64,000 nt of DNA, from NCBI GenBank assembly GCA_943373175.1, contig CALSBM010000005.1, positions 9,889-73,888 of the forward strand, written 5' to 3'. How positions within the stretch are numbered: the stretch's first letter is position 1; each line of letters opens with the position of its first letter. Shown here piece by piece: positions 1 to 64,000 of the stretch. The notes below the pieces were generated by a model. The model worked only from the letters and a program-made list of their open reading frames with translations, did no database searches and was not told where the DNA came from. The stretch is from Chitinophaga pinensis. Its GTDB lineage: Bacteria; Bacteroidota; Bacteroidia; UBA7662; JAIXUI01. Both the position numbers and the translations under genes were made by a program.

Positions 1-2
1 AG

Positions 3-2507
3 GTCATCAGCCGAAATCCCCGTTCTACTGTTGGTACTTCTACCGAAATCTATGATTATCTCAAATTGCTTTATGCTAGAGTAGGCCAAACGGTTTCTCC
101 AATAAGCGCAGAATTTGTGAGGAAGCATCAGGTAAGCGATGTGGTAGATGCGGCTATGCAATATCCCGGTGAACGGGTTGAAGTTGCAACGCCTTTCATT
201 TCTCATGGAAGGTCACTTCAAGAAGAACTTTCTGTTCTGCTCCAGAAAGGGTACGTACGATTGAAAGTTGGGGACAATCGAAAAAAAATTGAAGATCTTC
301 TTGAAGAAAAAGCTTCTATTGAGCCGGATCAATGCCTCTTGCTTGTTGATAGAATCAAAATTGAGGATAACGATGATAGTCGGCATCGCCTTTCTGATTC
401 TATACAAACCGCATTTTCGGAAGGCCATGGAACCTGCGTATTACTGATTGGCGAAGAACAATTGTCGTTCTCTAATCGGTTTGAGGCTGACGGAATGGCG
501 TTTGTAGAACCAAGCCCCAACTTCTTTAGTTTTTCTACTCCTACCGGCGCATGTAAAACATGCGAAGGCTTTGGTAGCACAATCGGCATTGACGAAGACC
601 TTGTTATTCCAGATAAAAACCTCTCTGTTTATGATGGTGCAGTCGCGCCGTGGAAGGGAGAAAAAATGCAGGAATGGAGCCAAGCACTCATTCGCAATGG
701 ATACAAATTCGATTTTCCTATCCATCGTTCTTATAACGAACTTTCGGAATCCGAAAAAGAACTGATTTGGAATGGTAATTCTTGGTTTGAAGGGCTGCAT
801 CAATTCTTCCGCTTTCTAGAAGAACAGTCTTACAAAATTCAGTACCGGGTGATGCTTTCCCGGTATCGCGGAAGAACAGTTTGTCCCGATTGTAAAGGAA
901 CCCGTTTGCGGAAAGATGCAGGATATGTGAAGTTGATTAATGTTGAAGATGGGTCACAGCTTAGTTTGCAAGAATTGGTTTTGCAGCCGGTAGGAAGCTT
1001 ATTGGAACTACTAAGCAATTGGAAGTTCGATTCTATGCGCGAAGCGATTGCTTCGAGACTAATGGAAGAAATTTTAAGTCGCTTAGGATTCCTGAAAGAT
1101 GTTGGGCTCAGCTACCTCAACTTAAACCGGCTTTCCAACACCTTATCTGGTGGTGAAAGCCAACGCATAAAGCTGGCTACTTCGTTGGGCAGCAATTTAA
1201 GCGGTTCATTATACATTTTAGACGAGCCAAGTATTGGCCTCCATCCTCGGGATAATGACCGTTTAGTTGGGATATTGAAAAACCTGAGAGACAAGGGCAA
1301 TACAGTCATTGTTGTTGAGCATGAAGAAGCTGTCATCAAAGCGGCAGACTACTTAGTAGATATTGGTCCGGAAGCAGGGTCGCATGGAGGCCATCTGGTG
1401 TATGCAGGCGACCTAAAAGGGTTAAAGTCGCATGAGGGTAGTTTAACAGGAGCCTATTTATCGGGAAGAGAACAGATTGAAGTCCCGGCAATACGAAGAA
1501 AGCCGCAGCATTATCTAACTATTACAGGAGCCCGGGAACACAACCTCAAGAACGTTTCTGTTGCGCTTCCTCTCAACATGCTCACGCTAATAACTGGAGT
1601 TAGTGGCTCTGGTAAAACAACTTTGATAAAGCGCATTCTTTATCCAGCTTTAAAAAGAGCCATCTTCGGCACCTCAGAAAAAGCAGGGAGTTTTCATAAA
1701 CTCGAAGGCTGGAATGGGAGAATTGAGGATGTGGAAATGATAGACCAGAACCCCATTGGAAAATCAAGCCGATCAAATCCTGTCACTTATACTAAGGCTT
1801 ACGATTTAATTCGAAACCTATTTTCGGAAGAGCCTCGCGCCAAAGCCACAGGACTTAAGGCGGCGGCTTTTTCTTTTAATGTTGAAGGTGGAAGGTGTGA
1901 AGTGTGCCAAGGTGATGGAACCGTAAGGGTTGAAATGCAATTTCTTGCTGACGTAGAATTGGAATGTGAATCGTGTAAAGGTCAGCGTTTTAAGGATGAA
2001 GTGTTGGAAGTAAAGTGGAGAGGTAAAAACATTACTGAAGTCCTGGATCTTACAATCGAAGAATCCCTTCTTTTTTTCAAAGACCAAAAGAATCTTATTG
2101 CTCGCCTTCAGCCATTAGCAGAAGTTGGACTTGGGTATGTAAAATTAGGCCAAAGCTCTGCCACCTTATCGGGTGGAGAAGCCCAACGCATCAAGCTGGC
2201 TTCCTATCTGACCAAAGGACAAGCTCGTCAAAATATGTTATTCATTTTTGATGAGCCAACCACCGGCCTGCATTTTCACGATATAAGAAAACTTATGAAA
2301 GCATTCAATGCATTGATTGACCAGGGCAATTCTTTAATAGTCATTGAGCACAACCAAGAAGTTATTCAATGTGCCGACTGGGTCATAGATTTAGGGCCGG
2401 AAGGCGGGGATGAGGGCGGCTTTGTTATTTTTGAAGGAACTCCAGAAGAGCTAGTTTTATGTAAGGAGAGTTTTACTGGTAAATACCTGGCGGCTAAGTT
2501 GCAATGA
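3..2507 (+). CDS. uvrA: Excinuclease ABC subunit A paralog (UvrA2-like), 5'-truncated by the window edge
   Basis: The frame is open from nt 3 (VISRNPRSTVGTSTEIYDYLKLL). It has two LSGGE signatures, Walker A GVSGSGKT, LDEPSIGLH/FDEPTTGLH, and Zn-finger pairs CKTC, CPDC, CEVC, CESC. Confidence 0.95.
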   Translation, partial: VISRNPRSTVGTSTEIYDYLKLLYARVGQTVSPISAEFVRKHQVSDVVDAAMQYPGERVEVATPFISHGRSLQEELSVLLQKGYVRLKVGDNRKKIEDLLEEKASIEPDQCLLLVDRIKIEDNDDSRHRLSDSIQTAFSEGHGTCVLLIGEEQLSFSNRFEADGMAFVEPSPNFFSFSTPTGACKTCEGFGSTIGIDEDLVIPDKNLSVYDGAVAPWKGEKMQEWSQALIRNGYKFDFPIHRSYNELSESEKELIWNGNSWFEGLHQFFRFLEEQSYKIQYRVMLSRYRGRTVCPDCKGTRLRKDAGYVKLINVEDGSQLSLQELVLQPVGSLLELLSNWKFDSMREAIASRLMEEILSRLGFLKDVGLSYLNLNRLSNTLSGGESQRIKLATSLGSNLSGSLYILDEPSIGLHPRDNDRLVGILKNLRDKGNTVIVVEHEEAVIKAADYLVDIGPEAGSHGGHLVYAGDLKGLKSHEGSLTGAYLSGREQIEVPAIRRKPQHYLTITGAREHNLKNVSVALPLNMLTLITGVSGSGKTTLIKRILYPALKRAIFGTSEKAGSFHKLEGWNGRIEDVEMIDQNPIGKSSRSNPVTYTKAYDLIRNLFSEEPRAKATGLKAAAFSFNVEGGRCEVCQGDGTVRVEMQFLADVELECESCKGQRFKDEVLEVKWRGKNITEVLDLTIEESLLFFKDQKNLIARLQPLAEVGLGYVKLGQSSATLSGGEAQRIKLASYLTKGQARQNMLFIFDEPTTGLHFHDIRKLMKAFNALIDQGNSLIVIEHNQEVIQCADWVIDLGPEGGDEGGFVIFEGTPEELVLCKESFTGKYLAAKLQ

Positions 2508-3325
2508 AGAAACTTCTCAGATCGTTGTATTATTGGCTTAGTCCCAGACTTAGATTAAAAGCTCGTCAAGTTTTTTATTGGCCATTGGATACGAAGGACC
2601 TCCTTCTTGGAAAACGTACTCCTATGGTTCCTCCACGCGGACTCACTTTTACCGGAGCCGGAGATTTCTTACAAGAAGGACGAAAGTATTCGGAATACTT
2701 TCAAAAGTATGGCTTGATGCCCCATCATCATGTGTTAGATGTGGGATGCGGTTTGGGAAGAATGGCAGTTCCCTTGACCCAGTATCTCAATCAAGAAGGA
2801 GGGTATTTAGGGTTTGATATCATGCCCCAAGCCATTAATTGGTGTAAAAAGGAAATAGAATCCCGTTTTCCAAGATTCCGGTTTTTGCCTTACTCAGGTG
2901 GAAACGACTTATACAACTTAAAAGCTCAGGCAAATCGGCCTTTCCCTACGGAAAGCCAATATTTCGATTTTGCAATTTTAACATCCGTTTTCTCACACTT
3001 ACAACCTGAAGAAACGGCGTTTTTTCTTAAGGAGTTACATCGTACACTTAAGTTAGGTGGAGTTGTATTTGCAACCTTTTTCATTTTTACGGATGAAGTA
3101 CGACCCCCATTCAATCCTGAATTCGCCTTTCCTTTTGATTATGGAGATTATTGTCTTATGGATAAGCGGGTAAAAGGTGCTAATGTAGCTTACAGAAAGA
3201 GTTGGCTTGATAAAGCAATCCAGAATTCTGGATTTTCCGTAGCACACCATTTACCCGGCTTTTGGCTAAAGGGTAAGTCTGAGACTACATTTGAATTTCA
3301 AGATATCCTTATTTTACAGAAATAA
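2504..3325 (+). CDS. Class I SAM-dependent methyltransferase
   Basis: Motif I VLDVGCGLGR, GFDI and FDFAILTSVFSH; ATGA overlap with the uvrA paralog. Confidence 0.88.
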   Translation: MKKLLRSLYYWLSPRLRLKARQVFYWPLDTKDLLLGKRTPMVPPRGLTFTGAGDFLQEGRKYSEYFQKYGLMPHHHVLDVGCGLGRMAVPLTQYLNQEGGYLGFDIMPQAINWCKKEIESRFPRFRFLPYSGGNDLYNLKAQANRPFPTESQYFDFAILTSVFSHLQPEETAFFLKELHRTLKLGGVVFATFFIFTDEVRPPFNPEFAFPFDYGDYCLMDKRVKGANVAYRKSWLDKAIQNSGFSVAHHLPGFWLKGKSETTFEFQDILILQK

Positions 3326-3423
3326 GACACATTAGACAAGTTGTTGACAATATTAAGTTAACGATGCGTAATACTTTAATTGTCAATATTTTGCAAGAAT
3401 TACTAATTAGTTATCTGGCAAAA

Positions 3424-4344
3424 ATGGAGGAGCAAACGAATTGGTTTAATTCACTAAGAGAAAGAGTCGATCATGGTTCAGAGCTGGCCAATTGGATTTC
3501 TGAATGTTTAAACATCAGCCTTGCTAATGCATACAAGAAAATTAATGGGCAGGTAAGGCTCACCTGGGAAGAATATCGAAAACTTGAAAACTCAGGAGTC
3601 TATCAGATTAAAGGTTTTAATCCTTCTGATTATGCGGCTTACGATTCTAAACAGGCAGCCACTCCATTGCAATTAATTGAATTCTGGAATGAACAAATCA
3701 ACAAAATTCTAAAAGCTGGAAGCTCTGTTCTATTCTGTTGTCATGAGCTTCCGGCAGTCTATTTATTCGAAAATCGATTAGCTACGGCTTATTACGTATT
3801 TCAACAATTTAAAATGGAGGAGCCAACCAGTCCTCAAACCTTTGAAACGTTTATACTCCACTTGCCTGACAAATTTTATTTTGCGGCTGCGGAGTTAAAA
3901 TCAAAGTTTCTGATGTTGAGGAGAACCGAGATAATGGATCCCTTTGGATTCCGGTCTTTTCCTCGTGGGCTGTTTCAAATGGAAAAACAGCGGTTTATCA
4001 ACCCCGAGGATAAAGATGCTTTGTTGAAGTTGTTTTCTGAAGCTGTTAGGAGTTGGAGCATGGAAGCAGACATAGACCTTAAACAATGTTCTAGAAAACT
4101 TTCACCAATTCCCTTACTGTACAATTTCATCGTATCGCGTGAAGAGAATAGTAAGGTAATATGGGAACCTTTTGGAATCCAAGGATATAAAATAAAAGTG
4201 GGTAATGCTCTTAAACCTATGTCCACAGTACTTAAAGACATCGAGTTAAGCTGCAGTGATTTAAGTACATGCAGCTTAAGCCGAGCATTTGTGGACAGAA
4301 AGGGCGACGAATACCAGCGGATGCTGGTTAATGAAGATTACTAA
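3424..4344 (+). CDS. Putative transcription regulator with an N-terminal HTH (BetR-like, Bacteroidota type)
   Basis: LANWISECLNISLANAYKKINGQVRLTWEE resembles the HTH pattern L..I...L.IS....Y++I.G...LT..E. ATG 3424 is preferred over 3364. Confidence 0.6.
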   Translation: MEEQTNWFNSLRERVDHGSELANWISECLNISLANAYKKINGQVRLTWEEYRKLENSGVYQIKGFNPSDYAAYDSKQAATPLQLIEFWNEQINKILKAGSSVLFCCHELPAVYLFENRLATAYYVFQQFKMEEPTSPQTFETFILHLPDKFYFAAAELKSKFLMLRRTEIMDPFGFRSFPRGLFQMEKQRFINPEDKDALLKLFSEAVRSWSMEADIDLKQCSRKLSPIPLLYNFIVSREENSKVIWEPFGIQGYKIKVGNALKPMSTVLKDIELSCSDLSTCSLSRAFVDRKGDEYQRMLVNEDY

Positions 4345-4350
4345 TCGGGC

Positions 4351-4506
4351 TTAAGCTGCTTGCGAACGCGAAGCATTCAACCTTGAAAGGATTAGCTCAG
4401 CCGGGATAGAGATACGATACTTCAAACGAAGGTAACGCTGCATAACTGCTACGTTTTTGCGGCTCTTAACCGCTTTGCGGATAACTGATTCAATTAAACA
4501 GTTCAT
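4351..4506 (-). CDS. Small basic hypothetical protein (51 aa; below the ORF-track cutoff)
   Basis: Hand translation: MNCLIESVIRKAVKSRKNVAVMQRYLRLKYRISIPAELILSRLNASRSQAA*. It has an A/C-rich leader and fills the gap after the convergent gene's stop. Confidence 0.7.
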   Translation of the reverse strand: MNCLIESVIRKAVKSRKNVAVMQRYLRLKYRISIPAELILSRLNASRSQAA

Positions 4507-4667
4507 TGGTTTTGGGTGGGGGGTTACAGGTTATTAAAGAAACGATTAAATTTCCACGTAAGTTTAGTGTAAATTTATTTTTAACTCTTAGTAACTAAGC
4601 TGTCACTTTTTGTTTGCTTTCTCATCTTTTACTAATCTAAAAGCAACTCTAAAAACTAAAAAACAAC

Positions 4668-4690
4668 AAAAAAGGGGCAAAAGCCCCCTT
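4668..4690 (-). terminator. Rho-independent terminator of yceI
   Basis: GGGGC-AAAA-GCCCC hairpin followed by a T-run on the minus strand. Confidence 0.75.
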
Positions 4691-4715
4691 GATAATTAGA
4701 TTTTACGCAGAAAAA

Positions 4716-5246
4716 TCATTTTTTAATCAATTGAATTTCAGCTTGAAGTTTTACTTCTTCACTAACTAAAAGACCACCGGTCTCAATTGGCGCATTCCAG
4801 TTTAGGCCCCAGTCCTTGCGGTTAATGTTGCCCGATAAACTAAAGCCTGATTTCACATTTCCCCATGGGTCTTTTCCTTCACCGCTGAACTCTACAGCTA
4901 AGGATACTTCCTTACTATGGCCGTGCAAGTTGAGGGTGCCATTCAACGAGTAACTATCACTACTTTCATTTGCCTTTAATGTTCCTTGAAAAAATAGTTC
5001 TGGATGAGCTGCAACATCGAAAAAGTCCGGACTCTTTAAATGTTCGTCGCGTTGGTTGTTTCCGGTAGTAATGCTTTGAACATCCGCCTTAAAACTAACC
5101 GTTGCTCCATCTAATCCGACTTCACTTTCAGATAAGTTGCCTTCAAAGGTGCCGAATGAGCCGGTAACTGTGCTAATCATCATGTGACGCACTTTAAACT
5201 GAATCTCACTGTGTGCGGGGTCAATGCCCCATTGGGTAGTAGCCAT
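4716..5246 (-). CDS. yceI: YceI family polyisoprenoid-binding protein
   Basis: WGIDPAHSEIQFKVRHMMIS, RDEHLKSPDFFD, DPWGN and INRKDWGLNWN. Confidence 0.95.
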   Translation of the reverse strand: MATTQWGIDPAHSEIQFKVRHMMISTVTGSFGTFEGNLSESEVGLDGATVSFKADVQSITTGNNQRDEHLKSPDFFDVAAHPELFFQGTLKANESSDSYSLNGTLNLHGHSKEVSLAVEFSGEGKDPWGNVKSGFSLSGNINRKDWGLNWNAPIETGGLLVSEEVKLQAEIQLIKK

Positions 5247-5253
5247 GTTCTGT

Positions 5254-5324
5254 TATTTGTTTAAACAAATATATGGCTAAATAGATTGAATATACCAATT
5301 CATGATTGTTTAATTATAAACAAT
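5254..5324 (-). promoter_or_regulatory. yceI promoter (-7 TATATTTG) overlapped by a palindromic operator
   Basis: The perfect 18-bp palindrome TATTTGTTTAAACAAATA (5254-5271) overlaps the TAnnTTTG box (5273-5266). A second IR, ATTGTTTA-N4-TAAACAAT, lies at 5305-5324. Confidence 0.6.
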
Positions 5325-5369
5325 TAATTGGTAATAAGGGATTTAGCAATAACAATAACTATTTCCTTG

Positions 5370-6209
5370 TTAACGGAAGGCCTTCAAACTAAGATCGAAA
5401 TTTCGTACCGTATGAGTAAGAGCTCCCATTGAGATGTAGTTTACTCCCGTGAGCGCGTACTCTCTTAAATTGGTTGCATTGATTCCTCCTGAAGCTTCAG
5501 TCTCGGTTCTACTTCCGATAAAAGCGACAGCTTCTTTTAACTGTTTGGGAGTGAAGTTGTCTAGCAAAATTCTCTTTATATCTGAAGCATAAAGCACTAT
5601 TCTTCTAACTTCATCCATATTTCTGGCTTCCACCACCACTTCTAAGGATTTTCCAGATTGCTTTAAATATTCAATTGTAGCCTCGATCGCTGCTTCTATG
5701 CCACCTGCATAATCGATATGATTGTCTTTAAGCATAATTGCATCAAAAAGACCGAAGCGATGATTTGCACCACCACCAATTCTCACAGCCTCCTTTTCGA
5801 GTGAACGAAGTAATGGAGTAGTTTTTCTTGTATCTAAAAGTTGACATTGAGTGCCTTCCATTAATCCCTTCATGCGGTGGGTGAAGCTTGCAATGCCACT
5901 CATTCGTTGCAAAACGTTGAGGACAAGTCGCTCGGTTTTGAGAATATCGCGGGTAATCCCTTCAATCTCAAAGGCTACATCGCCTACATTAACTGCTGCT
6001 CCATCCTCAAGCAGTGGTGTCCATTGAATTTGGAGATCAGTTCTGGAGTAAAGAGCCTGAGCGAATCGCATTCCGGCAAAAATGCCTGTATCTTTTACTA
6101 GCAATCGTGCTTTTTGTCGGGCATCAAAGGGAATACAAGCTAAACTGCTATGGTCTCCATCGCCTAAGTCTTCGCGAAGCGCCTCCGTTATAAATACTTC
6201 CAACGTCAT
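5370..6209 (-). CDS. nadC: Quinolinate phosphoribosyltransferase (nicotinate-nucleotide pyrophosphorylase)
   Basis: EDLGDGDHSS, QRMSGIA, LLDTRKTTP, NHRFGLFD, KDNH, LLDN, EASGG and ISMGALTH. Confidence 0.97.
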   Translation of the reverse strand: MTLEVFITEALREDLGDGDHSSLACIPFDARQKARLLVKDTGIFAGMRFAQALYSRTDLQIQWTPLLEDGAAVNVGDVAFEIEGITRDILKTERLVLNVLQRMSGIASFTHRMKGLMEGTQCQLLDTRKTTPLLRSLEKEAVRIGGGANHRFGLFDAIMLKDNHIDYAGGIEAAIEATIEYLKQSGKSLEVVVEARNMDEVRRIVLYASDIKRILLDNFTPKQLKEAVAFIGSRTETEASGGINATNLREYALTGVNYISMGALTHTVRNFDLSLKAFR

Positions 6210-6589
6210 TGAATTTCAAACTTAAGTTGTTGTATCAACATTTTCCCTGACTTGTTTTTCAAAAGTAAATAAGTAGCGTATTCTTTATTATCTTCTGTTA
6301 TAAGATGCCCAATGGAGTATGTTAAACCATCTGACGGTACACCTTTATGTACAATCTGAAAAGACTTTGGCCTATTCTTAAGCAAAAAGTTCTTAACAAT
6401 AACTTCGGCTTGTTGCTTTAAATACCAGCCTTCTCGACCGTCGATAATGATTTCGACAGTATTATCGAAATGCGCAGCGAGTTCATTGGTTTTGATATCC
6501 CGGATGTTTCGGGCGATTTGCTCGTAAGAATCCTGAACCTGAAACAAGGCTGGAAAGAGAAGGGTAAAGAGTAGAATAAGAACTTTCAT
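6206..6589 (-). CDS. DUF4783 family exported protein
   Basis: Signal peptide from MKVLILL; LAAHFDNTVEI...Y.KQQAEVIVKNF...P.SF...H.G pattern; coupled to nadC by an ATGA overlap. Confidence 0.8.
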   Translation of the reverse strand: MKVLILLFTLLFPALFQVQDSYEQIARNIRDIKTNELAAHFDNTVEIIIDGREGWYLKQQAEVIVKNFLLKNRPKSFQIVHKGVPSDGLTYSIGHLITEDNKEYATYLLLKNKSGKMLIQQLKFEIQ

Positions 6590-6603
6590 AGGCAGGCTCC
6601 AAA

Positions 6604-6624
6604 CTGGCACAGTAAACGTGCCAG
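6604..6624. promoter_or_regulatory. Inverted repeat CTGGCAC-N7-GTGCCAG (sigma54 -24-like element or operator)
   Basis: Perfect 7-bp arms between the divergent DUF4783 and gpmI genes; TGGCAC is the sigma54 -24 consensus. Confidence 0.45.
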
Positions 6625-6693
6625 AACCAACAGCGAAAATAAGATAATCATCTTTTCCTTGACGGATATAGGAAATGTAAATTTGCACTAATC

Positions 6694-8217
6694 ATGACCA
6701 CAACTCCATCACCAGTTTTGTTAATTATTATTGACGGCTGGGGGCTTGGCAATGGCAGCCATTCTGACGCTATAGCCCACGCCCAGACTCCATATTATCA
6801 ACACCTCAAGCAGAAATACCCTATGTCGAAGCTGTTGACTTGTGGAGAAGATGTTGGCCTTCCGGAAGGCCAAATGGGCAATTCTGAGGTTGGACACTTG
6901 AATATTGGAGCAGGAAGAGTGGTTTACCAGGAATTAGCACGCATTAACCGCGCTATTCGCTTGAGTGAAATGCAAGCGAATCCTGTTTTAAAGCACGCCT
7001 TTGAACAAGCATCTGAAAAGCAATGCGCTGTTCATTTTTTAGGGCTTGTCTCTGACGGTGGCGTGCATGCTCATCTGAATCATCTTAAAGCACTAATTGC
7101 TATGGCAGAAGGATATTCCCTTGACCGCTGCTTTGTGCATGCCTTTACTGATGGCAGAGATTGTGACCCGAAAAGTGGCAAAGGATTCATCACAGAACTA
7201 GAGCAATATCTAACACATAAAAAAACTGCTTTAGCAACTGTTATTGGTCGTTACTATTCCATGGATCGCGATAAACGATGGGAGCGCGTAAAGCAGGCAT
7301 ACGACCTTCTGGTTCATGGTACAGGTACTGAAACAGCCGACTTTGTTGCTGAAATCGAAAAGAGCTATAACGCGGGAATTACCGATGAGTTTCTACTTCC
7401 GATGAAGCGTTCCGGAATGGACGCGCGCATTCAGGATGGCGATTTAGTGCTCTTTTTTAACTTTCGAACAGATCGTGGCCGTGAGTTAACACAAGCGTTA
7501 AGTCAAACCGACTTTCCTGACTTCAATATGAAAAAGCTTGATTTAAATTATGTAACCATGACACGGTATGACGCCAGCTTTAAGCATGTTGAAGTAGTTT
7601 TTGAAAATGATGATTTAAGAGAAACCCTAGGGGAAGTGCTTGATAAAGCTGGAAAAAAACAAATTCGAATCGCGGAAACTGAAAAGTACCCTCATGTAAC
7701 TTTTTTCTTTTCTGGTGGAAGAGAAACTCCATTTGAAGATGAAAGACGGATTATGATTCCATCTCCCAAGGTGGCAACATACGATTTGAAACCAGAAATG
7801 AGCGCAATCGAACTCACTGAACATCTTCTTCCAGAGCTTGAGGGCAAAACTGCCGACTTTATTTGCCTCAATTTTGCCAACGCCGATATGGTCGGGCACA
7901 CAGGTGTTTATACTGCAATTGTAAAAGCTGTTGAAACAGTGGACACATGCGTTCAAAAACTATGTGAAGCTGCATTAAAACAAGGATATACGGTTTTGGT
8001 GACTGCAGATCACGGCAATGCCGACTATGCGGAAAATCCTGATGGAAGTCCCAATACCGCCCATTCCCTTAATCCAGTACCGTTTATTGTTTGTGGCTTA
8101 CCCGATGGAGCAAAGCTGAAAGATGGCCGCTTAGCCGACATTGCTCCTACGATTTTGGAAATAATGGGCATTAAAGCGCCTCAAGCTATGGACGGTCAAT
8201 CGCTTCTTGTTTCGTGA
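6694..8217 (+). CDS. gpmI: 2,3-bisphosphoglycerate-independent phosphoglycerate mutase
   Basis: IIDGWG, GQMGNSEVGH, SDGGVH, DGRD, NFRTDR, AETEKYPHVT, DMVGHTG and TADHGN; -7 box TAAATTTG at 6678-6685. Confidence 0.98.
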   Translation: MTTTPSPVLLIIIDGWGLGNGSHSDAIAHAQTPYYQHLKQKYPMSKLLTCGEDVGLPEGQMGNSEVGHLNIGAGRVVYQELARINRAIRLSEMQANPVLKHAFEQASEKQCAVHFLGLVSDGGVHAHLNHLKALIAMAEGYSLDRCFVHAFTDGRDCDPKSGKGFITELEQYLTHKKTALATVIGRYYSMDRDKRWERVKQAYDLLVHGTGTETADFVAEIEKSYNAGITDEFLLPMKRSGMDARIQDGDLVLFFNFRTDRGRELTQALSQTDFPDFNMKKLDLNYVTMTRYDASFKHVEVVFENDDLRETLGEVLDKAGKKQIRIAETEKYPHVTFFFSGGRETPFEDERRIMIPSPKVATYDLKPEMSAIELTEHLLPELEGKTADFICLNFANADMVGHTGVYTAIVKAVETVDTCVQKLCEAALKQGYTVLVTADHGNADYAENPDGSPNTAHSLNPVPFIVCGLPDGAKLKDGRLADIAPTILEIMGIKAPQAMDGQSLLVS

Positions 8218-8765
8218 GAAGGTGGCCGTTGATAATTTTAGGCAGTTTTTTACTGTTCGCTTGTGGCAAATCCCGGGTTACCCCAATTGCAGGCCAATAT
8301 CCTTACTTTAAACTTAACGTATGGCTTTCGCAGGAATCTAAGCGCCTCCAATTGGAAGGAAGTGCTGTTGAGCGCCATCTTCAAACGGATGGTGAGCAAG
8401 GCGTTGCCGCGACTGACAGTCTGAACTGGGAAGATTGGTTTAAGCCTTTGGCTGAATGCGATTTGTCGAAACCTGCTTTTCATGGGTTTTACCAGGTTGA
8501 TACCCTTTTGTTTGGCGACACAATGAATGTTCAATATTCTGCACTTAAACCTGATGCCTTAGTCAGGCAGTTGAGTATATCCTTCATTAGGGGAAATCCT
8601 GTCGGTATTGATGCAACAAAAGAGGTAGAAAATCTGCTTTACTCTTCCCGTTCCGAAATCCGCTATCGGAAAGATTCGCTTTACCAGGTTAGTCACTGGC
8701 AGCGAACACGCTTCTTTGATGACCACTATTTCCGGGCGCAATACCACGTAGGAAGAAAACCATGA
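8214..8765 (+). CDS. Hypothetical lipoprotein
   Basis: Lipobox LLFAC after a hydrophobic stretch; overlaps both neighbours by 4 nt. Confidence 0.7.
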   Translation: MRRWPLIILGSFLLFACGKSRVTPIAGQYPYFKLNVWLSQESKRLQLEGSAVERHLQTDGEQGVAATDSLNWEDWFKPLAECDLSKPAFHGFYQVDTLLFGDTMNVQYSALKPDALVRQLSISFIRGNPVGIDATKEVENLLYSSRSEIRYRKDSLYQVSHWQRTRFFDDHYFRAQYHVGRKP

Positions 8766-9631
8766 GTAGGTTCTACGATTTTAACGGGCAGCTAATTCCG
8801 CAGAATCAATCGTTTGCCGGGCCTGAACATCGTGGAATTCGTTATGGTGATGGTTTGTTTGAAACCATGCTGCTCATGGAAGGCGTAATTCCATTGCTCA
8901 ATATGCATATCCAAAGGCTCGAAGAAAGCGCCCAAATATTGGGATATGACCTCAACTCTAACTTAGTCCCTGAGTTGATGCCCAGAGTACAAAAACTGGT
9001 AAATGCCCAGCAAAGCACGGATTGCGGAAGGCTACGTCTTAGTTTATTCAGAACAGGTGGCGGCACTTATTTTCCTGAGAATGCAACAGTTGACAGTGTC
9101 CTTGAATTTATACCCGTAGCTTCCAACCAACTGCTTCAGATGGCTCCTCATCTCATGGTTGACGTTTATCCGCATCATAGAAAGCCAATTCAAACCTTAG
9201 GTGCGCTTAAAACTGCTAATGCTCTGTTGTACGTGCTCGCCGGTGCATGGTCGAAGCAACAACAACTCTCAGATGCAGTGATTCTAAACGAGTTTGGCAG
9301 AATGTGCGAAACAGTAAATAGCAACCTCTTCCTCATAAAGGATGGAGAGATTCTTACTCCGCCGTTAAGTGAAGGTTGTTTATCTGGAGTGATGAGAGCT
9401 TACTTGATTGGCTTATTTCAATCGCTTAACCTAACAGTTAAGGAAGTTCCATTGGAAGTGGAGCAGCTTGAAACCGCAGATGAAGTGTTCTTGACCAATG
9501 CGTATTGGGGGATACAACCTCTGATGGGCTACAAAAGGGTGAGATACTTTAAAAGAAGTGGCAGCTCGCTGATGGAAGCGCTAAGGAAGCAGTTAAAAAA
9601 GGTAGTACTTAAGGAAAAAGAAGGGATATAA
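8762..9631 (+). CDS. PLP-dependent aminotransferase class IV (4-amino-4-deoxychorismate lyase/IlvE-like)
   Basis: RGIRYGDGLFETM, LKT, E...SNLF, TPPLSEGCLSGVMR and ADEVFLTN. Confidence 0.92.
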   Translation: MSRFYDFNGQLIPQNQSFAGPEHRGIRYGDGLFETMLLMEGVIPLLNMHIQRLEESAQILGYDLNSNLVPELMPRVQKLVNAQQSTDCGRLRLSLFRTGGGTYFPENATVDSVLEFIPVASNQLLQMAPHLMVDVYPHHRKPIQTLGALKTANALLYVLAGAWSKQQQLSDAVILNEFGRMCETVNSNLFLIKDGEILTPPLSEGCLSGVMRAYLIGLFQSLNLTVKEVPLEVEQLETADEVFLTNAYWGIQPLMGYKRVRYFKRSGSSLMEALRKQLKKVVLKEKEGI

Positions 9632-9648
9632 AATCAATGCAGGTTGCA

Positions 9649-10293
9649 TTACTCTTGCATCCAACTATCCGGATTCGTTCTCCAAGATTCTAAAAGTGGA
9701 ATATCTTGACTTTCTAAATAGCCACCTTCAACGGCTATTTGCAGTAAAGTCGGATAATCACATAAGTACACTAAAGGGACTTTGTGCTTTTCAAAAGCCT
9801 CATTAGACTGTTGAAAGCCGTAAGTAAAAACACTCGCAACGCCTTTTACATTAAAGCCGGCATCCTGAAGCGCCAGAACCGCTTTAAGGCTGGAACCTCC
9901 TGTAGAGATGAGGTCTTCGATAACCACTACATCTGCATCTGGCCTAATTATCCCTTCAACCTGATTTTTCATTCCATGGTCTTTTGCAGCGGGTCGGACA
10001 TAAACGAACGGTAAGCCGAGTTGCTCTGCTACAAGCACACCCTGAGGAATTCCCGCAGTTGCCACACCAGCAATGATTTCCGGTTTACCGAAAACATCAA
10101 GTATGGCCGAAGCAAGCGATTGGCGAATGAACGTCCTATATTTAGGGAAGGAAAGGGTAAGGCGATTATCGCAGTAAATGGGAGATTTCCAACCACTAGC
10201 CCACTGAAAGGGTTGTTGAGGATTTAACCTTACTGCTTTTAATTCCAGAAGCAGTTTAGCAACTTGTTCCGCAATCTCACTAGTATAAAGCAC
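9649..10293 (-). CDS. pyrE: Orotate phosphoribosyltransferase
   Basis: WASGWKSPIYCDNR and PRPP motif VVIEDLISTGGS. The probable GTG start at 10293 follows -7 box TACATTTG (10304-10297). Confidence 0.96.
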   Translation of the reverse strand: MLYTSEIAEQVAKLLLELKAVRLNPQQPFQWASGWKSPIYCDNRLTLSFPKYRTFIRQSLASAILDVFGKPEIIAGVATAGIPQGVLVAEQLGLPFVYVRPAAKDHGMKNQVEGIIRPDADVVVIEDLISTGGSSLKAVLALQDAGFNVKGVASVFTYGFQQSNEAFEKHKVPLVYLCDYPTLLQIAVEGGYLESQDIPLLESWRTNPDSWMQE

Positions 10294-10299
10294 ATGCAA

Positions 10300-10890
10300 A
10301 TGTACCCCATTTTTGTTCAAGACAGCCGCATTTCGTTTAGCCAAACACCTACAAGCGACCCAGACATTACCCTTTCAACAGAAGAATGGTCGTTCGAAGA
10401 AATTTGGGAAAGCCTGAATAACAGCGCTATACATCTTCATATCCTGTGCAATGACCCTATTGGAGAATTTTGGAAGTTCGCTCAAAATTTCATCCCAATA
10501 CAAGCAGCAGGAGGCCTGGTTTACCTTGAAAATGGCCATTTGCTTATGATAAAGCGCAAGGGGTTTTGGGATTTGCCTAAAGGAAAAATTGACCCAATGG
10601 AAACGCCCGTTGAGACTGCTGTTAGAGAAGTTTCGGAAGAATGTGGAATTCTGACTTCCAGATTGATTCTTGAACAATACCATCGCAGTAGCTTTCATGC
10701 GTATATGTGGAAAGGGAAACCAACCTTAAAACAAAGCTTCTGGTACACAATGCGATGTGAAGAACCCTATTCTCTGACAGCTCAAATAGAGGAAGATATT
10801 ACCGACATTCTTTGGGCAGACATCCCAACACAAAAGCGATTGATGAAAGATGCTTGGCCTGCGATACGCTGGGTACTTCAGTCAGTTTAA
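10300..10890 (+). CDS. NUDIX hydrolase
   Basis: AAGGLV and Nudix box GKIDPMETPVETAVREVSEECGI; start taken at MYPIFV. Confidence 0.92.
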   Translation: MYPIFVQDSRISFSQTPTSDPDITLSTEEWSFEEIWESLNNSAIHLHILCNDPIGEFWKFAQNFIPIQAAGGLVYLENGHLLMIKRKGFWDLPKGKIDPMETPVETAVREVSEECGILTSRLILEQYHRSSFHAYMWKGKPTLKQSFWYTMRCEEPYSLTAQIEEDITDILWADIPTQKRLMKDAWPAIRWVLQSV

Positions 10891-10918
10891 GGTTGAGGCG
10901 GAAATGTTATCTTCCGAA

Positions 10919-13900
10919 ATGAAAAAGGCATTTGCTTTTATCCTTCTGTTTAGTGGGATTATTTCTGTTTCTGCACAGGACAAATCATCGAAAAGCTGGG
11001 ACGTAAACAACCCTCCTGGCGATTCTCAAACACTTAAATTTACTACGCGAACCGGCACTTGGCTGAATCTTGATGTTAGCCCGGATGGGAAGACCATCGT
11101 GTTTGATTTGCTAGGCGATTTATATCAAATGCCACTAACTGGTGGTAAAGCACAAATTATTTCTGGAGGAATGGCGTGGGAGAGCCAGCCACGCTATAGC
11201 CCGGATGGGAAAAAAATCTTGTTTACTTCTGATCGTGGAGGTGGAGATAACTTATGGGTTATGCCTGCTCAAGGAGGAAAGGCGGCTCAGATAACCAAAG
11301 AAGATTTTCGCTTACTAAATAATGGTGTTTTTACAGCAGACGGACAGTATCTTATTGCTCGTAAACACTTTACAAGTACAAGGTCGCTGGGTGCCGGAGA
11401 ACTTTGGATGTACCATATTAGCGGAGGAACTGGCATTCAACTGACAAAAAGAAAAAATGATCAGCAAGACCTGAATGAGCCTTGTGTAAGTCCAGACGGA
11501 GAGTTTGTTTATTATTCAGAAGACGTTTACCCAGGTGGATATTTTCAGTACAACAAAGACCCGAACAGCCAGATTTACGTTATTAAACGGCTGAATCTTC
11601 GTAATGGAGAAACGGAAACGGTTACTGGCGGACCAGGTGGTGCCTGCAGACCGCAAATTTCGCGAGATGGCAAAACGTTGGCTTTTATTAGAAGAGTTAG
11701 AGAACGAACGGTGCTTTTTCTCCATGATCTCGAAAGTGGTAAAGAAAGACCTCTCTTTTCAAAACTAAGTAAAGACCAACAGGAAGCGTGGGCCATTTTT
11801 GGCACATACCCGGGTTTTTCGTGGCACCCTGATGGGAAAACAATAGTAATCTGGGGAGAAGGCAAGTTTTGGCGAGTAGATACAACAAGTGGACGTTATT
11901 TTGAAATCCCTTTTGAAGCCGAGGTTGAGCAAAAGATTATGGAAGCAGTTAGGTTTCGCCAGGAAATAAGCGCTCCACAGTTTCAAGCAAAAGCAATCCG
12001 AATGGCCGTTACTTCACCGGATGAACGCTATTTAGTCTTCAACGCAGCCGGACATTTATACAAAAAAGCACTTCCGAATGGCAAACCTGAGCGACTCTGT
12101 GAAGGCGAGACCTTCACTTTCGAAGCAAATTTCTCTTCCGATAGTAAGCAATTGTGCTTCGTAAGCTGGGATGACGAATCTCGTGGAGCAATCTGGACCA
12201 TGGCATTCCCTTCAGGTACACCAAAGAAACTAAGTTTACCCCCTGGCAATTACCGAACTCCTTCTTTCTCACCCGATGGTCAAACATTGATTTATGAAAA
12301 GGAAGGAGGCAACGACCACATGGGTTATGAATACAGTAAAGAAACGGGCATTTACTTAGTTTCTATACAGGGAGGTAAGCCTAAAAGAATATCAAAGCAA
12401 GGCAGTGTGCCTCAGTTTATGGCAGGTGGTAACCGAGTATTTTTCAGGGTGGATGGAAGCGAAAAGCAATACAAAAGCATCCGAATAGACGGCGGCGATG
12501 AACGAATACATTTCACTTCTAAATATGCTCCCGAGGTTAAACTTAGCCCTGATAATCAATGGATAGCCTTTAGTGACTTACACAAAGCGTGGCTTGCACC
12601 GTTTCCATTGTTGGGAAAAACCATCGACCTAAGTGCTCAAAGTACCGCATATCCGGTATCTCTGTTAGCACGGGATGCTGGATATAGTCTGCATTGGTCT
12701 GCAGATTCGAAAACTGTATTCTGGACTTTAGGCAATGAGTATTTCAGAAACCCAATAAATCGCAGATTTAAGTTTCTGTCTGGCTCTCCGGATAGTATTC
12801 CTGCTCCAGATACTACAGGTCTCGCTATTGGATTAATCCTGGAGGAGGATTATCCTCGTGGCTTACTCGCTTTCAAAGGAGCTACACTTTTAACTATGGA
12901 AGCAGACTCTATCATAAAAGATGGAATTATTATTATCGAAAACAACCGCATTAAGGCAATAGGTTCTTCCGATAATATGACTATCCCTGCTGAAGCAAAA
13001 GTCATTGATGTTTCCGGAAAATACATCATGCCCGGAATAGTGGATGTACATGCCCACCTTGGCACTTTCAGAGCTGGCTTAAGTCCGCAAAAACAATGGA
13101 GTTACTACGCCAACCTAGCATTTGGGGTTACTACAACTCATGATCCTTCTTCCAATTCCGAAATGGTTTTTTCTCAAGCAGAAGCAGTACGATCAGGAAC
13201 CATGGTAGGGCCGCGTATTTTCTCAACCGGAACAATCCTTTATGGTGCTGAGGGAGACTTCAAGGCTCCGATTAATTCTTTGGAAGACGCAATGTCTGCT
13301 TTAAGAAGAACGAAAGCCTGGGGGGCATTTTCGGTAAAAAGCTATAATCAACCAAGAAGAGAGCAGCGTCAGCAAGTTATCGAAGCTGCACGCCGGTTGA
13401 AAATGAACGTAGTTCCGGAAGGCGGGTCCTTCTTCTTCCATAACATGAGTATGATTCTCGACGGACATTCTGGAATTGAACACAACATCCCTGTTACTCC
13501 ATTAGAAGAAGACGTGATTAAACTTTGGTCTGCAAGCAAAACCGGCTATACTCCAACACTCATTGTTTCTTATGGAGCACTTAATGGAGAAAACTACTGG
13601 TTTCAGAAGACCAACGTATGGGAGAATAACCGGCTGAACCGTTTTACCCCAAGAGAGATTCTGGACAGTCGTTCACGCCATCGAACAATGGCTCCAGAAG
13701 GAGAGTATGAAAAAGGATTTAAGCAAATTTCACGTGATTGTGCGCGGCTTCAACAATCAGGTGTGAAAGTGAACCTTGGCGCTCATGGTCAATTGCAAGG
13801 ATTGGGTGCTCACTGGGAGCTTTGGATGTTAGCTATGGGTGGCCTTAATCCCTATCATGCACTCAAAACAGCAACTTTGAACGGAGCACATTACATCGGA

Positions 13901-14173
13901 ATGGATGATGAAATAGGCTCCCTTAAAGCAGGCAAATTAGCGGACTTAATCGTTCTGGATAAAAATCCGCTCGATACCATTATCAATACCGAAAGTGTAC
14001 GATACACTATGGTAAACGGAAGACTTTATGAAGCAGGGACACTTCAAGAAATCGGATTGAGAACCCGAAAGAAGAGTCCATTTTACTGGGAGCAGCCTGG
14101 TTATTTGCCCGCATTTCCATGGCACGTAGAATCACACAGTTTCCATCAGTCTTCATGTTCCTGTCGGCATTAA
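10919..14173 (+). CDS. Exported TolB/PD40 beta-propeller + metal-dependent amidohydrolase
   Basis: Signal peptide ending VSA-Q; repeated SPDG blades; PGIVDVHAH, GVTTTHDP and GSLKAGKLADLIVLD.NPL. Confidence 0.92.
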   Translation: MKKAFAFILLFSGIISVSAQDKSSKSWDVNNPPGDSQTLKFTTRTGTWLNLDVSPDGKTIVFDLLGDLYQMPLTGGKAQIISGGMAWESQPRYSPDGKKILFTSDRGGGDNLWVMPAQGGKAAQITKEDFRLLNNGVFTADGQYLIARKHFTSTRSLGAGELWMYHISGGTGIQLTKRKNDQQDLNEPCVSPDGEFVYYSEDVYPGGYFQYNKDPNSQIYVIKRLNLRNGETETVTGGPGGACRPQISRDGKTLAFIRRVRERTVLFLHDLESGKERPLFSKLSKDQQEAWAIFGTYPGFSWHPDGKTIVIWGEGKFWRVDTTSGRYFEIPFEAEVEQKIMEAVRFRQEISAPQFQAKAIRMAVTSPDERYLVFNAAGHLYKKALPNGKPERLCEGETFTFEANFSSDSKQLCFVSWDDESRGAIWTMAFPSGTPKKLSLPPGNYRTPSFSPDGQTLIYEKEGGNDHMGYEYSKETGIYLVSIQGGKPKRISKQGSVPQFMAGGNRVFFRVDGSEKQYKSIRIDGGDERIHFTSKYAPEVKLSPDNQWIAFSDLHKAWLAPFPLLGKTIDLSAQSTAYPVSLLARDAGYSLHWSADSKTVFWTLGNEYFRNPINRRFKFLSGSPDSIPAPDTTGLAIGLILEEDYPRGLLAFKGATLLTMEADSIIKDGIIIIENNRIKAIGSSDNMTIPAEAKVIDVSGKYIMPGIVDVHAHLGTFRAGLSPQKQWSYYANLAFGVTTTHDPSSNSEMVFSQAEAVRSGTMVGPRIFSTGTILYGAEGDFKAPINSLEDAMSALRRTKAWGAFSVKSYNQPRREQRQQVIEAARRLKMNVVPEGGSFFFHNMSMILDGHSGIEHNIPVTPLEEDVIKLWSASKTGYTPTLIVSYGALNGENYWFQKTNVWENNRLNRFTPREILDSRSRHRTMAPEGEYEKGFKQISRDCARLQQSGVKVNLGAHGQLQGLGAHWELWMLAMGGLNPYHALKTATLNGAHYIGMDDEIGSLKAGKLADLIVLDKNPLDTIINTESVRYTMVNGRLYEAGTLQEIGLRTRKKSPFYWEQPGYLPAFPWHVESHSFHQSSCSCRH

Positions 14174-14197
14174 TGGTTGAATTCTAAAGAATCTACT

Positions 14198-14236
14198 ATC
14201 CCTTCATGAATTTGTAGAACTTATTCATGAAGGGAT
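14198..14236. terminator. Hairpin between convergent genes (probable bidirectional terminator)
   Basis: Perfect 14-bp arms ATCCCTTCATGAAT / ATTCATGAAGGGAT with an 11-nt loop. Confidence 0.7.
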
Positions 14237-14248
14237 CTCTAATTTCCT

Positions 14249-14857
14249 TTATGCTTCACCTTTTGAACGGAAAAACAAGCCTACAGAAGGAACTACCTGT
14301 GGCCGAGAATTCAGCTCATGGTTCGGAAAACTAAGCATGGGCGAAGTCCATTGGAAGCCTAAATTCAATTTTGTAAGTCTGGCTTCTACTTTCATTTCAT
14401 ACGTCTTCAGAAAATGGACTGACAGTGCTTGTTGCTCTTCAGTTTCAACTGATTCTGTTACTTTAAGGAACGATTCAGCAGACTCAGCCCAATGATAGGC
14501 TAACTCATCTAAACGATGCATTGCAGCGATAAACTGCTCTTTGTTGGTGCTTCCGGATTTCTGCAATGAAATGGTTTTATCTGGACTAAGCATTACATGA
14601 ACATGCAGCTTAGTAGTGATAAACTGAAATTGCATCATGAGTAAGTCGGGCATCATTGGAAAGGGACAAAGCGACATCCATTCTTCTACTAAAGCGCTTC
14701 CAATATCCTTAAGCAATTGTTGACCTGAGGGAGTCTCCAGATACGAAGGCGATGTTGGCGCTTGTAGATACGTCATTAATCGGATAACAGGAATTGGCAT
14801 TGACAATTGATCTTGATCAAGCGAAACCTGAATGGGGCATAAGGCGTTTGTTTTCAT
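14249..14857 (-). CDS. Hypothetical protein (no family recognised)
   Basis: 202-aa ORF filling the gap, with an A-rich leader before ATG AAA ACA and a hairpin downstream. Confidence 0.65.
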   Translation of the reverse strand: MKTNALCPIQVSLDQDQLSMPIPVIRLMTYLQAPTSPSYLETPSGQQLLKDIGSALVEEWMSLCPFPMMPDLLMMQFQFITTKLHVHVMLSPDKTISLQKSGSTNKEQFIAAMHRLDELAYHWAESAESFLKVTESVETEEQQALSVHFLKTYEMKVEARLTKLNLGFQWTSPMLSFPNHELNSRPQVVPSVGLFFRSKGEA

Positions 14858-15110
14858 GTTTTAATAGGTTAGTGATTCGAAATTATCCTAATGCAAACGG
14901 CTTTACTAAACTTGTAAAAGGGTTTTAAGGCAAGAATTACCCTTGAATCAACCCTTTCACTATGCATAATTCCTTCTTGAAAAAAATCGTTAAATCTTCA
15001 TTTTCGTTATTTTCACTTAAACCAACCCGGAATTTTCAAACATCCTAAAACAAACCTTTCCGTTTTCCGATATTGACCCGAGCAACCTTTCAACCCAAAC
15101 TTGATTTGCT

Positions 15111-15452
15111 ATGACTCAAACCGACTTTTTCGAACAGGTTTACGCCGTAGTGCGGCAAATACCTGCCGGAAGGGCTACCTCTTATGGTGCTATCGCCCGT
15201 TTTCTTGGTAGTAGCCAATCATCGAGAATGGTGGGATGGGCAATGAACGCAGCTCACCAAGTTCTCCCGCCGGTTCCTGCCCATAGGGTTGTTAATCGCA
15301 ATGGAATGTTGAGCGGAAAAATGCACTTCGCTACTCCAACATTTATGGAGGAGCTGTTAGTTGCTGAAGGCGTTTTAGTTGAGAATGATAGCATTCTAAA
15401 CTGGAAAGCCGTCTATTGGGACCCTGAAACCCTAATCTTGGAAACATCATGA
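15111..15452 (+). CDS. MGMT-family alkyltransferase-like protein (ATL/YbaZ)
   Basis: VY..VRQIP.GR.TSYGAIA and R.VGWAM; the active-site motif is PAHRVV (catalytic Cys replaced by Ala). Confidence 0.9.
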   Translation: MTQTDFFEQVYAVVRQIPAGRATSYGAIARFLGSSQSSRMVGWAMNAAHQVLPPVPAHRVVNRNGMLSGKMHFATPTFMEELLVAEGVLVENDSILNWKAVYWDPETLILETS

Positions 15453-16093
15453 CCGGACTTAGCCCTCGTGAGCTTCAAACCTTGATTTTACAAGGTGAAA
15501 GTGAAGTACTCGATTTTAAGGAAACCATCTCTTCTTCGCTGAAGATTGCCAAAACCATGGTTTCGTTTGCGAACACCAAAGGAGGTAGCCTCCTCATTGG
15601 AGTTAGAGACAATGGCGCCATTCGGGGAGTGAATAATCCTGAAGAAGAGGTATATATGTTAGAACTGGCAGCAGAGATTTTCAGCAAGCCTGAAATCCCC
15701 ATTTCAATTGAACAAATTGAAACTGCTCAGGGAAAACTTGTACTTAAAGTTGAAGTTCCAGAAGGGGATGAAAAACCCTACTACGCAAAAGCAGACGATA
15801 ATCAATGGTGGGCATATATTCGAATCAAAGACCAAAGTGTGTTAGCTAGTAAAACCACTATAGAAGTGCTAAAACGAGAGGGCGCTGATGCTCCATTAAT
15901 GGTAGAATTTTCTACTAAGGAGCAAGCATTACTGGAATATCTCCGAAATCACTCAAGAATTACCTTGAAGGAGTTTTGCAAAATGGTCAATATCTCTCAT
16001 TGGCGTGCACGAAAAATGCTCGTTAACTTAGTTCGAAGCGGCCTCATTCGCGTTCATTCATACGAAAAAACAGAGTTCTATACCCTCTCCTAA
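15449..16093 (+). CDS. AlbA_2/Schlafen-domain protein with a C-terminal winged HTH
   Basis: GESEVLDFK and SFANTKGGSLLIGVRDNG; C-terminal LLEYL....ITLKEF....NIS...ARKMLVNLV.SG. Confidence 0.85.
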   Translation: MTGLSPRELQTLILQGESEVLDFKETISSSLKIAKTMVSFANTKGGSLLIGVRDNGAIRGVNNPEEEVYMLELAAEIFSKPEIPISIEQIETAQGKLVLKVEVPEGDEKPYYAKADDNQWWAYIRIKDQSVLASKTTIEVLKREGADAPLMVEFSTKEQALLEYLRNHSRITLKEFCKMVNISHWRARKMLVNLVRSGLIRVHSYEKTEFYTLS

Positions 16094-16148
16094 GAGTCAT
16101 TAAATTGTTGCTGGCATGAATGAACTTTCGAAAAACAGAATTACTTTC

Positions 16149-16179
16149 TGCCAAAATGTCAATCGGCAAAGCCTTTGAT
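16149..16179 (+). promoter_or_regulatory. Near-palindrome plus sigma54-like promoter upstream of htpG
   Basis: TGCCAAAATGTCA (16149-16161) abuts TCGGCAAAGCCTTTGAT, which has GG-N10-GA spacing. Confidence 0.5.
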
Positions 16180-16203
16180 AGCACTCCTGAAAATCTAAGC
16201 GTC

Positions 16204-18021
16204 ATGGTAGAAACCAGAACAGGTAAAATCTCTGTTAACACCGAGAATATTTTTCCAATCATCAAGCGTTCCCTATACTCAGACCACGATATTTTTCTGA
16301 GGGAATTAGTCTCGAATGCGGTTGATGCAACCCAGAAATTAAAAACACTGGCTTCAATTGGCGAATTCAAAGGGGAAACCGGTGAGCTAAAAGTGACTGT
16401 TGCCTTCGATGAATCAGCGAAGACCATCACTATTTCAGACTCCGGAATCGGGATGAGTGCCGATGAAATAGAAAAGTACATCACGCAGATTGCTTTCTCC
16501 GGTGCCGTTGAGTTCATGGAGCAGTATCAAGACAAAACGGCAGAAAATGCCATTATTGGTCAGTTTGGCCTTGGCTTCTATTCTGCTTTTATCGTTGCAA
16601 AAAAGGTCGAGATTCAAAGCCTTAGTTACAAAGCAGATTCTACCCCAGCCCATTGGGTTTGCGAAGGGAATACAGAATTTGTGCTTGGCCCAGGAAGCCG
16701 TACAGAACGCGGAACCGACATTATCCTGCATCTGAGTGAAGATGAGGAAGATTTTAGCCAAGCAGCCAGAATCAAAGAAGTACTGAACAAGTATTGCAAA
16801 TTTCTTCCAGTAGAAGTGGTTTTCGAAGACCAAGTAATCAACGAAACTCAACCCCTTTGGACCAAAAAGCCGGCAGATCTTCAAGAAGAAGATTACCTTA
16901 AATTTTACGACTCGCTTTATCCTTTCTCTGAGAAACCGCTATTCTGGATTCACTTGAATGTGGACTACCCCTTCAATCTGACTGGAATATTGTACTTTCC
17001 TAAAATCAAGGAGAACTTTGAAATACAGAAGAACAAGATTCAACTTTATTGCAACCAAGTCTTCATTACCGATAACGTCGGAGAAATTGTACCGGACTTT
17101 CTACAACTATTGCATGGAGTAATTGACTCACCGGATATTCCATTGAACGTATCAAGATCTGCCTTACAAACCGATGCGAATGTTCGCAAAATCAACACTC
17201 ATATCACTAAAAAAGTAGCCGATAAGCTATCAGAGATTTTCAAAAGCGACCGGGAGCAATATCAAGAGAAATGGCCCAGCTTAGAAGTTTTTGTAAAGTA
17301 TGGAATGCTAAGCGATGAGAAGTTCTACGAAAAAGCCAAAGACTTCTGTCTTGTTCAAAACGTAAAAGACGAATACCACACCCTTGAAGAATATCAGAAC
17401 CTTATTGCGGCACTTCAAACTGACAAAAACAATAAAGTTGTTGCCTTATACACCAATGATGTAGAACGCCAGCATGGATTTGTAAGTGCTGCCCAGACTA
17501 AAGGTTATGACGTTTTGAAGTTAGGACACATGATTGATTCCCATTTCATTAGTCAGTTAGAAATGAAACGTGAAAACTTCCAACTCAAGCGTGTTGACTC
17601 TGATGTAACTGACAAACTTATTGAGAAAGAAGAAAACCGAGTGTCGCTTCTTACAGAGGAAGAAAGCGAACTGGTAAAAAACAGCTTTAGCCTTTTGACA
17701 GAAGGCCAGCAATACGATTTGCACTTGGAAACCTTAAGCCAGGATGACCTTCCGGTGGTGATTACCCGTTCTGAATTCATGCGCAGAATGAAGGAGCAAT
17801 CCCGTTCTGGCGGAGGGATGTTTGGAATGGGAGACTTTCCTGAGCGCTTCAATCTAGTAGTAAACAGTGGGCATCCGTTTATTAAAGCAATGGCAACTTC
17901 AGATGAAGAACATCGTAAAAACATGGCCCAAAAAGCCTTAGACCTCGCTTTATTGTCTCAGGGGATGCTTCAGGGAGAGGCATTAACTCGATTTATTCAG
18001 CATTCTGTAAAAATAAATTAA
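16204..18021 (+). CDS. htpG: Molecular chaperone HtpG (Hsp90)
   Basis: FLRELVSNAVDA, DSGIGM, IGQFGLGFYSAF and DIPLNVSRS; start taken at MVETRTGKISV. Confidence 0.97.
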   Translation: MVETRTGKISVNTENIFPIIKRSLYSDHDIFLRELVSNAVDATQKLKTLASIGEFKGETGELKVTVAFDESAKTITISDSGIGMSADEIEKYITQIAFSGAVEFMEQYQDKTAENAIIGQFGLGFYSAFIVAKKVEIQSLSYKADSTPAHWVCEGNTEFVLGPGSRTERGTDIILHLSEDEEDFSQAARIKEVLNKYCKFLPVEVVFEDQVINETQPLWTKKPADLQEEDYLKFYDSLYPFSEKPLFWIHLNVDYPFNLTGILYFPKIKENFEIQKNKIQLYCNQVFITDNVGEIVPDFLQLLHGVIDSPDIPLNVSRSALQTDANVRKINTHITKKVADKLSEIFKSDREQYQEKWPSLEVFVKYGMLSDEKFYEKAKDFCLVQNVKDEYHTLEEYQNLIAALQTDKNNKVVALYTNDVERQHGFVSAAQTKGYDVLKLGHMIDSHFISQLEMKRENFQLKRVDSDVTDKLIEKEENRVSLLTEEESELVKNSFSLLTEGQQYDLHLETLSQDDLPVVITRSEFMRRMKEQSRSGGGMFGMGDFPERFNLVVNSGHPFIKAMATSDEEHRKNMAQKALDLALLSQGMLQGEALTRFIQHSVKIN

Positions 18022-18070
18022 CAAGTAATCAGAAATATGCACTACCTTGTCGCTTCAAATTCCTAGTAAC

Positions 18071-18358
18071 GTGAACCTTTTTATTGGCAATCTCGACTAT
18101 TCAGTTCGAGAAGCCCAGCTCGAGGAGCTGTTCTCAGAGTGCGGTGAAGTATCTTCCTGCAAAGTAGTAATCGACAAAATGACTGACCGTAGCCGCGGAT
18201 TTGCCTTCGTAGAGATGGCAGATGACGAGCATGGTCGCAAAGCCATTGACACCCTCAATGGCCGAATGCTGAAGTCTCGTGCAATCAACGTGTCTGAAGC
18301 TCGTCCTCGTGATGAGCGCCCTGCTCGTGAAGGTGGCTTTCGCCCTCGTCGCGACTGA
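18071..18358 (+). CDS. RRM-domain RNA-binding protein
   Basis: RNP2 LFIGNL, RNP1 RGFAFVEM and an R/G-rich tail; GTG start at 18071. Confidence 0.95.
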   Translation: MNLFIGNLDYSVREAQLEELFSECGEVSSCKVVIDKMTDRSRGFAFVEMADDEHGRKAIDTLNGRMLKSRAINVSEARPRDERPAREGGFRPRRD

Positions 18359-18378
18359 GTTATAGTCACTGAATTATG

Positions 18379-18410
18379 AAGCCCCGCCCGAAAGGACGGG
18401 GCTTTTTTTT
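18379..18410 (+). terminator. Rho-independent terminator
   Basis: AAGCCCCG...GAAA...CGGGGCTT hairpin followed by T8. Confidence 0.9.
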
Positions 18411-18596
18411 GTGTCCAATGTATTTCTCTGCCTACACAATTTCTACTCGTACTACATAGGCGCCTTCAACCCACACTTTCAACTCAAACATTTCAGCTAC
18501 CGCTCATCTACAAATTCGACCATCAACACAATTTAGTACTTGGCTATACATAGTTCCTTGGTTATGTTTGTACCATCTTAAACCCTTTACCTTGCC

Positions 18597-18950
18597 ATGA
18601 ACAGTGACAACACCGCCATCCAGATGCGCAAGGGGATTCTTGAATATTGCATCCTCTTAATCATTTCACGCGGAGAGGTGTATGCTTCAGATTTGCTCGA
18701 CGAGCTTAAAACTGCCAGAATGTTAGTCGTAGAAGGCACCATGTATCCCTTACTCAACAGACTACATCGTGCCGGAACGCTGAGCTATACCTGGAAAGAA
18801 TCTCCCTCCGGCCCTCCCCGAAAGTACTACACCCTTACAGAGCCCGGCCTCTGTTTTCTTGCTGAACTTACCTCAACTTGGAACGATATCGATTCCTCCA
18901 TCAGGCTAATTATGGCCCATCAACCTAAGAAAGATGAACAAAACGCATAA
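18597..18950 (+). CDS. PadR family transcriptional regulator
   Basis: QMRKGILEYCIL, EGTMYPLLNRL and W.ES.SGPPRKYY.LT. Confidence 0.95.
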   Translation: MNSDNTAIQMRKGILEYCILLIISRGEVYASDLLDELKTARMLVVEGTMYPLLNRLHRAGTLSYTWKESPSGPPRKYYTLTEPGLCFLAELTSTWNDIDSSIRLIMAHQPKKDEQNA

Positions 18951-20775
18951 CATCAACTTGGCCGGAATGGTCTTTACCATTGACGAACTGGCGTATGCTC
19001 AACTAGCTCACTACCTAGAATCGGTCAAACAGTTCTTTGCCCGCTACGAAGACAGCCGTGAAATAGTTTCGGATATTGAAAATAGAATTGCCGAAAAACT
19101 TCGCACTTTGCTTGAAAGAGACGACCGACAGGTCGTGATGGAAGAAGACATCCAAGCAGTGATTGCTGAGATGGGGACAGCCAGGGATTTCGAAGCATTT
19201 GAAGAACCTGAAACCAGCAATGCAACAGATACAATTTTCGAAGAGCGTGCTGAAAATTCTCCACAGGAAGAAGAGTTTCGCCCACATTTACGATTGACCC
19301 GTGTTAAGCGTAATGCTCTCGTGGGTGGGGTTTCTGCTGGACTTTCAAACTACCTCAGTACCGAAGTCTGGATAATCCGGTTGATCTTTCTTATAAGTGC
19401 CTTCTTTTTCGGAACTGGATTGCTGGCTTATCTGGCACTTTGGATATCCTTGCCTGATGGAGACAAACTGCCTGAATCACAACGAATCATTGGGGTAGAA
19501 CGTAGTCAAAAACTCTATCGCAATGCCGACGACATGGTTCTCGGAGGCGTTGCAAGCGGGATGGCCGCTTACTTCTCCATAGACCCTGTTATCATCCGTT
19601 TGCTTTTCTTCATCAGTTTACTCAGCGGAGGAATAGGTTTCGTTGTTTATAGCTTACTATGGTTGAGTTTGCCAAAAGCAAAAACCTTAGTAGAACGTGT
19701 GGAAATGAAAGGACAAAAAGCCAACTTAGAAACCATTGAAGCCGAAGTAAAAGGACAGCAACAAGAAAAATCTGAGAAGGACAGTTCTGTGCTCATCAAA
19801 ATCATCACTTTCCCAGTAAAGGTGTTGGAAGTAATCCTTAGATGGATAAGCCAAAACATGGGAGGGTTATTTAAAGGCGGATTTCAGGTAGTTAAGCTGG
19901 CTCTAGGATTATTCTTTACTGCCTTTGGTAGCCTTACCACTTTAGCGTTACTAATCGCGCTGGGTGCAATATTCATGTTTTCATCCGGCTTTATTAATGG
20001 AGGAAACCTGCCCGAAGAGGTAAGGAATTTTTCCGGTTCTAATTCCTACGACGCATTCATTGCAATATGTGGATTCGCAGTAATTGCTATTCCTTTTTGC
20101 TTGATAGGAATCACCGGATTCAGAATGTTGACCCAGAAAAAAGTATTTGGCGCCGGTTATGGCAGATGGATGCTGTTTACTTGGATAATAATGCTGATTC
20201 TATCCGTATTCAACCTCTTATTCATGCTTAATGCATTCAGTAAAGTAGGGCAGGACGCTCAAACCCATAACATATCCTATCCTTCGAAGGGAGTTCTCAG
20301 GATTGAATCACCCAACTACCAAGATTCTGGCTATGATGCCTATAGCTTCCGTATCAGCCCTATAAACGATACAGCCTTGAAAGTGGAACAGCTCCGGTTA
20401 TCAAGAGGAAAAAGCAGGGAGCAAGCGGAATACTTCGCCAAGTTCGTTACTCAGAAATTCGTTTTGAAAGATTCTGTTCTTTCCATTGAATCAACGTTGG
20501 GTCAAAAAGGGCTCAACACATTTCGTGCAGCCGAAATGAAAACGAAAATCATGATACCTTACGATAAGCGCTTTATCTTAAATGAAAATATCATCCATCA
20601 TTTAAACGGTGAGAGCTTAATTGACACCTTTTACAACGATGAGCTTATCGAAAAAACACTTGTTTTTGCTTCCGATGGGGTTCGATGCTTGAATTGTGAC
20701 CCATCCCGCTTGATTCAGGACAGAGCTGCTGAAGAAGCCAGAAGACTCGAAGAAGAAGCAAACGAAGAGCAATAA
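18934..20775 (+). CDS. PspC-domain membrane protein
   Basis: N-terminal INL.G.VF.IDE.AY..L..YL; two PspC repeats (GGVSAGLS.YL and GGVASGMA.YF.ID); further TM helices. Confidence 0.9.
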   Translation: MNKTHNINLAGMVFTIDELAYAQLAHYLESVKQFFARYEDSREIVSDIENRIAEKLRTLLERDDRQVVMEEDIQAVIAEMGTARDFEAFEEPETSNATDTIFEERAENSPQEEEFRPHLRLTRVKRNALVGGVSAGLSNYLSTEVWIIRLIFLISAFFFGTGLLAYLALWISLPDGDKLPESQRIIGVERSQKLYRNADDMVLGGVASGMAAYFSIDPVIIRLLFFISLLSGGIGFVVYSLLWLSLPKAKTLVERVEMKGQKANLETIEAEVKGQQQEKSEKDSSVLIKIITFPVKVLEVILRWISQNMGGLFKGGFQVVKLALGLFFTAFGSLTTLALLIALGAIFMFSSGFINGGNLPEEVRNFSGSNSYDAFIAICGFAVIAIPFCLIGITGFRMLTQKKVFGAGYGRWMLFTWIIMLILSVFNLLFMLNAFSKVGQDAQTHNISYPSKGVLRIESPNYQDSGYDAYSFRISPINDTALKVEQLRLSRGKSREQAEYFAKFVTQKFVLKDSVLSIESTLGQKGLNTFRAAEMKTKIMIPYDKRFILNENIIHHLNGESLIDTFYNDELIEKTLVFASDGVRCLNCDPSRLIQDRAAEEARRLEEEANEEQ

Positions 20776-20814
20776 GCGACCGAATCCCTTAGCTTTGCGG
20801 CACTCCTAATCATT

Positions 20815-21942
20815 ATGACGGAAAAGACGCCAACCAGCCAGGATTTTGATTCCCTTTCAGTGTTTGAGTTCCTTTGGAAGTGGAAAAGTCAAATTGCTTT
20901 AGTTTGTGTGGCAGCCGCAGCAGCGGCTGCCCTTTTTTCATCTTCGCTCTTTGTTAAACCCAAATACCGCTCTTCGGTTATTTTTTATCCATCTACAACC
21001 AACTCTATCTCAAAAGCTCTTTTAAATAACGGTGGAGTTGAGCAGGATCCTCTTGCCTTTGGGGCGGAAGAACACGCAGAGCAGTTAATTCAAATATTAC
21101 AAAGCGATGTAATTCGGGACGAAATTGTTCGAAAATTCAACCTGATGACTCATTATGATATCGACGAAAGCTCGCCTTATCGTAATGCGATACTGACCAG
21201 GCAATACGAAGGAAATATCATTTTCAAACGTACGGAATATATGTCGGTTGTGATTGAAGTGTTAGACACCGACCCTAAAATGGCCGCTGATATTGCGAAC
21301 GAAATTGCCCGTTTATTGGATCTCACTAAGAATAAAATACAAAAGGAAAAGGCTGAAAAGTCGTTTACAATCGTCAATCAACAGTATGTTCAGAAGCAGC
21401 GAGAAGTCGAAAAGCTCAACGACTCGCTTAATTTCTTCCGCTCGCTTGGGCTATTCGACTATCAGCTTCAAACAGAATACATGACGAAGGAGTTGATCCA
21501 AGCTACCACAGTTGAAAGTAGCGAAACTGCACGTTTGGAAGTTCTCAGAGCTTCAAATATGTCAGAGTCTGACACTTCAATCATCAATTCCAGGGCAAGG
21601 CTTTCGGGTGCACGTCAAACGTTGAAAGCACTCGGATTCAAACAACAACAGCTTGCTATGTATGGAGGTGCATTCAATTCTGTAAGGGCTCAACTCGATG
21701 AAGAAATTGTAGAGCTCAACCGTTTACTCAATCTATATCAGAGGTCGAAAGTGGATGCCACTGAAGTATTGCCGGTGAAATTCGTTGTAAATTATGCCAA
21801 AGCAGCAGAGAAGAAAGCTTATCCTATCCGTTGGCTCATAGTTCTCCTTTCTACGGTAGGCGCATTTCTTTTAGGCATAATAGTGTTGGTTTCTTTGGAA
21901 AACTATCGATTCCTAAAACTAAAGCAAGCAAAAACCGAATAA
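20815..21942 (+). CDS. Wzz-like chain-length determinant / polysaccharide co-polymerase
   Basis: N- and C-terminal TM helices, P.Y.S motif, D.DP.MAADIAN, coiled coil and KKAYP.R; -7 box TAGCTTTG at 20790-20797. Confidence 0.85.
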   Translation: MTEKTPTSQDFDSLSVFEFLWKWKSQIALVCVAAAAAAALFSSSLFVKPKYRSSVIFYPSTTNSISKALLNNGGVEQDPLAFGAEEHAEQLIQILQSDVIRDEIVRKFNLMTHYDIDESSPYRNAILTRQYEGNIIFKRTEYMSVVIEVLDTDPKMAADIANEIARLLDLTKNKIQKEKAEKSFTIVNQQYVQKQREVEKLNDSLNFFRSLGLFDYQLQTEYMTKELIQATTVESSETARLEVLRASNMSESDTSIINSRARLSGARQTLKALGFKQQQLAMYGGAFNSVRAQLDEEIVELNRLLNLYQRSKVDATEVLPVKFVVNYAKAAEKKAYPIRWLIVLLSTVGAFLLGIIVLVSLENYRFLKLKQAKTE

Positions 21943-21945
21943 TCG

Positions 21946-23394
21946 GTGAAAACCCTAAATAAGAAAACATTCTGGGCTCTCGGTTTAGGATACGGAGTAC
22001 TTAATGGAATATTAATTAGCGAAGAGTTTTACTTTTTCCCGCTGATAACCGGAGTTTTGTTTTTGGCCTATCTTGCTTTCTTTAATCTGGAGTTTCTATT
22101 CTTCCTCATCACATTTCTTACACCTATATCCATTCTATTCGACTATAAAGACCTTGGAATATCGTTTACATTGCCAACAGAACCCATACTGTTTGGGTTA
22201 ATGGTTTTTTTCTGGTTGAAGGTGATTATTACCGGGCATATCGATCGAAAGCTATTACTCCATCCACTTACAGTATGTATTGGAATCCATTTATCTTGGA
22301 TGGGATTGACCATTTTTAGCAGTAGTGATCCATTAATTTCATTAAAATTCTTTTTGTCTAATCTTTGGTTTATTACCGTTTTCTACATGATTGGTGCTGA
22401 AGTATTTCGAAAACGAGCGAATATTCAGAAGTTCTTTTGGGTTTATATGATTCCGCTTGCTTTTGTATGCATTTATACCCTTATCAGGCATGCGAAATAT
22501 TTTTTCTCTCACGTGGTTTCCAGTGAGGTAATGCAACCCTTTATCGAAAATCACGCTATTTATGGGGCAGTATTGGCAATTGTCTTGTGCTTTTTGGCAG
22601 TCAATTTATTCCAGATTCGTTACTTCAGTGAGAAACCATTGCTAGTAGTTATCGTGGCAATTTTCTTTTTACACTTCGGAATTGCAATAATCTTTTCCTA
22701 CACAAGGGCTGCATGGCTCAGTTTGGCCGCTGCTTTTGGATTTTTTTTATTGCTGAAATTCAGAATAAACTACTTCAGTCTTCTATTTATACTCTCGTTT
22801 GTTGGGTTAGGTTTTATTCTTTTTCAGGATCGAATTTTACTCGAGTTGAATCAAAATGAAACCGATTCATCAACCAAATTAAACAAGCACGTTCAGTCTA
22901 TTTCGAATATCAAAACAGACGCTTCCAATCTGGAGCGGCTTAATCGCTGGGCTTGTGCAATCAGGATGTTCAAAGAACGTCCATTATTGGGATGGGGTCC
23001 TGGGACTTATTTTAAGATGTACGCTCCATTTCAAAAGCCACACGAGAAAACCATCATTAGCACAAATGCTGGAGATGTTGGTGGTGTACATAGTGAATAT
23101 TTGGGCCCGTTAGTTGAAACAGGAGTTCCAGGTTTCCTTATTTTCATAGGCTTAGTGCTTACTATTTTAAGAAGAGGAATGCGGTTAGTATTAGAAGGAA
23201 AAAGTCCCTTTACCCGTTCTACAGCCTTGTATTTATTGCTTGGTCTTATTACCTATCTAAGCCATGGATTCCTGAACAATTATTTAGATATAGACAAAAC
23301 AGCATCTCTTTTCTGGGCTTCTCTTGGCGGTTTAGCTGCACTTGATATCTTCCATAATCAGAAAGAAGAAGTATGTACAGATGATGGGCACTAA
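21946..23394 (+). CDS. O-antigen ligase family (Wzy_C) protein
   Basis: Polytopic protein; SYTRAAW, SN.ER..RW...F..RPLLGWGPG and HSEYL..LVETG..G. Confidence 0.9.
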   Translation: MKTLNKKTFWALGLGYGVLNGILISEEFYFFPLITGVLFLAYLAFFNLEFLFFLITFLTPISILFDYKDLGISFTLPTEPILFGLMVFFWLKVIITGHIDRKLLLHPLTVCIGIHLSWMGLTIFSSSDPLISLKFFLSNLWFITVFYMIGAEVFRKRANIQKFFWVYMIPLAFVCIYTLIRHAKYFFSHVVSSEVMQPFIENHAIYGAVLAIVLCFLAVNLFQIRYFSEKPLLVVIVAIFFLHFGIAIIFSYTRAAWLSLAAAFGFFLLLKFRINYFSLLFILSFVGLGFILFQDRILLELNQNETDSSTKLNKHVQSISNIKTDASNLERLNRWACAIRMFKERPLLGWGPGTYFKMYAPFQKPHEKTIISTNAGDVGGVHSEYLGPLVETGVPGFLIFIGLVLTILRRGMRLVLEGKSPFTRSTALYLLLGLITYLSHGFLNNYLDIDKTASLFWASLGGLAALDIFHNQKEEVCTDDGH

Positions 23395-23415
23395 TTGTGT
23401 TCAATTAACGTGTAC

Positions 23416-24564
23416 TTACTTATTCCACTGTATTGAGAGGATGCTTAAATCGTCTTCGTGGTGGTCTGAAAGTGTAAATTGCATCAATTCTTTGAGCACT
23501 AATTGATTAAAATCACCCGCTTGTTTTATTTGCATCTTACTATCTAACAAAGGCAACCAATCCGTGACTTGAAGCATCTGGCCTTGTAAATTGGTGGCCT
23601 CAGAGAGCCCGTCGGAAAAAAGGCAAAAACGTAAAGGAGGTTTTAATGTCATCTCCTGCGGATTTACAAATGGCAACTCCTGAAAACATCCAAGCAAGGT
23701 AGTACCCCCGTTTAACTCCTGATAGCCTTCTGGAGTTTGAAGAACTGGCGGCACAGTTCCAGCATTGATGTAACGCAATAAGCCAGTTCTAATCGATAAA
23801 GTAGCAATGAAAAGTGTTACAAACCGATCTCCATTCGTAGCCTTGTAAAAACGAGCATTTAGCTCCCTAATCAAAGCTTCTAAATCATGCGCGACAGGAA
23901 CTAACGCATGCAAATGTGCCTGCAAATTGGCTCTAAGCAATGCGGCAGGAAGGCCCTTCCCACTGACATCACCAAGCAAGAACAGCCATTCTCCCTCCCT
24001 CAGTGACATGATATCAGCGTAATCGCCAGTTAGTACAGAGCGTGGTTTCATGTGCACAGCGGCAGAGAACTCTTCGCCTGTAGGCAAAGTAGGAGAAACC
24101 ATTACTTGTTGAATTTGGCTGGCTAACTCAAGCTCATGGCTTAGTAAACGTCTTTCTTCCTGCTGTTTGAGCATTTCCCGGCTGTACAAACCTACAACCA
24201 GCATATTGGTTACCCCTTGTAGATGTGATACTGAATATTCTGAAGATGGAACCTGATAAAGCAACCTTGCTAACACTAAGTTGTAATGACGAATGGTTAG
24301 CATGTGTGTAAAGGGCTCTAAATGGACAGGCTGGAAATCCAGAACCGATGGATGAGCGCTAAAATCAGTATCTGGACAAGTTCCACCTCGTCCAAATCGC
24401 GACCACTTATGGCCATTATGATAATTAAGGCAAAATACAGGAACCTGAAATAAGTCTTCTAAAATGTAAGCATACAGCTCTGTAAGTACTTTCTCGGAAA
24501 AATTCTGACCCAATGCCTGAGCCAGTTGAACAACTCCATCTAACCTTGCAGCGTAATCAGACAT
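23416..24564 (-). CDS. PP2C/SpoIIE (RsbU-like) Ser/Thr phosphatase
   Basis: ELELASQIQ, GDYAD, GDVSGKGLPAALL, RFVTLF, YINAG, FSDGLSEA and DDLS; start taken at MSDY. Confidence 0.9.
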   Translation of the reverse strand: MSDYAARLDGVVQLAQALGQNFSEKVLTELYAYILEDLFQVPVFCLNYHNGHKWSRFGRGGTCPDTDFSAHPSVLDFQPVHLEPFTHMLTIRHYNLVLARLLYQVPSSEYSVSHLQGVTNMLVVGLYSREMLKQQEERRLLSHELELASQIQQVMVSPTLPTGEEFSAAVHMKPRSVLTGDYADIMSLREGEWLFLLGDVSGKGLPAALLRANLQAHLHALVPVAHDLEALIRELNARFYKATNGDRFVTLFIATLSIRTGLLRYINAGTVPPVLQTPEGYQELNGGTTLLGCFQELPFVNPQEMTLKPPLRFCLFSDGLSEATNLQGQMLQVTDWLPLLDSKMQIKQAGDFNQLVLKELMQFTLSDHHEDDLSILSIQWNK

Positions 24565-24838
24565 GTAACCAAAGTAACCCCTTTCGAGTATTGAGAAAGG
24601 CGCTTTCTTTAAATTTTGTTTCTTCAAAAGGAGTGACCCTTATGAACTCTTTATGTTCAGGGGCAAAGAAAAGCTGATCTACCAATCCTTCCTCGATAAG
24701 GTGTTTCAGCACGAGGAACAAGTGAGCTTCGGGCATGGAACATTTTCTTTCTAATTCCAACCACTCAATCAAAAAATACATCTCATCCATCACTTGAATC
24801 ATCAAGCCTTCATCGGGCGGTGTCGTCGGCCTTTCCAT
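24557..24838 (-). CDS. Small hypothetical protein (possible winged-helix-like)
   Basis: DEMYF...L..LIEEGLV...T.KGLL.. pattern; overlaps both neighbours; start uncertain. Confidence 0.6.
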   Translation of the reverse strand: MERPTTPPDEGLMIQVMDEMYFLIEWLELERKCSMPEAHLFLVLKHLIEEGLVDQLFFAPEHKEFIRVTPFEETKFKESAFLNTRKGLLWLHV

Positions 24839-25935
24839 TGATAAAAACTAAAGTTACCAAGGAGACCAACAACGAGCACATAAGGCAGATAAAAAACCTG
24901 AACCAAAGAGAGCCATTTCAGTGAGTTCCTCAAGCCATAGAATTCAGAAACGGATCTTAAAAACCAGCCATCCACCGTCCATTTTACTAACCAAAGCACT
25001 AAAGCAATTAACCAGTGTCCAGCCATAGCTAAGCACACAACAAGAGCAAGATAAATCCAGACGGAAGCTAAAATCAAAGTGATATCCTTTCTTGAGTAAC
25101 GGCCGCTTTTACTTATCCATCTCAATCGTTGATTAAGGAGTTCTTGAAAAGTCTTACAAGCCTGTGTTTCAACTATTGCACCCTTCTTCAAGCAAAAAGA
25201 AATCTTGTACCCTTTCGATAAAAACTGGTGCATCAACAAATCATCGTCGCCGCTCGCCAATTGCTGATGAGCTTTAAAGCCATCCACCTTTAGCCATGCC
25301 TCCCTTTTATACATCCAATTGGCTCCATTTACTATAACAGGATTTCTCAGTTCTATACATGATGCGCCAATAGCATTAAGACTCATAAACTCAAGAGATT
25401 GAAGGCGCTCAAACCAATTGAAAGCCTTCAACAGCACAGGACCTGACACCACGTCTGCATTTTCGGCTTCCGCAACTTTAAGCATATCCAACAACCAAAA
25501 TGGATTCATGCTGCAATCAGCATCGGTACAAACTATCCATTCTTTAACTGTGGATAGAACACCTAGTGTCAAGGCTGCTTTTTTACCTTCAAAATCCGGT
25601 GTGGTACGCAATAGCTTCCAACTTTTACGAACTTTAATTGCATTTTCTATCAACAGCTCGGAGCTATCCTCACTTTGGTCATTAATCCAGATAACTTCTA
25701 AGTCAATACCGGTTAAAATCAACTGGTCAATAGAATCTATTAAGAAGGGTAAATGCTTTGATTCATTGCGAAAAGGAATCAATAAAGCTAAAGAATGAAC
25801 AGCATCCTTATTGTTACTGACAGGTGCTAGTTCGGAGCGTTTTGTGAGTTTTCGCCAGCCTTTAGCAAAAAAAAGCACTAGAATAGCGTAACCAAAAGCA
25901 AAAATAGCTGTAGTTACTCCCAAGACCATAACCAA
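24802..25935 (-). CDS. Glycosyltransferase family 2 (membrane-bound)
   Basis: LIPFRNE, NDQSED, GKKAAL, TDADC, SGDDD and QRLRW (QxxRW); C-terminal TM helices. Confidence 0.92.
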   Translation of the reverse strand: MVMVLGVTTAIFAFGYAILVLFFAKGWRKLTKRSELAPVSNNKDAVHSLALLIPFRNESKHLPFLIDSIDQLILTGIDLEVIWINDQSEDSSELLIENAIKVRKSWKLLRTTPDFEGKKAALTLGVLSTVKEWIVCTDADCSMNPFWLLDMLKVAEAENADVVSGPVLLKAFNWFERLQSLEFMSLNAIGASCIELRNPVIVNGANWMYKREAWLKVDGFKAHQQLASGDDDLLMHQFLSKGYKISFCLKKGAIVETQACKTFQELLNQRLRWISKSGRYSRKDITLILASVWIYLALVVCLAMAGHWLIALVLWLVKWTVDGWFLRSVSEFYGLRNSLKWLSLVQVFYLPYVLVVGLLGNFSFYQWKGRRHRPMKA

Positions 25936-26798
25936 CCAACTACTAATCCCACTGTCGAAGGAACTATCAAATTAAAAAACCATAGTAAAAAAGCCCAACT
26001 GGCGACTGAAGCTACATCAACGCCGAATGGGTCAAAAATCCAAAATAGAACAGAAGTGCGTAGCCCAAAATCCAGAATCGGTAGAACAGGAACAGCAAAT
26101 TGTAAAGAGAAAGAAAGCAAAATAAGCGGGATAAATACCTGATAAGATGGCAAAAACAAACTAGGACTAAGCCTCAATCCCAGATACAGAATAGCCGCAT
26201 ATATAACATAACGCAACATAGAAAGTAGTAGCAAAAAGTAACCTGCCCTAGGATGCAATATCCATTTTCCCCAACCTTTTCTTTCATGTTCAGAAGGTTT
26301 AAGAAGAAAAAAAACTACAATGAAACTCGTAAAAACAAATATTAACAAGAAAACCGGAGAATTGCCAAGCAGGTATTCTCTAAAGGCGTATGTTAACAAC
26401 CCCCAATGCCAAATTGCAGACCACTGCCAAAATGTTGCTTGAACAACCAACTTCCATTGTTGCTCTTTCAAAGAATCTGGAAGATGGAGTACTCTAGCCG
26501 CTATAGAACCAACACCCCCAGGCATAAACACAGAAACGCTCCATCCCGCCCCTACAGAACGAATTGCTTTAACAAAATCAAAATCATCATGCGCCACATG
26601 TATCTTCCATCTAAAGGCTTCAATGCTCCAACCGACAAGACTTCCAAGCATTAAAACTGCAATAGTCTTCCCTGAGAGAAAACCCAAATTTTGAAAAAGT
26701 AAGTTCCAATTTAAATGCCTATTCATATAAAAAAGGAAGGCTGCCGATATCGTTATCTTCAGGCTCAATAAAGCCACTATCTTTAACTTACCCTTCAT
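25914..26798 (-). CDS. Lysylphosphatidylglycerol synthase TM-domain (flippase-like) protein
   Basis: Polytopic protein; W.IEA.RW, PGG.G...AR, G.R and LW..NL..P...G patterns; start taken at MKGK. Confidence 0.7.
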   Translation of the reverse strand: MKGKLKIVALLSLKITISAAFLFYMNRHLNWNLLFQNLGFLSGKTIAVLMLGSLVGWSIEAFRWKIHVAHDDFDFVKAIRSVGAGWSVSVFMPGGVGSIAARVLHLPDSLKEQQWKLVVQATFWQWSAIWHWGLLTYAFREYLLGNSPVFLLIFVFTSFIVVFFLLKPSEHERKGWGKWILHPRAGYFLLLLSMLRYVIYAAILYLGLRLSPSLFLPSYQVFIPLILLSFSLQFAVPVLPILDFGLRTSVLFWIFDPFGVDVASVASWAFLLWFFNLIVPSTVGLVVGWLWSWE

Positions 26799-26810
26799 AC
26801 AGAACGCAAG

Positions 26811-27380
26811 TTGGCACAAAAATCCACAGAAAAAATCATTTTAGGAATAGACCCCGGAACTACTCACATGGGATATGCCCTGATTGAAGTAAAGGGGAAA
26901 GTGTGTAAAGTACTAACTCTTGGTGCATTAAACCTCAGTAAAGTCTCAGGTCAACCCAATAAACTTAAAAGAATCTTTGAGAAAGTTATCAATTTGATTG
27001 ACGAATATTTTCCAGATGAACTGGCGATAGAAGCCCCATTCTTCGGCAAAAATGTTCAATCCGTACTAAAATTAGGAAGAGCACAAGGAGTTGCCATGGC
27101 GGCAGCCCTATATCGGCAAATTCCATTAACAGAATATCAGCCAACCCAAGTAAAACTTGCCATAACGGGTAACGGTCAGGCAGCCAAAGAACAAGTTGCA
27201 GCTATGCTCGTTCATTTATTAGGGCAGAATTTAGATAAGGAAGGCTTAGATGCTACCGATGCTTTAGCAGTAGCCATGTGCCATTACCTTAAACAATCTC
27301 TACCACTTAACAGCAATAAAAACGTAAGCGGCAGTGGATGGAGTGCTTTTATCAAGGAAAATCCAAATAGGATTAAATAA
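26811..27380 (+). CDS. ruvC: Holliday junction resolvase RuvC
   Basis: ILGIDPG, AIEAPF, KLGRAQG, G.G.A.KEQV and DATDALAVA.CH. Confidence 0.97.
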   Translation: MAQKSTEKIILGIDPGTTHMGYALIEVKGKVCKVLTLGALNLSKVSGQPNKLKRIFEKVINLIDEYFPDELAIEAPFFGKNVQSVLKLGRAQGVAMAAALYRQIPLTEYQPTQVKLAITGNGQAAKEQVAAMLVHLLGQNLDKEGLDATDALAVAMCHYLKQSLPLNSNKNVSGSGWSAFIKENPNRIK

Positions 27381-27381
27381 C

Positions 27382-27774
27382 CTACAACTGCGAAGCTATA
27401 GCTTCCGCTATTGCTTTCATTTCATCGGTTGATACCTTCAATTTAGGTTTAGAGAAATCGATATCCGCCATGTTGTTCATTGGAATAAGATGAAGATGAG
27501 CATGAGGAACTTCGAATCCAATAACCGCTTGACCCACACGGCTACAGCCAGTCACTTTTTTAATTGATCGTGCTATTCGAGCAGCAAACACTTGCATGTC
27601 GCCTAACTTTTGATTTGAAAGATCAAAAAAATAGTCAATCTCTTCTTTAGGAACAACCAAAGTATGCCCTTTAGATAAAGGATTTACATCTAAAAATGCA
27701 TAGAAGTGCTCTGATTCAGCCACCGTATAGGAGGGAATTTCTCCATTAACAATTTTAGCAAAGATTGAAGCCAT
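27382..27774 (-). CDS. HIT family protein
   Basis: IF.KIV.GEIP, GHTLVVPK and histidine triad HAHLHLIP. Confidence 0.95.
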   Translation of the reverse strand: MASIFAKIVNGEIPSYTVAESEHFYAFLDVNPLSKGHTLVVPKEEIDYFFDLSNQKLGDMQVFAARIARSIKKVTGCSRVGQAVIGFEVPHAHLHLIPMNNMADIDFSKPKLKVSTDEMKAIAEAIASQL

Positions 27775-27777
27775 AAA

Positions 27778-28248
27778 TCAGGCAGTTATTTCCAAGATTT
27801 CAAACTTCATTTTACCGGATGGAACAGCAATTTCTGCTATTTCTCCAACCTTCCGGCCTAGGAAACCCTTACCGATTGGCGATCCGATTGATATTTTACC
27901 TAGTTTCAAATCAGCTTCCTTTTCAGAGACTAGGTGGTAACTCATCTCGACGTTGTTGAGTAAGTTTTTTACACGAACTTTGGTGTGTACAGTCACTTTT
28001 GAAGTATCTATTCTCGATTCGTCTAAAATTCTTGCATTAGCAAGCAGCGTCTCCAACTTTGAAATTTCCATTTCAAGTAGTCCTTGCGCTTCCTTGGCGG
28101 CATCATACTCTGCATTTTCCGACAAATCGCCTTTCTCGCGTGCTTCTTGAATTGCGCGAGCCATTTCAGACCGACCTTTAGTTCTTTTCTCTGAAAGCTC
28201 AGCCTTAAGTTTTTCGAGACCTTCCTTAGTGAAATATGATACGCTCAT
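27778..28248 (-). CDS. greA: Transcription elongation factor GreA
   Basis: AREKGDLSENAEYDAAKE and ISIGSPIGKG. Confidence 0.97.
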   Translation of the reverse strand: MSVSYFTKEGLEKLKAELSEKRTKGRSEMARAIQEAREKGDLSENAEYDAAKEAQGLLEMEISKLETLLANARILDESRIDTSKVTVHTKVRVKNLLNNVEMSYHLVSEKEADLKLGKISIGSPIGKGFLGRKVGEIAEIAVPSGKMKFEILEITA

Positions 28249-28262
28249 TTGTAAACTTGATT

Positions 28263-28297
28263 AAAAAACAAGGAACGCCCTTTTAAGGGGGCGTTCC
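28263..28297 (-). terminator. Rho-independent terminator of the TBDT-cargo-PorV operon
   Basis: GGAACGCCC...GGGCGTTCC hairpin followed by TTGTTTTTT on the minus strand. Confidence 0.8.
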
Positions 28298-28320
28298 GAG
28301 TGTAAAGATAAAGAAATAAA

Positions 28321-29373
28321 TCAGAGGGTAATGCGTGCTCCGATACCGTAAGTTCCGTTAAATGGATCCGTGTGTCTCCAAGAGAAATCCAAACCAAATT
28401 TTCCACCTTTATCGTTGAAAGGAATATCAACTGAGAAACCCGCAGCATAACCTGTAAAAGCAGTAGAACGTGTTACTCGGTCATTAATTCCACTTTCGTA
28501 ATTATAACCGGTACGGAGGGAAAACCAAGTACCAAAATTATACTCAAGACCAAGGCCGAACTGATCGTTCGAAAAAGAATTGGATGTGAAGTTACCAGCT
28601 ACAACTAATTTCTGAAGTTTGGTCAATGGAATATCATACTGCATTCCAATATTCATCAACGAAGGAATTTCAAAACGTTCAGCCCGTTGAGACATGGTAA
28701 GACTTAAGCTTGAATTTTCGGGAGTTGCTCTTCCAGAAAGTCCATCGCCTGCAAATCGCATTGGAGTACCAACGTTACGGATTGCGATACCGAATTTCAA
28801 GCGATCATCTTTTCCAGTAACATATTGAATACCCGCATCGAAAGCTATTCCTTCCGAGCTAACCTCAGCCGTTGACTGAGAGATTAATCGGACGGTTACG
28901 CCACCATAAATACGTTTAGAGAATGTTCTGGCATAGGAAAGACCCATATTCACTAAGGAAGGAGAATAAAACCCAATTCCCCCGTCAGGGTTATTCATGT
29001 TGGTGATTTCAATATCACCCATGTTCATCGACATCAAACTAAAGCCAAGCACACTTGACTCGTTGATTCTTTGCGCAATACCAGCAGCATTCAAACTAAT
29101 ACCACTTCCTTCCAACCAGCTAGTTCTTACTAATTGAATTTCTGTGTTTTTAACGAAAGCTAAACCGGCAACATTGAAGCGCTCAGCCTCAATACCGCGG
29201 ATACCCGCAGTATTGACGCCGTACCATCCAGAACTTCTGGACCAGGGATTAATGAGGAGTTCCGTTGCGCCAGCCTGACCTACACGGTCAGGGTTACCTG
29301 CAAAGGAAGGCAACACCATCCCAGACAGAACTGCTCCAAAAAGGAGGTGTTTCAGATTTTTGATTGTCATCAT
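28321..29373 (-). CDS. PorV/PorQ (UPF0164/FadL-like) family outer-membrane beta-barrel
   Basis: Signal peptide; GQAGATELLINPWSRSSG resembles the PorV N-terminal motif; AFDAG.QY, FGIAIRN.G, GLGLEY and LR.GY; alternating beta C-terminus. Confidence 0.8.
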   Translation of the reverse strand: MMTIKNLKHLLFGAVLSGMVLPSFAGNPDRVGQAGATELLINPWSRSSGWYGVNTAGIRGIEAERFNVAGLAFVKNTEIQLVRTSWLEGSGISLNAAGIAQRINESSVLGFSLMSMNMGDIEITNMNNPDGGIGFYSPSLVNMGLSYARTFSKRIYGGVTVRLISQSTAEVSSEGIAFDAGIQYVTGKDDRLKFGIAIRNVGTPMRFAGDGLSGRATPENSSLSLTMSQRAERFEIPSLMNIGMQYDIPLTKLQKLVVAGNFTSNSFSNDQFGLGLEYNFGTWFSLRTGYNYESGINDRVTRSTAFTGYAAGFSVDIPFNDKGGKFGLDFSWRHTDPFNGTYGIGARITL

Positions 29374-29394
29374 AGGGCTGTCTGTGAGGGTTGA

Positions 29395-32300
29395 TTAGAA
29401 GGTGTCAAGGTCAATTGGTCTAACTACGCCAAACCATTTAACGGTTTTTTCACCAATACCTGGCGCGTTAATGTGGAAGATATAGGCTCCTGATGCAATA
29501 GGAACACGCTTACTATTAAGGAGATCCCAATCAACGCTGGTCGTCTCATCGTCTTTCGACAACACCCTAATCAATGCGCCGGATGATGTGAAAATAGATA
29601 CTGTACAGCGACGCGGAAGATTGGTGATTTTCACTCTATTATCAATCTGGCTGTTTTCATATCCAGAAACAGAGTAAAATGGGTTAGGAACAACACGAAT
29701 TATATTAAGCGCATTTACTGCTGTAGGCTTATTGAAAGTAACAGGTGCAAATGGCGTAGTATTGATTTCGTATAGTGGATTGTTATTATTTAAAGCAGGA
29801 GTTTGAGTTGCAAAAGAAGTGTATCGTTTTGCGACTCGTAGATTCACTGACAACTCAGTAGCTAACAATTGTTGACCAGGAGAAAGGAAAGGAATGCTCA
29901 CCCAAGCGACATTATTATAAAGTTGCTTAACAACAATAGAACCCTGTGTACCTGTGAAAGGTGCTCCTGCTCCTGCTCCTGCAAAGAGGAAACGCTTGAG
30001 GAATTCGCCTTCGTCATAACGAGACTTCATAACGTAGATATAATGTCTTCCGCCAACAGGCAAAGTCCCCGTTCTATTATCGAAAATGGTTGAAGTGGGA
30101 TTCCAAAGCATATCTCTTCCATTTGCATCTCTGAATTCAGAAGCTTCACCAAAACAAATATTTAATCTTTCTCCTGTTTCCATGTTGATAGCATACCCAG
30201 GAAACCATCCGCGGCCAATATCAGTAGGATCAAGAACTGTATCGCCATTAGCATTGACTGAACGTCCTAATCGCATTCGACCTTTAGTCTGTCCCCCTTC
30301 AGAATTTAGCGGATCGGCACCCATTTCAAGTACCCATCCACGAGTCCAATGTTGCTTATTAGGTGTAAAGACCAACTTTACTGAAGGTATATCACCTAGA
30401 GATAAATCTGTTGAGGAAAGCGGAGCAGGAAAACTCGGAAGAAGTGAGGTAATCGTTGGATCCGGAGAACTTCTTCGGACAAAACGCATTGCTGACCAAG
30501 CACCACTTAAGATACCGCTGAAGAAGTTGTTATCATCCCCACTTAATGCACCAGTACCCGCACCAGAAGGACCAGTTAAAATCCAGTCAAAATTGGGGCT
30601 ATCTTCTAAAAATTGTAACCACTGGTTTGTGTTGTCTCTGAATGAGAAATCCGATAACAATACACCATTACGGTCGTCATTGGGAGCCAATCCGGGATCT
30701 ACCGCATTGAGAACAGAAACAGAAATACCATAACTCTTAAAGGTACTGGTCATTTCGTACATGCCTACAACTTGCTCAGAATTAGTAGAAATAGTAGTAT
30801 CACTGAAAACAGTATCCTGATTTGCTGTTCCAGGATTAAGTATCAACATCCATCGAGAATTCTTACTAATGGTATCAATCGTAGGATTGCCTGGATTATA
30901 AATTCGCAGCCAATGCTTTCCTGGGATTACTAACTTTGGATCAACAATTTTAACGTTTACTGGGCCAAATCCAGGCTTATAAACTGGGAACAGTGCTCTG
31001 TTATCAGGACTCGCCAGAATTTCAGAAACCGTAGAGTCAGACAAATCGAGCAACTGATAACCATTACCTGTTCCTTCAACACGACGTACAATTGGAGCAT
31101 CGCCGTAAGTTGAATTGAGGATTAATCCATCCTTTTCAGGAGTATTAATATGTGGCACCCCGGTATAAACGGAAATGTTGTTACGGCCAGCAAAGAATGG
31201 TAATGCCTGTCCTTCATTGGTGATAGGGTTAAACGCCTCGTAATTGTTATAAGAGTAGGCAACCGCTAAATAGTAATACTTCTTGTGATTAATCAAAAGA
31301 TCGTTTCCAGTAGCAAACGCATCACGGTTGAGGCGGAAGGTGGTTTTAACACCTTGATCAGCACCGTCAACTTCGATACGAGGAATTGGTTTTTCCAAAT
31401 CCGGATCGATGTAATAGTTAATTAAACGGTTGATGCTGTCTTTAATATCGCACTGAAATATGATACGAGCACGACTTGCATCACGAAGTTCACCTGTGGA
31501 TACGTTTGAGCTTGCTAACTGATAAACGATGAAACCTTGGAATTTATAGCTAGAAGAATCAAGCTGTGCAGGAGTAGGATTGAAACCATAAATTGCTTTG
31601 ATGATAGGATCTACCTCCTTGTATTTCAGACCGAAGTTATTGGAAGAAGGCTTGTAAGTAAGCGTAAACACAAGCTGGCGATCCATTTCGGTAATGTTCA
31701 TGTCAGGAGCATCCGGGCCATTCAAAGTTTGGAAACAATTATCGAAGAGTGCCTGAGCCTTAGAGTCAGCGCGCAACAATTGGTTAAAAGAGCCTGTAGC
31801 ACCACCAGATGATGCCTTAGCCCAAACGATACCAATGGTGATATAGTTTACAGCACCAGGTTCCAATGTAAATGGTCCTCCTGATTGTACAAACCGGCGG
31901 TCAGCCGGAGCATTAGCAGCTGCACCTGTTCCTGGGAAAAGTTCTGTCCATGCAAAAGGTATTGTTCGAGGGTTTTGACCTGTTCCACCAATAGACCACC
32001 CATATTGAAAGTCTGAAGCACCAGGGAACATCATATCAGCCTCGAAAACAGTAGAACCAGTAGAACCAGGATATCCATTTCCTCCATAAACCATACGGTT
32101 ACCGTCTTTCCAGAAACCAGTCATGTAGTTATAAGCATGAACCGCTGTGGTTGGGTTACCAATTGGAGAAGCATCGTTATTGAAATAAAGAAACTTGGAC
32201 ATAATGCAACGTTCTGTTTTAGCAATTCCGTCACATATAAAAGTGTCTATTTCATCAACGCGAGCATCACGGTCATTATCGATTCCATCATTAGGATCAG

Positions 32301-33345
32301 AGAAAGGGCCTTCAAAGAAGTCGCACCCTACCGAAGGAGGGTTCTCGCCGTAACCTTGAATACCTTCATCGTTGTTATCTCCATTGTAGCAAATACCAAG
32401 ACCACGAGGAACATCGCAACCAACGAAGTCGTCAGCGGCATTTCCTAAATCCGGATCTACCCATTGAGCCATATAGCAAGAATCGAGACGAAGAGTAGAA
32501 CGATTAATGATAGTATGGAAATAGAACGTCATGTTATTTAGCTCATCGTTAGAGGCATAAGCAAAAGATTGTGTTTGAATTTCCATACCAATCTGTTGCG
32601 CCCCGGAACCGGAAACGTTTCCACGATCATTAATAACATTCCAGATAGACTGGTCACCATTAATACGAGGATAATCGCCTAATGCGGGCTCATAAACATT
32701 GGGGTCGCCACCAACATTAACAAAAGGAGCAAGATTAGGTGCTTGACCCAAGCTTAAGTCGCCATTAGCCGGCCAGTCGAGAAAGACCTGCGGGGGAACA
32801 TAACCCGGAACCAAGCTGGTTTGACCACCAGGAGCTATAATTGTGTTAGCACGGTGCGCTTCAACCTGAGCACGCTCTACTTTCCAGTGTTTGTCGAAAG
32901 AGAGACAGTTTGCTGAAGTAGTTGTTGCGTTGTTGGTATTTAACGGACCAGGCCAGTAGCCAATTCCTAATACTGTGCTTTGGCGGTAAGTTTGCGCAGC
33001 CACTCTTAAAGTACCTGAGGTAAAACCACCTACCCAAACCGCACCAGCGAACAGGGAGTTGAGACGAGGTTGAGATGGGTCAGTAGTTTTAGGAATTTCA
33101 TATCCAGCTAGACCGGAAGAACCTTGATCCCACCAATAATCACCGCCGGCTAAAATCCTAGCTCGAACATTGTTAACATCCAAAAAAATTCGAGAAGTCG
33201 CAGGGGCGCAATTAGCAGCACCACGCAATGCGGCAGCACCGGGAAGTGTTCGTGCAGAGGCCGATAAATCCTCGCGGGCAATAGCTTGGCTTAGAGCCAA
33301 CGTTGCCAACGCCAGGGATAAAAAGTATCGCTTCATGTATCGCAT
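29395..33345 (-). CDS. Large secreted protein with a T9SS-type C-terminal sorting domain
   Basis: Signal peptide, acidic DGIDNDRD loop, FN3-like segment, and C-terminal VVPNPF...IFT.SG.LIR.L....WD........SG.YI pattern. The start may be 33336. Confidence 0.8.
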   Translation of the reverse strand: MRYMKRYFLSLALATLALSQAIAREDLSASARTLPGAAALRGAANCAPATSRIFLDVNNVRARILAGGDYWWDQGSSGLAGYEIPKTTDPSQPRLNSLFAGAVWVGGFTSGTLRVAAQTYRQSTVLGIGYWPGPLNTNNATTTSANCLSFDKHWKVERAQVEAHRANTIIAPGGQTSLVPGYVPPQVFLDWPANGDLSLGQAPNLAPFVNVGGDPNVYEPALGDYPRINGDQSIWNVINDRGNVSGSGAQQIGMEIQTQSFAYASNDELNNMTFYFHTIINRSTLRLDSCYMAQWVDPDLGNAADDFVGCDVPRGLGICYNGDNNDEGIQGYGENPPSVGCDFFEGPFSDPNDGIDNDRDARVDEIDTFICDGIAKTERCIMSKFLYFNNDASPIGNPTTAVHAYNYMTGFWKDGNRMVYGGNGYPGSTGSTVFEADMMFPGASDFQYGWSIGGTGQNPRTIPFAWTELFPGTGAAANAPADRRFVQSGGPFTLEPGAVNYITIGIVWAKASSGGATGSFNQLLRADSKAQALFDNCFQTLNGPDAPDMNITEMDRQLVFTLTYKPSSNNFGLKYKEVDPIIKAIYGFNPTPAQLDSSSYKFQGFIVYQLASSNVSTGELRDASRARIIFQCDIKDSINRLINYYIDPDLEKPIPRIEVDGADQGVKTTFRLNRDAFATGNDLLINHKKYYYLAVAYSYNNYEAFNPITNEGQALPFFAGRNNISVYTGVPHINTPEKDGLILNSTYGDAPIVRRVEGTGNGYQLLDLSDSTVSEILASPDNRALFPVYKPGFGPVNVKIVDPKLVIPGKHWLRIYNPGNPTIDTISKNSRWMLILNPGTANQDTVFSDTTISTNSEQVVGMYEMTSTFKSYGISVSVLNAVDPGLAPNDDRNGVLLSDFSFRDNTNQWLQFLEDSPNFDWILTGPSGAGTGALSGDDNNFFSGILSGAWSAMRFVRRSSPDPTITSLLPSFPAPLSSTDLSLGDIPSVKLVFTPNKQHWTRGWVLEMGADPLNSEGGQTKGRMRLGRSVNANGDTVLDPTDIGRGWFPGYAINMETGERLNICFGEASEFRDANGRDMLWNPTSTIFDNRTGTLPVGGRHYIYVMKSRYDEGEFLKRFLFAGAGAGAPFTGTQGSIVVKQLYNNVAWVSIPFLSPGQQLLATELSVNLRVAKRYTSFATQTPALNNNNPLYEINTTPFAPVTFNKPTAVNALNIIRVVPNPFYSVSGYENSQIDNRVKITNLPRRCTVSIFTSSGALIRVLSKDDETTSVDWDLLNSKRVPIASGAYIFHINAPGIGEKTVKWFGVVRPIDLDTF

Positions 33346-33356
33346 GTGTTATTTTA

Positions 33357-36300
33357 TCAGAAAGTGAATCTTACGCCAATACGTGCTCTGCGAGGAAGTG
33401 CGAAGTTGTCTGGATTCTGCATGGAGACCGTATAAAGGTCAATGAAAGAAGCAGGATCCAAAGTTCCGTTAAGCTGCTGAGCTCCGAGGTTAGAAGTGAG
33501 GAATCCGTCGTCCATTGGGTCACCAGTATAACGATAAACACCAAGAACGTTACGTAAATCAAACAGGTTGAGGACTTGAAGGTAAACCGTGACAGTAGCC
33601 ATTTTCGGGCGATCTGGGGTGCCTTTTCCAATTTTAAAGTCAATGTCTTTATCAACGCGGAGGTTTACTCTAAGCTGCCAAGGCAAACGAGAACCGTTTA
33701 GAGTACCTTTCAACGTTGTACGGCCATCAATACCTCCGGCAACATCACCATCAGGAGTTACGAATGTTTGACGTGAGAATGGAGTTCCAGAAACAGCGTT
33801 GGCAACAAAGTTGAACCCAACATTCTGAAGAATTGGAAATCCAAAAGGACGTGGGCCGTTATAGTCTTTTCCTTTACCAAAACGGAAGTCGAGAGTACCC
33901 ACTAAACGGTGGCGTGCATCGAAGTTAAGAGGCAAAGGTGTACGAAGGTTATCGATACCAGCCTGAATGATGTTAGCCGCTTGCTCAGGAGCAGAACCGG
34001 TACCATCTGCAAATTGCAAGGTGTAAGAACCGTTGAAACGGATATTTCCGGAACGACGTAAGTCATAAGATATAGTTAACCCTTTTACAGTTCCGAAATC
34101 GATGTTTCCATAAGTACGATAGTCAACAGGAAACGCAAATGGACGGTTAATGATCTGAATCATGTTACGCAACTCGCGATAGAATGCAGAAATAGTTATT
34201 GCTGAACGTTCGTTCAACTTTTGCTTAAAGCCAAGTTCGTAATCGATGGTTTGCTCAGGAAGTAGGGATGGATTGTTGATGGTACCGCCAACATTTTGCA
34301 GATAGAAAAAGTCTGTTGGGTCAAAACGAAGGAATCCGGAAGGGCGCTGAGTTAGCACGTCGTAGTGAGCGAAGAATTGTGCTTCGTCAGAAATAGGGAA
34401 TGAGAACGCAACACGCGGCATGAAGTTAATCTGCGGTGTATAGGTAGTGAACGCATTTGCTCCGACGCTAATTTGCCGAGGATCTTCGAGGTAAGGAGTA
34501 ATACGGCCAGCAGCAGCAGCATTTGCGAGTGCTGATGGGTTACGAATTTCCTGACCACTAGCGTTGAACCAAGTTTGACCGCTGCGGTAGCCAAGAATAG
34601 CTGGTGTAGCAGCATTCGCGTCATTAACGTAAACTACATAATCGCTACCAATATTTCCGGGATGACGACCACCGTTAGCAGTATTCAAAGCTCCAGAAAC
34701 TTGACCGACCGTTTTAGCAGGGAAAAGAAGGAATGGATCTTTAAGTACTGGCTGGTTTGCATCAAAGCGGTCAACACGCAATCCTACACGGAAGATAAGG
34801 TCATCGAAGTCAAATTTGTCTTCGATAAATCCTGCTAAATAGATAGGCGAGAATGGAGCAATGTTACGGTTGGTTGTGTCCGTAAAGAAGTCTAATTGGC
34901 CGGGTCGGCTGGATAAACGATCTCCTTTATAGTCATAACCAAAGTAAGAAACAAAGCTTTGGCCTTCATTCAACAATTCATTCGGACTGAAGAAATTCAC
35001 TTTCAATGCGTTAGGATCCAATTTGTCGATTTGAACAATGTCAAGACCCTGAACGTTGAGGCCAAGAGAACTACGAAGATTTCTATCAAACGTGGACTGG
35101 TTTGCCCCTACATAAAGACGGTTGAAATAAATGGTATCGTTGTACAAACCAAATTCATCTCGTGCGTAAATAGGATTTGAAAGATCAAGTTCGTTTAGGT
35201 GACGATTCATTAAACCACGGGCATGTCCCCAAAGACCGATACCAGAAGCGAAAGGATTCAAGCTATAACCCCTGTCTATGCGTTGGTCATATTCGAAACC
35301 GAACTTAATCGCGTGACTTTTAATATCCGCAGAGGCAACTCCACTTACACGAAACATGTCGTTGTTAGAGTAAGAGTAACCACCAGTCTGACGGCCACTG
35401 TTCCACCAAATTCCATAAACAGAGTTAAGGCGTAGTCCATTAATGTTTCCACCTAACTGCTGAATATCATTGAAGTTAGTTAACCGCTGATCACCCAATA
35501 AGCTAAAGAACTGACGATTGAAGGCTGTAAGCAAAGGATCAACATCCTTGGGAGTATAGGTCACCAAAGTGTCGCGGAAGCCGGACATGATGTTGGTGTT
35601 TAACTGAAAGATTCCATCAACAGTAGCAGAATCCTGTCTGAAGGTTCTTTCTTGAAGAACATCAAACTCACCCATATACCCATAACTAAACGCGTTACGG
35701 CCTAACCTGTCGTCCTCGTTACGGCCTGTCGTGTTGGTATAGTCAAATTGAAGGGTATAAAATGCGTTTTTAATCGTGGAGTTATTGGTTGATGCACCAC
35801 TCTCAATTTTGGAGTTGAAACTCTGCTTAATCCGACCATAAATACGAAACGTTTGGTTTTCGAAGGAAGGGTTGTTAGCAGAGTTAAACAAACTGTACGC
35901 ACGGACGTAACTTCTTCCCCATGTTCGGTCATAGTTACCACCAAGTGTAAACGTAAAGTCGTTAGTAGGCTGGAAGTCGATTTTACCAGAGAACGATAAA
36001 CGGTTGGAAGTTACATTCGGACGTACATCATCAAGGAACATATCGCTTCTACGAACGAACTGTGCATTTTGAACAAAGCCAGTTCCGAGTGGGGAACGAC
36101 GAAGTGGATTTGCCTGTAAATCTGCCAGTTTATTGGGATTGATTTGCCAAACTCCAATAGCAGAAGGATCATTATCTAACTGAGTTTCCCACTCACCTGA
36201 GAGGAAGTAACCTAAAACAGCACGTTCATTTTCTTTGCCTTTATTTTTAACCCAAAGCGGTCCTGTAATATTCAAAGCACCGAGGTTATAACCATAAGGC

Positions 36301-37034
36301 TCTAAAAAAGCAGAACTCAGAATCTCAGCTCCGCCACTGAAGTTACGTGAAGGCCCTCGGGTAGTTACGTTAATTACACCACCGGTAACGTCACCATATT
36401 GAGAAGGAACACCACCGGTAATAACCGTAGTTTGCTCAATAGCAGAGTTTGGAAGGTTTGTAGAACCACGCACCCGGATACCGTCCACAAAATATTCCGT
36501 AGCATCGGAACGCCCTCCACGCATGTTGATTGCGCCACCCTCATCTGACTGAAACACCCCTGCAGAAACCGCCGCAATAGAGTTTACATCGCGGGTTGCC
36601 ATTTGAGCAATCTCTGCACGAGTAACCGTCTGGCCAGTCGAAGTTTCATCCGGCCGTATTAACGGCACCTCATAAATGATAGTTGTTTCCTTGATGTTGA
36701 CAGCGTTCGAAGTGAGGTAGATATCCACGAAAGTACTCCTATCGGAATTCACCTCTACGCCTTTGATGTTCTTTGGCGCATAACCAAGATACTTGACTTT
36801 CAAGTCGTATGTTCCCGGAGGAAGAGAACTAAATTTATAGCGTCCATCGGCATCGGTGGTTGCCCCTCCTTTGATGGCGCCCTCGCGCTCCAATATCACA
36901 TTAGCAAATGCGATAACCTCTTTCTTACCCTCACCGAGCACACGTCCTTGAAGAACGCCGGTACCTGACTGAGCCCAGGCAACGATTAGAGTAAAGAGGA
37001 ACAGGAGCACACTTAAGTAAAGTTTTTTCAACAT
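33357..37034 (-). CDS. TonB-dependent receptor with an N-terminal carboxypeptidase-regulatory-like domain
   Basis: Signal peptide AWA-Q; TTDADGRY...LPPGTY.LKV.YLGY; plug RGGRS....YFVDG; MPRVAFSFPI, PEQTIDYELG; terminal RIGVRFTF beta-signal. Confidence 0.92.
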   Translation of the reverse strand: MLKKLYLSVLLFLFTLIVAWAQSGTGVLQGRVLGEGKKEVIAFANVILEREGAIKGGATTDADGRYKFSSLPPGTYDLKVKYLGYAPKNIKGVEVNSDRSTFVDIYLTSNAVNIKETTIIYEVPLIRPDETSTGQTVTRAEIAQMATRDVNSIAAVSAGVFQSDEGGAINMRGGRSDATEYFVDGIRVRGSTNLPNSAIEQTTVITGGVPSQYGDVTGGVINVTTRGPSRNFSGGAEILSSAFLEPYGYNLGALNITGPLWVKNKGKENERAVLGYFLSGEWETQLDNDPSAIGVWQINPNKLADLQANPLRRSPLGTGFVQNAQFVRRSDMFLDDVRPNVTSNRLSFSGKIDFQPTNDFTFTLGGNYDRTWGRSYVRAYSLFNSANNPSFENQTFRIYGRIKQSFNSKIESGASTNNSTIKNAFYTLQFDYTNTTGRNEDDRLGRNAFSYGYMGEFDVLQERTFRQDSATVDGIFQLNTNIMSGFRDTLVTYTPKDVDPLLTAFNRQFFSLLGDQRLTNFNDIQQLGGNINGLRLNSVYGIWWNSGRQTGGYSYSNNDMFRVSGVASADIKSHAIKFGFEYDQRIDRGYSLNPFASGIGLWGHARGLMNRHLNELDLSNPIYARDEFGLYNDTIYFNRLYVGANQSTFDRNLRSSLGLNVQGLDIVQIDKLDPNALKVNFFSPNELLNEGQSFVSYFGYDYKGDRLSSRPGQLDFFTDTTNRNIAPFSPIYLAGFIEDKFDFDDLIFRVGLRVDRFDANQPVLKDPFLLFPAKTVGQVSGALNTANGGRHPGNIGSDYVVYVNDANAATPAILGYRSGQTWFNASGQEIRNPSALANAAAAGRITPYLEDPRQISVGANAFTTYTPQINFMPRVAFSFPISDEAQFFAHYDVLTQRPSGFLRFDPTDFFYLQNVGGTINNPSLLPEQTIDYELGFKQKLNERSAITISAFYRELRNMIQIINRPFAFPVDYRTYGNIDFGTVKGLTISYDLRRSGNIRFNGSYTLQFADGTGSAPEQAANIIQAGIDNLRTPLPLNFDARHRLVGTLDFRFGKGKDYNGPRPFGFPILQNVGFNFVANAVSGTPFSRQTFVTPDGDVAGGIDGRTTLKGTLNGSRLPWQLRVNLRVDKDIDFKIGKGTPDRPKMATVTVYLQVLNLFDLRNVLGVYRYTGDPMDDGFLTSNLGAQQLNGTLDPASFIDLYTVSMQNPDNFALPRRARIGVRFTF

Positions 37035-37277
37035 AGGCGGTAGTGTGTTACAGTGTTCAAATGATCTTTAAAAATGTTCTTTTTGCCTTATTTGGCTTAA
37101 GAATGTGCAACATAGCACCAAACAAGGGAAGAAACAAGAGTGGCTTAACGCCTCTTTAACACTTCTTAAGTAATAAATTGGTTTTTCTAAATCAATAAGA
37201 GCCTTTTCTGATGTTCAGAGCTCATTTTCCTGACAAAAGCCTGACCTTTTTCCCTTAAATAATCTCACTTAAGGCGC

Positions 37278-38075
37278 CTAAATAGGAAATTCCAGAGGCG
37301 ATTGAAAGCAAAAAACGAAGTCTTTAAACAGCTCCTTTCGTTCAGAAACTACCCTTCTTTCACCGGCTTCATCATGGCTAAAAACAGGTAGCTGGAACCC
37401 GTATTGCTGAGCATTTAGGGCATAAAGCTCACGACGAGTGACAGCCTGAGGGCAACTTAAGTTAACTGTTCCATGAGCCTCGGGATGTGCTTCCAAATGA
37501 GCTAAAAATCCAAGAATATCGTCACGATGGATAAGGTTTACCCAGCGGGATCCATCAACAGGTTTTCCAGCAAAAAATCGTCCCGGCACACGTCCATACC
37601 CAGCTAAACCGGATAATCGGATAATTAGCAAATTTTGCCACACTTCAGAAAGTGCTTTTTCTGCTGTCTGAATCACTAAACTTCCTTCACCGGGTATCAT
37701 ACTTCCTTCTGAGTATGTACCGGATGCTTCCGGATAAACGGATGTTGAAGACGTAAACATTAGCTTAGCCTGAGGAGAGGCTATTCTAAGTTGACGAGCG
37801 ACCGCCACCAAGGCTTGAGCATATAACAAGGGTTCAACTCCCGAGGGAGGAATGCAAAGCAACAAATGGGTGACTCCTGGAGGGATATGTGGAGCAGCTT
37901 CAGAAGCTGAATTCCAAATGCTGATGTCCATCGAAGGATGCTTTTCCTTCCACTTCATCGCTTTCTCTTTGGTTCGAACAGTTCCTGAAACCCTCACTCC
38001 TCTTTTACATAGAACTTCAGCCCATGCACCACCGAGCCAGCCTAACCCTATAATATGCCAATGCAGATTGGTCAT
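37278..38075 (-). CDS. NAD(P)-binding atypical SDR/epimerase (YeeZ-like)
   Basis: IIGLGWLG, SSTSVY, IRLSGL.G..R.PG and VNLIHRDD. Confidence 0.85.
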   Translation of the reverse strand: MTNLHWHIIGLGWLGGAWAEVLCKRGVRVSGTVRTKEKAMKWKEKHPSMDISIWNSASEAAPHIPPGVTHLLLCIPPSGVEPLLYAQALVAVARQLRIASPQAKLMFTSSTSVYPEASGTYSEGSMIPGEGSLVIQTAEKALSEVWQNLLIIRLSGLAGYGRVPGRFFAGKPVDGSRWVNLIHRDDILGFLAHLEAHPEAHGTVNLSCPQAVTRRELYALNAQQYGFQLPVFSHDEAGERRVVSERKELFKDFVFCFQSPLEFPI

Positions 38076-38824
38076 GCCTTCTGGTGCTCCGACATTTTGG
38101 CAATGCCATAGTGGTAGCCAAGCTCATACATTTCTCTGCCTTTAGATAAATCGAACATTGAAAATTTATACATATCCTCAGGCTCCAGCAAGCAGTCAAC
38201 ATCCTTTATTTCTTGGTGAATATTGGCATGAATACCCAACTGCAAGGTTCTAAGAAGAATATCAATCAATCCGGAAGGAGGAGGAGCAGGCCCTACCGGG
38301 TTAATGTTGATTGCTGTAAGATGGTCGCAGTGTTGCCGGATGATGTGCGCCGGCAGGTTCGATAATATTCCTCCATCGATGTAATAATGCTCTCCCATTT
38401 TTACCATGTGAAAAAGGAGGGGTATTGCCGAAGACGCCATGATGGGTTCAAGCAAGGGGCCTGATTCAAAAACCTCTAACTTTCCTGTTGAATAGTTGGT
38501 AGCGGTTACTCGGAGCGGAATTTTCAGCTCCTCGAAGGTTTTAGCACGTAAATTCTTTTGCAACAAATGCCTCAACCCGTCGGAACGAAAAAGACCGGCA
38601 GAGCTAAGTTTAATTCTGAGAAAGCGAGATAAGGGTTCATCTCGGAAGATTCGGAAGATGTCGTCGGCGGAGTAGCCGTCTGCGTAAAGCACCCCAACTA
38701 CAGCACCGATGCTAACACCGGCGATGCAGTCGAAGCTATAGTCCAGTTCTTCTAATGCACGTAAGACTCCAGCATGAGCAAATCCGCGTCCGGCTCCACC
38801 AGAAAGTACGAGTCCTCGCTTCAT
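38072..38824 (-). CDS. Patatin-like phospholipase (RssA type)
   Basis: LSGGAGRG, GVSIG nucleophile motif, ASSAIP and DGG. Confidence 0.93.
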   Translation of the reverse strand: MKRGLVLSGGAGRGFAHAGVLRALEELDYSFDCIAGVSIGAVVGVLYADGYSADDIFRIFRDEPLSRFLRIKLSSAGLFRSDGLRHLLQKNLRAKTFEELKIPLRVTATNYSTGKLEVFESGPLLEPIMASSAIPLLFHMVKMGEHYYIDGGILSNLPAHIIRQHCDHLTAININPVGPAPPPSGLIDILLRTLQLGIHANIHQEIKDVDCLLEPEDMYKFSMFDLSKGREMYELGYHYGIAKMSEHQKA

Positions 38825-38838
38825 CAGACTGGCATTAG

Positions 38839-39873
38839 TTAGTTTGATTCCGTGCTAACAGGCGTGGCAGTTGCAGTTGGCGTTTTCAGGAGTTCCTTGA
38901 TTTTCAGCTCCAGTTCTTGGGCGAGTTCAGGATTGTCTATCAACAGTTGTTTTACTGAATCACGTCCCTGTCCAAGCCTGGTTTCGCCATAGCTGTACCA
39001 ACTACCACTCTTCTTAATAACGCCCATTTCTGCGCCGATGTCCACAATTTCGCCTTCTTTAGAAATTCCTTCTCCATAAAGGATATCGAATTCGGCCATT
39101 TTAAAAGGAGGAGCAACTTTGTTTTTAACTACTTTAACCTTCGTTCTGTTACCCATAATGTCCACGCCTTCCTTTAGTTGATTACTTCTTCTAATATCAA
39201 GACGTATTGATGAGTAAAACTTAAGTGCGTTTCCACCTGTAGTGGTTTCGGGGTTGCCAAACATCACCCCAATTTTTTCCCTCAATTGGTTAATGAAAAT
39301 ACAAACACAACCTGTTTTCGAGATAGTACCGGTGAGTTTTCGTAGCGCTTGAGACATAAGACGAGCTTGAAGGCCAAGTACGGAGTCGCCCATTTCACCT
39401 TCAATTTCGCTTTTAGGAACTAAAGCCGCAACGGAGTCGATTACGAGGATATCGATAGCACCGGAACGAATCAGGTTATCTGCAATCTCAAGAGCCTGTT
39501 CGCCATTGTCTGGCTGAGAAATAAGCAAATTTTCAGTATCAATGCCAAGGCGTTCGGCATAAGATTTATCAAAGGCATGTTCGGCATCGATAAAAGCGGC
39601 AATACCCCCTTTCTTCTGTGCTTCGGCTATTGCATGGAGCGCAATAGTAGTTTTTCCGGAGGATTCAGGGCCGAAGATTTCAACAACACGCCCCCTGGGG
39701 AAACCGCCTACTCCCAAAGCTACATCGAGCCCAAGAGAGCCTGTGGGAATGACGTCAAGATCCATGAGCTTAGCGTCGCCAAGCTTCATGATAACACCCT
39801 TACCGTACGCTTTCTCAAGTTTGTCGAGCGTAAGTTGAAGCGCTTTGAGTTTTTCGTTATTATTATTATTCAT
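38839..39873 (-). CDS. recA: Recombinase RecA
   Basis: [28 protein letters not shown] and [15 protein letters not shown]. Confidence 0.99.
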
Positions 39874-40031
39874 GAGAGTAGCGTTCTATGCTTGCAAGTT
39901 TAAACCATCCGATTGTAATCTTATGACAATCTTTTTCACACTGGCAGAATCAAATCTGTAGATGATAGATTGTACAAGGGCAAATCGTGTTAATATAGAT
40001 TCAATCAACCTTAGAATTATGGGGTTAACTT

Positions 40032-40811
40032 CTAACCAAGCATCCATTGTTTCATGAGTTCGAGCACTTCGGCAGATTTTTCTGCATGAATCCAATGTCC
40101 GGCTCCGGCTACGGTATGCAATTGAATCTGGGGAAAATGGGAACGCAGTTCTTCGACATGCTCTTCTAACACATAACCTGAATTGCCGCCACGAACCATC
40201 CAAACAGTGGACGGGAAAACATTGACAAGGTTGATAGGCTGCCCTATTTCAGGTAATTTATTCTTGAGTACTGGCAAATTGAGGCGCCAAGCGAATAATC
40301 CTTGTTCATCGCGGTAGAGGTTTTTCAAGAGAAAAAGGCGGATGTCGGCTTCGGGAATGCGTTCCTTCATCCAAGCTTCGAGTGCGGTGCGGCTTTGAAA
40401 AGCTCCAGGGTCGAGTTCCTGCATTACTGAGAGGTAGTAATTCTGGTGCTCCATGTGGTAAGTGCGATTGGCAATATCAAGCACCATCAATCCTTTAACC
40501 CATTGTGGATAACGGTCGGCAAACAGCATAGCAACTTTTCCACCCATGGAGTGACCTGCTAGCCAAAAAGGCTCTTTAACCTCTACTTCAGCCCAAGCCA
40601 AAAGCATTTCTGCCATTAGAATATAGTTAAAATCCTCCGTATGAGGAGAACGACCATGATTGGGCATATCCACTAAGTAAACTTTAGCGGAAGATGAGAG
40701 CTGCCTAGCAAGGGTAATCCAGTTGTCGGCAGTGCCGAATAGACCATGAACAATAACTACCGGTGGCCCTGAATCACCGAGCTTGTGGAAAAACAAAGGA
40801 GCAGATGACAT
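40032..40811 (-). CDS. Alpha/beta hydrolase (YbfF-like esterase)
   Basis: HGLFG, D.PNHGRS, GHSMGGK and AGHWIHAE; -7 box TAAATTTG at 40829-40822. Confidence 0.92.
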   Translation of the reverse strand: MSSAPLFFHKLGDSGPPVVIVHGLFGTADNWITLARQLSSSAKVYLVDMPNHGRSPHTEDFNYILMAEMLLAWAEVEVKEPFWLAGHSMGGKVAMLFADRYPQWVKGLMVLDIANRTYHMEHQNYYLSVMQELDPGAFQSRTALEAWMKERIPEADIRLFLLKNLYRDEQGLFAWRLNLPVLKNKLPEIGQPINLVNVFPSTVWMVRGGNSGYVLEEHVEELRSHFPQIQLHTVAGAGHWIHAEKSAEVLELMKQWMLG

Positions 40812-40883
40812 AAATACTCAACAAATTTAAGCTGGGTTTGTTAGCTTAATTAACGGTGGGCTCCTTGCAGCCTCACTTCGGAA

Positions 40884-41627
40884 ATGAAACAACTGACGGT
40901 TCAACATACATTGGAAGACTTTCTTACCACTTCTCCTCTCGCCTTCAGGGTGTTGGAGCAGCATGGATTGTCGATTCGCAAACTTGATCTTAACCTCACC
41001 TTGGAGAAAGCATGTTTGCTAACCGATGTTCGGTCTGAAAAAGTTTTAGAAGACTTACATGCCATTGGGGAAGTTGTAAATTGGGAAGGTAGTAGGCCGG
41101 AAGCACTTACTACGGCTGAAATTCTTCGCCTATTACATCAGAATCACCATAAGTTTCTCGCGCAGCTTTTTCCGAGGATCGAATTGCTACTTTATCACTT
41201 AGCCCGGCAAGCCAAGAATTTTCAGCAACAGCTTTCCATACTCACTGAAACCTTCCTTCAGCTTAAGGCAGACTTTACACAACATGTAATGGAAGAAACG
41301 GAGTCCCTATTTCCTTATGTCGAACTTTTGTTACGAATAAGCCGAGGTGAAGGATGTCCGGATGTAATTCTTGCACTGATGGAAGAAGGCAGAGCTGGAA
41401 GTATGGTGGAAAACGATTGCGATATACATCAATTTGTACTTCGCCTCAGGTTAGCTTCTAATCATTACCTTCCTTCAGATCCTGACAATCTGATGATGCG
41501 ATCGCTTTGCAGAAGTTTGGAAGAGCTTGAAAAAGCCCTTTATCAACACGAATACATTGAATTTGAAGTACTGCTTAAGCGTATTCTGGAATTAGAGAAC
41601 AAGGCAATAAACCGAATTCGACATTAA
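40884..41627 (+). CDS. Ric/ScdA-like hemerythrin-domain protein (divergent)
   Basis: ScdA_N-like N-terminus (TLE.AC), HH..L...FP, H..EE...LFPY and LEE.E..L..H...E. Confidence 0.7.
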   Translation: MKQLTVQHTLEDFLTTSPLAFRVLEQHGLSIRKLDLNLTLEKACLLTDVRSEKVLEDLHAIGEVVNWEGSRPEALTTAEILRLLHQNHHKFLAQLFPRIELLLYHLARQAKNFQQQLSILTETFLQLKADFTQHVMEETESLFPYVELLLRISRGEGCPDVILALMEEGRAGSMVENDCDIHQFVLRLRLASNHYLPSDPDNLMMRSLCRSLEELEKALYQHEYIEFEVLLKRILELENKAINRIRH

Positions 41628-41991
41628 ATTATTATAAACTGATATTCTCAAAAAAATCGCAGTTTCTGATATTGTTTATTAATACATGTAACGTTGATTG
41701 GAAATTCTGCTTTTAGTTAAATAGAGCAATTTTCCTCCATATTTTATCAGATTGAAACGGCAGATTCACACAAATTAGCTTGTTAGCACAAGAAGCCTAT
41801 ACTGCGTAATGAATCTTCGGGAAATTGAAAAGTGTACTATTTTCAATTCTTTCATTTTTATCATTTTGAATATCCATTTCTACAAAAAAAAGTGTAAAAA
41901 CTGGCGAATAAAAACCACTCTTATTAAGCGTATATTTTACTATTTCTATTCTGTAAAATGTTAAATTTCTCTTTTTTCTTGACGTCTGAAA

Positions 41992-42019
41992 GTGGTATAT
42001 AATGTTATTTATATAGTCC
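41992..42019. other. Candidate dif-like (XerC/XerD) recombination site
   Basis: 11-6-11 architecture GTGGTATATAA-TGTTAT-TTATATAGTCC, with inner ATAA-N6-TTAT as in E. coli dif, inside a long AT-rich intergenic region. Confidence 0.45.
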
Positions 42020-42217
42020 ATTTTTTCAGTACAGTTTACCTCTGATTAGGGAATATCCGTTGTAAAACTGAATAGGTTAAGAATTTTAGTTTTACAAGAC
42101 AATAAAGATTTGCAGAACTGTTAGCTTAAACATCGGTGTGTGTTTTAAATTAATCGGTTGAGATTCTTTAACTTCTTAAGATAAAAGTCAAGGCTGAGTC
42201 TGACTTAATTTGCAAGT

Positions 42218-43525
42218 ATGAAAGCATTGATTCTGGCCTTTTGGGTATTAATTCCATTTTTCTCCTTGGCACAATCTGTTGAACGTCTCGACAGTTTGTT
42301 TGAGATGATGGCCAAGGAAGGGCGGCTATACGGGCAGGTTTGCCTGACAAAAAACGGGCATGTGGTATATGAACGCGCCTTTGGCGAAGCAGGCACAGGA
42401 AAACCGCTTCAAAAAAGCGACCGTCTTCATATCGGCTCTATTAGTAAAACCTTCACAGCGGTGATGATTCTACAGTTAGTAGAGGAAGGTAAGCTCAACC
42501 TCACAGACCGTTTGTCGCGCTACTTTCCGCAAATGCCAAAAGCAGACAGCATCACCATAGACCAGCTTTTGCGCCACCGCTCCGGGCTGTTCAATTTAAC
42601 CGCTATGCCAGGATATCTACCTTGGGCATACGAAAAACGAAGTAAGAAGGAAGTTCTCAAAATGCTTAGCAAGCAATCTTCCTTGTTTGCACCAGGCAGT
42701 ACCGCATCGTATTCGAACACCAATTTCCTGCTTCTCGGCTGGATTCTGGAAGAAGTCACCGGTCGCGACTATGCTTGGAATCTGCAAGACCGCATAGCGC
42801 GTCCCTTGGGATTACAAAGCTTGCGGTATGCACAAACCGTGATGCCCGAAAATGGTGAAGCAGCTTCCTTTAAAGCAGATTACAGTCTTTCGCGCAATAC
42901 TTATCCCTCCATTCCAGGAGGAGCCGGCGCCATCAGTTGCACTGCTCATGACCTTGCAGAGTTTTTTACTGCCCTGTTTCAATTTCAGTTGTTGAAACAC
43001 GAACGAGTAGCGTACATGAAACGGATGCAAGACGATTATGGTGCTGGGTTGTTTGAGATGCCATTCAAAAAGAAGCTTATTCTTGGACACAATGGTGCTA
43101 TAGATGAGTTTCGGGCTGTAGCGGGATATGCCCCAGATTCAATTATGAGCTTCGCCCTTTTAACCAACCTCAACAGCGATGAAATGAACGATGTGTCAAT
43201 CCTCTTGCTGGAAGACTTTTATGGTCAAAGTTGGAAAATGCCTAAGTCCGTTCCCATCCTCAACGACGAACAACTGGCGAATTTGACAGGAGACTTCAGT
43301 TCTCCAAATCTACCAATCGGAATTAAGTTATACGGAAGCCGCGGACGTTTGATAGCCCAAGCCAGTGGCCAGGATCCCTTTCCCCTCTTGCCTGCCGACG
43401 AGCCCGATCGCTATCGTTTCAAAATGGCGGATGTTTTAATCGATTTGAAGCGCGATAACAGCGGTAAGGTTACCGGTTTCCGCTTTCGCCAAGGCAGCGG
43501 AGACTTTGACTTCAAACGGAAATAA
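42218..43525 (+). CDS. Serine hydrolase (beta-lactamase/PBP-like, D-Ala-D-Ala carboxypeptidase family), exported
   Basis: Signal peptide SLA-Q; SISK (SxxK), LL.HRSG, YSN and GHNG. Confidence 0.92.
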   Translation: MKALILAFWVLIPFFSLAQSVERLDSLFEMMAKEGRLYGQVCLTKNGHVVYERAFGEAGTGKPLQKSDRLHIGSISKTFTAVMILQLVEEGKLNLTDRLSRYFPQMPKADSITIDQLLRHRSGLFNLTAMPGYLPWAYEKRSKKEVLKMLSKQSSLFAPGSTASYSNTNFLLLGWILEEVTGRDYAWNLQDRIARPLGLQSLRYAQTVMPENGEAASFKADYSLSRNTYPSIPGGAGAISCTAHDLAEFFTALFQFQLLKHERVAYMKRMQDDYGAGLFEMPFKKKLILGHNGAIDEFRAVAGYAPDSIMSFALLTNLNSDEMNDVSILLLEDFYGQSWKMPKSVPILNDEQLANLTGDFSSPNLPIGIKLYGSRGRLIAQASGQDPFPLLPADEPDRYRFKMADVLIDLKRDNSGKVTGFRFRQGSGDFDFKRK

Positions 43526-43757
43526 AGGAGCAACGGTACGTTTTGGCTACTAAGTAAGAAGTGATTGTCAATCATTCTCCATGGTAGCGGAAAACAACAG
43601 CACGCGTTGAATATGATGTTCGGATTTGAGTAGCAGATAACACAATCAACTCGGTTAAGGTGCGCGACAATGTTGTAATAGAAATGCCTGTTCCGCCGGT
43701 TTGTTCTTATAAGTTTTCTGTGTTGGAATAACTGCGTGTAAGATGCACGGCCTCTGC

Positions 43758-43765
43758 TACCTTTG
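43758..43765 (+). promoter_or_regulatory. Bacteroidota sigma-A -7 box for uvrA
   Basis: TACCTTTG matches TAnnTTTG and lies 8 nt before the ATG. Confidence 0.7.
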
Positions 43766-43773
43766 CGGCGTTC

Positions 43774-46584
43774 ATGAAGCAGGAGCACACCCTCGACATT
43801 CTCGGCGCCCGAGAACACAACCTCAAAAACATCGATTTGAGTCTCCCAAGGGAGAAACTCATTGTTTTCACCGGATTAAGTGGAAGCGGGAAATCTTCTT
43901 TAGCCTTCGACACCCTCTATGCGGAAGGCCAGCGTCGTTATATGGAAAGTTTTTCTGCCTATGCCCGTCAATTCATCGGCGGCATGGAACGACCTGATGT
44001 AGATAAGGTAGAAGGCCTTAGCCCGGTGATTTCGATTGAACAGAAGACTACCAGCCGCAATCCGCGCTCTACGGTAGGCACCATCACTGAGATTTACGAT
44101 TTTCTTCGGCTGTTATTTGCTCGCGCTTCCGATGCCATTTCATACGTAAGCGGTAAGCAGATGATTAGGCTGAGCGACGACCAAATCATGCACCATCTAC
44201 TCCAGCATTACCTCGGAAAAAAGGTGGTTGTTTTAGCTCCATTGGTTCGTGCAAGAAAAGGCCATTACCGTGAGCTTTTTGCCCAATTGTTAAAAAACGG
44301 CTACACTAAGGTTCGGGTTGACGGAGAAATCCGCGAGCTCACCACTAAAATGCAAGTGGACCGTTACCAAACCCACGATATTGAATTAGTTATCGACCGA
44401 ATAGAAGTGGATGAAGCTTCGAAAACCCGACTGTCTCAATCTATCCAGTCTGGCATGAAACAAGGCAAAGGCGTTATTCTGATTCAGGATTACGAGAGTG
44501 GAGCTTTGTCCTTCTTCTCCAAATTCTTAATGGATCCGGAAAGCGGTATTGCATACGACGAACCGCAGCCAAACTCGTTTTCCTTCAACTCTCCTTATGG
44601 TGCTTGTCCGAACTGCGAAGGATTGGGGGAAATTGGTGAAGTGGATCCTCAGCTCATCGTTCCAGATCCTACCAAATCGGTGCATGGCGGTGCAATTGCC
44701 CCGCTTGGCGAGTACCGCGACATTTGGTTTTTCCGCATTCTCAAAGCTTTAGCTAAACGGCACAAATTCAGCCTTTCCGTACCTTTTTCATCCTATAGCG
44801 AGGAAATAAGAAATCTCATCTTTCACGGACACGAAGAGCCGTTGTTGATGGAATCGAATACCGGAAGCAGTTACCACCATGTTTTTGAGGGCATCATCAA
44901 CGTGTTGCGCAAGAATCTTCACGAACCGGGCAGTGAGAATCTACAGGATTGGGCAGAAGAATTTGTTACACGGGTAGAATGTCCGGAGTGCCAAGGCAAC
45001 CGACTCAAGAAAGAAGCCTTGCACTTTCAAATAGACGGCAAGAACATCTCAGAGTTGTCGCGTATGGAATTAGCAGTATTACAAGGATGGATGGTTGGCC
45101 TGGAATCGAGAATCAGTAATCGGCAGCAGTTAATCGCAGTGGAGATTCTTAAAGAAATCCGGAAACGCCTGGGCTTTCTTACCGACATAGGGTTATCGTA
45201 CTTGGATTTAAATCGCCCAGCGGGAACGCTTTCGGGTGGAGAAGCGCAGCGCATCCGCCTGGCAACGCAAATAGGCTCCCAGCTTGTTGGAGTGTTATAC
45301 ATCCTCGACGAACCCAGCATCGGCTTGCATCAACGCGACAATAGCCGCCTTATAAACTCACTTAAGCAGCTTCGAGATCTGGGCAATACTGTTCTCGTAG
45401 TGGAACACGATAAGGACATGATCCTCGAAAGCGATTATGTGGTGGATATTGGCCCGGGTGCCGGTATTCACGGCGGACAGATAGTTGCACAGGGAATTCC
45501 ATCTGAGTTTATGAAGTCTAATTCGTTGACAGCTCGCTACCTCAATGGAACCATGAGCATTGAGGTTCCAGAAAAGCGTAGGCCTGGAAATGGACATTTT
45601 CTTCACCTTCAAGATGCTCAAGGCCATAATCTAAGAAAAGTAAACGTTCGATTTCCTTTAGGGACGCTCATAGGAGTTACCGGAGTCTCCGGTTCCGGGA
45701 AATCGAGCCTAATAACTGAAACGCTTTATCCCATACTTCGTCAGCATTTCTACAACAGCCGCCAAAAGCCTTTGCCTTATGGCAAGTTAGACGGAATAGA
45801 GCATGTAGATAAAGTGATAGAGATTGATCAAGCACCTATTGGGCGCACGCCGCGCTCCAATGCAGCTACTTACACTGCCGTATTCAACGATATCCGGGCG
45901 TTGTTTGCAGAGCTGCCAGAAGCTAAAATTCGTGGCTACAAACCTGGCCGTTTCTCGTTCAATGTTAAAGGAGGACGCTGCGAAACCTGTGGAGGCGCTG
46001 GAGTTCGGGTGGTGGAAATGAATTTCCTTCCAGATGTAGAAGTTAACTGCGAGGATTGCCAGGGAAAACGATACAACCGCGAGACGTTAGAACTTCGTTA
46101 CAAAGGAAAGAGCATCTCAGATGTATTGAACATGCCGATAAGTGAAGCAGTGGAGTTTTTCGCTCATGTTCCCTCCATTGTGAGGAAGATTGAAACCCTG
46201 AACAGCGTAGGATTAGGCTATCTTACATTAGGACAAAGTTCAACAACACTTTCCGGAGGGGAAGCCCAGCGGGTGAAACTTGCTACCGAACTCAGCAAGC
46301 GCGATACCGGCAAAACGTTCTATATCCTCGACGAACCTACTACCGGGTTGCATTTCGAGGACATTCGCATTTTGTTGGAAGTATTGCAAAAGTTAGTGAA
46401 CCGAGGAAATACGGTGTTGATTATCGAGCACAACCTTGACGTCATCAAAGTGGCCGATCACCTTATTGATATGGGGCCGGAAGGCGGGAAAGAAGGCGGG
46501 ATGATTGTGTTTGAAGGAACACCGGAAGGGCTTAGTTCCTGCCCTGGTAGCCATACCGGGAAGTACTTGAAGATGGAGTTATGA
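43774..46584 (+). CDS. uvrA: Excinuclease ABC subunit A
   Basis: GAREHNLKNI, GLSGSGKSSLAFDTLYAEGQRRY, two LSGGEAQR motifs, zinc fingers, and a second Walker A GVSGSGKS. Confidence 0.98.
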   Translation: MKQEHTLDILGAREHNLKNIDLSLPREKLIVFTGLSGSGKSSLAFDTLYAEGQRRYMESFSAYARQFIGGMERPDVDKVEGLSPVISIEQKTTSRNPRSTVGTITEIYDFLRLLFARASDAISYVSGKQMIRLSDDQIMHHLLQHYLGKKVVVLAPLVRARKGHYRELFAQLLKNGYTKVRVDGEIRELTTKMQVDRYQTHDIELVIDRIEVDEASKTRLSQSIQSGMKQGKGVILIQDYESGALSFFSKFLMDPESGIAYDEPQPNSFSFNSPYGACPNCEGLGEIGEVDPQLIVPDPTKSVHGGAIAPLGEYRDIWFFRILKALAKRHKFSLSVPFSSYSEEIRNLIFHGHEEPLLMESNTGSSYHHVFEGIINVLRKNLHEPGSENLQDWAEEFVTRVECPECQGNRLKKEALHFQIDGKNISELSRMELAVLQGWMVGLESRISNRQQLIAVEILKEIRKRLGFLTDIGLSYLDLNRPAGTLSGGEAQRIRLATQIGSQLVGVLYILDEPSIGLHQRDNSRLINSLKQLRDLGNTVLVVEHDKDMILESDYVVDIGPGAGIHGGQIVAQGIPSEFMKSNSLTARYLNGTMSIEVPEKRRPGNGHFLHLQDAQGHNLRKVNVRFPLGTLIGVTGVSGSGKSSLITETLYPILRQHFYNSRQKPLPYGKLDGIEHVDKVIEIDQAPIGRTPRSNAATYTAVFNDIRALFAELPEAKIRGYKPGRFSFNVKGGRCETCGGAGVRVVEMNFLPDVEVNCEDCQGKRYNRETLELRYKGKSISDVLNMPISEAVEFFAHVPSIVRKIETLNSVGLGYLTLGQSSTTLSGGEAQRVKLATELSKRDTGKTFYILDEPTTGLHFEDIRILLEVLQKLVNRGNTVLIIEHNLDVIKVADHLIDMGPEGGKEGGMIVFEGTPEGLSSCPGSHTGKYLKMEL

Positions 46585-46782
46585 GTTATCAATTAAAAAT
46601 TATCAATATTGAAAAGCTCAAGCGGTAGATATTCGCTGAGGTTTATGGTTTAAGTGTTATTGCCGAAGTAAAATACCCATTCGCATTTTCATCATCGGAA
46701 AAGTTGAGCATAACCAATGCGCGACCGTTCTGGCTTAGTTGTAAAGCAAACGCATGATGCGTTTCTGCTACAGACATTTGCT

Positions 46783-47802
46783 CTACCCTTTTATCACCGG
46801 CAAACGAACTACCCAATAGTTCCCGGTTTCGTTAGGGCCGAAGGTTAATGTTTGGTCGTAGAGGTTCAATAGGGAAGATAAATGAACTAATCCTTGCTGA
46901 TGGCTTTCGGTCAGTTGATCTTTGGGATTGATGGTGTTGATGACCTGAATTTCTTTTTCCGAAACGATCATTTCAATAATCAACGGATTTTCAGCATAAA
47001 CTTCATTGTGCTTGATGGCGTTGTCTATCAACATTCTAAGGCTGAGAACAGGGATTTGTCCGGCAGGTAGGGGCTGGTTAATGGGTAGTTCGAACTTTAT
47101 ACCACTTTCATAACGGGTTTCCAGCAATTTCACGTACTGTAGAATCATCTTCCATTCCTGTTCAAACTCTACCAACGATTGCTTGTCTCGCTCTAGGTGA
47201 TACCGATATACTTCTGCCAGATTCTGAACATAGTCTGAAGCTACTTTTGGGTCGAGTTGAATGAGTGCCTGAATAGAGGAAAAAGCGTTGAACAAAAAGT
47301 GAGGATTCACCTGATCCTTGAGCATTCCGTAACGCAACTCCGCTGTTTCTTTTTCCAGCATAGCGGCTTTAGTGAGGCTGTCTTTCCACCGATTTACAAG
47401 GTATTGACTGATGACGCCAAGGTTTAGGGTGAAGGCCAGAAAGATGCTTAGCCCGGTAAGAAGTCCGTTGGTGATGGAGTTATAATGAAAGGCGAACAAG
47501 CTTTCGGCCCAATAGCCCAAAAGATAGCGCAATAGCACGATGAACAACAACCCAATGCCGAGCTGAAGTGCTATGCGTTGGGCGGTGGCTGTTTCAAATG
47601 GAAGGATGCGGTCGAGTTGGCGGTTGAGCAGAGAGAATAAATGCAGAAGCAGTAAGATGCCGGCGAAGTTGACCACAAACAGCAGTCCGTTCAGACTCGG
47701 AGAAATAGCCGGCTGAAAGTAAACCCAACGGATGATAAAGCCAATGCTGCTAAACGTAGTAGCAACCACGAGTCGCGGCCCGTAACCCTCACTCAGCTTC
47801 AT
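46783..47802 (-). CDS. LytS/YehU-type sensor histidine kinase
   Basis: Four N-terminal TM helices, H-box LKDQVNPHFLFN, LA.VYRY and N-box LIDNAIKHN. Confidence 0.88.
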   Translation of the reverse strand: MKLSEGYGPRLVVATTFSSIGFIIRWVYFQPAISPSLNGLLFVVNFAGILLLLHLFSLLNRQLDRILPFETATAQRIALQLGIGLLFIVLLRYLLGYWAESLFAFHYNSITNGLLTGLSIFLAFTLNLGVISQYLVNRWKDSLTKAAMLEKETAELRYGMLKDQVNPHFLFNAFSSIQALIQLDPKVASDYVQNLAEVYRYHLERDKQSLVEFEQEWKMILQYVKLLETRYESGIKFELPINQPLPAGQIPVLSLRMLIDNAIKHNEVYAENPLIIEMIVSEKEIQVINTINPKDQLTESHQQGLVHLSSLLNLYDQTLTFGPNETGNYWVVRLPVIKG

Positions 47803-48491
47803 AACATCAGTTTTCCATCTTCCATCTGCAAAATGCGGTCGGTCATGTCTGCAAACTCTTGGTCATGGGTTACTGTAATGATGGTTTGGTTATTCACCGC
47901 AGCCAATTCTTTAAGGATGTCGAGCACGATATGGGAGTTTTTCTTATCGAGATTTCCGGTAGGCTCATCGCCCATGATGACCATCGGGTCGTTGATGAGC
48001 GCCCTGGCAATGGCTACCCGCTGCTGCTGACCGCCCGAGAGTTTCATGGCATTCTTGCGGGCGTATTCATCCATGCCCACCAGCCTTAGTTTCTCGATAG
48101 CCCGAGCTTCAATTTCTTGCTCGCTGTACTTCGCTAATTTTAAAGCGGGCAACATCACATTTTCGAGAGCAGTAAACTCTGGTAGGAGGAAGTGAAACTG
48201 AAAAACGAAGCCGAGGTGCTCGTTACGAAAGCGGGCAAGCCTATCCTGGTCGAAGCCTGTAACGGTTTCACCACCGAGCAAAAGCTGGCCTTCGTACTCG
48301 GTGTCGAGGGTGCTTAGTACATAAAGCAAAGTGGATTTTCCACAACCGGATTTTCCGACTAACGATACAAACGCGCCCTGCTCCACTTGAAAGCTGATGT
48401 GATCGAGCACTTTGAATGGGGTTGAATCGTAGAAAGTTTTGCTGATGTCCCGCGCTTCAATAACGATAGGACGGGAAGAAGTTGTTTGCAT
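47799..48491 (-). CDS. ABC transporter ATP-binding protein (LolD/MacB type)
   Basis: GKSGCGKST, GFVFQFHFLL, LSGGQQQRVAIARAL and DEPTGNLD. Confidence 0.96.
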   Translation of the reverse strand: MQTTSSRPIVIEARDISKTFYDSTPFKVLDHISFQVEQGAFVSLVGKSGCGKSTLLYVLSTLDTEYEGQLLLGGETVTGFDQDRLARFRNEHLGFVFQFHFLLPEFTALENVMLPALKLAKYSEQEIEARAIEKLRLVGMDEYARKNAMKLSGGQQQRVAIARALINDPMVIMGDEPTGNLDKKNSHIVLDILKELAAVNNQTIITVTHDQEFADMTDRILQMEDGKLML

Positions 48492-49762
48492 TAGCCTCTG
48501 ATAATGGCCACAGGATCAACTTTGGCCGCTTTACGGGATGGAAAATAGCCTGCGAGTACGGTGGTCACCGCTCCGAACACCAAACCGGCAGCGTAGTAAT
48601 ACCAGCGGTAGTTGATTGGGAAGGTATCGAGTTTGATGATGTCTCGTGCAGGGAAAGGAATCTGGTCAATGCCATAGCTGATTAACGCGCCGGCAGCCAA
48701 GCCCAGCAAACCTCCCGAAAGGCCAATGATTAGGCTTTGAAGCAAGAAGATGTTGGTGATATGCCTGCTTTCAAAACCGGTAGCTTTCAGGATGGCGATA
48801 TCACGCATTTTATTGACGATGGTCATATTCATAATGTTGTAAATGCCGAATCCGGCCACTACCAACATGGTAAGCGAAACCACGAAAGTGAGAACGTTAC
48901 GAATCATTTCTCCAGCTTCAATGGACGCATTGGCGACCTCCCAAGTCTCGGCTTTGTAGCGATAAAGGTTTTCGAGGCCGGGCGCTAAAGCAGAGGCATT
49001 CCGGTAGTTTTTTAAGCGAATGTGGAGATCGGTGAAGTAATCGGAAGGGCGAGCCAGCATTTTCTGAGCCGTTTGCAATTGAACGTAAGAACGCGTATCG
49101 TCGATGGTGGAGATGCCGAAGGAAAAGATTCCTACTACTTTCAGGAGGAAGGTGGAACCGTTGGGCATGGTCACACTCACACGGTCGCCGACTACCATAT
49201 TAAGTTTGGCTGCGAGTCGTTCACCTATCATGATGCCTTCACGGTTGGTGAGAAGTTTATCAACGCTGCCGGATTCCATTTTCTCGTACAGCTTATACAT
49301 CTGGTTTTCTGCCTTTACATCAATTCCTACCACATTGCCGGCAAACTCAAGCGGCCCGTTGTGAAAGAACGCTTGGGTAGCCAATTGAGGTGAAGCCTGT
49401 TGCACTTCTGGCATTTTACGAATGCTTTCCAGCATTTGGGCTCCCTTTTTAAGACGGATAGGCTCATTTTTAGGCCGTTGATGCCGAACGACTAACCAGT
49501 TTGTGGTGCTGTCGTAGCGTAAGGCCAAAAGAGGTGGTCGGTCGATTTTGGCGGGGTTGTAAATGCGGATGTGCGGGGAACCGTCGAGGGTAAGGTCCAT
49601 GAAAAAGTCGTTGATGCCTTGCATAAAGCTGATCATCACGATGAACATGGAGATGCCGAACGTTACGCCCATCATCGCTACAAAGGTTTGCTTCTTCTTC
49701 GACAGCAGATGGATCAATGCGATGCGCAAAGCCAGTCGGGAACCGGAGGCATTCATCGTCAT
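48491..49762 (-). CDS. ABC transporter permease (LolE/MacB/FtsX family)
   Basis: TM1, periplasmic domain and three TMs; DIAILKATG and P.RKAAKVDPV.IIRG. Confidence 0.93.
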   Translation of the reverse strand: MTMNASGSRLALRIALIHLLSKKKQTFVAMMGVTFGISMFIVMISFMQGINDFFMDLTLDGSPHIRIYNPAKIDRPPLLALRYDSTTNWLVVRHQRPKNEPIRLKKGAQMLESIRKMPEVQQASPQLATQAFFHNGPLEFAGNVVGIDVKAENQMYKLYEKMESGSVDKLLTNREGIMIGERLAAKLNMVVGDRVSVTMPNGSTFLLKVVGIFSFGISTIDDTRSYVQLQTAQKMLARPSDYFTDLHIRLKNYRNASALAPGLENLYRYKAETWEVANASIEAGEMIRNVLTFVVSLTMLVVAGFGIYNIMNMTIVNKMRDIAILKATGFESRHITNIFLLQSLIIGLSGGLLGLAAGALISYGIDQIPFPARDIIKLDTFPINYRWYYYAAGLVFGAVTTVLAGYFPSRKAAKVDPVAIIRG

Positions 49763-50844
49763 TCTCCTTTCACTAAGATTTCATCTTCCGGCTTTAACCC
49801 GGCCACAATTTCAACGTATTGCATATCAGAAACACCGGTTTTTACCTTTTTCCTTATTTGCTCTCCCCCTTCAACAACCACTACGGAATCACCTTTCAGC
49901 AGCGCGGTTCTGGGAATGCTGAGGGCATTTTTTTGTTCACGAATGAGGATGTTGGCTTCAAGATTCAACCCATAAACAGCGTCAGGCAGTGGCTGGAGGA
50001 AGGCAGCTTCTACCCGAACCGCTTGTTCTGCTTTGTTAAGTTTCGGGTAAATCCTGCTAACCTTCGCTTCGAAAACCGAGTCACCAAAAGCATCGAACGT
50101 AATCAGCACTTTCTGCCCTTCTTTGATGAGGACGATATCGGATTCGTCCACGCTGAGGCGAGCAATAGGCCGGTTAGGGTCTCCGAGCAGTGCTACCGCT
50201 TCGTTCTGATGAACATAATCCCCGACTTCTTTATACAATTCATAAACCCGTGAGCGTCCGCGAGCGTGAAGTTGGTTGTCGGCGGCATTGTTGCCAGCCT
50301 GTAGTGCCTTGTTTCGGCTTTGGCTCAAGTCGATGCCAAGGCTGTTTTGCTGGGCTTCGTACTGGCGTTGCATCGCCCGATATTCTTGCCGGCTTCCAAT
50401 CCAGGCGGTGCGGGCTTTGTCTACATCGGCTTCGGAAACTGCCCCGGTTCTGCCCAACTGCTCAAACCGTTTTGCGGTAAGGCTGTCGAGACGGGCTTTA
50501 GCTGCTGCGGCTTCTAATCTGTCCCTGAGTTGTGCCAACAAGGGTTCACGGTTTTTCTCGGTTAAGGCGAGCAGCCGTTCTGCATTTTCGCGCTCTGCGT
50601 CGCGGTTGGGGCCACTGAGTTGTGCCACCAACGCTTGGGCATCCAACACATCACCTTCTTTAACCGGCAGGTTGGTGATGTAGCCGGTTACATTGGGAAA
50701 CAGCTTGTATTCCGATTGGGGATACAAATTGCCGGACGCATAGACCACTTCCACCAAATTGCGAGTTTGAGGATGAACGGTTTCGGAAGAACGGTTGCAA
50801 GCGGCCAAAAACATGGGCAAAAGCATTAGTATGAAGTATCGCAT
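49759..50844 (-). CDS. Efflux periplasmic adaptor (MFP, HlyD/MacA family), lipoprotein
   Basis: Lipobox LAAC, lipoyl half VKEGD, coiled hairpin, VDESDI..IK.GQ and VEIVAGL. Confidence 0.92.
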   Translation of the reverse strand: MRYFILMLLPMFLAACNRSSETVHPQTRNLVEVVYASGNLYPQSEYKLFPNVTGYITNLPVKEGDVLDAQALVAQLSGPNRDAERENAERLLALTEKNREPLLAQLRDRLEAAAAKARLDSLTAKRFEQLGRTGAVSEADVDKARTAWIGSRQEYRAMQRQYEAQQNSLGIDLSQSRNKALQAGNNAADNQLHARGRSRVYELYKEVGDYVHQNEAVALLGDPNRPIARLSVDESDIVLIKEGQKVLITFDAFGDSVFEAKVSRIYPKLNKAEQAVRVEAAFLQPLPDAVYGLNLEANILIREQKNALSIPRTALLKGDSVVVVEGGEQIRKKVKTGVSDMQYVEIVAGLKPEDEILVKGE

Positions 50845-50850
50845 AAGGAA

Positions 50851-52182
50851 TTATTTAAGGGATTGAAAGGTGTAAACCTGAAAATACCAGGCATAAAGGG
50901 CCGCATCAGCGGTAGTTTGCAAAGCCGATTGCTGTGCCTGAGCATATTCCTGATACACAGCGAAGACCTGGTCGAGGGTCATCACGCCTTCGCTGTATGC
51001 CGCAAGGGCCATGTTTACGCTTTTGCTCATGAGTTGGCTTCGTTTCCACGCTTCGTTACGGTTGTCCATTTTTTCAGTGAGGCGGGTTTGCCATTCAGCA
51101 ATTTCTAACTTGGCGGTGATGGCCTGGTTTTCTTTTCTCAGCTTCGCCAGTTCGTACTGGGCGCGCATTTTTTGGTTGAGGTAGAAGTTCTGTCCACCTC
51201 GAAAGAGGGGGATATTGAAGCTGATGCCAACAGTACCGTAATTGAAACGGTTAGCACCTGCCGAGAGGGGTGCGTCGGCTTGCTCGGCCCAGTTGTACCT
51301 GCTAGTGAGGGAAATGCGTGGCCAAACACTGCGTTGCTGCTGTTTCCAACGCCAAAAGGCGGCAGTTTCTGCGGAAGCAGAGGCAAGCAGGGAGGGGTTT
51401 TGGGGCAACGAAGGTGGAAGGCTATTTCCGGCCAGGAGATATGCGCCGAGCGAGTCGCGGACTATTGGGCCTGAAGTGCTATCGTACCCTGCCAAACCCA
51501 ACAACTGCTTTTGCATTAATGCCAATGACGCTTCACTGCTTCTCAATTGTTGATGAAAGCTGCGCCAGAGGTTTTCAGCTCGATTTCGTTCTAAGACACT
51601 GGCGAGCTGTTGTTTGATACGCTGTTCTGTAGTCTGGTAAAGCAGAAATGAAGCGGAGTCTAAGCTTCGATTAAGCTTGAGCGCTTCAACCTGCATTAAA
51701 AGACCAAAGTACAGTTGAATGCCACGCATCATCGTTTGGCGTACCAGTTCGCGTTGTTCCTCTTGATTTTGCTTGCGGGTGGCATCAGCCAATTTTACTC
51801 CAGCCCATTTGTCAGCATGCAGCAGTGGAAGTTCTGCCTGATAACCCACCGAAGAGTTCCAGTCCCTACCAAAACGTGCTTCGCGAAACTGCCCTTCAGG
51901 CCCACCAAAGATGCTGGCGGGAATAAGTTGCACCGGCAGATTCAAGTTATAATCACTATTTCCGGCAAAGGTGACGGTTGGGAGCAGGGTTGCCCAAGCG
52001 GCGGATTGATCTCTGCGACCTGATTCGCGCTGCCAACCGGAGCTGAGCAACACAGGATTACGTTCCTGGAGGCCGTCTAAATATTCGGTAATATGCCGCC
52101 AGCCTTGAGCATCAGCAGGACTTCCCGCAGCGAGAAGTGTGCTGATTATTAGGATTTGGAAGCTGATTCGGGATGGTTTCAT
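50851..52182 (-). CDS. TolC family outer-membrane channel
   Basis: Signal peptide; RNP.L, LPTVTF, P.ISL and G....IPLF.GG OEP repeats; first gene of the exporter operon; start taken at MKPSR. Confidence 0.85.
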   Translation of the reverse strand: MKPSRISFQILIISTLLAAGSPADAQGWRHITEYLDGLQERNPVLLSSGWQRESGRRDQSAAWATLLPTVTFAGNSDYNLNLPVQLIPASIFGGPEGQFREARFGRDWNSSVGYQAELPLLHADKWAGVKLADATRKQNQEEQRELVRQTMMRGIQLYFGLLMQVEALKLNRSLDSASFLLYQTTEQRIKQQLASVLERNRAENLWRSFHQQLRSSEASLALMQKQLLGLAGYDSTSGPIVRDSLGAYLLAGNSLPPSLPQNPSLLASASAETAAFWRWKQQQRSVWPRISLTSRYNWAEQADAPLSAGANRFNYGTVGISFNIPLFRGGQNFYLNQKMRAQYELAKLRKENQAITAKLEIAEWQTRLTEKMDNRNEAWKRSQLMSKSVNMALAAYSEGVMTLDQVFAVYQEYAQAQQSALQTTADAALYAWYFQVYTFQSLK

Positions 52183-52231
52183 AGATTTCTGACACAAAGG
52201 TCTTCAATTACCTCTTTGGTTCTTGGTAGAA

Positions 52232-52307
52232 GACAGTGAAACCGACTAAATCGACAGGGAAACACCCTAAGCACGGGCTGAAGCCTTGAATAGAGTGTCG
52301 GTGAAAA
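52232..52307 (-). promoter_or_regulatory. LytTR-type direct-repeat array upstream of the exporter operon
   Basis: GACAGTGAAAC (52232) and GACAGGGAAAC (52253) have a 21-bp period. Weaker copies lie at 52274 and 52297, and a degenerate -7 box GACCTTTG lies downstream on the minus strand. Confidence 0.55.
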
Positions 52308-52336
52308 AGGGCGTGGTGATTTTGTACCTTTGCGCC

Positions 52337-52753
52337 GTGTCACGCATTATGGCCATTGATTACGGCCGAAAACGGGTTGGACTTGCCGTTACAGACCCGC
52401 TCGGCTTATTTGCCACCGCTCTCGCTACGGTGCCGGAGAAGGATTTGTTGGATTATATACGCGACTACTTAGTCAAAGAAACGGTTAGCCGGTTTGTTGT
52501 GGGAGAGCCCCGCAAACTCGATAACACCCCTTCCGAGACACATGCTGCTGCCGAAAAATTAGTTCGCAAGCTTCAACAACGTTTTCCTGAAATCCCGGTA
52601 AGCCGGGTTGACGAACGCTTTAGCTCTACCATGGCGCAGCAATCGCTGCGCGACGCGGGAATGTCGCGTAGAATGAGGGAGGATAAAGGTTTAGTGGACA
52701 CAGTGGCAGCGGTATTATTACTTCAGACTTATCTCGCTCTTCCCGGATTATGA
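52337..52753 (+). CDS. ruvX: Pre-16S rRNA nuclease YqgF / RuvX
   Basis: MAIDYGRKRVGLAVTD, VVGEP, VDERFSS and VD..AA..LLQ.YL; GTG start just after TACCTTTG (52325-52332). Confidence 0.95.
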   Translation: MSRIMAIDYGRKRVGLAVTDPLGLFATALATVPEKDLLDYIRDYLVKETVSRFVVGEPRKLDNTPSETHAAAEKLVRKLQQRFPEIPVSRVDERFSSTMAQQSLRDAGMSRRMREDKGLVDTVAAVLLLQTYLALPGL

Positions 52754-53313
52754 TTTATTCCATCGTCGCTTATGGCGACCCCGTCCTCAAGAAAAAAGCC
52801 CAGGATATTCAACCTGAAAACCCCGAATTGCAGAAGCTCATTGCCGACATGTTCGAGACGATGTATAACGCCAACGGGGTAGGGCTTGCAGCTCCTCAAA
52901 TCGGGCTTTCACTGCGTCTCTTTGTTGTTGACGGAAGTCCGTTTGATGAAGAAAAACTGGCTGATTTTAAGAAAGTCTTCATCAACGCCCGTATTGTAGA
53001 ATCAAGTCAAGAGACCTGCACGTTTAACGAAGGTTGCCTATCGATACCCGATATCCGTGAGGATGTTGTGCGCCCGGAACGCATCCGCTTGCAATGGCTC
53101 GATGAGCAACTTCAGCCGCACGAGGCTGAATTTGAAGGAATTCCGGCTCGTATCATTCAACACGAATACGACCACATTGAAGGCATGCTGTTTACCGATC
53201 GCCTCGCAGCGTTCAAACGAACGTTGTTGTTTCGCAAGCTCGACAACATCAGCAAAGGCCTGATAAAGGTTGATTATAAAATGAAATTTCCTTTCCGCCT
53301 AAAACGGCGTTAA
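52750..53313 (+). CDS. def: Peptide deformylase
   Basis: GVGLAAPQIG, EGCLSIP and QHEYDH. Confidence 0.98.
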   Translation: MIYSIVAYGDPVLKKKAQDIQPENPELQKLIADMFETMYNANGVGLAAPQIGLSLRLFVVDGSPFDEEKLADFKKVFINARIVESSQETCTFNEGCLSIPDIREDVVRPERIRLQWLDEQLQPHEAEFEGIPARIIQHEYDHIEGMLFTDRLAAFKRTLLFRKLDNISKGLIKVDYKMKFPFRLKRR

Positions 53314-53338
53314 CGGCCAGTTGGCCACCCTTTTTTCT

Positions 53339-54565
53339 ATGGAAAAACTACTACAGGCATTCGAAAATAAAGAACCCGAAATCGTCTTTGAATGGCACGA
53401 TTCCGAAACTAACGCCCGCGGTTGGGCGGTCATCAACACATTACGCGGCGGTGCTGCCGGTGGCGGAACCCGAATGCGTCCGGGCCTCGACAAACGCGAG
53501 GTGGTTTCATTGGCCAAAACCATGGAGGTGAAGTTTTCCGTAGCCGGCCCCGCAATCGGTGGCGCAAAATCCGGCATCGACTTCGACCCTAAAGACCCGC
53601 GCAAAGCCGATGTGTTGAAGCGCTGGTACACAGCCCTTCGCCCTTTGTTGAAGAACTACTACGGCACCGGAGGCGACCTCAATGTTGATGAGATTCACGA
53701 AGTGATTCCCATGACTGCCGCTTTGGGCGTTGAGCATCCTCAAGAAGGAGTCGTACAGGGCCATTACGGCGGCGACAGTAAATCTGAACGCATCAACCAA
53801 TTGCAAAAAGGAGTAACGCTTCCGGTTCAGGATTCCTCACTCGCACCCGATAACCGCTTTACTGTTTCTGATATGATTACCGGTTATGGCGTGTATTATG
53901 CGGTCAAGCATTATTATACACGTCTTGGGCAGTCGCTGTCCGGAAAACGTGTGCTGATACAAGGTTGGGGCAATGTGGCGGCGGCTGCAGGCTACTATTT
54001 CGCCCAAGATGGGGCTAAAATCACCGGCATTCTCGACCGTGAACTGGGGTTGGTCTCTCCCGAAGGATTGAGTTTTGAGGAAGTAAAAACGTTATTCCTC
54101 GAAAAGAATGGCAACCAGTTGAAGTCAGACCGGGCTATTTCTGCCGCTGAGGCTCAGCGTGTGCTTTGGACACAAGGCTGTGAGGTGTTTATACCTGCCG
54201 CCGCTTCAAGGTTGGTGCAGCAATACCAAATGGACCAACTAATCGAAGGGGGGCTCGAAGTAGTAAGCTGCGGTGCTAACGTGCCTTTTGCCGATAATGA
54301 GATTTTCTTCGGGCCGATAGCGCGTTCGGTGGATAGCAGGGTCGCGCTCATCCCCGACTTCATTGCCAACTGCGGAATGGCTCGGGTGTTTGCCTACCTA
54401 ATGCAAACGGGCATCGACTTGACAGATACTGCCATTTTTGCGGATGTAGCATCCGTTATTGGTCAAGCCATTGATGCCGTGATGGAGCGTAATGCTGGTG
54501 CTGCCGATTTCTCCCGTACTGCTTATAGCATTGCGTTAGAGAAGTTGATGCCGGGGCAAGTGTAA
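53339..54565 (+). CDS. Glu/Leu/Phe/Val dehydrogenase family protein
   Basis: GGGTRM, M.VK, GGAKSG, TGYGV, QGWGNV, GAN and IPDFIANCG. Confidence 0.92.
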   Translation: MEKLLQAFENKEPEIVFEWHDSETNARGWAVINTLRGGAAGGGTRMRPGLDKREVVSLAKTMEVKFSVAGPAIGGAKSGIDFDPKDPRKADVLKRWYTALRPLLKNYYGTGGDLNVDEIHEVIPMTAALGVEHPQEGVVQGHYGGDSKSERINQLQKGVTLPVQDSSLAPDNRFTVSDMITGYGVYYAVKHYYTRLGQSLSGKRVLIQGWGNVAAAAGYYFAQDGAKITGILDRELGLVSPEGLSFEEVKTLFLEKNGNQLKSDRAISAAEAQRVLWTQGCEVFIPAAASRLVQQYQMDQLIEGGLEVVSCGANVPFADNEIFFGPIARSVDSRVALIPDFIANCGMARVFAYLMQTGIDLTDTAIFADVASVIGQAIDAVMERNAGAADFSRTAYSIALEKLMPGQV

Positions 54566-54578
54566 ATCTTCAGCGGGG

Positions 54579-55322
54579 ATGTCGTCGTTCGAAATTCAGC
54601 TTCAGCATTTTCAGGGACCGTTTGATCTGCTGCTCTTTTTTATTGAACGGGACGAGCTGAATGTGCACGACATCCCCATTGCCCGCATTACCGACGACTT
54701 CCTTTCGTTCTTGCATAAAATGCAGGAATTAAACCTGGAGGTGGCATCGGAGTTTATTTTGGTGGCGGCAACCTTAATGCGGATTAAAGCCAAGATGCTA
54801 TTGCCGCGTAAAGAGGTGGATGCTCAGGGCAATGAAATAGACCCGAGGGCCGAGTTGGTGGACCGACTACTGGCGTACAAGCAGTTTAAGGATATTCTGG
54901 ATGAAGTTCGGCAGATGGAGGAAAACCGACTGCTGCGGGTTCAGCGGGGAAACCTGGAGCAAGACCTGCTGCAAATCAGGGAGAAGTTTGTTTCGTTGGA
55001 AGAGTTACACAGCCTCGACTTATACAAACTGCTGAAGACCTTCCACAAGACGATGAACGCGCATGAAGAAAGGCAACAAAAGCCCACGCACGTAGTTTTT
55101 ACCTTTCCCTTTACCATGGAAGGAATGAAGGAGAAAGTGCTGTTAGCGGTTAAACGTCAGGGACGGGAAGATTTTGTGAAGTTATTGGAATCTTGTACCT
55201 CTAAACTCGAAGCGATTTTTCTGTTTTTATCGGTACTGGAACTGCTCCAGCAGCAACTTTTACAGCTCAGCCAAGGCGAAGGCTATAACAACTTCTGGCT
55301 GAACGGGGTTGAAGGGGAGTGA
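54579..55322 (+). CDS. scpA: Segregation and condensation protein A (kleisin)
   Basis: FQGPFDLLLFFI, ASEFILVAATLMRIKAKMLLP, DPR.ELV.RLL.YK and FL.VLEL. Confidence 0.95.
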   Translation: MSSFEIQLQHFQGPFDLLLFFIERDELNVHDIPIARITDDFLSFLHKMQELNLEVASEFILVAATLMRIKAKMLLPRKEVDAQGNEIDPRAELVDRLLAYKQFKDILDEVRQMEENRLLRVQRGNLEQDLLQIREKFVSLEELHSLDLYKLLKTFHKTMNAHEERQQKPTHVVFTFPFTMEGMKEKVLLAVKRQGREDFVKLLESCTSKLEAIFLFLSVLELLQQQLLQLSQGEGYNNFWLNGVEGE

Positions 55323-55418
55323 GAGAAATTCAAATTTTAACTGCTGTATATTATTTATAAAAAAGCGATTAGAAAATAAGTGACAATGTGTGTTATAGTC
55401 CTTAGAAACTTATGGCTT

Positions 55419-58400
55419 TCAGTTCGATAATACTGATAGATTTTCAGCGAAATACATTCTGACTTCTCCTTTCCCTTTTACTGGGAAAGTTCCACGGTAT
55501 TCGCATTGAAACTGCAATTTCACCCTCACGAACGTGGTTTCGCTGATGTTGACTTTGCCCGCACTTCCACTGCTTTCTAACCTGCTGGCGGTGTTAACCG
55601 TATCGCCCCAGATGTCGTAGGCGTATTTCTTCACACCAACAATTCCGGCAACTACGGAGCCCGTGTGAACGCCTATTCGAACCTGAAACTTACTCTCGTT
55701 TTTTGCGATGTAATCCCGAATGGCAAGGGCTGCTTTTACAGTATTAACTGCGTGTTCCGGATGCTCAATTGGCAGTCCACCGACGGCCATATACGCATCC
55801 CCAATAGTCTTGATTTTCTCTAATCCAAATTGTTCAATAATAGAATCGAAGGCAGAAAAGCTGCGGTGTATTTCTTCCACCAATTCTCTTGGCGCCATTT
55901 GGGAGGCTATACCAGTAAAGCCGACAAAGTCGGTAAACAGTACAGTGACTTCGTTGTATTGCCTTGCTTGTGCTTTCCCGGTTTGCTTTAGCTCTTCAGC
56001 CACTTCTTCAGGAAGAATATTCAGTAATAAATCGTCGCTTTTTTTCTTTTCCGCTACTACCTCTGCAGTCCTTGCTAAGACCGTTTGCTCTAACTTCTCT
56101 TTGTCTAACCTTAGGTTTCGTTCACGCCATTGAATGAAGAGCCGAAGTAAAAACAGAAAGAAAAGGGCATAGAGCGTGAAAGCCCACCAAGATCTCCACC
56201 AAGGTGGAAGTACCTGAAAAGAGAAGGTTACCGGCTCACTCCATATTCCCTCCGGACTTCTTGCCTTCACTTTAAACCGATAAAATCCTTCGTGAATGTT
56301 ACCAAAAGTGGCGGTTCCAGTTTCTGTAACCGGCGACCAACCTCTATCGTAACCTTCCAACATATACTGATAGCGAACCATTCGGTTTCTTCCGGTTTCT
56401 ATAGCGACATAATCAAAGGACACATTATTGTGTTGATAGGGAAGTACAAGCCGAGTTGGAAGCGGATAAAAACGCGTAATACTGTCGAATTGGATGCCTG
56501 TAAAGAGCCTCTTTAAACTGTCTTGTAAGGGTCGCTCCAGACTTCGCCCATAGGTAATAATGGATTGTTGAGCAAGGGTGAGACTGTCGGTTTGTAAGCC
56601 TCCCAATGAATACCAGCACGTTTGGTCGTTGTTGATTTTCAAAGCCTGAATCACTACTTGCGGTGCTTTTACAGAAGGGCGAACAGTTTTTAGGTCAATT
56701 CTGGTTATGCCGTTACTTCCGTGTCCAATCCAAATCATACCACTGCGATCCACCCAAACAGCTCCATTATTGTATCCGGCATTTACGTCTCTGACCGGAT
56801 ATCCGGTAAACTGATTGAAGATGACAAGTCCTTCAAGATTGCCGGTAAGCTGCTCTTTGTTTTGGTGCACCATTTTCTGAGCCTGCTTTTTCGGAATAAC
56901 CCAAATTCCAAAGTTGGTTCCTAACAACATATTGCCATCATGGTCTTCCTTTACTGAGGCGATGAACTGGTCGGGAAGCCCCTGATTTTTGGTGTAGTTC
57001 ACGAAAAAAGCCTTGTTTTCTCTAGGATGTTGGACAGAAACCTGGTTGGATAATCCCAAAACAGATTCGGCAGGTAGGATAGAGAGACCGCCACCAGTAC
57101 CAACCCAAAGATTCCCTTTGCTATCGGAATGAATGCTTTTAATGAAGTTGCTGATAAGGCCTTGTTTGGTGGTGAAGTTGAGGAAATGCTGGCCATCGTA
57201 TCGAATAACTCCACAGCCATTGGTGCCAAGCCATAGATTGCCCATTGCATCTTCTTCTATAGACCAAATGGCGTCGTGCGGAAGTCCTTGTCGAGTTGTG
57301 TAGGTTGAAAAAAGTTTTCCATCAAACCGGGTAAGTCCACCGCCGTCGGTGCCAATCCAAATAACGCCCTTAGCGTCAAGGAATAAACTGCGAATGGGGT
57401 TGCCAGAAAGTCCATGTTGCCGAGTATAACGGATGAGCTTAGTTCCATCAAACCGGCTCAATACCCCAGATTCACTGCCGATCCAGGTATTGCCGGAAGA
57501 ATCGGTTGCCAGACATCCAATCGACTTATGAGGTATTCCGTCTTTTGTACGCAAAGAGTGAAAAGTGCGCCCATCGAATTTGACCACTCCGCTGTCTTGA
57601 GTGCCGAGCCAAAGCGTACCGTTGCGGCTTTCGGCCATACATAGCACGGTATTGTCGGGCAAGCCTTGGTTGGAAGTGAGGGTAATGAAAGCGCCACCTC
57701 GATACAGACTTACGCCGCCGCCTTCGGTTCCGAACCAAATATTGCCGACTTTATCTTCTGAGATGCTCACGATAGCCCCGCTCGCCAATCCCTGATTTGT
57801 ATTGAAATTGGTGAACCATTGCCCGTTCCAACGGCTTACTCCACCGCCACCGGTGCCCATCCATACGTTTCCGTTACGGTCTGCGGCAATGCTCCAGATT
57901 TCCGCGAAAGGAAGGCCGTTTTGGGTGGTCCACGTCTGAATAGATTGCCCTTTAATTCGAGTAACGCCGCCTTTTGTTCCTGCCCAAAGGTTTCCGGAAA
58001 GGTCGGTGGTGAGACTAAGTACTCGGTTATCAGCAAGTCCGTCGAGGGTAGTGAAGGTTCTAAACGATGTTCCATTGAACCGACTAAGGCCGGCTCCTTC
58101 GGTTCCGCACCATAAATATCCTTGCTTATCAAAAGCAAGGCTTCGAACACTGTTTCCGGCTAATCCATTGGGAGTAGAGGAGTAATTGGTGAACTTCTTT
58201 CCATCAAACCTACTAATACCATTATTGTATGTGCCCATCCAGAGGTTGCCCTGGCGGTCTGGTTCAATGCACATTACATCGTTTCCTGCAAGGCCGTCCT
58301 CGGTAGTAAAACTGCGAAAGGAATGGCCATTGTAGCAACTAACACCTCCGCCCCCAGTTCCTATCCAGATATTGCCTTCAGCATCTTCTGCCAGGCAAAG

Positions 58401-58862
58401 CACTAAATTATTGGCAAGGCCAATTGTAGTAGTGAACGTAGTGAACGATTTTCCATCGAAGCGGGATACTCCACCACCTTGAGTCCCCATCCAAAGATGG
58501 CCACGGCTGTCGCACAAGAGGGATTTGCCATAGCCTAAAGCATCGAGTGCTAAGCCATCGTCTGAATCAAAGGTGGTAAACAACCCTACTCCGGCAGCCG
58601 ATTGGTCAGGCAAAGTAGAGCCATCAGAAAGGAAGTTGACTTTCGGTAAAGGTGTTGCTTCCAACCATGCTGAAACCGTAGATGAAGCACGCGCTTTGCT
58701 GAAAAAAATCTCAGGTGTTACCTGTATCGGCTTCGGTAGTTCATAATTAGCCGTTGCCAAGGCTTGCGATTGTTCAACAGACGAATCAGCTTGTTTTCTA
58801 CAAGCTGAAACCATCATCAACACAACCAATAGTGGAAGTAGAATGAAATTATGGCTAACCAT
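55419..58862 (-). CDS. Reg_prop beta-propeller + Y_Y_Y sensor fused to a class III adenylate cyclase
   Basis: Lipobox VSAC; many D..GN.W.GT.GGG.SR.DG repeats; YQY.LEGYD..W and PPWW + TM; cyclase motifs FTDFVGFT, KIKTIGDAYM and YDIWGDTVNTASR.ES. Confidence 0.93.
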   Translation of the reverse strand: MVSHNFILLPLLVVLMMVSACRKQADSSVEQSQALATANYELPKPIQVTPEIFFSKARASSTVSAWLEATPLPKVNFLSDGSTLPDQSAAGVGLFTTFDSDDGLALDALGYGKSLLCDSRGHLWMGTQGGGVSRFDGKSFTTFTTTIGLANNLVLCLAEDAEGNIWIGTGGGGVSCYNGHSFRSFTTEDGLAGNDVMCIEPDRQGNLWMGTYNNGISRFDGKKFTNYSSTPNGLAGNSVRSLAFDKQGYLWCGTEGAGLSRFNGTSFRTFTTLDGLADNRVLSLTTDLSGNLWAGTKGGVTRIKGQSIQTWTTQNGLPFAEIWSIAADRNGNVWMGTGGGGVSRWNGQWFTNFNTNQGLASGAIVSISEDKVGNIWFGTEGGGVSLYRGGAFITLTSNQGLPDNTVLCMAESRNGTLWLGTQDSGVVKFDGRTFHSLRTKDGIPHKSIGCLATDSSGNTWIGSESGVLSRFDGTKLIRYTRQHGLSGNPIRSLFLDAKGVIWIGTDGGGLTRFDGKLFSTYTTRQGLPHDAIWSIEEDAMGNLWLGTNGCGVIRYDGQHFLNFTTKQGLISNFIKSIHSDSKGNLWVGTGGGLSILPAESVLGLSNQVSVQHPRENKAFFVNYTKNQGLPDQFIASVKEDHDGNMLLGTNFGIWVIPKKQAQKMVHQNKEQLTGNLEGLVIFNQFTGYPVRDVNAGYNNGAVWVDRSGMIWIGHGSNGITRIDLKTVRPSVKAPQVVIQALKINNDQTCWYSLGGLQTDSLTLAQQSIITYGRSLERPLQDSLKRLFTGIQFDSITRFYPLPTRLVLPYQHNNVSFDYVAIETGRNRMVRYQYMLEGYDRGWSPVTETGTATFGNIHEGFYRFKVKARSPEGIWSEPVTFSFQVLPPWWRSWWAFTLYALFFLFLLRLFIQWRERNLRLDKEKLEQTVLARTAEVVAEKKKSDDLLLNILPEEVAEELKQTGKAQARQYNEVTVLFTDFVGFTGIASQMAPRELVEEIHRSFSAFDSIIEQFGLEKIKTIGDAYMAVGGLPIEHPEHAVNTVKAALAIRDYIAKNESKFQVRIGVHTGSVVAGIVGVKKYAYDIWGDTVNTASRLESSGSAGKVNISETTFVRVKLQFQCEYRGTFPVKGKGEVRMYFAENLSVLSN

Positions 58863-59371
58863 TAAAACTCTCAGTGAATCAAGAAATTTAAGCTACGCAA
58901 TATCAGGGAGATTTTATCGCTAACCGAACTTTACGTTAATACTAATCTGAAGATTAAGGGATATCAAAATCGAAGCTCAAATAAGCTAATTGACTCAATT
59001 ATGAAAATGTTTAACGGGTAATCTACGGTGTAATTCCTTTCAAAGTGTCCGTTAAACTGGCAAATCTACCCCTTCACACCTTGAGTTCATTCGAGTAGAA
59101 TATTGAAAACATCCTCAGAATAAACAGCAGTAATTTAACTGCTAAAGCTTATATACGTAAACTATCTGTTAGGCTGAAGTAGATGCTCTTATTCCATTCT
59201 CCTCAAACACAAAAAATCCCAGCAGAACCACCAGCCGGGACTAACCACTAAACTAAACAACGATGACCATAGCACTCGAAGTTTTAAGAATAAAAACCGC
59301 CAAAATCTTGGTTTGTTTGGCATGATATAGAATTTGTTCCATTCCCTCTTAACCTGCTGTATCTTCGCCTT

Positions 59372-59869
59372 ATGGCAACAGCTCAGCAAACTGGCAATCA
59401 TGCGCAGTTTTCCGGACTTCAAAACCCTTCTGCGTATTCGGTAGGGATAGCAGTAGCAGAATGGAACGACGATATCACCGGCATTTTGGCGTCTGGAGCT
59501 CGCCAGGCACTGCTCGATGCCGGCATTCCCGAACATCAGATTCGCCTCTACACGGTAGCGGGAAGCTATGAACTGCCACTTGCCTCAGCGTATCTCCTCG
59601 ATAGTGGCTGTGATGCCGTGGTTGCTCTTGGCTGCCTCATCAAAGGCGATACTCCTCACTTTGAATACATCTCAGAAGCAGTAACTCAGGGAATCATGCG
59701 TCTGAACCTCGACACGCACAAGCCGGTAATCTTCGGGGTACTGACTACGCTCACGCATCAGCAGGCTTTGGAGCGTGCCGGTGGAAGTTTGGGAAATAAA
59801 GGTTATGAGGCCGCGGTAGCCGCTCTCAAAATGCTCAAGCTTAAGGCTGATCTCGATCAGGGTCGCTGA
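59372..59869 (+). CDS. ribH: 6,7-dimethyl-8-ribityllumazine synthase
   Basis: AEWN, GSYELP, GCLIKGDTPHFEY, PVIFGVLT, QA.ERAGG and NKG.EAA. Confidence 0.97.
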   Translation: MATAQQTGNHAQFSGLQNPSAYSVGIAVAEWNDDITGILASGARQALLDAGIPEHQIRLYTVAGSYELPLASAYLLDSGCDAVVALGCLIKGDTPHFEYISEAVTQGIMRLNLDTHKPVIFGVLTTLTHQQALERAGGSLGNKGYEAAVAALKMLKLKADLDQGR

Positions 59870-62411
59870 TTGGCGGGCTTTGCTTGTCCTGGAAATAGAG
59901 TCTGAGGGTTAATCCTTCATCTACCTTTCCTTCGGCTTCAATTCTTCCGCCGAGAGCCTCTAACTGCGTTTTCGCTAAGAACAAGCCGAGGCCTTTACTG
60001 TCTGTGTTGTTGTGAAAACGCTGATATAATCCAAATAGCCGATCCTTGTACCGCTCAGTGTCGAGTCCTTGCCCATTATCCTGAAAGGTAAGACGTAGCT
60101 CTTCACCCACTTTATCCATTCCTATACGAATGGTGAGCGTGCGTTTGTTGGAACGGTATTTCAGGGAGTTGGTGATAAGGTTCAGCAGGATACCTTCCAA
60201 GTAGGTGCGGTTGAACCACAACCGGGGAAATTGCTGAAAATCGAATTGCCAAACTACTTTCTCTTTCTCCAAGGCACAAGACACCTGCTGCTGTAACCGC
60301 TCAATCAGTTCGTCAAGCCTTAGCCATTCCTTATCAGTGCGTGCTTTGTTTCTGACTATCAGGATTTCGTTCAGGTCAGAGATTGTTTCGTGTAATTGCT
60401 CACCGCTTTTCTTAAGCCCGAGGTAGATGTCATTAAGTTCTTCCTCACTCTGGTTCTTATAGTCCAGAAGTTCCAACAACCCAATTAAGTTGGCAATAGG
60501 TGCACGAAGGTTGTGCGAGGTGATGTAGGTAAACTGGCGCAAGTCCTGGTTGCTGCCGATGAGTTCGTGCATCAAATGTTCCTTCTCCGCTTGAACCTGA
60601 TGCAAGGCGGTTACGTCGCGGCCAATGGCGTAAACCAAGCCTGTTAGTGCATCGAACTTGGCCGACCATTCGTTCATGACAATTTTGCCATTCTTATGGT
60701 AGTATCGGTTATTGAAGTTACGCACTTCTTCTCCTTCAAGAATGATTTTATAGATGTCTCGAGTAGCCTGTTGGTCTTCCGGGAGGATAAAATCCATGAA
60801 CGATTTGCCAATCATTTCTTCCGGCTCGTAACCCCAGTTTTTATAGCAGGCCTTGCTCAAGCTTATGAAGAATCCGTCGATGCTACATGAACATATCGCA
60901 TCAATAGATTCATTGAAAATACGGTCTAAGGCTTTCGATTTTTCCTGAATAAGGCCCTCCATCCTGTATTGTTCGGATAAATCAACTAAGGCTTTGTTAA
61001 TCAGCACATTTCCCGATCCATCTTTGAAGATCAGGGACAATACTTCAACCGGAAAGGTTGAGCCATCTTTTTTTATTCCGGTGAGAATGGAGGTATTTTC
61101 ACCTGTTAGACTTCTCTTCTCTGAATAAGCATTTAATTCATTTTCATTATTACTGAAAAGCTGATACCGGGTTAACTCAGTAAACTCCTCGGCGGTGTAG
61201 CCGAACATTGAAAACGCAAGGTTGTTGGCGTTGATTATCAGGCCTGCTTCATTAGTTTGAAGCAATGCTACGGGGCAATAAAGGAAAGAACTGCGATAAA
61301 GCCATTCGTTGTAGCGGACACTTTCCCGGTTAAGTTTATCTTGGGTGATGTCTTGAAAGATGCCAAACATTCTCAAGGTTTTTCCATCCCGAAAATCGGT
61401 CTTTCCTTTAGCCCGAACCCAAATGTTTCGCCCCTTTTGGGTGATGATTTCACATTCAATATCAAAAGGCTTTCCTTCGTTGAGCGCCAGTTCTACTGCC
61501 TTACTAACCAAATCCCGATTAGTACCTTCTTTATAAAAGTTAATAGCACTCTCAACCGAGGGCACATAGTCTTCTGGGACTTCGTGTATGCGCTTGGTTT
61601 GTTGAGACCAGATTAATTCATTGGAAGCCGGATAATATTCCCAATATCCGATTTCGCCTGCAATAGCCATTTCCTCCAGCATTTGACGGGTATTCATCAA
61701 ATCGTGGATATCGAGCATTACTCCAGACCACTCAATGCTGCCATCGGGTTGTTTCTGAGGGTTGGCCATTCCTTCGGCCCAGCGGTAATGGTGAGATTTT
61801 GTCTTTAGCCGTACTGATTTCTGCCAAGGGGATAGCTCTCGAGCAGAATCATGGATAGATTGATAGAACTCTGGAAGATCCTCGGGGTGAACATTTTCAC
61901 TGAGAAAGTCTTCTGCCCTTCCAACTCTATTTTCGTTAAGAACAAAATGAGTCTGGCGTCCTCTGGCAAAATACAAGAAGGACATTTCCCCATTAAGATT
62001 CAGGCTAAAGCGAAATAGAAAGGCAGGAATTGTTTGAGTAAGCGACTGAAACAAGGCATTCTCGTCCTGTTTTCCCGGATTAAGATTCCGATAGCGATCT
62101 GCCGGAAGGGTCAGTAATCCGATAAGCTCCGGTTCGGCTGAAATTAATTGCCATTCAGCGCAGTCTATCCGTTGTTGCTTGTTTCTTGAAGTAATGGCAA
62201 CTTGATTTTCCTTAAGACCTGATAGCCTCTGGAGAAGTAGTTCACACTCTTCGCGGTTGAAAATATCTTGAAGAAAACTTGGTTTATTCTGCTTGGAAAG
62301 CACATTTTGCACGCATTCGTTTACCTCAGACACCTTACCGTTAGCTTCAACCACCATCGCCATGATTGAATTGCTGCGACCCAGAAATGTATCAGAAGTA
62401 AAATGAACCAT
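59841..62411 (-). CDS. Cytoplasmic multi-PAS sensor histidine kinase
   Basis: Several PAS/PAC segments (VHPED, G.WEY, GY..EE, ILPED); H-box SHNLRAP, NLITNSLKY, DNGQG and GLGL. Confidence 0.92.
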   Translation of the reverse strand: MVHFTSDTFLGRSNSIMAMVVEANGKVSEVNECVQNVLSKQNKPSFLQDIFNREECELLLQRLSGLKENQVAITSRNKQQRIDCAEWQLISAEPELIGLLTLPADRYRNLNPGKQDENALFQSLTQTIPAFLFRFSLNLNGEMSFLYFARGRQTHFVLNENRVGRAEDFLSENVHPEDLPEFYQSIHDSARELSPWQKSVRLKTKSHHYRWAEGMANPQKQPDGSIEWSGVMLDIHDLMNTRQMLEEMAIAGEIGYWEYYPASNELIWSQQTKRIHEVPEDYVPSVESAINFYKEGTNRDLVSKAVELALNEGKPFDIECEIITQKGRNIWVRAKGKTDFRDGKTLRMFGIFQDITQDKLNRESVRYNEWLYRSSFLYCPVALLQTNEAGLIINANNLAFSMFGYTAEEFTELTRYQLFSNNENELNAYSEKRSLTGENTSILTGIKKDGSTFPVEVLSLIFKDGSGNVLINKALVDLSEQYRMEGLIQEKSKALDRIFNESIDAICSCSIDGFFISLSKACYKNWGYEPEEMIGKSFMDFILPEDQQATRDIYKIILEGEEVRNFNNRYYHKNGKIVMNEWSAKFDALTGLVYAIGRDVTALHQVQAEKEHLMHELIGSNQDLRQFTYITSHNLRAPIANLIGLLELLDYKNQSEEELNDIYLGLKKSGEQLHETISDLNEILIVRNKARTDKEWLRLDELIERLQQQVSCALEKEKVVWQFDFQQFPRLWFNRTYLEGILLNLITNSLKYRSNKRTLTIRIGMDKVGEELRLTFQDNGQGLDTERYKDRLFGLYQRFHNNTDSKGLGLFLAKTQLEALGGRIEAEGKVDEGLTLRLYFQDKQSPPISDPDRDQP

Positions 62412-62508
62412 AACAGTTATACAAAGTACTTAATTTAATTATTTAAGCATTACGCCCAAAAATTAAATTATAAAAAAATTTATGTGACGCATAGAAAAAG
62501 CCTTATGG

Positions 62509-62694
62509 CTATTCTTCCTCTGAGGAGCCAGGCTTAAGCTTCGTCAGTTTTTTATCTTCAACATTTTCATTCAAAAACGCATTGATGGTACTAATATCTA
62601 ACGAGGTGCGTATCTCTCCCATATTGCTGAAGTTGACATCGAGCCCTTCTAACTGCGGATTTACCGCCGGTTTGTCTTTCTTTTTTCTGGCCAT
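62509..62694 (-). CDS. Small hypothetical protein (61 aa)
   Basis: TGATG coupling to the gltX stop; K-rich start and GEI.....I..IN.FLN.NV.DKKL pattern. Confidence 0.7.
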   Translation of the reverse strand: MARKKKDKPAVNPQLEGLDVNFSNMGEIRTSLDISTINAFLNENVEDKKLTKLKPGSSEEE

Positions 62695-64000
62695 CAGCCT
62701 AAAACTTGCTGTGCTAATTTAAGGCGACTGATGCATTCTTCCTGGCCAAGCAGACTGGCCATTTCAAATAGTGCCGGACCAGAGCCTTGCCCAGAGAGGG
62801 CAAGTCTTAAAGACTGGAGTATGGCATTCGCTTTTATTCCTGATTTTTCACTGGCCAGCCGGAAGGCGGCCTCAACTTCGGCTGCTTCAAAATCAATCAT
62901 GCCCTCAAAAGTATGTGCCAGTGTCAACATAAATTGTCCGGTTTCCGCATTCCACTTTTTGGCTTTCACCTGCTCATCGTATTCCGTAGGAATTTCAAAA
63001 AAGAACGCGCTCGAATTCCAGAAGTCCGAAACTAAGGTCCAGCGTTCTTTCATAAGCCTGCAAACTTCTTCTACATAAATTTTGTTGAAATCGAGCCCAC
63101 GCTTTTGTAGCTCGGGCATAACGGCTTTCGCCAGTTCCACATCCGGTTGAAGGCGAAGATATTGCTGATTGAACCAGTTGAGTTTGTTGAAGTCGTAGCG
63201 TGCGCCGTGTTTTTGTATGCGTTCTACGGAAAACGTATGAATAAGTTCTTCCATACTGAAGACCTCGCGGTTATCGCCTGGATTCCAGCCTAATAATGCC
63301 AAAAAGTTGATATAGGCTTGTGGGAAATAGCCAGTTTCGCGGTATCCGGGAGTAACGTCTCCGGTTTCGGGGTTAGTCCAACTTGTGGCGTAAAAAGGTA
63401 GGCCGAGGCGGTCGCCGTCGCGTTTGCTTAATTTGCCGTCCCCATCAGGCTTTAGTAACAAAGGCAAGTGTGCAAACTCCGGCATTTGCTCCTCCCAACC
63501 GAATGCCCTGTAAAGGAGCAGATGCAATGGAGTTGAGGGAAGCCATTCTTCGCCCCGAATTACGTGGCTGATGTCCATCAGGTAATCATCAACAACGTTA
63601 GCGAGGTGATAGGTAGGCATGCCGTCGCTTTTAAACAACACTTTATCGTCGAGTTGAGCGGTATTCACAACTACCCAGCCTCGAATCATGTCTTTTACTT
63701 TCACTTCCTCTTGGCGTGGCATGCGGAAGCGGATAACATAAGAATCCCCTGCTTGTAGCCTGCGTTGAACTTCGTCGTGCGGAAGGCTAAGCGAGTTTTT
63801 CATGTTGACCCGCGTAATTGAATTGTATTGAGGCGAAGCAACCTGAGCGGCTTTGAGGCGCTCGCGCATAGAATCTAATTCTTCCTCAGAGTCAAAAGCG
63901 TAATAGGCGTGGCCCGAGGCAACTAATTGTTCAGCATACTGCCGATACATGGCTTTGCGCTCGCTCTGGCGGTAAGGGGCGTGCGGGCCGCCGAGATGTA
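62694..64000 (-). CDS. gltX: Glutamate--tRNA ligase, 5'-truncated by the window edge
   Basis: PYRQSER (upstream of the tracked Met), KSDGMPTYHLANVVDD, HVIRGEEW, KLSKR, LLGW and GP.LF. Confidence 0.97.
   Translation of the reverse strand, partial: HLGGPHAPYRQSERKAMYRQYAEQLVASGHAYYAFDSEEELDSMRERLKAAQVASPQYNSITRVNMKNSLSLPHDEVQRRLQAGDSYVIRFRMPRQEEVKVKDMIRGWVVVNTAQLDDKVLFKSDGMPTYHLANVVDDYLMDISHVIRGEEWLPSTPLHLLLYRAFGWEEQMPEFAHLPLLLKPDGDGKLSKRDGDRLGLPFYATSWTNPETGDVTPGYRETGYFPQAYINFLALLGWNPGDNREVFSMEELIHTFSVERIQKHGARYDFNKLNWFNQQYLRLQPDVELAKAVMPELQKRGLDFNKIYVEEVCRLMKERWTLVSDFWNSSAFFFEIPTEYDEQVKAKKWNAETGQFMLTLAHTFEGMIDFEAAEVEAAFRLASEKSGIKANAILQSLRLALSGQGSGPALFEMASLLGQEECISRLKLAQQVLG

Follow-up and report, generated by a model that had tools for sequence, protein, structure and literature searches.

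The window analysed here is the whole stretch of 64,000 nucleotides, and it holds on its minus strand three close-packed genes that encode, from 5' to 3', a TonB-dependent transporter, a large protein that we refer to as the cargo, and a PorV-like barrel. The list of open reading frames returns them at 33357..37034 (1225 aa), 29395..33345 (1316 aa) and 28321..29373 (350 aa), with 11 bp between the transporter and cargo genes and 21 bp between the cargo and barrel genes, exactly as the earlier note on this DNA had described them. The features to which we refer throughout are the following.

37035..37277, minus strand: 5' intergenic region of the transporter gene, 243 bp, the presumed promoter region
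33357..37034, minus strand: TonB-dependent transporter of 1225 aa with an Oar-type layout (Pfam)
29395..33345, minus strand: whole cargo gene, 1316 aa, with a Sec signal peptide, no lipobox and no Pfam family
31726..33210, minus strand: cargo residues 46-540, a beta-supersandwich of the galactose-mutarotase or GH-N-domain type (AlphaFold and VIA-align)
31126..31725, minus strand: cargo residues 541-740, an FN3-like beta-sandwich with an insertion (structure model)
29761..31125, minus strand: cargo residues 741-1195, confidently modelled beta-rich domains without a fold match
29398..29724, minus strand: cargo residues 1208-1316, a divergent, PorZ/PorU-like T9SS C-terminal domain (CTD; match to the PorZ model)
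28321..29373, minus strand: barrel of the PorV/PorQ family, 350 aa (NF033709)
28272..28297, minus strand: intrinsic-terminator-like hairpin of 9 pairs, 7 of them G-C, with a T-run tail, closing the three-gene unit

The hairpin lies 3' of the barrel gene, between it and greA, where a terminator had indeed been proposed. Upstream of the transporter gene a sigma-70 scan, which is not suited to Bacteroidota promoters, performed no better than on shuffled sequence, and Rfam returned no credible riboswitch or leader between positions 27000 and 38500 of the window at E <= 1, the region 37035..37277 included, nor any at gathering score in eight related loci. No public RNA run is listed that could show co-transcription of the trio. 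A plus-strand reading frame at 30086-30733, which overlaps the cargo gene and was matched in only one of 99 loci, was treated as spurious. The ten flanking genes encode GreA, a HIT protein, RuvC, an LPG-synthase-like protein, a GT2 glycosyltransferase, a SpoIIE phosphatase, one unassigned protein, a patatin, RecA and an alpha/beta hydrolase; the reported lack of a SusD or a carbohydrate-active enzyme nearby holds to the extent that neither SusD nor a glycoside hydrolase is found among these ten, and across the genome the SusD family PF07980 has its sole match on contig C7.

The transporter carries a signal peptide, a CarboxypepD_reg extension (residues 28-118; E 4e-17), a plug (residues 132-220; E 8.5e-8) and a large barrel (E 9e-13) that ends in ...RFTF. 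Its scores exceed the cut-offs for TonB-dependent proteins in general, both for the plug (PF07715, 33.1 bits against 23.9) and for the barrel (PF00593, 49.3 against 27), and the presence of PF13620 at residues 28-108 (62.8 bits) ahead of plug and barrel gives it the Oar-type architecture, a term that describes the layout and carries no implication of an Oar-like export function. The plug motifs are conserved across 41 aligned homologues, and so is a stretch V.YKVPLI (IIYEVPLI in the window, at residues ~118-125), located after the N-terminal extension and ahead of the plug, which may be read as a candidate TonB box. The SusC type, with which this protein had been compared, does not fit it: the SusC/RagA models of NCBIfam give no match at E <= 0.01, the only matches being three generic ones below threshold, and the layout is of the Oar type instead. 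It follows that the missing SusD is in itself no anomaly. At the same E-value limit neither the NCBIfam models of T9SS components nor the sequences of the PDB yield a relative of the transporter.

The cargo belongs to a family that is large and practically nameless. At least 1798 clusters of homologues were recovered at E <= 1e-3 among 8000 candidates scored, and the cluster names that we saw are either "hypothetical" or derived from the T9SS tail alone; a search of the ESM Atlas led to unnamed clusters only, and a profile of the cargo matched no PDB sequence. Its domains become recognizable at the level of predicted structure. Residues 46-540 are modelled by AlphaFold as a beta-supersandwich (pLDDT 85.2, pTM 0.71) that VIA-align superposes on 9ju0 with Z 19.0 and an rmsd of 3.0 over 247 of about 490 residues, and on the N-domains of GH15, GH94, GH65 and GH116 with Z 15-18.7; invariant Asp-rich insertions and invariant D, N and G columns mark this domain in the alignment. 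The predicted fold is typical of sugar-binding domains, although the fold alone shows no function. A Foldseek search with a 1191-residue model of the cargo had returned GH enzymes at TM scores of only 0.11-0.21, and the VIA-align result was preferred. Residues 541-740 (pLDDT 89.1, pTM 0.88) are predicted to resemble 8iyk_J (Z 8.3, rmsd 2.2, 96 residues aligned) and many further FN3 domains at Z 6-7.8. For the C-terminal half Foldseek found no PDB match at E <= 0.001, and the VIA-align lists were filled by FN3 matches to residues 541-740, so that residues 741-1195 were barely probed and no new fold is claimed for them. This last region holds a highly conserved block around GWFPGYAI..ETGERLN..FGE.S...WNP...GG.H and numerous E, D, H, S and R residues that are invariant, and could, judging from these, be catalytic.

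The tail of the cargo deserves separate consideration, since the claim that this is a T9SS-type cargo with a CTD stands in part only. The tail matches the C-terminal part of the NCBIfam PorZ model and no other portion of it (positions 671-757 of 757, E 2.4e-4), and in this genome positions 670-757 of the model are matched by PorZ, the cargo (23.1 bits) and PorU (20.5 bits) alone; among 20 homologues of the cargo, this CTD segment of PorZ is matched by 16 and the type-A model TIGR04183 by 12. The window cargo, in contrast, matches neither TIGR04183 nor PF18962 at E <= 0.01, and its tail, scanned alone, finds only FlgD_ig at E 0.088. Elsewhere in the genome 87 other reading frames pass the ordinary type-A CTD model and CTD matches number 88 in total, the trio cargo being absent from both counts. 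Because the window tail falls short of the type-A thresholds, its export by the T9SS is something that we infer. The tail, which ends in ...DLDTF in the window, is nonetheless the most conserved region of the cargo, with a majority-residue frequency of 0.74 and no gaps against 0.65, 0.58, 0.48 and 0.51 in the other regions. In the portions of PMC10202324 consulted, PorZ and PorU are reported to remain attached through their CTDs to PorQ and PorV, respectively; taken with the conservation and the lack of a type-A match, the likeness to these two proteins makes the cargo tail look retained rather than cleaved.

The barrel falls within the PorV/PorQ family (NF033709, 132.9 bits against a cut-off of 90, positions 3-318 of 326) and lies below the equivalog cut-offs of PorV (NF033710, 70 of 250 bits), PorQ (NF033711, 70.6 of 220) and PorV2 (NF052325, 38.1 of 325), while a search of PDB sequences returns Flavobacterium johnsoniae PorV alone, at E 0.014. 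In a quick tree search all 19 trio barrels form one clade (SH-aLRT 100), apart from PorV (99), PorQ (99) and PorV2 (100). The genome possesses a complete T9SS of its own, including SprA (2588 bits) and PorZ: its canonical PorV (505 bits) adjoins PorU (1315.7 bits) on contig C15, PorQ (337 bits) is found on C74, and a PorV2-like gene on C27 scores 323.4 bits against the cut-off of 325. Barrels of the PorV family number five in this genome, that of the trio included. The trio barrel is consequently not the canonical PorV of the genome, and its separate clade and the location of the canonical barrels elsewhere suggest that it is private to its cargo, as had been supposed. That the cargo tail binds this barrel is likewise predicted: three runs of complex prediction gave ipSAE values of 0.93, 0.92 and 0.93, the best of three controls giving 0.00, with contact agreement of at least 83% and partner pLDDT of at least 78, a mark reached by 58 of 80 solved complexes versus 2 of 110 mismatched pairs. 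The structures of PorV-cargo and attachment complexes are already solved, and therefore the high score may reflect likeness to them; it says nothing, moreover, of a preference for the trio barrel over canonical PorV.

The three genes travel together well beyond this genome. Their order is kept in 75 of the best 80 related loci, in 17 of 20 loci from genomes of other classes and in all 14 further barrel loci from other classes, an arrangement far beyond chance that bears out the expected synteny. The five exceptions are extra copies of the cargo gene, and in each of the genomes concerned a single barrel gene of the trio type lies elsewhere, with another cargo gene directly ahead of it (one of these genomes, G403, is unpublished; without it the count is four of four). 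In G363 a single barrel gene is flanked by two cargo genes. One trio subtype has a SurA-like PPIase gene upstream. When the distance matrices of the four parts (transporter, passenger, tail and barrel) are compared across 39 complete trios, they correlate with r between 0.77 and 0.90, none of 2000 permutations being as high, although these correlations partly reflect shared phylogeny; in G041, which has two trios, one trio has its nearest relatives in loci L154 and L156 for each of its four parts, and the other has them in L143, again for all four. The parts thus diverge together, and trios are therefore inherited as units.

The distribution of the module is patchy. In a sample of 100 genomes of the same class, the same 16 hold both cargo and barrel, one copy each, and the module was not found in the other 84, of which 82 are SprA-positive; other classes hold several trios per genome with diverged passengers. 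The barrel is present in 191 of the 312 SprA-positive genomes sampled and in none of 89 SprA-less ones, a contrast confounded by the fact that 87 of the 89 belong to one family, and it is this distribution that makes a dependence of the module on the T9SS plausible. SusD is absent from all five multi-trio genomes examined, whereas a strict complementarity between trio and SusD had to be discarded, as one family has both in eight of eight genomes.

Taken together, these findings partly support the interpretation from which the analysis set out: the trio is syntenic elsewhere, the barrel is not the canonical PorV, the tail is predicted to bind it and our literature searches found no prior description, but the transporter is not of the SusC type and the tail of the window cargo stays below the type-A CTD thresholds. 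The reading that we favor, with chances that we regard as about even, is that the three genes form one outer-membrane module in which a T9SS-exported cargo, docked on the barrel, feeds the transporter. The cargo would cross the inner membrane via Sec and would be exported by the T9SS; unlike ordinary type-A cargo it would be neither cleaved nor attached to lipopolysaccharide, and would keep its CTD, which would attach non-covalently to the barrel on its extracellular side in the manner of PorZ on PorQ and PorU on PorV. Held in this way at the cell surface beside the transporter, with which it would be in contact, the cargo might use its supersandwich and FN3-like domains to catch a large substrate, perhaps a glycan, and pass it on for TonB-energised import rather than export, filling the role that the lipoproteins SusD, BtuG and RagB play at other Bacteroidota transporters. 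It is gene order and co-divergence that suggest the cargo as a lid or capture subunit of the transporter. An uptake role for the module is plausible because an intact plug, preceded by a conserved motif, and a barrel are present in the transporter, because the cargo gene occupies the position that susD takes after susC, because the predicted fold of the cargo N-domain is typical of sugar-binding domains, and because other classes have the module in multiple copies with diverged passengers, as uptake loci do.

Not all of the evidence, however, points to a single machine of three parts. The barrel could simply tether a T9SS protein that acts alone as a surface enzyme or adhesin, with the transporter importing its products or an unrelated nutrient and no complex being formed, a possibility that we consider unlikely without dismissing it: the contact between tail and barrel is the sole one predicted, the invariant residues of region 741-1195, together with the lack of a fold match there, make catalysis conceivable, and both the cargo copies without an adjacent transporter (five of 80 loci) and the two cargo genes around one barrel gene in G363 would suit such an arrangement. 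It accounts less readily for the order and adjacency of transporter and cargo genes kept across classes, for the 11-bp gap that separates them in the window, or for the transporter-passenger distance correlation of r 0.90, which is as strong as that of any pair of parts.

It is decidedly improbable, on the other hand, that the locus encodes an envelope or T9SS accessory of a housekeeping rather than a nutritional kind, whereby the transporter would be a PorF-like secretion or biogenesis part acting alongside a barrel of PorV type, and the cargo would have a structural role at the surface. The conserved neighbors greA, HIT and ruvC (in 63, 61 and 39 of 99 loci, respectively) speak for it, as do the single copy in the class of the window and the SurA-like PPIase gene of one subtype; indeed, single copy number, absence from 84 of 100 genomes and the greA and HIT context look more like a housekeeping locus than a substrate-specific one. 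Yet a module that was not found in those 82 SprA-positive genomes is no general component of the T9SS, other classes hold it in several copies whose passengers have diverged, no NCBIfam model of a T9SS component matches the transporter at E <= 0.01, and PG0534 is described as plugless, whereas the transporter carries a plug together with an N-terminal extension. We hold it to be very improbable, finally, that the Oar-type barrel exports the big protein with the power of TonB, independently of SprA, and that the PorV-like barrel receives it. Such a route would agree with the succession of CarboxypepD_reg extension, plug and barrel, which is the Oar layout as defined in the sections of PMC6434023 drawn upon here, and with a tail in the window that is no standard type-A CTD; it sits poorly with a tail that is similar to the CTDs of the T9SS proteins PorZ and PorU and whose homologues match the type-A model in 12 of 20 cases, and with the absence of the barrel from all 89 SprA-less genomes, 87 of one family though they are, and the passage of a folded protein of 1316 aa through a 22-strand barrel is without precedent except for the genetic result on Oar.

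The literature that we searched holds no description of the trio, in keeping with what had been anticipated. Returning to the module that we favor, it is possible, albeit somewhat doubtful, that the trio belongs to a large undescribed class of uptake machines in which a variable T9SS passenger sits by its retained tail in a private PorV-like socket beside the transporter, a third general design next to the bare TonB-dependent transporter and the SusCD type. Such a class would be widespread in T9SS-bearing Bacteroidota, and with at least five copies in lineages poor in SusD or devoid of it, it may replace there the SusCD loci of Bacteroidia. If this is true, the T9SS would be linked directly to TonB-dependent import, barrels of the PorV family would act as the private sockets of individual surface proteins far more widely than in the case of PorZ-PorQ, and we would learn how SusD-poor Bacteroidota, mostly uncultured or environmental, may provide their transporters with capture subunits. 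Since the clusters of cargo homologues, at least 1798 of them, are unnamed or named after the tail, one defined experiment in a carrier that can be cultivated could give a first function to very many genes.

The components of the trio have counterparts in several known systems, none of which unites them in the same way. In the type-B pair SprB-SprF, as described in the parts of PMC9143113 at hand, a dedicated barrel gene adjoins that of its T9SS cargo, as in the trio; the trio barrel, however, is of the FadL-like PorV/PorQ family and not PorP/SprF, the tail is type-A-related, and type-B CTD and PorP/SprF models of NCBIfam and Pfam match neither cargo nor barrel at E <= 0.01. The TonB-dependent Oar is needed for PopC secretion in Myxococcus xanthus, an organism without a T9SS according to the same excerpts of PMC6434023; it shares its layout with the trio transporter, the likeness being one of layout, and unlike the trio it has no PorV-like partner and no CTD cargo. 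The BamG-BamH pair of the Bacteroidota BAM complex again comprises a 14-strand FadL-family barrel with a surface protein held at its extracellular side, but BamH, unlike the trio cargo, is a lipoprotein, and BamG is bound to BamA (PMC12611786 and PMC12578637, both in part); the likeness to the trio is one of description. Moreover, the trio barrel occurs in only 16 of 100 genomes of its class and is therefore no universal part of the BAM complex.

Closest to the predicted tether are PorZ-PorQ and PorU-PorV of Porphyromonas gingivalis, in which, as set out in the consulted portions of PMC10202324, a T9SS-exported protein stays with its uncleaved CTD on a barrel of the PorV/PorQ family. The trio barrel is of that family, the cargo tail matches the CTD segment of PorZ, and binding between the two is predicted. 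Unlike these pairs, the trio has a barrel that forms a clade apart from PorV, PorQ and PorV2, a passenger that resembles PorZ and PorU in its tail alone and is modelled as a supersandwich with an FN3-like domain and not as the beta-propellers of PorZ, and an operon shared with a TonB-dependent transporter; PorU, PorV, PorQ and PorZ proper are encoded elsewhere in the genome.

SusC/SusD, RagAB and BtuB-BtuG are complexes in which a Bacteroidota transporter works with a surface partner. As in SusC/SusD, the transporter gene of the trio is directly followed by that of a large surface partner, and the system is modular, with varied partners and, in some lineages, several copies per genome. It departs from SusC/SusD in that the transporter lies outside the SusC/RagA group and in that the partner, which has no lipobox and hence is no lipoprotein, has neither the fold nor the family of SusD and seems to reach the surface by way of the T9SS and to be tethered there through a third protein.

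The three minus-strand genes lie exactly where the earlier note had placed them, their positions agreeing with the ORF list, and follow one another at spacings of 11 bp and then 21 bp, with an intergenic stretch of 243 bp on the 5' side of the transporter gene:

33357-37034, minus strand: TonB-dependent transporter (ORF, 1225 aa)
29395-33345, minus strand: cargo (ORF, 1316 aa)
28321-29373, minus strand: trio barrel (ORF, 350 aa)
28297-28272, minus strand: strong terminator-like hairpin (9 pairs, 7 G-C, T run) between the barrel gene and greA

The ten genes flanking the trio in the window are housekeeping or envelope genes (greA, a HIT protein, ruvC, an LPG-synthase-like protein, a GT2 glycosyltransferase, a SpoIIE phosphatase, one unassigned protein, a patatin, recA and an alpha/beta hydrolase), and none of them encodes SusD or a glycoside hydrolase, as had been noted from the sequence alone. 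On the downstream side, long-range synteny links the trio with greA, the HIT gene and ruvC (window 26811-28248), which recur across classes in 63, 61 and 39 of 99 loci, respectively; no upstream neighbour recurs in the same 99 loci. No riboswitch or other Rfam element hinting at a substrate was found at the trio locus or related loci, and no RNA runs were listed for trio expression. A 215-aa ORF running antisense within the cargo gene (30086-30733, plus strand) is matched in only one of the 99 related loci and is probably spurious.

A scan of species-representative genomes returned 599 matching stretches, 591 of them encoding a relative, and 75 of the best 80 loci retained carry transporter, cargo and barrel in this order on a single strand, so that the trio is indeed syntenic elsewhere, as the earlier note had supposed. 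The other five loci carry an additional cargo copy; in each of these genomes exactly one trio-type barrel lies elsewhere, with another cargo copy immediately before it (leaving out G403, an unpublished genome, makes this four of four). By NCBI label the 80 loci belong to Bacteroidia (28), Flavobacteriia (29), Sphingobacteriia (1) and unclassified Bacteroidota (20); the remaining two, both complete trios, come from bins labelled Sphingomonadales (VHAX01000003.1, 52% cargo identity) and Bifidobacterium (CAZHSC010000022.1, 38%), which are probably mislabelled or contaminated rather than witnesses of gene transfer.

In a phylum sample of 400 genomes plus the window's own, the cargo is present in 99 of 401 (E <= 1e-20) and the barrel profile in 191 (E <= 1e-50), a figure that may include non-trio barrels, matches weaker than about 1e-60 having been sampled once only. 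Among 100 genomes of the same class as the window's, cargo and barrel occur in the identical 16, with one barrel apiece; in other classes 174 of 300 genomes hold the barrel, many of them in several copies, up to at least five. Cargo-centred loci from these other classes contain the trio in 17 of 20 cases, the other three being one cut by a contig end, one with two cargo genes only and one weak match, and all 14 barrel-centred loci consist of a transporter, a protein with a trio-type tail and the barrel. Thirteen of them have a middle protein of 1100-1260 aa; in the remaining one (L150:5969-9511) a 687-aa ORF takes its place, and about 1.5 kb devoid of long ORFs separate this from the barrel gene, perhaps owing to a frameshift, to decay into a pseudogene or to faulty assembly. 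The passenger, i.e. the cargo minus its tail, is strongly diverged in five of the 14, little matching besides the tail. Five passengers scanned against Pfam find no family.

Two variants of the arrangement deserve mention. In a diverged subtype from other classes, the trio is preceded by a SurA-like PPIase of 556-593 aa, which may constitute a fourth, chaperone component of that subtype; ORFs of equal size are found in loci L151, L153 and L159.

L152:8967-10634, minus strand: SurA-like PPIase with Rotamase domains
L163:9339-11117, minus strand: SurA-like PPIase with Rotamase domains

In another genome (G363:C15:28031-37393) two full-length cargo genes surround one trio barrel gene, so that a single barrel may serve two cargo proteins, and such sharing may also occur in the five genomes with an orphan cargo copy.

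The trio barrel belongs to the PorV/PorQ family (132.9 bits against a cut-off of 90) and falls far under the equivalog cut-offs of PorV, PorQ and PorV2. It is one of five PorV-family genes in the window's genome (3.07 Mb, 118 contigs, 99.4% complete), the others being:

C15:21695-26806: canonical PorV (505 bits), with the adjoining PorU (1315.7 bits)
C74:5674-6741: PorQ (337 bits)
C27:15719-16774: PorV2-like gene (323.4 bits against 325), beside tyrS
C6:51548-52540: unclassified PorV-family barrel (330 aa), beside a rhamnosyltransferase-like gene

A quick maximum-likelihood search over 39 PorV-family proteins, drawn from the window's genome, from five further genomes and from 13 named loci, gathers all 19 trio barrels into one clade (SH-aLRT 100), apart from PorV (99), PorQ (99) and PorV2 (100); together with the porU-linked PorV on C15, this upholds the earlier proposal that the barrel is separate from canonical PorV. 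The unclassified barrel on C6, which might be a candidate BamG type, forms no single clade with its relatives from two other genomes. The same genome encodes SprA (2588 bits) and PorZ (543 bits, contig C3) and matches the type-A CTD model 88 times (87 above cut-off), a very large T9SS secretome for 3.07 Mb. A 1157-aa ORF in the window (57081-58532, minus strand) matches the propeller-like middle part of the PorZ model (positions 439-664) three times (43.1, 30.7 and 23.6 bits) and is a PorZ-like repeat protein distinct from the PorZ on C3.

The cargo begins with what reads as a Sec signal peptide without lipobox. It matches no Pfam family, and its sole NCBIfam match is between the last ~100 residues and the C-terminal part of PorZ (model E 2.4e-4). 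Its homologues fill at least 1798 protein clusters at E <= 0.001 among 8000 candidates scored, the best 120 aligning almost end to end with 38-90% identity; cluster names are solely 'hypothetical' or derived from the T9SS tail, and an ESM Atlas search gave unnamed clusters only. An AlphaFold model of residues 24-1214 (pLDDT 85.2, pTM 0.71) places an N-terminal beta-supersandwich at residues ~46-540, alike to the non-catalytic N-domains of GH15, GH94, GH65 and GH116 enzymes as well as to galactose mutarotases and the YidC periplasmic domain (top match 9ju0, Z 19.0, rmsd 3.0, 247 residues aligned); its Asp-rich insertions, invariant in the homologue alignment, read as candidate calcium-binding loops. 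In a second model of residues 541-1214 (pLDDT 89.1, pTM 0.88), residues 541-740 form an FN3-like domain (Z 8.3, rmsd 2.2, 96 aligned), and residues 741-1195, a part scarcely probed by the fold searches, gave no fold match.

The tail of the window's cargo, a divergent CTD, lies below type-A thresholds; 12 of 20 aligned homologues match TIGR04183 and 16 of 20 the CTD part of the PorZ model, whose positions 670-757 are matched in the window's genome by PorZ, the trio cargo and PorU only. According to a passage of a review (PMC10202324), PorZ and PorU retain their CTDs and remain bound to PorQ and PorV, respectively. The tail is also the best-conserved cargo region, gap-free and with a majority-residue frequency of 0.74 compared with 0.48-0.65 in passenger regions, a pattern that would suit a lasting interface more than a signal to be discarded. 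When barrel residues 26-350 (54-row alignment) and tail residues 1200-1316 (20-row alignment) were modelled together, three runs gave ipSAE values of 0.93, 0.92 and 0.93 (best of three controls 0.00), with at least 83% of contacts in agreement and partner pLDDT of at least 78; the calibration mark was reached by 58 of 80 solved complexes and by 2 of 110 mismatched pairs. Because PorV-cargo and attachment complexes have already been solved, the score may reflect likeness to them; what it predicts is tail-barrel binding as such, with no preference over canonical PorV implied.

The mechanism we favour, at even odds, is a three-part surface module, whereby the T9SS would export the cargo, its retained tail would plug into the private barrel, and the tethered protein would act as capture subunit of the adjacent transporter. 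The analysis establishes the gene anatomy, the orthology, the synteny and the co-divergence of the parts, and binding of the tail to the barrel is a prediction; retention of the tail, contact with the transporter, the direction of transport and the substrate are what we infer here. An anchor pair of cargo and barrel, beside a transporter that works separately, is rather unlikely in our estimation; the predicted docking concerns these two proteins, and the transporter diverges along with them. Matrices of pairwise distances computed over 39 complete trios for transporter, passenger, tail and barrel agree with one another (r 0.77-0.90, values inflated by shared phylogeny; 0 of 2000 permutations as high). 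More telling are paralogues within one genome: G041 holds two trios, one of which has trios L154 and L156 of other genomes as nearest relatives for each of its four parts, and the second L143, again for each of the four. The unit has been copied and passed on as one piece, an argument for cognate sets.

The transporter comprises a CarboxypepD_reg N-terminal extension followed by a plug and a TonB-dependent barrel (Pfam), reaches no SusC/RagA model or other curated NCBIfam family and has no sequence relative in the PDB. Since this layout is the Oar architecture, dominant in Bacteroidetes according to a passage of PMC6434023, a missing SusD neighbour is not anomalous in itself; export of the Oar-like kind is the least probable reading we considered. 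Slightly ahead of it, and still improbable, stands a PorF-like accessory machine of the envelope or the T9SS (compare passages of PMC8564354). SprA occurs in 312 of the 401 genomes, and none of the 89 SprA-less genomes is among the 191 with the barrel, a link that rests largely on one lineage because a single family accounts for 87 of the 89; all 87 of its genomes (1.8-2.8 Mb) lack SprA, SusD, trio barrel and cargo. Of the 401 genomes, 218 contain SusD (PF07980), which is absent from all five multi-trio genomes examined; within the same class the trio occurs in 4 of 6 SusD-less against 12 of 94 SusD-bearing genomes, counts that are descriptive only, related genomes not being independent. Trio and SusD are not strict alternatives, for in one family all 8 genomes hold both.

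Searches of the full-text literature found no description of the trio. The three-part surface module joins two known principles, the pairing of a transporter with a partner at the surface and the docking of a CTD on a PorV-like barrel, in a combination that this literature does not describe: in position and role the cargo would resemble SusD-type partners, and the docking of its tail on the trio barrel would resemble that of PorZ on PorQ.
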